Part shown: positions 1 to 24,196 of the stretch, one piece after another | How the letters are laid out: each line of letters opens with the position of its first letter | How positions within the stretch are numbered: the stretch's first letter is position 1 | Assembly: GCA_027460535.1 (NCBI GenBank) | Contig: JAPZAR010000002.1 | Coordinates: 1-24,196, forward strand | DNA length: 24,196 nucleotides | Reading direction: 5' to 3' | Source: Candidatus Methanoperedens sp. | GTDB lineage: Archaea > Halobacteriota > Methanosarcinia > Methanosarcinales > Methanoperedenaceae | Program-made: the position numbers and the translations under genes | Notes under the pieces: generated by a model | Told to the model about the DNA's origin: nothing | Database searches by the model: none | Seen by the model: only the letters and a program-made list of their open reading frames with translations

Positions 1-715
1 TCCCCAGGTAACTGGATTCTATTAACTCGGTTCTTTTTTTTGCCATCGCAGCAAGGGCTCCTGTCGTTGCCTGACTGTTCACAAGCCCGCCAAGCATCCC
101 GGAAACAGGTAAACCGCGTTTTGTCCCGATCTCCTTCATAATGACGAAGCTGATGAAGCTGATAGTCGCAACTATTATCACAATCTGGAGAATCGTCCTT
201 GGATTAATTACTCCCATGAATAATTCATCCGGAGTAATGGGATAAAGTATGAAAACAACTGCAAGAAATCGAACGCCGCTTAAGATTTCATCATTTGTAA
301 GATTGGTAGCAAATGAATGAAGGGGGGCTTTTTCTGCAAGCAAAAGTGTAATAATTACAGCTCCCGCGATTGCCGGGATATAGAATTCATAAGTTATTAA
401 GACGCCAAGGAGGAACGTACAATATAATGCAATCGGGCCTGTTATCCCGGGCATTTTCAATATTACATTTTTTATGTAAATGTATATTGCAGATATTATC
501 GCAAAAAATGCAAGGGAAATTAGTAGGATTCCAGGAACCGTTTTCAAAGCCAGGTAGGAAGAAACCATTCCAGCGATGCAGGCAATAGAAAATGAACGAA
601 TCCCTGCAATCAGTTCCATTGTTTCAGGGCGCTTGTGTTCTCTTTCAATACCGATGAGGATCCCGATAAGCATAGCCAGCGCTAATTTTAGGAAAAAATC
701 GAAATTGACGTCCAT
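1..715 (-). CDS. MgtC/SapB-family membrane protein, N-terminal ~238 codons (3' end runs off the window)
   Basis: Absent from the ORF track because it is open at the window edge. The reverse-strand ATG at 715-713 translates to MDVNFDFFLKLALAMLIGILIGIEREHKRPETMELIAGIRSFSIACIAGMVSSYLALK... This carries the LIGxERE...AGIR(T/S)F signature of MgtC/SapB proteins. The + strand ORFs 370-588 and 576-836 are its shadows. Confidence 0.7.
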   Translation of the reverse strand, partial: MDVNFDFFLKLALAMLIGILIGIEREHKRPETMELIAGIRSFSIACIAGMVSSYLALKTVPGILLISLAFFAIISAIYIYIKNVILKMPGITGPIALYCTFLLGVLITYEFYIPAIAGAVIITLLLAEKAPLHSFATNLTNDEILSGVRFLAVVFILYPITPDELFMGVINPRTILQIVIIVATISFISFVIMKEIGTKRGLPVSGMLGGLVNSQATTGALAAMAKKRTELIESSYLG

Positions 716-1317
716 ATTGCCGAATGACGGCGATACCAGGTCGATCAATGATAATCAATTATTAATAATTTTCAAAATACTTAGGTTCTTTCATCTGGTT
801 CGATATTTTCTTACAGCAAGAAATAAATATATATAAAACTGATAATAATGGCACAATTCAAGAATCCAGTGATTTTCTAAATTCTCATGAAGAGAAGGAA
901 ACAATCTGGTAGCAATCAATCTCCATAAATCGCCTACGCATGATAACAAGACATTCTTTGAAGTGAGAGATGAAAATAGTTAAAAATTTCAGCTTTGTGA
1001 TGCTTTAGATTCTATATAAACCGATAGGCATAGCTACGATGATATGAAAGTTACGAAAATACATTTAAATAATTTATAAAAGGTATAAAAGCAATAAATC
1101 GCTCTACAAGCGTTCGTTTTTGCTCAATGAACATTCCTGCCCTCTTCATTGAAGTAAGTTGGATCTGGTTAATAATACCCACATCAGCTAACCTTTAAAT
1201 GCATTGGAATTGTCATGCCAGCACCAACAGGTTCGGGTGACTGGAGGATTCCCTGGACGCCGAAGCCAAACTCTGGCTCGAAGACCTGGAAGAGATATAC
1301 CATAAACTGCGGCCACC

Positions 1318-1674
1318 CTAGCAGGTCAGGTGCAGTACCGCGTTAGTCTTGCCTCTGGCCTTCTCCAGCTCTCGACATGCTTCTTCTGTCTTCATGATAA
1401 TCAAAGTTACACCCCGGTTCTCCGCCTCCGCTTTCACCTCATCCAGCACCGGGAGTGCACCCGATTCTCCTGTGCCTATGATGAGCGTTTTGCAGTCCCA
1501 TGGAATATTCTCGGCGAGGGACAGAGGGGTGTGGCCGTACTTTTCTTTCAAATGCTTCGAAAGCTTCTTTCTCCTCTTCTCCACCCGGCCACCGCGAACC
1601 ACGACATCGTACTCGTACCGCTCGCCATCTATCTCCACGCTCCCGAAGCCGAGGTATTTCACCTTCACTTCCAT
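1318..1674 (-). CDS. Mth938-like domain protein (DUF498 family)
   Basis: 118 aa. Shows the pattern FG.V.I.G..Y..DVVV...V..R.K..S...YGHT.L...E...W....LIIGTG..GALPV and a C-terminal HLTC, as in Methanothermobacter MTH938-type proteins. The three + strand ORFs 1330-1694 are shadows. Confidence 0.75.
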   Translation of the reverse strand: MEVKVKYLGFGSVEIDGERYEYDVVVRGGRVEKRRKKLSKHLKEKYGHTPLSLAENIPWDCKTLIIGTGESGALPVLDEVKAEAENRGVTLIIMKTEEACRELEKARGKTNAVLHLTC

Positions 1675-1808
1675 TACCCCCTTTGAATAGGTAGACTGGA
1701 GAGGCTAATTATATCTCTGTCTTTGCTCAATGTAATTATATCAGTGTTGTTAAATAACATCATTGGACTGAAATCCCCTTAGGTAGACTCACAGTGTTTT
1801 ATGAATTG

Positions 1809-1901
1809 GAAGGGGAGAAATATTTCTCCCCTATGAAGTCCCACTCCTTTAGTTAGATAAATTTGTTTTCTCAGGAACCCTGGATATAATCCTTTTTTCA
1901 G
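1809..1901 (-). repeat. Shared 3' cassette, copy 1 (last ~18 codons of the 64-aa gene plus downstream hairpin)
   Basis: About 87% identical by hand alignment to 2862-2956, with one 1-nt indel. It spans coding sequence, the stop codon and the non-coding palindrome. Confidence 0.8.
1812..1831 (-). terminator. Perfect 20-nt palindrome GGGGAGAAATATTTCTCCCC (8-bp stem, 4-nt loop) 18 nt downstream of the stop of the 64-aa gene
   Basis: Read directly from the sequence. An identical 20-mer recurs at 2865-2884 in the same position relative to another stop codon. Confidence 0.45.
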
Positions 1902-2043
1902 ACACTCTATACGCCCATCTGTTGGAACTGTTTATATACAATACATCCTCACGGGGACTCCTTTCGATAAAGAGAACATCTCCTTCCAGTAGTTCACCCG
2001 ATTTGAGTTTAAATCTTACTGTATCTCCTTCAGCGTATTTCAC
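1849..2043 (-). CDS. Hypothetical small soluble protein (64 aa, GTG start); possibly a small SH3/KOW-like beta-barrel
   Basis: ORF-track entry. The pattern EGDTVRF...G.LEGDVLFIE...VLYI is reminiscent of small DUF2187/YkvS-like proteins (weak). The C-terminal RIISRVPEKTNLSN tail is paralogous to the tail of 2903-3187. The start GTG overlaps the stop of an upstream micro-ORF. Confidence 0.5.
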   Translation of the reverse strand: MKYAEGDTVRFKLKSGELLEGDVLFIERSPREDVLYINSSNRWAYRVSEKRIISRVPEKTNLSN

Positions 2044-2141
2044 ACATTCACCCCATCATTCCTATCTAGTGGACATCTGCGCTGAAAAATGAGATGATGA
2101 GGAGATTTATCCTCACAATATTTTTCGTTATTTGTCTTCAT
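2040..2141 (-). CDS. Candidate 33-codon micro-ORF (MKTNNEKYCEDKSPHHLIFQRRCPLDRNDGVNV), translationally coupled to the 64-aa gene
   Basis: ATG at 2141-2139 is preceded by GGAGGG (2149-2154 on +) with a 7-nt spacer. Its TGA (2042-2040) overlaps the GTG start (2043-2041) of the next ORF as GTGA. It is below the ORF-track length cutoff. Confidence 0.3.
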   Translation of the reverse strand: MKTNNEKYCEDKSPHHLIFQRRCPLDRNDGVNV

Positions 2142-2233
2142 AGATCATCCCTCCTTTCCTTATATCTGGAAGCAAAATCCGATGATTTTGCGTGTTAGAG
2201 GTATTCTATAAAGTTTATATAACTTATCAAAAT

Positions 2234-2243
2234 AATCTATATA
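2234..2243. promoter_or_regulatory. AATCTATATA box, copy 1
   Basis: Exact 10-mer, followed by a near-repeat TTCTATATAT. It lies in the intergenic region upstream of the micro-ORF/64-aa gene pair. Confidence 0.3.
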
Positions 2244-2259
2244 TTCTATATATGGAAAA

Positions 2260-2673
2260 TCAATATTGGCTGAATTCTTCCTGTATCCGCAGCTTTATTT
2301 CGTCCCTGACCTTCCTGAACACAGAAAGTATCTCTTCTTCAGACCCTCTTGCATCTGCCGGGTCACTAAAACTCCAGTGCAAATGGCGGGTATTGCCTGG
2401 GAAAACAGGACAGGTCTCTCTGGCAGCATCGCATGTGGTTATAACGAAATCAAAATTCATCCCCTGAAATTCATCTACCGATTTTGACCTGTGCCCTGAA
2501 ATATCAATGCCAATTTCTGCCATGACCTTTATTGCTGTTGGATTTACAGCAGAAGGTCTTGATCCTGCACTGAATACCTCGAACTCACTGCCCAGCAGAT
2601 GCCGAAAAATCCCCTCTGCCATCTGGGAACGGCAGGAATTTTCTGTGCAGAGGAATAACACTTTTTTCTTCAT
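2260..2673 (-). CDS. arsC: Arsenate reductase, thioredoxin-coupled LMW-PTPase type
   Basis: 137 aa. P-loop [13 protein letters not shown] (CX5R) plus the downstream Cys pair in [11 protein letters not shown] and the HW.F.DP motif. It is colinear with Bacillus subtilis / S. aureus pI258 ArsC. Confidence 0.9.
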
Positions 2674-2861
2674 AATCTCTCTAGCTCAGAGAGGAAGTCT
2701 GGTTAACTCAAACATGATATCACCATACAATACAGCTATTAAAAAACCTAACGGTATAGGAATCATAAACGGCAAGCCAGGGGTAACCCAGACCTCATCT
2801 TCAATTAAGCCCCAGCATGCTCTTTTCCATCAAATCCTCGCAACACATATATTATAATTGT

Positions 2862-2956
2862 GAAGGGGAGAAATATTTCTCCCCAATAAAGTCCCACTCC
2901 TTTTACTTAAATAAATTTGTGTTCTTAGGAACCCTCGCTATAATCCTGTTTTCAGG
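2862..2956 (-). repeat. Shared 3' cassette, copy 2
   Basis: Counterpart of 1809-1901. It covers the last ~18 codons of the 2903-3187 gene, the stop codon and the palindrome. Confidence 0.8.
2865..2884 (-). terminator. Second copy of the palindrome GGGGAGAAATATTTCTCCCC, 19 nt downstream of the stop of 2903-3187
   Basis: Read directly from the sequence. Confidence 0.45.
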
Positions 2957-3187
2957 AACCCTGTCCCACCTGTAAATTTTTCTGTTATAGCCATTGGTTT
3001 CATTATCACATTTTTCCGGATTTTCTTCTACAGTCCCGGGCCTGAAATCCACCGCTGTTATATTATAATTGTAAAAACTGACGCTTTCACCCCAATTGAG
3101 AGTTACATCATGTTCTTCCCAGTCAGATGCTGCTGATGCCATCGCCATTATATTCAGCCCGATGATAAGCAACAGAATAGCCCTCAT
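2903..3187 (-). CDS. Small secreted/exported hypothetical protein (94 aa from the ATG at 3187)
   Basis: The track ORF 2903-3265 would overlap the PhoU-like gene. The internal ATG at 3187 gives MRAILLLIIGLNIMAMASAASDW..., a typical signal peptide. The C-terminal RIIARVPKNTNLFK tail is paralogous to that of the 64-aa protein. Confidence 0.5.
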   Translation of the reverse strand: MRAILLLIIGLNIMAMASAASDWEEHDVTLNWGESVSFYNYNITAVDFRPGTVEENPEKCDNETNGYNRKIYRWDRVPENRIIARVPKNTNLFK

Positions 3188-3239
3188 TGCTTGAAAATAG
3201 AATAAAGCCTTATTAGACTTTTTTGCATATAGTGTATAT

Positions 3240-3249
3240 AATCTATATA
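3240..3249. promoter_or_regulatory. AATCTATATA box, copy 2 (likely TATA region for 2903-3187)
   Basis: Exact 10-mer inside TATAGTGTATATAATCTATATAC, about 55 nt upstream of the ATG at 3187. It straddles the stop codon of the PhoU-like gene. Confidence 0.35.
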
Positions 3250-4241
3250 CTTCTAGAGAAGTCAATGGCTAACTCTGCGACATTTGCAGCATAATCCCCT
3301 ATCCTTTTTACGCTGTCTGCTACGAGCCCTAAGGACATGACAGCGTCAGGATTCATAGTTGTTGAAGGGTGTCTTATTCTGCGCAGATCCTCGCCTATTT
3401 TTTTATGTTCTTCAATAACCCTGTTTGCAAGTTCTACATTGCATTTTGTAAAAGAAACAACTGAATCATTGACAAGCTTATAAGAGATGATACCGATTTT
3501 AACAATATTATCGAGCATGGCGTGAGGAATTTTTTCACCTGATTCCAATATTATACCGGCAATCTTACCCGCATGGTCTGACACACGCTCTAATTGGTCG
3601 CTTGCCAGCCTGTAGTAGAAGGCCCCTGTCAATCCGAGTTCACTTTTTTCGGATATCCTTGAATGGAGTAAAATACCCATGAATTGTTTTGATATCAATA
3701 GATGGAGACGGTCAATCTCATCGTCCTGCTTTACGACTTCAGAGGCGAGAGAAACATCTTTTGTATTCATTGCCTTGATGGTATTGTCAAGCATCCACTG
3801 CACTTTTATATGCATGCGCCGAAAACTCATATCGATAGGCATATCGCCTGGATTCGAGATATCCTGAATGACCACCTTCTCGTGTGTTTCTTCGATAATC
3901 TCAATACCTATCAACTTTTTAACTATAGCCGTTATGTCTTTTCTCTGCTCATGCGTTATATTTTTAGCTTTAAGCTCAATCACGCGGTACCCGGCAACGT
4001 AGGTGGCTATTATATCTCTTATCAACGGCTCACCCACCCTTCCATCTATGGTTATGGTCTTTGGACTCTCAGCCGCAAAAGCGCCGTTTGTGGTTAAAAG
4101 AAGCGAACCGTCCTCCTGTGGATGCATATGAACAAGGGAACCGGAGGATATCCCGGCACTGACAGCCCATTTCTTGGGAAGGGAAACAACGAACGTTGAT
4201 TTACCGGTTACCTGAACTTTTCTTATTTCTGCATTGATCAT
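3243..4241 (-). CDS. AbrB/SpoVT-domain + tandem PhoU-domain protein (archaeal PhoU-type putative regulator), paralog 1
   Basis: 332 aa. The N-terminus RKVQVTGKSTFVVSLPKKWAVSAGISSGSLV is a SpoVT/AbrB swapped-hairpin motif. The remainder has two PhoU-like helical repeats (..D.EIDRLHLLI.. and ..VKRIGDYAANVAELAI..). Confidence 0.85.
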   Translation of the reverse strand: MINAEIRKVQVTGKSTFVVSLPKKWAVSAGISSGSLVHMHPQEDGSLLLTTNGAFAAESPKTITIDGRVGEPLIRDIIATYVAGYRVIELKAKNITHEQRKDITAIVKKLIGIEIIEETHEKVVIQDISNPGDMPIDMSFRRMHIKVQWMLDNTIKAMNTKDVSLASEVVKQDDEIDRLHLLISKQFMGILLHSRISEKSELGLTGAFYYRLASDQLERVSDHAGKIAGIILESGEKIPHAMLDNIVKIGIISYKLVNDSVVSFTKCNVELANRVIEEHKKIGEDLRRIRHPSTTMNPDAVMSLGLVADSVKRIGDYAANVAELAIDFSRSI

Positions 4242-4290
4242 CTACAATTTGAGTTTAGAGTGTATTAGATGGCATATACTTTTTCCCAAG

Positions 4291-4300
4291 AATCTATATA
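4291..4300. promoter_or_regulatory. AATCTATATA box, copy 3 (about 50 nt upstream of the PhoU-like paralog 1 start)
   Basis: Exact 10-mer in the AT-rich intergenic region 4242-4521. Confidence 0.35.
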
Positions 4301-4521
4301 TGCTACATAAAATCAGTATAAAATCATTCTTTTCATTGGCGGTTATATCGATAATGGATACTGCGCTGTTTAATTTTACAAATGCAGGAATCTTAAAGCT
4401 ATTCTGCAATTTGCGATTGTGCTTCTGATATTGAATGGCATAATTAAGCGGTCTAATCCGGCACACAGCCAAATAATGGATAGCAGGATCAGGATAAATT
4501 TCTTTCCGATTCTTATCGACA

Positions 4522-7212
4522 TTACGATTCTTCTTCCATTAGATTCAGAGTGCCTTCCGTTGTATCTTCATGGTATTGAATAGAGAATCCCATCCTCTCA
4601 AGAAGTTGAATCGCTCGATGATTATCAGGTAACATTATCGCATGGACTGTTTCAATTTTTTTGTCCTTGCAGATTTCAATCATATAGTCCACCATTTTAG
4701 ATCCCAGCCCAAGGCCCTGCCATGGATCAGCAACAATGAAAGCAATTTCTGCTTTTTTCCCATCAGGCTCAATAATAAGCCTCACCACACCTATGATTTT
4801 CCTTTGATCATCCTCGATTAATTCTGCTACTATGGCCATTTCCCGATAATAATCAATATTGCAATACCGGACCCGAAGCTCGTGAGGAGTATCCTTGATA
4901 ACTTCAAAAAGCCTGTAGTGCAAGGATTCTTCTGAGAAGTGCTGGAACATTTCTAACCACATTGGTTCATCTTCCGGCTTTATGGGTCTTAGAATTACGG
5001 TACGGCCGTCCAGGAGTATCCATGGGATTATATACTTCTCAGGATATGGGCTGATCACAAGGTGTTCATGGGCTCTGAGTTTTTCGAACACATTTTCTTT
5101 ATCTATCACCACGCGGGCATCAAGAACAAAAGCCTCCTTTTCATCTATAAATAATGGATTAATATCAACTTCTTTAATTTGAGGAAAATCAACAAGCATC
5201 TGGGAAAAACGAATCATTATCTCTTCAAGCAAGTTAAGATTTGCAGGCAGCTTATTCCGATAACCCTTTAAGATTTGATAAACAATTGTTTCCTCCATTA
5301 TTCTTCTCGCTAATGTTTGATTTAACGGCGGAAGCCCCACGGCAACATCTTTAAAAAGTTCTACACCAATACCACCCATTCCAAACAGGATTACAGGGCC
5401 AAATAACCTGTCGGTTTTTGCTCCCAGGATAATCTCATATCCTTTTTTTATCATGGATTGAACTGTAACTCCCTGAATCCTGGCTTTCGTATTATAATCT
5501 TTTGCCCGTTTAATAATGTCATCAAATGCAACTCTTACTTCAGCCTCAGAATTAATATTTAGAACGACCCCTCCTGCGTCTGTTTTATGTACTATTTCCG
5601 GTGATAATACCTTCAGAACCACTGGAAAACCTATCTGGGAAGCCATAGTAACTGCTTCATCTGCGTTTTTTGCCACCAGTGTTTTCACAACCGGAAAATT
5701 ATAATCTTCCAGAAGGTTCTTTGCTTCCATTTCGGTCAATATTTCCCTGCCTTCTTTTGCCGCATTTCTTATGATAATCTCCAGGGGACGTCTGGGCGGT
5801 ATGCTATTTACAGGCAGTTCGGCAGGTGTTTCATAAAGCAGTTCAAGATTCCGTTTATATTGATACATGTACATGAAAGTTGCAACTGCCTGTTCAGGAG
5901 TGGAATATGTCGGAATGTTGTTATCAATAAGAATATGGTTTGCCTCTTCTACATCTTCGTAACCCATGAACGATGTCAATATGGTTTTACGATGTTCTTC
6001 ATTCCTGACCACTTCCACAATCGTTTTGGCAACATCAGCAGGATCCGTAGTTCCCTGGGGAGTATGAATTATTAAGATCGAGTCAATGTTCTCGTCTCTA
6101 AAACATGCCTCCATAGATGCTTTGTATCTGTCGGAACCGGCATCTCCCAAAAGATCGATCGGGTTTCCTTTACTCCAATAACGAGGTAAAATACCGTCAA
6201 GCATCTCCATCGTTTTTTCGCCAAGCTTTGCAAGCTTCCCCTTTCTTGCTAAGAGCGCATCCGCAGCCATCACTCCCGGACCGCCTGCATTCGTGATAAT
6301 AACAAGGTTCTGTCCTTTAGGAAGGGGATGAAGACCCAAGACTTCGGCGCAATTGAAAAGGTCGGCAATTTCCTCAACACGCACTATCCCTGCACGTTTA
6401 AATGCAGCCTCATACACCATATCTTCACCGGCAAGAGATCCCGTATGTGAAGCTGCTGCTTTTGCACTTTCACTAAACCTTCCAGCCTTTACCACGATTA
6501 TGGGTTTCGTCCTTGCAAAGTGCCTCGATGCACTCATGAATTCCCTGGCATCGGTTATCCCTTCAATATACATCAATATGCTCGTTGTCTTAGGGTCAGT
6601 TCCGAAATAGTCTATGAGATCCCCAAAGTCCACGTCAATCATCGAACCTACTGAAACGAAATTACTGAATCCGATGTTCTCATGGGTTGCCCAGTCAAGA
6701 ATTGCTGAGCCTAATGCACCGCTCTGTGAGATAAATGCGATATTGCCCGGCTTTACCAATTTTTTTAAGAAAGTTGTATTAAGATTGATATCCGGGCGGA
6801 TGATACCAAGACAGTTGGGTCCAATAATTCGCATGTTATATTTCTTTTTTAACTCGATAATCTTATCTTCAAGTGCTTTTCCTTCTTCCCCGACTTCTTT
6901 AAAACCTGCTGAAATAATGATCAGTCCGGGTATTTTCGCTTTTCCGCACTGCTCCACCACTTCGGTTACGGTTTTTGCAGGTGTTGCGATAATAGCAAGG
7001 TCAACAGTCTCTGGAATTTGACCAACGCTTTCGTAAGCCTGCAATCCAAGAATCTCAGGCTTATGAATATTGACCGGATACACTTTTCCTGAGTATCCTG
7101 CTTTTGTGAGATTTTCCATTAATATATATCCCACAGAATCCTTTTCATCGCTTGCTCCGACCAGTGCGATGCTTTTTGGATGAAAAATCTTATCAAGATT
7201 TGAAATAACCAT
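4522..7212 (-). CDS. pat: Pat/YfiQ-type fusion: ADP-forming acyl-CoA synthetase-like region (CoA-binding, CoA-ligase, ATP-grasp) + C-terminal GNAT acetyltransferase
   Basis: The track ORF starts at a TTG (7230). The ATG at 7212 (MVISNLDKIFHPKSIALVGAS) follows a GGGGA motif, giving 896 aa. The N-terminus has KSIALVGAS...GY (CoA-binding) and the SHTGSLAG loop. The middle has an ATP-grasp region (FPVVLKV.SP.I.HKTDAGGV). The C-terminus RPIKPEDEP...YRLF...IDYYREMAIVA...QGLGLGSKM...LNL is colinear, from my memory, with the GNAT end of Salmonella Pat. Confidence 0.85.
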   Translation of the reverse strand: MVISNLDKIFHPKSIALVGASDEKDSVGYILMENLTKAGYSGKVYPVNIHKPEILGLQAYESVGQIPETVDLAIIATPAKTVTEVVEQCGKAKIPGLIIISAGFKEVGEEGKALEDKIIELKKKYNMRIIGPNCLGIIRPDINLNTTFLKKLVKPGNIAFISQSGALGSAILDWATHENIGFSNFVSVGSMIDVDFGDLIDYFGTDPKTTSILMYIEGITDAREFMSASRHFARTKPIIVVKAGRFSESAKAAASHTGSLAGEDMVYEAAFKRAGIVRVEEIADLFNCAEVLGLHPLPKGQNLVIITNAGGPGVMAADALLARKGKLAKLGEKTMEMLDGILPRYWSKGNPIDLLGDAGSDRYKASMEACFRDENIDSILIIHTPQGTTDPADVAKTIVEVVRNEEHRKTILTSFMGYEDVEEANHILIDNNIPTYSTPEQAVATFMYMYQYKRNLELLYETPAELPVNSIPPRRPLEIIIRNAAKEGREILTEMEAKNLLEDYNFPVVKTLVAKNADEAVTMASQIGFPVVLKVLSPEIVHKTDAGGVVLNINSEAEVRVAFDDIIKRAKDYNTKARIQGVTVQSMIKKGYEIILGAKTDRLFGPVILFGMGGIGVELFKDVAVGLPPLNQTLARRIMEETIVYQILKGYRNKLPANLNLLEEIMIRFSQMLVDFPQIKEVDINPLFIDEKEAFVLDARVVIDKENVFEKLRAHEHLVISPYPEKYIIPWILLDGRTVILRPIKPEDEPMWLEMFQHFSEESLHYRLFEVIKDTPHELRVRYCNIDYYREMAIVAELIEDDQRKIIGVVRLIIEPDGKKAEIAFIVADPWQGLGLGSKMVDYMIEICKDKKIETVHAIMLPDNHRAIQLLERMGFSIQYHEDTTEGTLNLMEEES

Positions 7213-7550
7213 AGCAATCCCCTGATTCAATCATTTGTATGAATACAGTAAATATGACGTTGTGCAATATTAGTTTTATCCCCACATTTTTGATACAATT
7301 CCCGTTCAACGACCGCCATCTGAAGGAGCTGTCCGATAATCGCTTTCCTGTATGACAGGGCGGCTTTGATATATACTTGGAGTGGTTAAAAAACTATTAG
7401 GACGTGATCTGGCAGGCAAGCCGGCTGACCTGAAGCATGTTTGCAGCGCGCGTTGTTTGTACCTTAAAGTATGGGTACTCTGAAAGTTGTGGGATAATCT
7501 CCTTTATTTTGGATTATTCAGATTATAAAAGATATATGTATTATTCCAAT

Positions 7551-7560
7551 AATCTATATA
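7551..7560. promoter_or_regulatory. AATCTATATA box, copy 4 (31-40 nt upstream of the PhoU-like paralog 2 start)
   Basis: Exact 10-mer, extended as AATAATCTATATATATTC. Its position fits a TATA box with a short leader. Confidence 0.4.
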
Positions 7561-7590
7561 TATTCAAAATATCAGTAGAGTAAAGATAAC

Positions 7591-8604
7591 ATGGAAACAC
7601 GAAAAGTTTACGTTAGCGGTGGTTCGACCTATGTAATTTCATTGCCCAAAAAATGGGTTAAGAAAACGAATTTGAAACCCGGAGACTCTCTGGTGGTTAC
7701 AGAACATGGTAGTTCATTGCAGATCGAGACCGGTGTAATTGAAAAAGAGTCACGAACGAAGGAGATTAAAATCTCTCAAGTAATATCAAGTGATTCATTA
7801 GAGCGCATATTAATCGCTTTTTATCTGGTGGGTTATGATACGATCAAGATAAAACTTGACAGAAAGGATCATCTTGCATATCGAGAGATCATACGAAATA
7901 TTCTGGACTATCTGATCGGAGTAGAAATAGTCGAGGATACCAACGAAGCAATGACACTTGAAATAATGCTTGATTACAAACGTATGAGTACCATGCAGAT
8001 ACTCCAGAGAATGTTCTCCATCAACAGATCAATGCTTCTTGATTTAGGGAAAGCTTTGAAAAGCGTGGATATCGGGCTTGCGAAAGACGTCATAGTAAGG
8101 GAGCGGGAGATCGACCGCCTCTATTTCCTGGTCGTCAGGCAGCTTAAGAGCGCAGTTGAATACCAGCAGGTCGCGGAAAAGCTGGGGATAGAAGACCAGA
8201 GAGATTGCCTGGGTTACAGGATTGTTGTTAAAGTGCTTGAGCGAATTGCGGATCATATAGAGAACATGGCAAAAAGCTATATTCAGCTGGCTGAGATCAA
8301 TAAAGACGTGCAGCTGGGTGATTTCGTGAACCTCAATATCAGCATCGCGGCCATATTTGAAAAATCTGTGAATTCGTTGTTCACAAGAGACCATGCAACG
8401 GCTGAGAAAATTTTCCAGGAATTGAAGGAGATCAAGAAATCCCTTTCTAACCTCTCAAATGAATTACTTCAGCCCAAAAACATCCAGTCGGCAATCCTGC
8501 AGAAAACCATGCTCGATAGCCTGGATAGAATAGCAAGTTACAGCGGTGACATAGCAGAAATAGCTATCAATATGTCTGCAGGCGCCCTGACTTATGAAAG
8601 CTGA
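7591..8604 (+). CDS. AbrB/SpoVT-domain + tandem PhoU-domain protein, paralog 2
   Basis: 337 aa. N-terminus RKVYVSGGSTYVISLPKKWVKKTNLKPGDSLVV (AbrB-like). PhoU repeats include REREIDRLYFLVVRQL and LDRIASYSGDIAEIAI. Same architecture as 3243-4241, roughly 30% identical by eye. Confidence 0.85.
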   Translation: METRKVYVSGGSTYVISLPKKWVKKTNLKPGDSLVVTEHGSSLQIETGVIEKESRTKEIKISQVISSDSLERILIAFYLVGYDTIKIKLDRKDHLAYREIIRNILDYLIGVEIVEDTNEAMTLEIMLDYKRMSTMQILQRMFSINRSMLLDLGKALKSVDIGLAKDVIVREREIDRLYFLVVRQLKSAVEYQQVAEKLGIEDQRDCLGYRIVVKVLERIADHIENMAKSYIQLAEINKDVQLGDFVNLNISIAAIFEKSVNSLFTRDHATAEKIFQELKEIKKSLSNLSNELLQPKNIQSAILQKTMLDSLDRIASYSGDIAEIAINMSAGALTYES

Positions 8605-8738
8605 TTAGGAAATGAATAATGACATTTTGGCCTATCTTTTTAAGAATCTGAAGATTTTATATTAATTTCTCAGTAAGCAATAAATACATATAGTTTAATT
8701 ATGATTATTATAATAATAAACTCGCAGGAGGAAATGTA

Positions 8739-9143
8739 TTGTTCACGATGGGTTTTATTGACACTTTCATAGAGATATACAATGCCGGGGCGGCTTTCAT
8801 CATAATCTTCCTGATAGGGCAGATACTTTTCATGATGCGCAAAGTGGATAAGGATCTCTTGAAGGCCAGGCTATTTTTAAACGGATCGGTGATGGAGCGT
8901 ACTTGGATGTATATATCGATCGCAGGGGCATCGTTCGCTCTCAATACCCTTGTCAAATTCACTTTTATCCTCACAAATTTGGGTGATTCACTAAAAGAAT
9001 TCTACCTGGTTGAATTGACCCAGGTCATCTTCCTGATAGCCTTCATACTTGCTGTGCATAACTGGTACATATTCATTGGAAGCTTTGTGAACCAGAAAGA
9101 GGGGTCAGCAGAATCGAGCAAATGGAAAAAAATATTCATTTAA
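8739..9143 (+). CDS. Hypothetical small integral membrane protein (134 aa, TTG start)
   Basis: Three to four hydrophobic segments. AGGAGG at 8725-8730 lies 8 nt upstream of the TTG. I recognise no family. Confidence 0.5.
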   Translation: MFTMGFIDTFIEIYNAGAAFIIIFLIGQILFMMRKVDKDLLKARLFLNGSVMERTWMYISIAGASFALNTLVKFTFILTNLGDSLKEFYLVELTQVIFLIAFILAVHNWYIFIGSFVNQKEGSAESSKWKKIFI

Positions 9144-9202
9144 TTATCCCTTCGTAAGGCAGTAAGTGCAGGAATCACTGTACGACTATCTCGCATGGGG
9201 CC

Positions 9203-9586
9203 TCATTTTTTCCCCGATCTCTCAAGATAATCCTTTATTGCTGCATGCAATCCATCTGCTGCAAGGTTTGAGCAGTGCATCTTGATCGGTGGAAGGCCAT
9301 CAAGCGCGTCTGCTACATCATTACGTGATATTTTGAGCCCCTCCTCAAGGGTCTTTCCTTTTGCCATTTCGGTGATCATGCTGCTCGTCGCGATAGCGGC
9401 GCCGCAGCCGAAGGTCTTGAATTTGACATCCTCAAGCCTGTTGTCTTTCACTTTGATGTAGATCCACATGAGGTCACCACAAACCGGGTTTCCCACCTTG
9501 CCGATGCCATCCGCATCTTTTATTTCGCCCACGTTTCTCGGGTTGGCAAAATGTTCCATCACTTTTTCGCTGTATCCGTCCGTCAT
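9203..9586 (-). CDS. iscU: Fe-S cluster assembly scaffold IscU/NifU-like
   Basis: 127 aa with the three scaffold cysteines in GNPVCGD, FGCGAAIA and HCSNLA. It lies 3 nt downstream of iscS. Confidence 0.9.
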   Translation of the reverse strand: MTDGYSEKVMEHFANPRNVGEIKDADGIGKVGNPVCGDLMWIYIKVKDNRLEDVKFKTFGCGAAIATSSMITEMAKGKTLEEGLKISRNDVADALDGLPPIKMHCSNLAADGLHAAIKDYLERSGKK

Positions 9587-9589
9587 ATG

Positions 9590-10750
9590 TTACCTCGCCA
9601 GCGGCGATATCATTCTGAGCTTATTGACAATATCAGGCAGTGTTGAAACCACATAATCCACGTCTTCCTGCGTGTTGCCAAGCCCGAGGGTCAACCTGAG
9701 AGAACCGTGCGCTTCCTCTGGTTTCAATCCAATCGCCATGAGAACATGCGACGGCTCAAGCGATGTGGAGGAGCAGGCAGAACCCGTGGATGCTGCAACT
9801 CCTTTCATATCAAGGTTCAGTATCATTGACTCACCTTCGATATAGCTGAACCTGAAATTCGCATTATTGGGAAGGCGTTTTGTGGGATGTCCGTTAAGAT
9901 ATGATTCTTTGATATCAAGAATTCCCTTGATGAGAGAATCCCTGAGGATTGCTAATTTTTGCTCTTGAGGAAGGCGTTCCTTTGCAAGCTCTGCTGCTTT
10001 CCCGAATCCAACGATCCCCGGGACATTTTCTGTGCTTGAGCGTATGTTTCTCTCATGCCCTCCGCCATGCAGTAGCGGCTCCACCACAGTCCCCTTCCTG
10101 ATGTAAAGGGCACCTACACCTTTTGGTCCGTATATCTTATGCGCGCTCATTGATAACAGGTTTACACCGAGTGCGTCCACATTGACAGGGAGCTTTCCCG
10201 CCGTCTGTACCGCATCAGTATGAAATGGAATATTCTTTTCTTTTGCTATTTTCCCGATCTCTTCGATGGGCTGGATAGTCCCTATCTCGTTGTTAGCGTG
10301 CATTATCGTTATAAGTATGGTCTTTGTTGTTATCGCTTTCTCAACATCCAGAGGTTCCACCAATCCTTCCTTGCTCACCGGAAGATAGGTTACTTTGAAT
10401 CCCTGAGCTTCAAGATATTTGCACGTGTTGAGAACTGCATGGTGCTCGATACAACTTGTGATTATATGGTCTCCTTTCTTCCTGTTCTTATAGGCAAACC
10501 CCTTAATGGCGAGATTATCGGATTCGGTGCCGCTGCCTGTGAATATTATCTCCTCTTTTTTGGCCCCTACCAGGTCCGCGACTTTTTGCCTCGCCTCTTC
10601 AATGGCCTTTCTTGCCTGTCTTCCTACTGTATAAAGGCTTGAAGGGTTGCCGAATTTTTCGGAAAAATAAGGAAACATTGCTTCTGTGACAGCTGGATCA
10701 GCCGCAGTCGTTGCACTGTGGTCCATATACACTTGACGGGTCATAGTCAA
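9590..10750 (-). CDS. iscS: Cysteine desulfurase (IscS/NifS class)
   Basis: 386 aa. PLP-lysine motif SAHKIYGPKGVGALY, active-site loop STGSACSS, and HANNE.G. Confidence 0.92.
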   Translation of the reverse strand: MTMTRQVYMDHSATTAADPAVTEAMFPYFSEKFGNPSSLYTVGRQARKAIEEARQKVADLVGAKKEEIIFTGSGTESDNLAIKGFAYKNRKKGDHIITSCIEHHAVLNTCKYLEAQGFKVTYLPVSKEGLVEPLDVEKAITTKTILITIMHANNEIGTIQPIEEIGKIAKEKNIPFHTDAVQTAGKLPVNVDALGVNLLSMSAHKIYGPKGVGALYIRKGTVVEPLLHGGGHERNIRSSTENVPGIVGFGKAAELAKERLPQEQKLAILRDSLIKGILDIKESYLNGHPTKRLPNNANFRFSYIEGESMILNLDMKGVAASTGSACSSTSLEPSHVLMAIGLKPEEAHGSLRLTLGLGNTQEDVDYVVSTLPDIVNKLRMISPLAR

Positions 10751-10890
10751 TTGTTATGTCGCGTTACCAGAATATACTTAACGATAGCGTCATGCATACA
10801 TAAAATATAAATGCTATGTCCAAGTATTAAGCCTGCCCAGAATCAGGGCCGCGCCGGATATTTCCGGGGCTAAAGCCACAGGAGGATACG

Positions 10891-11610
10891 ATGGCTAAAA
10901 AGGAAGAACCAAAAGAAGTAAAAGAAACAGCAAAGGAAGCCCCTAAGAAAGAGGCTCCCAAGAAAGAAGCGCCGCAAGAGGCAAAGAAAGAAAAGAAAGA
11001 AGAGAAGAAATTCGAAGGAAAAGGGGAAGGGAAAGAACACCCAAAGAAAGAGCGCAAAGGTGCCCCAAAAGAGGGGAAAAAGGAAGCACCAAAGGCCAAA
11101 GAAGCCGGGCCTGAGATAAGACACATTGTCCGCATAGCCGATGCTGATCTTGAAGGGAGAAGAAGCGTCCAATACGCCCTCACTGGAATAAAGGGTATAA
11201 GCAGACGTCTCGCAAAGGTGGTCTCAACCAATGCGGGTCTTGATCCCATGGCTACGCTGGGATACCTTAATGATGCTGATATCGAAAGATTACAATTATC
11301 TGTGGATAAGATCCCTACCGTTATCCCGTACTGGATGATGAATAAGCAGAACGACTACATGACAGGCGAAGACAGGCATGTCATAGGAATAGACGTAATG
11401 ATGAGCCTCAATGAAGACTTGAACCTCATGAAGAAGATGCGATCCTATAAAGGTGTCAGGCATGAAAAAGGTCTCAGAGTCAGGGGCCAGCGCACCAGGT
11501 CGACAGGTCGCAAGGGCAGGGTAGTAGGAGTCACGCGTGCAGCCATCGCAGCAACCAAGGCAGCGGCCAAGGAAGGAGAAAAAACAGAAGAAAAGAAGGG
11601 TGGTAAATAA
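10891..11610 (+). CDS. rps13: 30S ribosomal protein uS13 with a 74-residue Lys/Glu/Ala/Pro-rich N-terminal extension and a K/A/E-rich C-terminal tail
   Basis: The core from residue 75 ([29 protein letters not shown]...[22 protein letters not shown]) is canonical archaeal S13. AGGAGG at 10880-10885 lies 5 nt before the ATG. There is no other in-frame ATG/GTG/TTG before the conserved core. The minus-strand ORFs 10827-11249 and 10870-11172 are shadows of the purine-rich coding strand. Confidence 0.9.
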
Positions 11611-12221
11611 TGGGATACCCAGGGAAAAACCGGAAAACATACGAAACGCCAAAACATCCCTGGCAGGCTACCAGGATGGCTTCAGAGGTCGAACTCGTAA
11701 AGAGATACGGTCTTCGAAATAAAAAAGAGGTGTGGAAGGCGCACAGCGGTCTTAAGAAATACAGGGAACTGGCAAGAAAGCTCCTGGCTGAAAGCACAAA
11801 AGGTAAGCTCTCGGGTCATGTGAAAACAGATTCAGATAATATATTGAACAGGCTGAAACGATATTCTCTTTTAAAAACCGACGGCGTGCTTGACGACATA
11901 CTCTCGCTTGATGTAACCAATTTCCTTGAGAGGCGTCTTCAGACCCAGGTACATAAGCAGGGACTTGCTAACACCATAAAACAGGCGCGTCAATTCATAG
12001 TGCACGGACATATCTCGGTCGGTGGCAAAAAAGTCACTGTTCCGGGTTATATTGTTTCTGCTGAAGAGGAATTGCGGCTGGATTATTATGGAAATTCGCC
12101 ATTATCGGGTGAATCACATCCATCAAGACCCACACAGGTGGCAAGAGCAATCGTGAAAGAACAGGCTGCACCCCCGCAGGAGAATATCGGAACTAAGAAT
12201 GAGCCCAGGATGGAGGTCTAA
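11610..12221 (+). CDS. rps4: 30S ribosomal protein uS4
   Basis: [18 protein letters not shown]... plus the S4 RNA-binding domain (LERRLQT.V...[21 protein letters not shown]). Its start overlaps the rps13 stop (TAATG). Confidence 0.92.
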
Positions 12222-12223
12222 CA

Positions 12224-12604
12224 ATGGCAACAGAAAAATGGGGCGTAGCCCATATATATTCATCATTTAATAATACCCTGATTACGGTCACTGATTTAAC
12301 AGGGGCAGAAACCATCGCGAAAATAAGCGGAGGCATGGTCACAAAAGCAGCGAGGGAAGAGAGCTCTCCATATACTGCCATGCAAATGGCCACCCAGATC
12401 GCTGATAAAATAAGGGATAAAGGAGTCACCGGCATCCATATAAAAGTAAGAGCACCCGGGGGCAATATGCAACGAAGCCCGGGACCTGGAGCTCAGGCAG
12501 CTATCAGGGCATTTGCGCGTGCCGGGATTAAGATTGGGCGCATCGAGGATGTTACGCCGATACCCCACGATGGCACGAAAGCTAAAAAGGGAAGGCGAGT
12601 ATAA
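12224..12604 (+). CDS. rps11: 30S ribosomal protein uS11
   Basis: 126 aa. [31 protein letters not shown]...SPYTAMQMA...[10 protein letters not shown] is canonical S11. GGAGG lies upstream. Confidence 0.95.
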
Positions 12605-12606
12605 TA

Positions 12607-13392
12607 ATGGATATAGACATCATAGAATTATCAGAACGAAAGGCGAGATTTGTTCTATCCGGGGTTTCTGCTTCAATCGCCAATGCATTGAGAAGGAGCA
12701 TCCTTTCGGAGGTCCCGGTACTGGCAATAGATGACGTGAATATCTATGATAACACATCTGTTCTTTTTGATGAGCAGCTTACTTTGAGATTGGGTCTCAT
12801 ACCCTTAAAGGCAGATACCAAGAATTATTCCTTCCCGGAGGAATGCAGCTGCAAGGGGCAGGGTTGCCCAATCTGCCAGGTCTCATTGACGCTCAGCGCC
12901 GAGGGTCCGAAGGTCGTTTATGCCGGCGACATGGTCTCAACAGACCCGGGGGTCCGACCTGCAGATACTACTATACCCATCGTTGAACTCAAGGAAAAGC
13001 ACAAGGTCGTGGTCGAGGCGATAGCAAGGCTCGGAACAGGCAGAAAGCACGTGAAATGGCAGGCAGGAATTGCAAGCGGATATAAGAACATGCCTGTGGT
13101 AACTATAGGCGATTGCGATGGATGCGGTAAATGCATCGAAGCATGCCCGCGGGATATCTTGAAATTGAACGGTGAAAAGGTCAAGGTCACGGACATAATA
13201 GAATGTTCGATGTGCAAGCTATGCGAAAAAGCCTGTGATGCGAATGCAATTAAAGTGAGCTACGACCCTGAATCCTTTGTGATGACATTTGAAACGAGCG
13301 GTTCTACTGCAGCAGTTGAACTTGTTATCGATGCCGCCGAGAGTATAAAGAAAAGAGCAGGACAATTAGGCGAGATACTTGACACGCTCTGA
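12607..13392 (+). CDS. rpoD: DNA-directed RNA polymerase subunit D (Rpo3) with a ferredoxin-like domain carrying two complete 4Fe-4S motifs
   Basis: 261 aa. N-terminus ANALRR..L.EVP..AID.V.I..NTSVL.DE.L..RLGLIPL. Insert CDGCGKCIEACP (CX2CX2CX3CP) and CSMCKLCEKAC (13114-13236). An extra CSCKGQGCPIC cluster lies at 12844-12876. Its position after rps11 is the conserved archaeal order. Confidence 0.92.
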   Translation: MDIDIIELSERKARFVLSGVSASIANALRRSILSEVPVLAIDDVNIYDNTSVLFDEQLTLRLGLIPLKADTKNYSFPEECSCKGQGCPICQVSLTLSAEGPKVVYAGDMVSTDPGVRPADTTIPIVELKEKHKVVVEAIARLGTGRKHVKWQAGIASGYKNMPVVTIGDCDGCGKCIEACPRDILKLNGEKVKVTDIIECSMCKLCEKACDANAIKVSYDPESFVMTFETSGSTAAVELVIDAAESIKKRAGQLGEILDTL

Positions 13393-13461
13393 TTATCGCC
13401 TATAATTTTTAACAATTGCAAAAATATATCACCGGGATAAGCTATAGAGGGATATCGATTT

Positions 13462-13502
13462 GCGGAGGTTGCCCAGACCGGTCAAAGGCGCCAGCTTGAG
13501 GG
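13462..13502 (+). pseudogene. Orphan 5' half of a tRNA-Leu-like gene (acceptor 5' strand through anticodon loop only)
   Basis: GCGGAGGTTGCCCAGACCGGTCAAAGGCGCCAGCTTGAGGG matches the first 41 nt of the intact tRNA at 13615 except in the acceptor and anticodon-stem strands. I found no 3' half (GCTGG, T-arm, CCTCCGC) downstream. Confidence 0.6.
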
Positions 13503-13614
13503 TTATGCTCGAAGCATGGCACAAGATTTAAGTCTGGGTATCACGAAAATAGCATAAAAAAAGATGTAACTTAACAGATATAAACCTTGCGCAAAAGATA
13601 GCGCAAACATATAT

Positions 13615-13702
13615 GCGAGGGTTGCCCAGACCGGTCAAAGGCGATAGCTTGAGGGGCTATTTCCGTAGGGATTCATGGGTTCAAATCCCATCCCTCGCAC
13701 CA
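13615..13702 (+). tRNA. tRNA-Leu (anticodon GAG), class II with long variable arm, encoded CCA
   Basis: Hand fold: GCGAGGG-UU-GCC/CAGACCGGUCAAA/GGC-G-AUAGC/UUGAGGG/GCUAU-UUCCGUAGGGAUUC-AUGGG/UUCAAAU/CCCAU-CCCUCGC-A-CCA. A TATA-like GATATAAA sits about 30 nt upstream. Confidence 0.9.
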
Positions 13703-13880
13703 ATTATCCTATTTTAGTCCGGCATCTCATGAGGATACACATTTATTACTATCATTTTTAAAAAGGGGTAGGGCGCCCCTGTCAGAACGACAGCAGTAAA
13801 TTCGGTAACTCATAAAGCCGCAACTGCAGATCACCTGGCAACCCAGGCTATCCAAGTCACAGCGGCGCCCTCTCAACAAT

Positions 13881-14060
13881 CACACAAAGAAGACCTTTGC
13901 AAAGGCAATGAGGCGAAGATTTCAGTTCACAGCGATCGACGAGGCGCATAAGATCAAGGCAAAGGATAGCGAGCAGGCAAAAGCAGTCAGAATGCTGAAG
14001 GCAAGGTACAAGCTCCTCTCGACTGGAACGCCAATAGCCAACTATCCAAGGAACATTTTC
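13881..14060 (+). pseudogene. Relic of an SNF2/Rad54-family helicase (motif II-III segment only)
   Basis: The reading frame gives ...RRFQFTAIDEAHKIKAKDSEQAKAVRMLKARYKLLSTGTPIANYPRNIF. This is the DEAH box followed by the (L/S)TGTPI.N motif with SNF2-typical spacing. There is no Walker A region upstream (in-frame stop at 13806-13808). Similarity ends at 14060, where the minus-strand operon begins. The rest of track ORF 13908-14264 is antisense to a real gene. Confidence 0.6.
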
Positions 14061-14302
14061 TATGAAGAATCTTTTCCGTTTGCTTCGATTATTGGAATTG
14101 TAACTATTTTATCGTCACCTATTTGGGTTACCGAGAATTCCTTTTTAGCAAGCTCTTTGAATAATTCCTTCTGTTCGGCGGTCATCATAGACTCAATTTG
14201 TTGTTCTGATAGATTATTAACATCTAAGCCAGAAAGACTTTGCAGATTTGAAACATCTAACTGATTTTCTTGTTTTTGTGTATATGCACTTACCGCCGTC
14301 AT
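14060..14302 (-). CDS. Small acidic, Gln/Glu-rich soluble protein (80 aa), last gene of the ABC operon
   Basis: Its ATG overlaps the ATPase stop (ATGA at 14299-14302). It has no TM segment and I recognise no family. Confidence 0.5.
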   Translation of the reverse strand: MTAVSAYTQKQENQLDVSNLQSLSGLDVNNLSEQQIESMMTAEQKELFKELAKKEFSVTQIGDDKIVTIPIIEANGKDSS

Positions 14303-15264
14303 GCAGATTCTTCTATCAGCTTCAGGAACACTCGTTGCAGATCCATCCTCTCCTCCTCGAATTTGGAAATTGTTCCGCCCATGGACTTCACAGCCATTGC
14401 TATTTCCATGCGCACGCCCGGATCCGTCAGAAGCGAGACATGACCGTTTGCTTTCTCCACTGAACGCATACCTTTCAATCCCTTCAATCCCTCCACAACC
14501 CTCTGCATTGGCAGATCATTTACTTCAAGTGCATACCTGACGCCTACCTTTCCCCTCACCCTATCTCTGAGTTCCTCCACTGTGCCTTCAGCAAGCAGCT
14601 TGCCCCTAGCTATAACCCCTATCCTATCGCATATCTCCTCAACCTCTGCCATGCTGTGACTGCTCAAAAATACGGTTACGCCTTTTTCTTTGCTGAGTTT
14701 TTTAATCAAATCCCGCATCATCTGGGCTCCCAGGGGATCGATGCCGCTGGTAGGTTCATCAAGGAACAGCACGCTAGGCTCGTTTATCAGTGCCTGAGCG
14801 AGACCGAAACGTTTGCGCATGCCGGTTGAGAATCCGCCTGTTCTCTGGTCTACAGCACGGTTAAGACCAACCAGTTCAAGCAGGTCAACGATACGTTTCT
14901 CCCTTGTCTTTTCATCGATATCGTAGAGCTTGGCATAGAACCTGAGGTTCTGCCTTGCAGTGAGGTTATCATAATAGCCAGCGGGTTCTGGTAAAACCCC
15001 AGTGGCTTCCCGTATCTTTATAATCTCTCTCACAATATCATAGCCTGCTACTTTGCCTGTGCCGCTTGTAGGTTCAAGCAAGCCTATGAGCATCTTCATA
15101 GTAGTGGTCTTGCCTGCGCCATTAGGACCAACAAAGCCAAAGACCTCCCCCTTTTTAACCCTCAGGTTAAGCGAATCCACTGCTATAAGTTCATGTTTCT
15201 TACCAAAACTCTTGGTAAGATTTATAGTTTCTATAATGTTTTCATTTCGATCGATTTTATTCAT
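14299..15264 (-). CDS. ABC transporter ATP-binding protein (ABC-2/DrrA-NosF-like) with a DUF4162-type C-terminal extension
   Basis: Walker A GPNGAGKTT, Q-loop, degenerate signature FSTGMRKR, Walker B VLFLDEPTSGIDP, H-loop SSHSM, and a ~90-aa C-terminal domain. Confidence 0.92.
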   Translation of the reverse strand: MNKIDRNENIIETINLTKSFGKKHELIAVDSLNLRVKKGEVFGFVGPNGAGKTTTMKMLIGLLEPTSGTGKVAGYDIVREIIKIREATGVLPEPAGYYDNLTARQNLRFYAKLYDIDEKTREKRIVDLLELVGLNRAVDQRTGGFSTGMRKRFGLAQALINEPSVLFLDEPTSGIDPLGAQMMRDLIKKLSKEKGVTVFLSSHSMAEVEEICDRIGVIARGKLLAEGTVEELRDRVRGKVGVRYALEVNDLPMQRVVEGLKGLKGMRSVEKANGHVSLLTDPGVRMEIAMAVKSMGGTISKFEEERMDLQRVFLKLIEESA

Positions 15265-15266
15265 AT

Positions 15267-16835
15267 TTATCTTCTCCCGAATTTGCGTATTATAAACACC
15301 AGCACAATAATAGCCAGCACCACCATCCCGATTCCTGCCACTCCGCTTGATCCTGATTTCTCCACATTGATTTTAATGCTCTTTTCCTCGCCCTGAATAT
15401 CACCACTCTTGGCACGCATGAATATCTCTTTTATTCCTGAACCTGCATCTGCCTGCGCAGTGATCTCAACAGGGATATTCCTCGATTCACCGGCTTCCAG
15501 TGTTTCTATTGTCCCGAAGCTCCTTATCTGGGTACTGATACCGCTGACATCCTGTATCTCAAGCTGAACGCTGCTCAGTGCCACATCCCCGCCATTTCTA
15601 AGGGTTACACTGATTTCTGTCGAACCGCCCGGATTAAGCGTTACCTCGCTGTAGCTCGGATAAAGGCTGAGTATCTGGCTTTTCTCAAGACCTTTATTGA
15701 CCGTGACCTCAAGTCTCTGGGACACGCTTCTATCATCTCCACTAACAGCACCCACGAGTACAGGGTATATCCCGTCGCTGGCATTCGGGGAAGGTTTGAC
15801 TTTCACCTTGAAATTCTGCTCACCTTTGGCAGGCAATTCAAGGGTAGTAAGCGTCACTTTATCATCTGTATCTGAGAGAAACACAACATTCCAGCCTTCT
15901 GGCTTGTTCAATGTCTTTAGATTCAGCAAGAGCTGCTGGTCAAACCTGTTTTTCAGGGATACGGTAAAATCCGCCGTATTCTCAGGGCGAACCGCAAGAC
16001 CGGCTATGCTTGAATGCATCTCAAGATACGCGCTCAACGCCAGTGTCGGATCGAGATCAGGATTGATGCTGACACTCAGCGGCAGTGAAATGATCTGGCT
16101 GCCGCTTTCCATAGATGCCCCTATCAGGACTTCGTAATCTCCTTCGCTGGTATTGACAGGGGGTTGGGCTATGACATCAAAATCCTGCGTGCTTTGTGCG
16201 GGGATACTCAGCTTTGTAATCCTTGCGCCATCTGAGGAGAGCATGTCCACGCCCCATTCGTTTGGCTTTGTGAGCACTGAGAGCTTTACGGTGGCCCTGC
16301 TGTCGTATTTATTCTCTATGGTGATACTGAACTTAACGGGTAAGCCGGGATGGGTCTTTCTGCCTGGAATGCTTGAATATATATCGAGATTAGGCATAGC
16401 ATTTCTGTCCACAGTTGCCACGAACTCGCGATATATCAATTCATAATTAGTTACATCCTCACCATAGGGTTGTAAACCTATCCTTATCAAATAGGCTCCA
16501 TCGCTGGTATTAACCGGCACCCGAAGTCTTAAGACAATTTGCTTTGAATCGGTTGAATCGGATGGGAAGGTTATCTGGCTGACCTGATTATTGTCTGCGT
16601 AAAAACCTGCAAGCCAGTTGTCAGGTTTTTTGTCTATGAAGAGCTTGACAGAGACGCTTTTGGTGGTGTTGTATACCTTTTGCAGAGTAGTGGTGAATTC
16701 GACTGTGTCGCCTGGACGAACAACTTTGCCGGTTAAGTCCGTGATGGCTGTGATCTGGGAAAATTCAGCACTGGCTAAAGGTATAATAAATATGAGTATA
16801 GTTATAACGCCGAGGAGTCTTAAGATTCTATTCAT
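15267..16835 (-). CDS. Surface-anchored protein with four NEW3/CARDB-like Ig-fold repeats (signal peptide + C-terminal TM anchor)
   Basis: 522 aa. Signal peptide MNRILRLLGVITILIFIIPLASA. Four ~115-aa repeats. The first three end in P(V/P)N(T/A)S(D/E)G.Y..L(I/V)G and contain KP(D/N/E).W. C-terminus GVAGIGMVVLAIIVLVFIIRKFGRR. Its ATG overlaps the upstream permease stop (ATGA). Confidence 0.7.
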   Translation of the reverse strand: MNRILRLLGVITILIFIIPLASAEFSQITAITDLTGKVVRPGDTVEFTTTLQKVYNTTKSVSVKLFIDKKPDNWLAGFYADNNQVSQITFPSDSTDSKQIVLRLRVPVNTSDGAYLIRIGLQPYGEDVTNYELIYREFVATVDRNAMPNLDIYSSIPGRKTHPGLPVKFSITIENKYDSRATVKLSVLTKPNEWGVDMLSSDGARITKLSIPAQSTQDFDVIAQPPVNTSEGDYEVLIGASMESGSQIISLPLSVSINPDLDPTLALSAYLEMHSSIAGLAVRPENTADFTVSLKNRFDQQLLLNLKTLNKPEGWNVVFLSDTDDKVTLTTLELPAKGEQNFKVKVKPSPNASDGIYPVLVGAVSGDDRSVSQRLEVTVNKGLEKSQILSLYPSYSEVTLNPGGSTEISVTLRNGGDVALSSVQLEIQDVSGISTQIRSFGTIETLEAGESRNIPVEITAQADAGSGIKEIFMRAKSGDIQGEEKSIKINVEKSGSSGVAGIGMVVLAIIVLVFIIRKFGRR

Positions 16836-17743
16836 GTACTGATGTCCTTCCTGAGGAATGCAATGAAAGCTGTTATAAGCAAGATAACTGGAGTTACGAT
16901 TATCACGGTTAAATTCATCCAGAACTCACTGAACCACTGGGAAAGGGTAAAGCGGGTGTCTAATATTCCTTTTATTGCACTTGGTTCAGGTCCAATACCT
17001 CCCCATCCAACGTAACCCTGACCCGTTATAGTTTCAGCATAGTGGTAGAGAGGCGATATATTTGCGAGGTTCAGTGCGAGTTCAAAGGAAGCACTACCTG
17101 TTCTGATTGGTTGGCCTGTAAAAATGATTGCAAGCCCAGCGACAATTGTACCGAATACAGCACATAAACCCAGCCAGATTACAACGTTGTAGACCAGCGA
17201 ATCTGTTGCTTCTTTTACTACGATAGAGAGAAGAACACTGATTCCCAGAAAGATGAGACTGTAGAAGAATGTTATTGTGATGAATAAAAATAACCTGCTC
17301 ATTTCTATTTCGCTTATAGTGCCACCCAGGATGAGAAGCAAACTACTAATAGATACAACCGTAGAAATACCCAGAACAAAGGCTAATGTTATCATTGCTC
17401 CGAGAAATTTACCGATAATAATGTTATCCCTGAATACAGGATGCGTTAATAGAACGTTTAAAGATCCAGACTTTTGTTCTTTAACTATCGCATCAAACCC
17501 AAGAGCAATACCTATTAAAGGGGAAAAATAACCTATTATCAGGGCTACTCCTGAAAATCCAGCCATGAGCAAAGTACTTCCATTTGTAAAACTCCCGGCT
17601 TCCAGTCCCTTCTCATAGCTAAAGCTGAAGATAATAAGCGTGAAAGTAATTAGCAGAACTAAGAACACAGGACTAAAGATATTGTCTGCAAATTCTTTCT
17701 GAGCAATAACGATCGAATTTTTAAAACTTATTTTCATATCCAT
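16832..17743 (-). CDS. ABC-2 family permease (NosY/GldF-like class), paralog B, 303 aa
   Basis: The track ORF extends to 17848, but the ATG at 17743 (MDMKISFKNSIVIAQKEFADN) aligns with the paralog's N-terminus and overlaps its stop (TGATG). Six predicted TM segments. Shares GIALGFD.IVKE.KS.S.NVLLTHPVFRDNII with paralog A. Confidence 0.8.
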   Translation of the reverse strand: MDMKISFKNSIVIAQKEFADNIFSPVFLVLLITFTLIIFSFSYEKGLEAGSFTNGSTLLMAGFSGVALIIGYFSPLIGIALGFDAIVKEQKSGSLNVLLTHPVFRDNIIIGKFLGAMITLAFVLGISTVVSISSLLLILGGTISEIEMSRLFLFITITFFYSLIFLGISVLLSIVVKEATDSLVYNVVIWLGLCAVFGTIVAGLAIIFTGQPIRTGSASFELALNLANISPLYHYAETITGQGYVGWGGIGPEPSAIKGILDTRFTLSQWFSEFWMNLTVIIVTPVILLITAFIAFLRKDIST

Positions 17744-18651
17744 CACCAGGTTATATCCTGACGCAGGAACGCTATGAATGACGCGATAAATAGAATAATT
17801 GGTAAAGCGATAAGAACTACAAGGTTTTCCCAGTATTCTTCTATCCATTTATCCAGAGAACTGCCTGTATCGAAAATTCCTAGGCTTAATTTGCTTGTCC
17901 CAACATTTACGCTGCCCCAACTAAAATCGGGTGCACCCTTAACAGTTTCAGCATAGTGGTGTAGTGGTGTAAATTGTTGCAGGTTTGCATTGAGTTCAAG
18001 TCTTGGCTTATAAAAAAGAGACGAATCGGAAGATACCTGTCCTGTTGCAATAGATGCTATCACGAAAATGATAGCACCATATACTACAACCAGGTTGAGC
18101 CAGACAGCTATCCCGCAAATCAAGGAGTTTGAAGCACTTTTCGAGACTATCGAGAGGAATATGCTAATGCCTAAAAATACAGAAATGTAAAGAAATGTTA
18201 AGATGGCGAAAATTAGTACGCGCTCAAGCTCAAGAAGGGTGACCTGCACTCCGGTTACGGCGAGCACTGTTCCGACCGAGGCAATTACAGCTATGCCCAC
18301 AACCAGCGCCAGTGTTGCCATAGACCCCATAATCTTACCTGCTATTATGTTGTCCCTGAATACAGGATGAGTTAAAAGAACATTTACTGAAGCCGATTTT
18401 CGCTCTTTAACTATCATATCAAACCCAAGTGCAATTCCCAGTAGCGGCAGGAAAAGTGCGATAATCTGGGCGACGTCAATGAAATTTCCCCCATATCTAA
18501 ATACTTCACTTCCATCAGTAGCTGCTCTATAGCTCATTGAGAATATTATCAGGGTAACAATTGAAAGTAATGCCAGAAACCTCATGCTCCAGAGGTTATC
18601 TGCGAACTCCTTCTGTGCAATTACAAACACATTTCCCATATTCCGTTTCAT
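17743..18651 (-). CDS. ABC-2 family permease, paralog A, 302 aa
   Basis: MKRNMGNVFVIAQKEFADNLW.... AGGAGG lies 4 nt upstream of the ATG, inside the tail of the preceding gene. Same topology and motifs as paralog B, both ending in FIAFLR.DI. Confidence 0.8.
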   Translation of the reverse strand: MKRNMGNVFVIAQKEFADNLWSMRFLALLSIVTLIIFSMSYRAATDGSEVFRYGGNFIDVAQIIALFLPLLGIALGFDMIVKERKSASVNVLLTHPVFRDNIIAGKIMGSMATLALVVGIAVIASVGTVLAVTGVQVTLLELERVLIFAILTFLYISVFLGISIFLSIVSKSASNSLICGIAVWLNLVVVYGAIIFVIASIATGQVSSDSSLFYKPRLELNANLQQFTPLHHYAETVKGAPDFSWGSVNVGTSKLSLGIFDTGSSLDKWIEEYWENLVVLIALPIILFIASFIAFLRQDITW

Positions 18652-20365
18652 TTATCCTCCTCATTTTTTTAATCTGGTAAATTGTTAATATTAATGTGAA
18701 CACTGCAAATATAATGCTAAACCCGGGTGTTCTGGGCGTATTAACACCCACAGTAGGTGCAGGCGTTGCTGTTGTAATGACAATCGGCTCAGGTGATTGC
18801 TCTTTGATTGTAATAGACATATTTGCAGTCCTAAAGCCCTGTTTGACAGCACTTAACCCGAAATTTCCCGCTTCTTTGAAGCTATATTCTAAAAATCCGC
18901 TTTCATTGGTTTTGCCTATTTCCCTGCCGTTAAGAAGAACTGTTGCATTCTCGACAGGCTTTGATATGGATTTAACTTCAATGAGAGCTGCATCCCCTTG
19001 TTTAATAGAACTTGGAGCATAAATGGATATAACTTCATCGTATCCCTTCATTTTCAATAGATATACCTGTTCTCTCCCGGTAGACCTGCCAACGGTAAAA
19101 AGTATCCTGCTACCATCAGGGCTTAAGTATATTTTGTTGCTGTTATAAACATCTGTGGGCACATTCTTAACAAGCAGCAATCGTTCAGTTCCATCTGGTT
19201 TTATTTTAACAATAGAATCGTTAGTCATATAGTATATTTCATTGTCCATTCCCCAGACATACGCACTTTCCATTCTTGCAGAGTAGCTTTCAGGCAGAGT
19301 AATTTTATCAGTTCCATCCGAATTTACTATATAAAGGCTACTAGCCCTGGCGGAACGAAAGGCAATTTTATCGCCATTGGGACTCCATGAAATTTGACTT
19401 GCCCACTTCTCATCTACCGTTTTTGTAGTTCCAGTGTCTATATAATATATTCGAAGGTTTTCAAAGTCTCCATTTTCATTATGCTTAGTAAAAATTATTT
19501 TTGTTCCATCGGGGCTCCATGAGGCAAGGTAAAAGTCTTCCCCTTTTTCGATTAATCTGAGATTGCTGCCATCAGCATCTATTACATAAAGGGCGTCTAA
19601 AGTTATTATGACTAACTTTTTACCATCAGGCTTCCAGCTTAGTCCTATGGCTTGCATATCACTGTTAGTTGTCAGTTGCTGAACAGATGCATTATCGACA
19701 TTAACTGTATAAACTTCACCATCTTTGTCGCCAATGAAAGCGATTTTTTCCCCGTCAGGACTCAATTTTATACCATCCTCATAATCTGCAAAGCTCCAGC
19801 CCAGAGGAAGCTGATTAACGGTCGAATTATCAGCCAAAATGGAACCATTTCTGTATGAAACGTATTTTTGGGTTTTCTCATCGCAAGGATTCAGAACCAT
19901 GAATACAATTTTATCTCCATCTGGACTCCACCAGGCAGAATCTAAAAAAGCTGCAGTATTGTTCTTTGCTGCCCGGATGCTTACCTCGGCTCTTGCAATG
20001 TTAGTAACCTCACTGCCGTCCGCATACATCCAGAAAAGAGTGGAAGCGCGCTCATGGAGACCGAATTCACCGCATGGGACACGTTTTGTGTCACCTTTCG
20101 TCGCCATATTCCTGTGAGTTAAAATCAATAACCTTGACCCATCAGGAGACCACAGGAAATTGCTATCTGCGACGGTATAGAAAATGTCGAACATATTAGA
20201 GTCAATTGATTTTAGTACCTCTTTATCCATAATATTAGTGATCTCGACAAAGCTTTCAACTTTATCAGCATCTGTGGTCAGATTTGAGGCGCTCGCTGTG
20301 GTTATCTGGGCTATGGATAAGAGCATACTGATTGATATTATTAGTGGACCTGTTTTTTGGTTCAT
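18596..20365 (-). CDS. Secreted PD40 (TolB-like) beta-propeller protein with a PEGA/CarboxypepD_reg-like domain and a PGF-CTERM sorting signal
   Basis: 589 aa with a signal peptide. Seven (W/L)(S/K)P(D/N)G..(I/L) PD40-type repeats. NATVLLNGREIGKTNESGFLEYSF..G.F.LSAVK.GF is a small beta-sandwich. Then a Thr/Pro linker TTATPAPTVGVNTPRT, PGF, the hydrophobic SIIFAVFTLILTIY, and QIKKMRR. Confidence 0.8.
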   Translation of the reverse strand: MNQKTGPLIISISMLLSIAQITTASASNLTTDADKVESFVEITNIMDKEVLKSIDSNMFDIFYTVADSNFLWSPDGSRLLILTHRNMATKGDTKRVPCGEFGLHERASTLFWMYADGSEVTNIARAEVSIRAAKNNTAAFLDSAWWSPDGDKIVFMVLNPCDEKTQKYVSYRNGSILADNSTVNQLPLGWSFADYEDGIKLSPDGEKIAFIGDKDGEVYTVNVDNASVQQLTTNSDMQAIGLSWKPDGKKLVIITLDALYVIDADGSNLRLIEKGEDFYLASWSPDGTKIIFTKHNENGDFENLRIYYIDTGTTKTVDEKWASQISWSPNGDKIAFRSARASSLYIVNSDGTDKITLPESYSARMESAYVWGMDNEIYYMTNDSIVKIKPDGTERLLLVKNVPTDVYNSNKIYLSPDGSRILFTVGRSTGREQVYLLKMKGYDEVISIYAPSSIKQGDAALIEVKSISKPVENATVLLNGREIGKTNESGFLEYSFKEAGNFGLSAVKQGFRTANMSITIKEQSPEPIVITTATPAPTVGVNTPRTPGFSIIFAVFTLILTIYQIKKMRRINETEYGKCVCNCTEGVRR

Positions 20366-20505
20366 TTACTTCTCATCATATCATCATTTTATTATAAAAA
20401 AATAAGTGGTTTATAGATAAGAGCGTACTGATTAATATTATTAGTGGATCTGTTTTTTTGTTCAATTACTTTTCACCATATCATCATTTTATTATAAAAA
20501 AAATA
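20312..20505. repeat. Tandem direct duplication (two ~94-nt units, 100-nt period) of the promoter and first 18 codons of the beta-propeller gene
   Basis: Unit A is 20312-20404 (contains the real ATG at 20365). Unit B is 20412-20505 (ATG replaced by TTG). They are about 90% identical by hand alignment. Confidence 0.85.
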
Positions 20506-20545
20506 AAAATTTTAAATTTGTAAAGATTTGGTATGCCCGTCAAAT

Positions 20546-20983
20546 CTATGTCAGAGTGCGCTTCATTGCGAACATATAATAGGGATTTTTGATATCCAGC
20601 TGTATTTTGTGATCCCAAGATAGCGTTGATCCATAGAGTCGCAGAGTTTTTCCGGCATTAACTGGCGCATTCAGAGGATTACCACCGGTATCTGTGATTT
20701 TCTGTTGAACAGAGAGGTAATTAGCGAGATCCAGTTGATAGTTCAGATATTCACCGTTTTGAGTGTTGAGCCTGTAATAGTCATCCTCATCACTAGGGAT
20801 GGTAAATTGGCCGTTTGCATATATAGACCAACTATTAAGGGGGATTGATGATTCTAGCGAACTTGCTTGGCCTGCAGTATTCCCTGCATCTCTTCCTCCT
20901 ATGATTGGATCTGCCAGTGCTGCACCACTGAATAAGCTCAGTACCATGAGAACCATTGCTCCTATTTTTAAGCTTGCTTTCAT
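20546..20983 (-). CDS. Small secreted protein with a PPC (pre-peptidase C-terminal)-like domain
   Basis: 145 aa. Signal peptide MKASLKIGAMVLMVLSLFSGAALA. A..L.....G.F.IPSDEDDYYRL....GEYLNYQL resembles the D.D(W/Y)Y.F core of PPC domains. GGAGG lies 9 nt upstream. An A-run on + (oligo-T on the gene strand) follows the stop. Confidence 0.5.
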   Translation of the reverse strand: MKASLKIGAMVLMVLSLFSGAALADPIIGGRDAGNTAGQASSLESSIPLNSWSIYANGQFTIPSDEDDYYRLNTQNGEYLNYQLDLANYLSVQQKITDTGGNPLNAPVNAGKTLRLYGSTLSWDHKIQLDIKNPYYMFAMKRTLT

Positions 20984-21010
20984 TCTTTTTCACCTCCTTT
21001 TTATATTACT

Positions 21011-21163
21011 CCAGAGGCAAAACTAGGCAAGCCTTTAATACCTTGAAGGTCATGACCTTATTTTGCCTTCGGGCCATTGGGGTTCAACCGTACTTTAGTA
21101 GGTTCAGTTGAACCCTACGTTTTTCATGGTCAGTAAAATCCAGTTGTTAGAGTTTTTATCTCC
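21011..21163 (-). repeat. Conserved non-coding upstream element, copy 1 (28 nt upstream of the 20983 start)
   Basis: Aligns with 24046-24196. A 78-nt block (21077-21154) is identical to 24110-24187, and the ATG-proximal 66 nt is about 80% identical. It has stop codons in all three frames of the gene strand. Confidence 0.85.
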
Positions 21164-21397
21164 AAAACCTACACTTTACCACCATTTTTGTACAGGATTT
21201 ATTCATCTGTACACCAACTAACTTTCATGTAATGTATATAAATTTATCGTTTTTATCTTGTTTTAATCAGTTAAATGTGAAAAAGAAATCTTTAATATTA
21301 AAAAAAGTATCAATTAGAAAAATGGTTAGTAAACGAAAAGAATGCGAGAGTTGGAATTTTCAAAAACAATCCATACATTTCAATCCTTAAATTAAAA

Positions 21398-21565
21398 GGA
21401 AGTATCGTTGACTTTTCCGTGGTGGCGGTAATATGCGCTTTTCTGAGAGTCTGGGATTACAGGGCAGCCTTTGCAATCCTTGCGGGAATTATGATTCACA
21501 GCGGGTGCGACATATAAACGACATCTATGATATAGAGATAGACAGAATATGCAAGCCAAATGGTG
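21398..21565 (+). pseudogene. UbiA-family prenyltransferase fragment, frameshifted and truncated
   Basis: One frame reads ...AAFAILAGIMIHSGCDI* (TAA at 21515-21517). The next frame continues INDIYDIEIDRICKPNG (21517-21543 = NDxxDxxxD, the UbiA Asp-rich motif 1). The rest of the ~280-aa family is absent. Confidence 0.5.
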
Positions 21566-21629
21566 TGGTTCAAATCCTTAAAATTGTTCTCCTCTCCATG
21601 TTTTTTTTTCATGCGATATAGCCTATATT

Positions 21630-21743
21630 GTGGATGAACTTAAAAATCGTAAGCGGTTAAGGCAATTGTTGAATATCGATGAAATTCCAGATGCCGATGA
21701 AATCTCCGACCATTTCAGTACCATGTATGATTTCTTTCTTTGA
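21630..21743 (+). pseudogene. Possible N-terminal fragment of an IS4/IS5-type transposase
   Basis: VDELKNRKRLRQLLNIDEIPDADEISDHFSTMYDFFL* resembles the (R.FLG....PD.ST.SRF) region preceding DDE domains. It is only 37 codons, with no inverted repeats seen. Confidence 0.25.
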
Positions 21744-21804
21744 TAAAAATTAAATTCATTTTTATTTGTAACATCATCGCTACGTACAAGAAAGATATAC
21801 TATT

Positions 21805-22788
21805 TTACTTTCTTTTAATTAATAGCACTGCCAGCATTGCTGAAATTGCGAAAATTACTTCGAACGCAGGTGTTTTTGGCGTTGCGGTCGTTGGTGATGC
21901 CGTCGGTTTCGCCGTTGTGGTTGCCGGTGTAAATTGGAGAGCAGGGTATGGATGTTGGCAGCCGGGTTCTCCCACAAAGCCAGCATCGGAGCCGCTTTTA
22001 CCGTAGTGACATCTGAAACAAAAACCGTTATTGACTGGGATATCAGTGAAGTTATCTCGATTCGTATCCAAATTTGTTGGTTTTGTGTCCAGATTACCGT
22101 GACAGGTGCTGCATTTGCTGTCGTTCCCGCCGTAATCAACGCCGTGACTCCCTTCACCAAATACCCATTTCGAAAAAGGTGGATTGATTGAGGTCATTGT
22201 GCTCGGATGAATGGGTGCAGATGGTGTATAGTCAGTTATATTCGTTAGTTCTGGAGATATCGAAACTACATATTTAATTTCGAGTTTCTGGGGTTTGGTC
22301 TTAAGAGACTGTATAATATAAAAAGAACCTTCCCCTACCACGCTAGTACCATCGGAGCACCAGACTCTTGGTGGCACTCCATGGGTTTCAGTAAGCATCT
22401 TAATCTGGTAGGTCGGATCTGAAAGGTTGCCAATAATTGATACCCCCAGATTCTCTCCAAAGAACTGGTTGATATCCTTCGTTGGGTCATCAATGCGTGT
22501 TGGAATGAGGTTGTCTGTAAGGTCATTCACCCTGATGAAATAATCTCCTGGCGCTATGCCGCTCAAATTAAACAGAGCCGTAAAATTTGCTGCAGTCCCG
22601 GTTACTGTTGTTATAGTTCCGTTATAATCCATTCGGAGCAATTCAGCCTTCGTGATGGACTTTGCCCTGATGATATCCCCTTTGCTATCGAGGCTGGGCT
22701 GCAGACTGACAGTCAATGTTCCAGCAGCAGCAAGCCCTGTACCTAATATGAGGCATATTACAAATACTGCAATGATGTGGTATTTCAT
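21805..22788 (-). CDS. Secreted two-haem c-type cytochrome with a large non-haem N-terminal domain and a PGF-CTERM-like (PAF) anchor signal
   Basis: I prefer the ATG at 22788 (GGGAGG upstream; MKYHIIAVFVICLILGTGLAAAG signal peptide), giving 327 aa. CxxCH motifs are CSTCH (22099-22113) and CFRCH (22006-22020). C-terminus: TPATTTAKPTASPTTATPKT-PAF-EVIFAISAMLAVLLIKRK. Confidence 0.7.
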   Translation of the reverse strand: MKYHIIAVFVICLILGTGLAAAGTLTVSLQPSLDSKGDIIRAKSITKAELLRMDYNGTITTVTGTAANFTALFNLSGIAPGDYFIRVNDLTDNLIPTRIDDPTKDINQFFGENLGVSIIGNLSDPTYQIKMLTETHGVPPRVWCSDGTSVVGEGSFYIIQSLKTKPQKLEIKYVVSISPELTNITDYTPSAPIHPSTMTSINPPFSKWVFGEGSHGVDYGGNDSKCSTCHGNLDTKPTNLDTNRDNFTDIPVNNGFCFRCHYGKSGSDAGFVGEPGCQHPYPALQFTPATTTAKPTASPTTATPKTPAFEVIFAISAMLAVLLIKRK

Positions 22789-22931
22789 TCTTAAGTTCCT
22801 CCCGGTAAGCTGTAATTTATATTTCAATTCTTTTCATATATAAAAACGGCGGCCCGGCTGTTATTGAGATTCGAACCGATGGTGTTCTACCCACTGTTCT
22901 CATATTAATTTCATCGACTTCAAATAAAATG

Positions 22932-22995
22932 AATGAATCGCATTATTAATTACGATTGATGCTATCAACACCACGCAATCAATATGCGATTCATT
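22932..22995. terminator. Perfect 12-bp inverted repeat AATGAATCGCAT / ATGCGATTCATT (40-nt spacer) flanked by T/A runs, just downstream of the 23015 stop
   Basis: The arms are at 22932-22943 and 22984-22995. A T8 run follows on +, and TTTTATTT follows on the gene strand. It sits between two co-directional genes. Confidence 0.45.
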
Positions 22996-23014
22996 TTTTT
23001 TCATCTTTTGGGAT

Positions 23015-24019
23015 TTAGGGCATACGACCTGTCTGAAGGATGACTTCAGAAGGCGATCTTATATTGACACCCATTGTTCCACATGCTGCTGTTGCTGATT
23101 GGTTTATCCAAGATGTCCATGATGGTGTTCTACCGGCTAAATGCAAATTTGTAAAGTCATTTCCTCCTGATAACTGTCTGCAGTTGTTTATGTTATACGA
23201 TTCTAACGTAACATAACTATTCGGAAATTTAAGATTCGTATATGCATATTTGCTTGATGCAACGCCAGAATTAATGTCATATGTCCATATTAACCAATGT
23301 GTTGGTTGGGCAGTCTGGAGCTGCATATATCCATATATGGAATCGCCCACATTAACTCTTGTGATGGTCTCATTGTGAAAATAACTCCCGTTTATTCCAT
23401 ACCATGACGAAATATCCCAGGAATTTCGTCCGTTCTGTCCCCATTCCAATACGGGCTGGAGAATGGAAGCTCCGGAGTTCTCACTGTTCTGCATTGCTGT
23501 AAAGTAAAATATGGTCTGATGCGGGCTTGCCAGGTCGAGTGGAGCGGATGGAACATTCCAAATTCCTTCGAAAAGGGTGTTACCGGCGCTATTGATATCT
23601 CTTGCCCGTTCTGTCCAGCCATTAATTGCTGGTAGCGCGTCGCCGGCAGATGCTTTGACGAGATTTCCGACTCTGTAGCTGCATTCCTCTGCGACATAAT
23701 CACACGACATGTCCAGTACTTCATTATCCGGTACTTTAATTTTTTTCGATAACTTATCCATAGCTTTTTTTGTTGCGTCTAGGCGCTCTGCAATAGAACT
23801 TGTCTTTGGTATCTTAACAGTCCCGCTTTCGATTATGGCCTTATCGAAGTCTGATTCATTCATTATGTGACGACGGTCGGGGGTCATAATTTTTCCAGAC
23901 TTCACGACTTTGGTTTGCTCATTTGCTCCTTGCGCGCTTACCACAGCTACAAAGGCAATGCTAACGATCAACAAAGCCGCAAGCAGTGCCCCTAATTGCA
24001 TTCCTTTACTTTTTTTCAT
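23015..24019 (-). CDS. Secreted protein; possible eqolisin-like (G1 family) glutamic peptidase with an N-terminal pro-region
   Basis: 334 aa. Signal peptide MKKSKGMQLGALLAALLIVSIAFVAVVSAQG. GGAGG lies 7 nt upstream. The segments WNVPSAP, SILQPVLEW, VNVGDSIYGYM and YVTLESYN align by eye with the scytalidoglutamic peptidase blocks ANVPSAS, AILQTGFDW, ISEGDSIQMSV and AEFIIEDFE. The catalytic Gln (codon 23456-23458) and Glu (23201-23203) equivalents are retained. Confidence 0.4.
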   Translation of the reverse strand: MKKSKGMQLGALLAALLIVSIAFVAVVSAQGANEQTKVVKSGKIMTPDRRHIMNESDFDKAIIESGTVKIPKTSSIAERLDATKKAMDKLSKKIKVPDNEVLDMSCDYVAEECSYRVGNLVKASAGDALPAINGWTERARDINSAGNTLFEGIWNVPSAPLDLASPHQTIFYFTAMQNSENSGASILQPVLEWGQNGRNSWDISSWYGINGSYFHNETITRVNVGDSIYGYMQLQTAQPTHWLIWTYDINSGVASSKYAYTNLKFPNSYVTLESYNINNCRQLSGGNDFTNLHLAGRTPSWTSWINQSATAACGTMGVNIRSPSEVILQTGRMP

Positions 24020-24045
24020 ATTTTTCCTCCTTTAATTTTTCTTAT

Positions 24046-24196
24046 CCCGGAGGCAAACAGGCAAATCTTTAATACTTTGAAAGTCTTAACCTTATTTTGC
24101 CTACGGGCCTTGGGGTTCAACCGTACTTTAGTAGGTTCAGTTGAACCCTACGTTTTTCATGGTCAGTAAAATCCAGTTGTTAGAGTTATTATCTTT
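24046..24196 (-). repeat. Conserved non-coding upstream element, copy 2 (27 nt upstream of the 24019 start; runs off the window)
   Basis: See copy 1. The identical 78-nt core is at 24110-24187. Confidence 0.85.

Follow-up and report, generated by a model that had tools for sequence, protein, structure and literature searches.

A conserved ABC-2 transporter locus of Methanosarcinales in which propeller-permease cassettes accompany a NEW3-ATPase pair

NosDFY, which matures nitrous oxide reductase (PDB 7o0y), GldAFG of Bacteroidetes gliding motility, and the LanFEG/BcrAB-type immunity pumps are the named ABC-2 systems that come closest to the locus described here, from the methane-oxidising archaeon Candidatus Methanoperedens. 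The locus lies in a 24,196-nt window, meaning the whole stretch of DNA analysed, whose numbering is used for all positions below. Its closest solved relative is NosFY. When permease A is compared with PDB sequences, its sole significant match is NosY (7o0y_D, E 3.5e-10, a sequence match over about 200 residues), the ATPase is NosF-like (6e-44), and both systems lack a solute-binding protein but encode a large extracytoplasmic partner next to the transporter. The permease is however a putative heterodimer here and a homodimer in NosDFY, a PD40 propeller and a four-Ig NEW3 protein take the place of the NosD beta-helix, NosL and NosZ are missing, and the Methanosarcinales system has multi-copy cassettes. 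GldAFG supplies the second-best model for the ATPase (GldA) and the best named one for the permeases (GldF); in each of the two systems one accessory membrane protein carries a large external domain, and neither has a defined substrate. The scores are nevertheless far below the equivalog cut-offs (225 against 402.6 for GldA; 20.8 and 21.5 against 288.5 for GldF), no GldG model is found among the NCBIfam matches of the six window proteins, and the Methanoperedens system is archaeal. LanFEG/BcrAB-type pumps likewise pair two paralogous ABC-2 permeases with a single ATPase, and membrane-bound regulators are encoded near the present system in other genomes, but the scores remain below the family cut-off, there is no lantibiotic cluster here, and nothing in those pumps corresponds to the large PD40 and NEW3 partners. 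An earlier sequence-only reading of this DNA, which had remarked on the absence of a solute-binding protein and on the likeness to NosDFY and GldAFG, is thus borne out on both points, NosFY and GldAF being the nearest named relatives. A literature search found no tested function for any homologue of the system.

The locus contains six minus-strand ORFs, whose coordinates and five junctions prove to be exactly those given in that reading, each junction having been read from the sequence. The first, encoding the PD40 protein (18596..20365), overlaps the permease A gene (17743..18651) by 56 nt (18596-18651), and GAGGAGG stands inside the PD40 tail, 4 nt before the permease A ATG at 18651. This long overlap is most probably the product of a strain-specific 1-nt deletion: the closest relative (L053) reads GGATTAAATGA, with the PD40 stop overlapping the permease A start as ATGA, whereas the window reads GGA-TAAATG, one T fewer, which extends PD40 by 17 codons. 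The deletion is probably real, because a second, separate metagenome assembly from this strain (L048) shows it too. Permease A meets permease B (16832..17743) at a TGATG (17745-17741), and permease B meets the NEW3 gene (15267..16835) at an ATGA (16835-16832). The NEW3 gene is separated from the ATPase gene (14299..15264) by the 2-nt gap of TAA-AT-ATG (15266-15265), and the ATPase gene shares an ATGA (14302-14299) with a final 80-aa ORF (14060..14302). From these junctions the earlier reading proposed a single transcript. In several Methanosarcina loci, however, NEW3-ATPase is transcribed divergently from PD40-permease A-permease B, so that transcription as one unit does not hold for the system in general.

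HMM searches recovered most of the proposed domains, namely PD40, PEGA, two ABC2_membrane_2 permeases, NEW3 and an ABC ATPase, but CARDB and DUF4162 (DrrA_C) stayed below Pfam thresholds. Permease A (302 aa) matches PF12679 over its full length with 121 bits, and permease B (303 aa, or 301 aa from the next ATG, the start chosen by NCBI) with 111 bits. The two are 49% identical and both carry NVLLTHPVFRDNII; the duplication suggested for them is an old one, since distinct A and B types are found in every locus. The 321-aa ATPase, of the DrrA/GldA/NosF type, matches ABC_tran with 102.5 bits, while its DrrA1-3_C tail reaches only 20.6 bits, below cut-off; its translation contains a Walker A motif (GPNGAGKTT), a signature (STGMRKR), a Walker B motif (LFLDEPTSG) and an H-loop (SSHSM).

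The two extracellular partners are large proteins. PD40 (72.7 bits) and PEGA (22.4 bits) both exceed their cut-offs in the first, and its AF2 model (pTM 0.70) consists of a propeller (residues ~36-440), a sandwich (447-521) and a helix (551-575). The propeller resembles that of TolB, which the family profile (A5) matches at 1e-17 and which is among the Foldseek matches together with 1l0q and DPP IV. The protein nonetheless scores 83.8 against a TolB equivalog cut-off of 343, lacks a Tol-Pal partner, and has an added PEGA domain and PGF-type C-terminal anchor. As for the PGF-CTERM end that had been called, HMMs give no match to the window protein, but PGF, a TM helix and a basic tail are kept in 21/21 orthologues; the PGF motif is lipid-modified in Haloferax. 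A 100-bp tandem duplication (20312..20502; 1.9 copies, 91% match by Tandem Repeats Finder and by reading the sequence) spans an AT-rich, TATA-like stretch together with the opening ~18 codons of PD40, and may contain a promoter. The 522-aa second partner (PF10633, NPCBM_assoc, 61.3 bits) is a member of the COG1470/NEW3 "uncharacterized membrane protein" family, its relatives bearing the database name "COG1470 family protein". It has a signal peptide, four Ig-like domains, modelled by AF2 (pLDDT 79.5) as four beta-sandwiches followed by a helix at 499-519, and a C-terminal TM helix ending in RKFGRR. The superfamily spans bacteria and archaea and counts 454 representative clusters at E<=1e-10, the majority of them aligning via the C-terminal anchor; nearly all members end in (R/K)(K/R)(F/Y)(G/K/S)RR after the TM helix. 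The members from Methanosarcinales form a tight clade, from which both representatives better than 1e-100 come. Beyond it, a haloarchaeon-like contig encodes NEW3, then an ATPase, then one ABC-2 permease, and a Clostridiaceae contig stops after a NEW3-ATPase pair. The pair, which recurs in these two distant loci, one archaeal and one bacterial, is the ancient core.

Synteny was sampled with tblastn in 47 fetched loci from Methanoperedens, Methanosarcina, Methanolobus, Methanococcoides, Methanomethylovorans and ANME-2, and once duplicates and unrelated loci were dropped 42 sources were left for gene clustering. NEW3 and the permeases are each present in 37 of these (86 permease copies), the ATPase in 36 and PD40 in 26 (34 copies), and 11/47 fetched loci have a third permease after the ATPase. 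PD40, both permeases, NEW3 and the ATPase are thus kept together across Methanosarcinales; the conserved set is one of five genes, not six, the 80-aa ORF being strain-specific. The PD40-permease A-permease B cassette is found four times in L045, three times in L026 and twice in L025, L029 and L038, so that Methanosarcinales added one to four such cassettes around a single NEW3-ATPase pair. The gene counts suggest that the ATPase is common to several cassettes. Compared with Methanoperedens loci, identity is 81-91% for NEW3 and 85-91% for the ATPase, against 22-52% for PD40 and 54-83% for the permeases; divergence is therefore much faster in the cassettes than in the core. Some loci show a steep drop in nucleotide identity immediately beyond the NEW3 start, as in L007 (84.6% over 14299-16975, then 66%). 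No more than a working analogy is offered by Group II ECF transporters, where exchangeable specificity components share an energising module; NEW3-ATPase would likewise be one conserved engine for several interchangeable cassettes, although fold and transport direction are unrelated.

The unit has one further member that had been missed, a conserved gene preceding PD40 that encodes a small secreted protein (20546..20983, minus strand; 145 aa, with a signal peptide and a PPC-like DDYYRL motif). A signal-peptide gene of 130-157 aa is found at the same position in L001, L002, L005, L010, L012, L013, L015, L023-L025 and others, and the protein shares 48-50% identity with its counterparts in L012 and L013; it has no Pfam match. 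A 138-nt structured RNA leader (20981..21118, minus strand; covariance model R1, 158.5 bits, E 7e-43) ends at its ATG, and a second copy (24017..24151, minus strand; 136.6 bits, E 1.6e-36) belongs to the ORF of a 334-aa secreted protein (23015..24019, minus strand) with no Pfam, NCBIfam or PDB match. The minimum-energy fold of the first copy is the consensus fold, and the second adopts the same fold (z -3.6 for each). This RNA shows strong covariation, has no Rfam match at E<=1, and is previously undescribed. It precedes signal-peptide genes, several of which encode peptidases; the link between this regulon and the ABC machine is loose, because the core ABC genes occur in only 6/80 leader-selected metagenome contigs, although most of these contigs are short.

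We tentatively read the locus as encoding a modular machine of the envelope, with an ABC-2 transporter (type V, exporter-type) at its base, through which a secreted-hydrolase regulon would maintain the envelope or clear the surface, a plausible account that stops short of being probable. This reading takes up the leader that the mRNA of the small secreted protein has in common with those of many secreted proteins, and a membrane-tethered HTH regulator beside which the unit lies in other genomes. Envelope export or surface-protein maturation, as first proposed, would likewise be a candidate role. An ATPase dimer would power a permease A/permease B heterodimer, and NEW3 would be an integral accessory subunit, anchored through one C-terminal helix and its cytoplasmic RKFGRR tail, with its four Ig-like domains outward. 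Outside the cell, the PGF-anchored propeller may serve each cassette as its specific receptor or as a hand-off partner. If NosDFY and other ABC-2 systems are a guide, the energy of ATP could be used to expel a substrate, hydrophobic or peptidic, from the external face of the membrane, or else to pass force to the external partners; an ABC-2 fold alone is no proof of export. PD40 and NEW3 each have their own signal peptide and are therefore presumably not exported by this transporter, and the distant NEW3-ATPase loci stand in unrelated contexts, which leaves room for an ancestral role without hydrolases.

Self-protection is a possible, rather improbable alternative: a LanFEG- or BcrAB-like heterodimeric pump would clear the membrane surface of toxins, of membrane-active peptides or of hydrolases that the cell itself secretes, with PD40 and NEW3 as extracellular traps and each cassette directed against a different threat. 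Two paralogous permeases with one ATPase are the LanFEG arrangement, multiplied and fast-diverging cassettes are what specificity in an arms race would produce, and secreted M12 metallopeptidases, C39-like peptidases and Cys-rich hydrophobic proteins are encoded nearby. Membrane-tethered HTH regulators adjoin the locus in 20/42 clustered sources, an arrangement that recalls BcrR. The ATPase scores 286 bits against drrA and 200 bits against the lantibiotic-protection subfamily, but these, like every other NCBIfam score, GldA included, are below cut-off. No conserved toxin or bacteriocin gene adjoins the operon in the 42 clustered sources, LanI- and LanH-like proteins are missing, and the distant NEW3-ATPase loci show no sign of antagonism in their context. 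It is unlikely that the pump is instead ABCA- or Lol-like, handing an extracted lipid or lipid-anchored protein to extracellular carriers. The nearest matches of the ATPase are indeed ABCA nucleotide-binding domains (ABCA3, ABCA4, ABCA1), a similarity that is however general among ABC-2 ATPases, and PD40 has its PGF-type anchor. LolA/TP_0789-like genes occur in 5/42 clustered sources, in one of them (L012) inside the operon, where the gene separates PD40 from the small-protein gene, and in 17/80 leader-selected contigs, but they are missing from the window and from most loci, and no lipid-biosynthesis genes are linked.

NosDFY-like cofactor delivery for the maturation of an extracellular metalloprotein, for example a cytochrome encoded nearby, is very unlikely, in spite of the NosY and NosF matches. 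A PGF-CTERM c-type cytochrome with two CxxCH motifs is encoded 1.4 kb upstream in the window, and a NosD/beta-helix protein directly downstream in L053, but neither recurs in other loci, and the cytochrome can be set aside as a conserved partner. No metallochaperone accompanies the operon, the propeller and Ig-repeat partners are not beta-helices, and no Nos model is among the NCBIfam matches of the permeases. Chance juxtaposition of genes that do not work together is scarcely credible, for despite the divergent halves in Methanosarcina and a truly accidental sixth ORF, the five genes stay together in at least six genera through rearrangements, with start/stop overlaps.

That sixth ORF has coding-like codon usage but is a doubtful member of the system, being present solely on contigs of the same strain, with no tblastn counterpart in the 47 fetched loci and no Pfam or NCBIfam match. 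The synteny break noted earlier is a true one at the 3' end, where nucleotide similarity to every related locus ends at the ATPase stop codon. Abutting the stop codon of the 80-aa ORF is a SNF2-helicase gene fragment on the plus strand (13908..14058; PF00176 positions 126-170/290 only, E 4e-9), which marks a rearrangement breakpoint; the ORF most probably sits at this scar as an accidental neighbour.

The gene cluster is real and conserved. All six minus-strand ORFs of the sequence-only reading were found at exactly the coordinates it had assigned: a propeller-protein gene (PD40, 18596-20365), two permease genes (permA, 17743-18651; permB, 16832-17743), a gene for a beta-sandwich protein (NEW3, 15267-16835), an ABC ATPase gene (14299-15264) and an 80-aa ORF (14060-14302). 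Their junctions also read as claimed, with GAGGAGG placed 4 nt upstream of the permA ATG, inside the PD40 tail, followed in turn by TGATG, ATGA, TAA-AT-ATG and ATGA. The window is the entire length of a 24,196-bp contig from a Candidatus Methanoperedens MAG. When synteny was checked in related genomes, the order PD40-permA-permB-NEW3-ATPase recurred across several Methanosarcinales genera: Methanoperedens, Methanosarcina, Methanolobus, Methanococcoides and Methanomethylovorans, as well as in ANME-2 contigs.

By composition, the cluster is an ABC-2 transporter with extracytoplasmic accessory subunits. Most of the domains proposed for its products were upheld by profile searches (PD40, PEGA, ABC2_membrane_2 in both permeases, NEW3 and ABC_tran), while CARDB, the DUF4162-type tail and the PGF-CTERM model were not. 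In Pfam, permA and permB score 121.3 and 111.1 bits against PF12679 (ABC2_membrane_2, cut-off 27.2), with alignments that span the full length of the profile (positions 2-283 of 283). The two permeases are indeed paralogous, being 49% identical and both carrying NVLLTHPVFRDNII. A third ABC2_membrane_2 permease, 41-44% identical to each of them, follows 3′ of the ATPase in 11 of a set of 47 loci, and in the closest relative (L053) the operon terminates at the ATPase. The ATPase itself matches ABC_tran above cut-off (102.5 bits, Pfam) and its translation contains a Walker A motif (GPNGAGKTT), a signature (STGMRKR), a Walker B motif (LFLDEPTSG) and an H-loop (SSHSM); DrrA1-3_C, the former DUF4162, remains below cut-off (20.6 vs 27.4). 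In Ca. M. nitroreducens ANME-2d (L002 9570-10535; also L003, L004 and L031), the ATPase gene is called as two ORFs of 140 and 172 aa, possibly a frameshift or a pseudogene.

The PD40 protein passes the Pfam cut-offs for both PD40 (72.7 bits) and PEGA (22.4 vs 20.8). Its model (pTM 0.70) places a PEGA-like sandwich and then a helix at the C-terminus after a single large propeller, and Foldseek retrieves an M. mazei surface-layer propeller, TolB and DPP IV, generic propeller matches that confirm the fold and give no functional lead. The PGF-CTERM HMM (PF18204 or its NCBIfam equivalent) finds nothing at E<=10 in the C-terminal 70 residues. Even so, the window protein (TPRTPGFSIIFAVFTLILTIYQIKKMRR...) has at its C-terminus, after a Thr/Pro-rich linker, a PGF tripeptide, a hydrophobic helix and a basic tail, and so does every one of 21 orthologues inspected. 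The window protein carries additional residues beyond the basic tail, which come from a 1-nt deletion at 18655-18665: the closest relatives read GGATTAAATGA and the window reads GGATAAATG, with one T lost. In L053, GGATTAAATGA makes the PD40 stop overlap the permA start. The 56-nt overlap between PD40 and permA thus arises because the deletion, which recurs in a separate assembly of the window strain (L048), removes the normal PD40 stop and extends the protein by 17 codons. Since it follows the basic tail, this extension should be cytoplasmic and harmless. PD40 is separated from the small secreted-protein gene upstream of it by a stretch rich in T and by a tandem duplication of 100 bp (20312-20502; 1.9 copies at 91% identity), which repeats an AT-rich, TATA-like region plus the first ~18 PD40 codons, the upstream copy having TTG where the gene has ATG. 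Because of this TATA-like sequence, PD40 may be driven by its own promoter.

NEW3 matches NPCBM_assoc (PF10633) with 61.3 bits for a Pfam cut-off of 24.4, and CARDB with 20.8 for a cut-off of 22.7. Its model (pLDDT 79.5) shows a signal helix, four beta-sandwiches (residues 28-142, 150-257, 271-379 and 389-491) and a C-terminal helix (499-519); Foldseek returns generic tandem Ig/MG matches, confirming the fold without a functional lead, and a PDB sequence search with the NEW3 profile gave nothing significant. In databases its relatives go by the name of “COG1470 family protein” or “uncharacterized membrane protein.” Word-indexed protein searches, with the single sequence or the profile, found no relative outside Methanosarcinales, and an exhaustive HMMER search was required: it yielded 1,239 representative clusters with E<=1e-3, of which 454 reach E<=1e-10, and the majority of the matches align through their C-terminal end. 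In nearly all of them, bacterial and archaeal alike, this end is a hydrophobic helix followed by ...(R/K)(K/R)(F/Y)(G/K/S)RR, and in every locus examined the gene adjoins an ABC ATPase. The window protein, with its C-terminal TM helix, its ...RKFGRR end and its neighbouring ATPase gene, belongs to the COG1470 family, these membership features having been derived here from the COG1470/NEW3 superfamily. Two distant loci were inspected: a haloarchaeon-like contig with NEW3, a DrrA-type ATPase and one ABC2_membrane_2 permease, and a Clostridiaceae contig with NEW3 and an ATPase, where the contig ends. The ancient core is thus NEW3-ATPase, with one permease added where the contig continues. The superfamily is widespread over bacteria and archaea (454 representative clusters at E<=1e-10) and yet unstudied; no functional study of it or of the present system was found in the literature on ABC-2/NosY, PF12679, PF10633, Methanoperedens PGF-CTERM and HVO_0163.

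What sets the cluster apart is its modular cassette layout, together with its setting among genes for secreted hydrolases that have a structured RNA leader in common. All ORFs were clustered over 42 sources, after dropping duplicate and unrelated loci. NEW3 was present in 37 of them, as were the permeases (86 copies), with the ATPase in 36 and PD40 in 26 (34 copies). Twenty sources encode a membrane-anchored double-wHTH regulator, 15 a PPC-domain secreted protein of 150-170 aa, and four Yip1. In Methanosarcina, a single NEW3-ATPase pair is accompanied by up to four PD40-permA-permB cassettes (four in L045, three in L026, two in L025), several of them transcribed divergently from it. Among Methanoperedens loci, some of which are paralogous within a single genome (BLZ2: L009, L010 and L012), identity to the window is 81-91% for NEW3 and 85-91% for the ATPase, vs 22-52% for PD40 and 54-83% for the permeases. 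In some loci nucleotide identity falls abruptly just beyond the NEW3 start, as in L007 (84.6% over 14299-16975, then 66%). These sequence comparisons point to a conserved engine combined with fast-evolving, exchangeable specificity cassettes. A minimal type seems to coexist with the cassette type in Methanoperedens: L009 has no PD40-permAB match within the 2.4 kb covered upstream of NEW3, L006 has one lone permease ahead of it, and such loci look like the ancient core. Contig L042 (JAIWAT010000022.1), labelled “Anaerolineales,” was rejected as evidence of a bacterial host. It has match identities equal to those of the archaeal L005 and a small upstream protein that is 100% identical, and mis-binning of archaeal DNA into a bacterial MAG is almost certain.

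The sequence-only gene list was incomplete in one respect, for it omitted a small signal-peptide protein gene (130-157 aa, with a PPC-like D-x-D-W-Y/W motif) that precedes PD40 in most complete loci and lies at 20546-20983 in the window. Abutting the 5′ side of its ATG is a conserved non-coding element of ~138 nt (20981-21118, minus strand). A second copy (24017-24151, minus strand) precedes the gene of a 334-aa secreted protein (23015-24019), for which a PDB sequence search gave nothing significant. Rfam cmscan of the window at E<=1 returned only the tRNA and matched neither copy. A covariance model built from seven copies detects about 40 in Methanosarcinales loci (L001-L045), and a pattern scan of metagenomes followed by the model gave 122 mostly full-length copies on 80 contigs, single contigs carrying as many as five or six. 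Compensatory changes are seen at 20 of 27 pairs in the genome set, where 87.7% of cells pair vs 26-54% for slid partners. The independent metagenome set gives 26/27 covarying pairs (88.9% vs 35-54%), helices 2 and 3 being there partly fixed by the search pattern and helix 1 being free, with 11/11 of its pairs covarying. The leader has two domains, an 11-bp P1 hairpin and a long P2-P4 hairpin, and the A-rich tail behind them, which contains the Shine-Dalgarno sequence and the AUG, is unpaired. In both window copies, the minimum-energy fold is the consensus structure (z -3.6). An anti-Shine-Dalgarno switch was considered, in which the leader CCUCC would pair with the GGAGG; since these folds leave the Shine-Dalgarno sequence and AUG single-stranded, a role as stabiliser or protein-binding element is at least as likely. 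The leader is a candidate new archaeal cis-acting RNA.

Downstream of the leader, 101 of 109 ORFs begin with a signal peptide by a crude test. Among their families are two clusters of reprolysin-like M12 metallopeptidases, Peptidase_C39_2-like and DUF6345 proteins and Cys-rich proteins with hydrophobic tails, with weak trypsin-like and Zn-phospholipase-C-like matches besides. Several loci (L001, L002, L005, L012, L025, L028 and others) contain a gene for a secreted PPC-domain protein (150-170 aa) followed by one for a membrane-anchored protein with two winged helices (HTH_HVO_0163_N type), a pair that is absent from the window. Among the 80 leader-selected contigs, the PPC gene is found in 25 and the membrane-HTH gene in 19; 17 have both, frequently oriented divergently from the leader gene. 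Seventeen contigs have LolA-like genes and six have core ABC genes. Because it is usually divergent from the leader-bearing gene, the PPC/winged-helix pair is likely the sensor and regulator of this regulon.

From the observed composition, conservation, modular layout and genomic context, a working mechanism may be drawn. An ATPase dimer would power a heterodimer of permA and permB that belongs to the exporter-type ABC-2 class. NEW3 would be an integral accessory subunit, anchored through the helix at its C-terminus and the conserved tail on the cytoplasmic side, and PD40, anchored by its PGF-type end, the cassette-specific extracellular partner. By analogy with NosDFY, ATP hydrolysis might drive a substrate off the outer face of the membrane or shift the external partners. 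As PD40 and NEW3 have their own signal peptides, the pump is not expected to export them. The role that we favour, tentatively and with somewhat less than even confidence, is that of an envelope-maintenance output of the secreted-hydrolase regulon.

Although it resembles an accessory-protein ABC-2 machine, the system lies outside NosDFY, GldAFG, LanFEG and Tol, because the equivalog scores are far below cut-off and because NosD, NosL, NosZ, GldG, a lantibiotic cluster and Pal are absent. A self-protection pump like LanFEG or BcrAB is a possible but rather doubtful alternative: the ATPase scores 200.1 for a TIGR03740 cut-off of 309.75, and lantibiotic genes are found neither in the window nor among the recurrent neighbours in the 42 sources. 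An extractor of lipids or lipoproteins, to which LolA-like neighbours (5/42 sources) and an ABCA-like ATPase would fit, is unlikely. It is very unlikely that the system delivers a cofactor as Nos does. NosDFY is the closest solved relative: in PDB sequence searches the ATPase matches NosF (6e-44) and the permease NosY (E 3.5e-10), both remotely but significantly, and the homology to NosY is one of sequence. NCBIfam matches of the permeases include no Nos model, the operon proteins no NosD beta-helix, NosL or NosZ (Pfam, NCBIfam), and a NosD-like gene occurs once, convergently, in L053 and is not a recurrent neighbour in the 42 sources. As for GldAFG, the ATPase reaches 225 vs a GldA cut-off of 402.6, the permeases 20.8 and 21.5 vs 288.5 for GldF, and no GldG model is among the NCBIfam matches listed for the six proteins. 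PD40 scores 83.8 vs 343.15 for the TolB equivalog; the propeller alone aligns (residues 197-360), without the TolB N-terminal domain. A chance juxtaposition of genes whose order recurs across genera can practically be dismissed.

A bolder reading has the operon as membrane core of a hitherto undescribed, Methanosarcinales-specific modular surface system, in which exchangeable PD40/permease-pair cassettes act on a shared NEW3-ATPase engine, within a secreted-hydrolase regulon that has a new structured 5′ leader and is under the control of HTH regulators tethered to the membrane and partnered by PPC-domain proteins. We consider this picture, taken as a whole, speculative and rather improbable. 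If true, the leader would be a new class of archaeal cis-acting RNA dedicated to secretome genes, and the machine would give the first access to the function of the widespread COG1470-ABC module. Its fast-evolving, exchangeable extracellular cassettes and conserved engine offer mechanistic clues to this module. To our knowledge, structured cis-acting RNAs are rare in archaea, and one placed ahead of signal-peptide genes, many of them for peptidases, would raise the question of how archaeal secretomes are coordinated. Extracellular electron transfer, aggregation and virus contact all depend on the cell surface in ANME-2d and Methanosarcina, hence the relevance of a multi-copy surface machine. 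Methanosarcina contains genetically tractable species, so the system is probably testable there.

At the 3′ side, the proposed synteny break is placed precisely, as nucleotide similarity to every related locus ends at 14291-14312, the ATPase stop. The 80-aa ORF beyond it loses its place in the operon: it occurs on same-strain contigs only, has no tblastn match in the set of 47 loci, and has no family, phage match or relative. Its codon usage is coding-like, and it probably represents, at a rearrangement scar, either a genuine but accidental ORF or what is left of a gene. Abutting its stop is a 45-residue fragment of an SNF2 helicase domain (13908-14058, plus strand; profile positions 126-170 of 290), and together they mark a rearrangement breakpoint directly after the ATPase. 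In the relative L033, the neighbouring ribosomal-protein operon lies inverted with respect to the ABC genes. A 45-nt direct repeat (13458-13502 and 13611-13655, plus strand; 89% identical) corresponds to the 5′ half of the tRNA-Leu(GAG) gene (13615-13702), duplicated 153 nt upstream; an att-like trace of an integrated element and a second tRNA that has decayed are both conceivable. The neighbouring cytochrome (21805-22827, minus strand), a secreted c-type protein of 340 aa with two CxxCH motifs, passes the Pfam cut-off for PGF-CTERM, unlike PD40. It was rejected as a functional partner, being neither conserved beside the ABC locus nor recurrent among the 42 clustered sources. About 5 kb from the operon in L053 (8884-13700), and in that locus alone, lies a RiPP-like cluster comprising a radical SAM enzyme, two M16 peptidases, an ABC ATPase and an ABC-2 permease. 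Finally, and unrelated to the operon, two paralogous proteins of 332 and 337 aa are encoded at 3243-4241 (minus strand) and 7591-8604 (plus strand), their L048 counterparts being annotated MazE_antitoxin plus PhoU; between them is the gene of a 900-aa ADP-forming acetyl-CoA synthetase/acetyltransferase fusion.

What the first reader, a model, noticed from the sequence alone, without database searches (positions are those of the whole stretch)
21011..21163. Non-coding element of more than 150 nt with a perfect 78-nt core, repeated upstream of two unrelated secreted-protein genes
The region upstream of the PPC-like gene (21011-21163) and the region upstream of the eqolisin-like gene (24046-24196, truncated by the window edge) are colinear. 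Each begins 27-28 nt from its ATG. The ATG-proximal ~65 nt are about 80% identical with small indels. The distal 78 nt (21077-21154 versus 24110-24187) are identical. The two downstream proteins are unrelated apart from having signal peptides. The element has stops in all three frames on the gene strand. For copy 1, the best TATA-like sequence (AAATTTATATAC, about 21236-21247) lies beyond the element, so the element would be transcribed as a ~200-nt 5' leader. A fixed position relative to the start codon plus a perfectly conserved distal core suggests a shared cis-regulatory leader. It could be riboswitch-like, an sRNA or protein docking site, or a shared operator, rather than random repeat DNA.
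Basis: seen in the sequence. Interest (0 to 1): 0.7.

Follow-up and report, generated by a model that had tools for sequence, protein, structure and literature searches.

The report
Secreted-protein leader overlapping an antisense sRNA
The repeat is two copies of a conserved archaeal control module, a folded mRNA leader in front of genes for secreted proteins (several downstream genes in the family are proteases) that overlaps a predicted small-RNA gene on the opposite strand; the module is related to the sRNA162 / MM2442-leader pair studied at one locus in Methanosarcina mazei and turns out to be a multi-copy family in methane-oxidising Methanoperedens.

Summary
21077-21154 equals 24110-24187 exactly (78 nt), the ATG-proximal part is 82% identical with indels, and the two downstream proteins are unrelated.

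It is not a MITE or random repeat. A covariance model finds 62 copies in 32 Methanoperedens and other Methanosarcinales genomes or bins, at least 7 per genome. Wherever a downstream gene could be called, the copy sits upstream of it on the gene strand; in 48 of 62 a Shine-Dalgarno sequence and ATG follow within 12-34 nt. The genes encode signal-peptide proteins, including M10, M12, S8, S1-like, C39-like and eqolisin-fold peptidases.

Covariation supports a hairpin P1 and a long hairpin P2-P4.

The key link is Rfam sRNA162 (M. mazei). It matches the opposite strand of a Methanosarcina copy. Its first 10 nt, GCCUUCGGGC, are the complement of the family's conserved GCCCGAAGGC, and its SL1 is the complement of P1.

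Across the family a TATA-like box lies about 30 nt upstream of that antisense start, and a U-run follows SL1.

So the perfect core is most likely the body of a roughly 60-nt antisense RNA, and the proximal part is a sense-strand hairpin that holds its promoter and an anti-Shine-Dalgarno sequence.

Antisense transcription in this organism is inferred, not shown.

This is a new variant of a known kind.

The parts
21008..21074 (-). Copy 1, long sense-strand hairpin P2-P4 of the mRNA leader (GCCCGAAGGCAAAAUAAGG...CCUAGUUUUGCCUCUGGAG).
   Evidence: MFE folds. The family shows covariation with many G.U pairs on the sense strand: P3 96 G.U vs 30 A.C, P4 58 vs 27.
21013..21022 (-). Copy 1 anti-Shine-Dalgarno stretch UUUUGCCUCU. 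It is the 3' strand of P3 and is complementary to GGAGGUGAAA.
   Evidence: In folding with the antisense-target region blocked, this stretch pairs with the SD.
21033..21041 (+). Copy 1 TATA-like box (CTTTAATAC) of the predicted antisense promoter, starting at -32 from the predicted start.
   Evidence: A TATA-like 8-mer starts at -29 to -32 in 59/62 family members. The Methanosarcina copy that Rfam calls sRNA162 (L066) has the same CTTTAATA at -30.
21065..21124 (+). Copy 1 predicted antisense small RNA of 60 nt. It has a 5' GCC-UUCG-GGC tetraloop hairpin (21065-21074), SL1 (21078-21117) and U5 (21120-21124).
   Evidence: Fold -22.9 kcal/mol, z -4.1. The Rfam sRNA162 consensus starts GCcuUcgGGc followed by SL1. 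In M. mazei the first 65 nt overlap and bind the MM2442 leader (PMC3510493).
21078..21117 (.). Copy 1 hairpin P1 (sense) = SL1 (antisense). It lies inside the 78-nt identical core 21077-21154.
   Evidence: Helix 1 is 88% paired, and 5 of its 10 pairs show changes on both sides. The non-Watson-Crick cells are mostly A.C on the sense strand, which read as G.U on the antisense strand.
21126..21213 (-). Copy 1 upstream leader hairpins: 21126-21185 (GGUGGUAAAGU...GGAUUUUACUGACC) and the 5' hairpin 21189-21213 (UGUACAG...CUGUACA).
   Evidence: The 240-nt sense fold is -73.7 kcal/mol, z -5.6. For 12 related leaders the consensus fold is -13.1 kcal/mol on the sense strand and -4.1 on the antisense strand.
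21235..21249 (-). Copy 1 candidate distal sense promoter, CGATAAA-TTTATATA. The predicted sense start is about 21212-21215.
   Evidence: AAACGATA(A/G/T)NTTTA(A/T)ATA is conserved in L016, L031, L037, L060, L064, L065 and L070. It is absent from some tandem-array copies, and no start site has been mapped.
20981..20997 (-). Copy 1 Shine-Dalgarno GGAGGUG (20997-20991) and ATG (20983-20981).
   Evidence: Read from the sequence. An SD plus ATG follows the model within 12-34 nt in 48/62 copies.
20546..20983 (-).
   Evidence: ORF and signal-peptide-like N-terminus. No Pfam hit for this protein itself. Orthologues in L018, L042, L046, L052 and L063 carry the same leader.
24046..24108 (-). Copy 2 sense hairpin P2-P4 (GCCCGUAGGCAAAAUAAGG...UUUGCCUCCGGG). 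The anti-SD stretch UUUGCCUCC is at 24049-24057.
   Evidence: There is a compensatory difference from copy 1: CCUU/AAGG becomes CUUU/AAAG.
24067..24075 (+). Copy 2 TATA-like box of the predicted antisense promoter.
   Evidence: CTTTAATA at -32.
24099..24157 (+). Copy 2 predicted antisense small RNA of 59 nt. It has a 5' GCC-UACG-GGC hairpin, SL1 (24111-24150) and U5 (24153-24157).
   Evidence: UACG is also a UNCG tetraloop. From position +12 it is identical to the copy-1 antisense RNA.
23015..24030 (-). Downstream gene 2: a 334-aa secreted protein with an eqolisin (G1 glutamic peptidase) fold, preceded by SD GGAGG (24030-24026).
   Evidence: AF2 pLDDT 82. Foldseek top hits are scytalidoglutamic peptidase 2ifw (E 3.5e-9), SCP-B and neprosin.

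Best explanation
Each copy is a bidirectional RNA control module, homologous to the M. mazei pair 'MM2442 5' UTR / sRNA162'.

On the gene strand it is the structured 5' leader of an mRNA for a secreted protein. The leader consists of hairpin P1, a long hairpin P2-P4, an A-rich linker, the SD and the ATG.

Inside P4 on the opposite strand lies a TATA-like box. It would start a small antisense RNA at the complement of GCCCGAAGGC. This RNA begins with a UUCG or UACG tetraloop mini-hairpin, continues as the complement of P1 (SL1) and meets a U5 tract after about 60 nt.

The antisense RNA is perfectly complementary to its own leader. It is almost perfectly complementary to the leaders of paralogous genes, so it can act in cis and in trans on a set of secreted-protein genes, several of them peptidases.

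In the leader type found in this window, pairing would capture GCCCGAAGGC, the 5' strand of P2/P3. That would free the 3' strand UUU(U)GCCUC(U/C), which is an anti-Shine-Dalgarno sequence, and translation would shut off.

The 78-nt perfect identity covers the part that is read on both strands. It is most simply explained by recent gene conversion between the two leaders.

Shown: the family, its fixed position upstream of genes, the RNA-type covariation and the homology chain to sRNA162.
Inferred: antisense transcription in this organism, its length, and the SD switch.
For: Family and position:
- A degenerate pattern gave 53 loci, of which 39 were kept as archaeal copies and 14 set aside as bacterial coding regions, tRNA complements or chance.
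- Model R1 then found 62 copies (57-129 bits) and none in 5 bacterial control loci.
- There are at least 7 copies each in Methanoperedens BLZ2 and MAG OBJ1.
- 48/62 copies are followed within 12-34 nt by an SD and ATG. The N-termini look like signal peptides.
- Pfam and NCBIfam hits among 30 downstream proteins: M10 x2, M12, S8, C39-like, PPC, Rv1815-type serine protease x2 and a halocin-C8 domain. The 334-aa protein has an eqolisin fold.

Structure:
- 82.7% of cells are paired, against 33-51% when the 3' partners are slid by 1-3 columns.
- The covariation score is 0.191, against 0.129 for shuffles (0 of 500 reach it) and at most 0.09 when slid.
- 18 of 35 pairs show changes on both sides.

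Link to sRNA162:
- RF02792 hits L066 6984-7184 on the minus strand at 78.4 bits (gathering score 78, E 5e-12). R1 hits L066 7096-7246 on the plus strand.
- A sub-threshold hit in L043 has the same register.
- Published data: sRNA162 is 191 nt; its first 65 nt overlap and bind the 184-nt MM2442 leader; stable 5' fragments of 55-65 nt accumulate; the paralogue sRNA171 binds the same leader (PMC3510493).

Antisense unit:
- A TATA-like box starts at -29 to -32 in 59/62 copies; 25 of them are perfect TTTAAATA or TTTATATA.
- A T5+ run starts at +52 to +61 in 36/62 copies, including both window copies.
- 57/62 copies start with a C(UNCG)G hairpin on the antisense strand.

Strand asymmetry:
- P1 has 46 A.C versus 8 G.U cells.
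- P3 has 96 G.U versus 30 A.C, P3c has 54 versus 20, and P4 has 58 versus 27.

SD switch:
- In 17 type-A leaders the cost of opening the SD rises from a mean of 1.7 (median about 1.1) to a mean of 7.1 kcal/mol when the 65-nt target region is blocked.
- Copy 1 goes from 0.55 to 7.45 and copy 2 from 0.34 to 6.25.
Against: - There are no expression data for this organism.
- The Rfam sRNA162 model does not match the window at E<=5 or E<=10. Only about 24 sequence positions plus the SL1 shape are shared.
- The window-type module lacks the long inverted repeat that corresponds to SL3.
- The window's antisense TATA-like box matches only 6 of 8 positions.
- 34 of the 46 A.C cells in P1 come from one column pair in related sequences. 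Without that pair the count is 12 versus 7.
- P1, GCCCGAAGGC and part of the hairpin were fixed by my search pattern in 48 of the 62 copies, so their conservation is partly ascertainment.
- The alignment used for covariation was fitted to the structure.
- 30 type-B leaders show no SD effect (mean +0.4 kcal/mol). The switch is therefore not general.
- For copy 1 the free leader is already nearly bistable.
- U-runs after SL1 are missing in roughly 40% of copies.
Confidence: 0.68

Rival explanations
1. Sense-only leader. The element is purely a structured 5' UTR that a protein, a ligand or RNases act on to set stability or translation of secreted-protein mRNAs. On this view no antisense RNA is made in Methanoperedens, and the antisense features are relics or by-products of the hairpin sequence.
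For: Covariation rich in sense-strand G.U pairs in P3 and P4. The full 240-nt sense leader folds with z -5.6 and leaves the SD free. The upstream region of window-type leaders folds better on the sense strand. Nine leaders have a K-turn-like GCCUGAUGAGGGC / GCCCGAAGGC in P2, a motif of the kind L7Ae binds (own knowledge).
Against: It does not explain the TATA-like box held at about -30 on the other strand, the UNCG hairpin, the U-run after SL1 or the A.C excess in P1. It also does not explain the register-exact homology to an experimentally mapped antisense RNA. The loops are poorly conserved for a ligand pocket.
Confidence: 0.2
2. DNA-level operator. The near-perfect palindrome GGGGTTCAAC...GTTGAACCCC is the binding site of a dimeric transcription factor that co-regulates the secreted-protein genes.
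For: The arm sequences are extremely well conserved. HTH regulator genes lie divergently next to two copies, L018 and L021.
Against: The arms change in a compensatory way, for example TTCAG/CTGAA, CTCAG/CTGAG and UUUGG/CUGGA with G.U pairs. The spacer varies from 14 to 24 nt. The site lies downstream of every plausible sense promoter.
Confidence: 0.06
3. Neutral duplication. The two window copies are a recent local duplication or gene conversion of promoter DNA with no function of their own.
For: The 78-nt perfect identity. Copy 2 has a 'type A' proximal part, whereas all five orthologues of its gene have 'type B'. Gene conversion therefore did occur.
Against: The element is conserved upstream of orthologues and of unrelated genes across genera, with covariation.
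Confidence: 0.04
4. Mobile element (MITE-like or REP-like repeat).
For: It is multi-copy and breaks assemblies.
Against: The position upstream of start codons is fixed and no copy is reversed relative to a downstream gene. The repeat finder reported no terminal inverted repeats flanking the element; target-site duplications were not specifically examined. Orthologous positions are conserved. No copy was found inside genes or in the 5 bacterial control loci.
Confidence: 0.02

Closest known systems
sRNA162 / sRNA171 and the MM2442 5' UTR of Methanosarcina mazei (Rfam RF02792; Jaeger et al. 2012, PMC3510493)
   Same: It is a divergent, overlapping arrangement of an mRNA leader and a small RNA. 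The small RNA starts GCCUUCGGGC and continues with a long hairpin SL1 (GGGUUCA...UGAACCC). About 60-65 nt of antisense overlap correspond to the stable 5' fragments. A TATA box lies about 30 nt upstream of the start. Paralogous copies can bind each other's leader. One family member (L066, Methanosarcina sp.) reaches the Rfam threshold on the antisense strand.
   Different: - The window copies do not match the Rfam model.
- They lack the single-stranded linker that binds MM2441 and lack the SL3 inverted repeat, and a U5 tract directly after SL1 predicts a roughly 60-nt RNA rather than 191 nt.
- The family has at least 7 copies per genome, whereas the paper reports one or two.
- The paper found homologues only in M. 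acetivorans and M. barkeri.
- The downstream genes here are secreted proteins, several of them peptidases.
- A type-A leader with an anti-SD switch is not described for MM2442.
Cis-antisense control RNAs that act through loop-loop 'kissing' (CopA/CopT of plasmid R1, RNAI/RNAII of ColE1)
   Same: It works like these systems: a short, stable hairpin RNA is made from the opposite strand of a leader. Its large complementary loops could nucleate pairing, and the result would be a change in the fold or translation of the target. This comparison rests on my own knowledge.
   Different: There is no homology. These are bacterial plasmid systems. The target here is a set of chromosomal genes, not a replication primer or the repA leader.
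SD-sequestering leaders (translational riboswitch expression platforms, RNA thermometers)
   Same: In type-A leaders an anti-SD sequence is held in a hairpin and can pair with the SD instead.
   Different: No ligand-binding junction and no Rfam family were found. The predicted trigger is an RNA. Type-B leaders have no anti-SD sequence.
K-turn in archaeal 5' UTRs bound by L7Ae
   Same: Nine of 62 leaders have GCCU-GAU-GA-GGGC opposite GCCC-GA-AGGC. This fits the K-turn pattern of C stem, 3-nt bulge and tandem G.A pairs (the pattern itself is from my own knowledge).
   Different: The 3-nt bulge is absent in most copies. Both window copies have Watson-Crick pairs there instead.

Membership tests
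Rfam RF02792 sRNA162 | Covariance-model score at or above the gathering score (78 bits) | tested here: not met
   No sRNA162 match in the window at E<=10 (20900-21400) or at E<=5 (whole window). The threshold is met only by family member L066 (78.4 bits). L043 scores 33 bits in the same register.
Rfam RF02792 sRNA162 | 5' end GCCUUCGGGC followed by the SL1 hairpin GGGUUCA...UGAACCC | tested here: met
   Window plus strand 21065-21117 and 24099-24150, compared with the Rfam consensus printed. Copy 2 has UACG in place of UUCG.
Rfam RF02792 sRNA162 | Encoded antisense to, and overlapping, the 5' UTR of the divergent gene | tested here: inconclusive
   The geometry is the same, with a TATA-like box at -32 and SL1 inside the leader. 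However, neither transcript has been mapped in this organism.
Rfam RF02792 sRNA162 | About 190 nt long, with SL2, a 39-nt single-stranded linker and a long SL3 | tested here: not met
   The window-type upstream region has no long inverted repeat and folds better on the sense strand. Other family groups do have an SL3-like repeat.
Rfam RF02792 sRNA162 | Expressed and processed to stable 5' fragments | not testable with these tools
   This needs RNA data.
Riboswitch | Match to a described aptamer family | tested here: not met
   cmscan of the window and of 18 + 8 loci returned only tRNA, sRNA162 and chance-level hits.
Riboswitch | Conserved multi-helix junction or unpaired pocket nucleotides | tested here: not met
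   The architecture is hairpins in series. Loops and linkers vary.
MITE / mobile repeat | Terminal inverted repeats, target-site duplications, and random orientation and distance to genes | tested here: not met
   No copy is reversed relative to a downstream gene and the distance to start codons is fixed. Orthologous positions are conserved. The repeat finder reported no terminal inverted repeats flanking the element. Target-site duplications were not specifically examined.
K-turn | C stem, 3-nt bulge and tandem G.A / A.G pairs | tested here: not met
   Both window copies have CCCG.A.AGGC paired with GCCU.C.(U/C)GGG and no G.A pairs. The pattern is present in 9 other leaders.

The most novel reading that the evidence does not exclude
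In Methanoperedens and related Methanosarcinales, every gene of a secreted-protein set carries its own copy of a short antisense RNA gene inside its leader. Because these RNAs share a near-identical body, they would form one cross-reacting pool. That pool could set translation of the whole set of secreted proteins (proteases among them) through an SD-sequestering switch. Gene conversion would keep the copies matched. This would be a distributed, self-encoded RNA regulon of a kind not described in archaea.
Probability: 0.3. Interest if true: 0.75.

Novelty: new variant of a known kind. Interest (0 to 1): 0.6.

Why it matters
sRNA162 is one of the few archaeal small RNAs with tested targets. It has been treated as a Methanosarcina-only, single-locus curiosity whose cis target, MM2442, has no known role.

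The data here suggest that its 5' domain and the overlapping leader are the conserved core of a much larger family. That family marks secreted-protein genes, several of them peptidases of different catalytic classes, in Methanoperedens, an environmentally important anaerobic methane oxidiser.

This gives three things:
- a testable function for the cis interaction, namely control of secreted proteins;
- a concrete switch model;
- a sequence handle (model R1) for finding the secreted-protein gene set in uncultured Methanosarcinales.

Tried and rejected
- Exact 21-mer and 19-mer scans of the hairpin in genome contigs and metagenome contigs found nothing. I therefore went through protein orthologues and then a degenerate pattern.
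- RNAalifold on plain MAFFT alignments returned only the stems that my pattern had fixed. A hand-specified structure and a covariance-model realignment were needed.
- Rfam scans of the window itself were negative.
- The alternative pairing inside P1 of the window copies (GUAGGGUUCA / UGAACCUAC) is not conserved in other types, so I rejected it as a switch.
- A uORF starting at the AUG in CCAUGAAAAACG is not conserved (other copies have CCAUAAAA or CCACAAAA), so I rejected it.
- The K-turn idea holds for only 9/62 copies and for neither window copy.
- The idea that the sense TTATTTAAAG is a proximal sense promoter is disfavoured, because P3 pairs span it and covary on the sense strand. It is not excluded.
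- The antisense region is not more conserved among paralogues than P2-P4 in general (within-genome identity 0.77 vs 0.82). The window's perfect core is therefore a local event.
- L066's neighbours are not ArsR-type regulator genes, so that locus is not the MM2441-MM2442 locus itself.
- One regex attempt and one script failed.
- Literature searches found no paper that links sRNA162 with Methanoperedens and nothing on a shared secreted-protein leader.

Full report
**1. The observation**

Both genes lie on the minus strand. The 145-aa gene is at 20546-20983 and the 334-aa gene at 23015-24019. The segment 21077-21154 is identical to 24110-24187 over 78 nt, and the identity stops at both ends. The ATG-proximal parts are 55/67 identical with small indels. 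All three frames on the gene strand contain stops. The two proteins are unrelated, and both start with signal-peptide-like sequences.

Independent assemblies break at the element. Logan contigs stop 30 nt (k-1) into the identical core. ENA k141 contigs and the window itself stop about 177-179 nt upstream of the 334-aa ATG. This suggests at least one further near-identical copy in this genome.

**2. Organism and setting**

The 334-aa protein is listed at NCBI as a hypothetical protein of a Candidatus Methanoperedens sp. MAG, locus tag O8C66_04485, on a 24196-nt contig. The window also carries an archaeal RNA-polymerase D / ribosomal-protein gene cluster, a PGF-CTERM cytochrome-like protein and ABC-2 transporter genes.

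**3. Comparative evidence that it is a conserved leader**

Exact k-mers of the hairpin were absent from the public collections. I therefore fetched orthologues of the 334-aa gene. Their upstream regions carry the same element.

In L016 the similarity to copy 1 runs on through the TATA region, at 80% over 244 nt. In L018 both the 344-aa and the 141-aa orthologues have the element.

A degenerate pattern built from the conserved blocks found 53 loci in GTDB species genomes. Of these, 39 are archaeal copies in Methanoperedens, other Methanosarcinales or evidently mis-binned contigs. The other 14 are bacterial coding regions, tRNA complements or chance.

A covariance model (R1) then found 62 copies at 57-129 bits in 43 loci. 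It found none in five bacterial control loci, and only the two known copies in the window. Minimum counts are 7 in Methanoperedens BLZ2 and 7 in MAG OBJ1, over 32 genomes or bins in all.

Wherever a downstream gene could be called, the copy lies upstream of it on its strand. In 48 of 62 an SD and an ATG follow within 12-34 nt of the model end. GGCA lies 72-89 nt from the ATG in most copies.

The encoded proteins nearly all begin MK..K followed by a hydrophobic stretch. Many share an almost identical signal peptide (MKKSKGMQLGALLAAMLLLSMAFVPAVSAQ) on unrelated mature parts of 50-664 aa.

Among 30 of them, Pfam and NCBIfam recognise matrixin M10 (x2), reprolysin-like M12, subtilase S8, C39-like, PPC, DUF6345 (x2), Rv1815-type serine protease (x2) and a halocin-C8-like domain. 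The 334-aa protein itself models as an eqolisin (G1) fold: pLDDT 82, and scytalidoglutamic peptidase 2ifw at E 3.5e-9.

A MITE or a neutral repeat is therefore excluded.

**4. RNA structure**

Single-sequence folds of nearly all copies give the same two elements:
- hairpin P1 (GGGGUUCAR...YUGAACCCC);
- a long hairpin made of P2 (GCCC/GGGC or CCCG/CGGG), P3 (AGGCAUGG/..CGCCU or GGCAAAA/UUUUGCC) and P4 (GCUUUGAA-loop-UUUAAAGC and variants).

These are followed by an A-rich linker and a free SD.

On the model-based alignment of 62 copies, 82.7% of cells pair, against 33-51% when the 3' partners are slid by 1-3 columns. Eighteen of 35 pairs have changes on both sides. The covariation score is 0.191, against 0.129 +/- 0.005 for shuffles (0 of 500 reach it) and at most 0.09 for slid versions.

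There are three caveats. The alignment was fitted to the structure. The sequences are related. My search pattern fixed GGGTTCA, GAACCCC and CCGWARGCA in 48 copies. The 14 copies found by the model alone do vary there, and they vary in a compensatory way, for example GGGGCUCAG/CUGAGCCCC and GGAACU/AGCUCC.

**5. The link to a known system**

A gathering-threshold Rfam scan of 18 family loci returned one relevant hit. RF02792 sRNA162 matched L066 (a Methanosarcina sp. MAG) at 6984-7184 on the minus strand, with 78.4 bits against a gathering score of 78. My leader model hits the same place on the plus strand, at 7096-7246.

The printed alignment shows that sRNA162 begins GCcuUcgGGc, the reverse complement of the family's conserved GCCCGAAGGC. 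It also shows that SL1 of sRNA162 is the complement of P1. L043 gives a sub-threshold hit (33 bits) in the same register. In L039 and L073 the model aligns its SL3 to the long inverted repeat that precedes many leaders.

The experimental paper (PMC3510493) reports the following:
- sRNA162 is a 191-nt RNA transcribed divergently from MM2442.
- Its first 65 nt overlap the 184-nt MM2442 5' UTR (start sites mapped by RLM-RACE) and bind it in vitro.
- It is processed to stable 5' fragments of 55-65 nt, completely so in stationary phase.
- The paralogue sRNA171 binds the same leader.
- BLAST found homologues only in M. acetivorans and M. barkeri.

No paper in the searchable library mentions sRNA162 together with Methanoperedens.

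**6. Is the antisense unit conserved in this family?**

On the antisense strand a TATA-like 8-mer starts at -29 to -32 from the predicted start in 59 of 62 copies. Twenty-five of them are perfect TTTAAATA or TTTATATA. The window copies and the Rfam-positive L066 all have CTTTAATA. The TTAA core of this box was invariant in alignments A4 and A5 and was not constrained by my pattern.

The first ten antisense nucleotides form G-C-C(UNCG)G-G-C in 57 of 62 copies: UUCG in 55 and UACG in 2, one of them window copy 2. UNCG tetraloops are exceptionally stable (own knowledge), whereas the sense reading CGAA/CGUA has no such property. Variants such as sense GAAAGC or ACCCGAAGGC give U.G or G.U pairs on the antisense strand but mismatches on the sense strand.

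A run of five or more T begins at +52 to +61 in 36 of 62 copies, including both window copies. Oligo-U tracts terminate archaeal transcription (own knowledge). This predicts a 55-65-nt RNA, the size of the stable sRNA162 fragments. The predicted 60-nt RNA of copy 1 (21065-21124) folds at -22.9 kcal/mol, z -4.1.

Non-Watson-Crick cells show a strand asymmetry:
- In P1 there are 46 A.C cells, which are G.U on the antisense strand, against 8 G.U cells. However, 34 of the 46 come from one column pair. Without it the count is 12 versus 7.
- In P3, P3c and P4 the bias is the opposite: 96 versus 30, 54 versus 20 and 58 versus 27 G.U over A.C.

So P2-P4 is constrained as sense RNA. P1 is constrained at least as much on the antisense strand as on the sense strand.

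**7. The sense leader in this window**

Window-type leaders share a further conserved upstream part of about 110 nt. Its consensus fold is -13.1 kcal/mol on the sense strand against -4.1 on the antisense strand. The full 240-nt sense RNA from the predicted distal start folds into four hairpins at -73.7 kcal/mol (z -5.6) with the SD free.

The BRE/TATA-like sequence CGATAAATTTATATA (21249-21235) is conserved in seven related leaders but missing in some tandem-array copies. In M. mazei the mapped MM2442 start lies only 65 nt upstream of the antisense start.

The leader here is therefore either about 229 nt (distal promoter) or about 145 nt (a proximal GATAAAAAC box). This cannot be decided without RNA data.

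**8. How it probably works**

The antisense RNA is fully complementary to P1 and to GCCCGAAGGC, the 5' strand of P2/P3. In 'type A' leaders (17 copies, including both window copies) the 3' strand of P3/P2 reads UUU(U)GCCUC(U/C)GG. This is an anti-SD sequence.

With the 65-nt target region blocked, the computed cost of opening the SD rises from a mean of 1.7 kcal/mol (median about 1.1) to a mean of 7.1 kcal/mol. Copy 1 goes from 0.55 to 7.45 and copy 2 from 0.34 to 6.25. The constrained MFE structures pair UUUUGCCUCU with GGAGGUGAAA in copy 1 and CCUCC with GGAGG in copy 2. 'Type B' leaders (30 copies) show no such effect, so they must respond differently, for example through duplex-dependent decay.

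This step is inference from folding energies only. For copy 1 the free short leader is already nearly bistable.

**9. Why the core is perfect**

All five orthologues of the 334-aa gene have a type-B proximal part. Window copy 2 instead has type A like copy 1, and is identical to it from P1 outward.

Copies within a genome are more alike than copies between genomes: 0.77 versus 0.67 in the antisense region and 0.82 versus 0.61 in P2-P4.

Recent gene conversion from the 145-aa leader into the 334-aa leader is the simplest reading. Selection for cross-pairing of the two antisense RNAs with both leaders may help to keep the identity, but this is speculation.

**10. Verdict**

The finding is real and functional. 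It is a diverged, multi-copy relative of the sRNA162 / MM2442-leader module and fails the Rfam family threshold. The antisense small-RNA gene inside the leader is the missing half.

Noticed in passing
window 20307-20402 and 20407-20502: A 96-nt tandem direct repeat, 90% identical. The first copy holds the ATG and the first codons of the 589-aa PD40/Tricorn-like gene (start at 20365, minus strand). The second copy is a decayed duplicate of that promoter plus N-terminus.
   Followed up: partly
window 13458-13502 vs 13611-13655: A 45-nt repeat, 89% identical. The second copy is the 5' half of tRNA-Leu(GAG) at 13615-13702. The first looks like a tRNA 5' half with no recognisable 3' half and is not called by ARAGORN or Rfam. 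It could be a pseudo-tRNA, a split or intron-containing tRNA, or an integration remnant.
   Followed up: partly
window 1799-1908 and 2852-2962: A repeat of about 110 nt (84-88% identical) that contains the perfect palindrome GGGGAGAAATATTTCTCCCC. It may be a shared terminator or 3' end (D5, D7, I2).
   Followed up: no
window 2207-2253, 4264-4301, 7524-7561: A recurring AT-rich motif ending in AATCTATATAT in three intergenic regions. It may be a shared promoter (D3).
   Followed up: no
window 24196 (contig end); L001, L002, L006 position 1: The window contig and ENA k141 contigs from two samples all end 177-179 nt upstream of the 334-aa ATG. This points to a third copy elsewhere in the genome that matches copy 2 over at least 141 nt.
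   Followed up: partly
L018 7373-8555 and L021 1389-2609: Divergently upstream of the eqolisin-like gene's leader lie a 148-aa gene and an HTH regulator gene (ArsR/MarR-type Pfam hits). This recalls MM2441 (ArsR family) and MM2440 next to sRNA162 in M. mazei.
   Followed up: no
L034, L036, L021, L069, L039, L073, L022, L052, L033, L042 (35-120 nt upstream of P1): Many leaders are preceded by a conserved CA(C/T)AGAAAnTTATWTA promoter-like box. Just upstream of it lies a long inverted repeat whose arms covary, for example CCAAATCATCGAACT/AGTTCGATGATTTGG. The Rfam sRNA162 model aligns its SL3 there.
   Followed up: partly
L016, L018:8759, L036:4014, L062:6552, L064 (x2), L065 (x2), L071:6166: In nine leaders P2 reads GCCUGAUGAGGGC opposite GCCCGAAGGC. 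This is a K-turn-like arrangement (C-box-like UGAUGA with tandem G.A pairs). Most other type-B leaders have the tandem GA/GA without the bulge.
   Followed up: partly
L036+L062 (contig JBGPUU010000076.1), L058, L069: Leader-bearing secreted-protein genes occur in tandem arrays: 4 in 12 kb, 3 in 8 kb and 3 in 4 kb. They often share a near-identical signal peptide on unrelated mature domains, which suggests shuffling of a leader plus signal-peptide cassette.
   Followed up: partly
L034, L039, L043, L060: Contigs binned as Nitrospirae, WOR-3, Bacteroidetes and Ruminiclostridium MAGs carry typical copies of this archaeal element with Methanoperedens-like genes. They are probably mis-binned.
   Followed up: no
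window 21805-22827 (minus strand): A 340-aa protein with a signal peptide, two CxxCH haem-binding motifs and a PGF-CTERM sorting signal lies between the two leader-bearing genes. It has no copy of the element.
   Followed up: no
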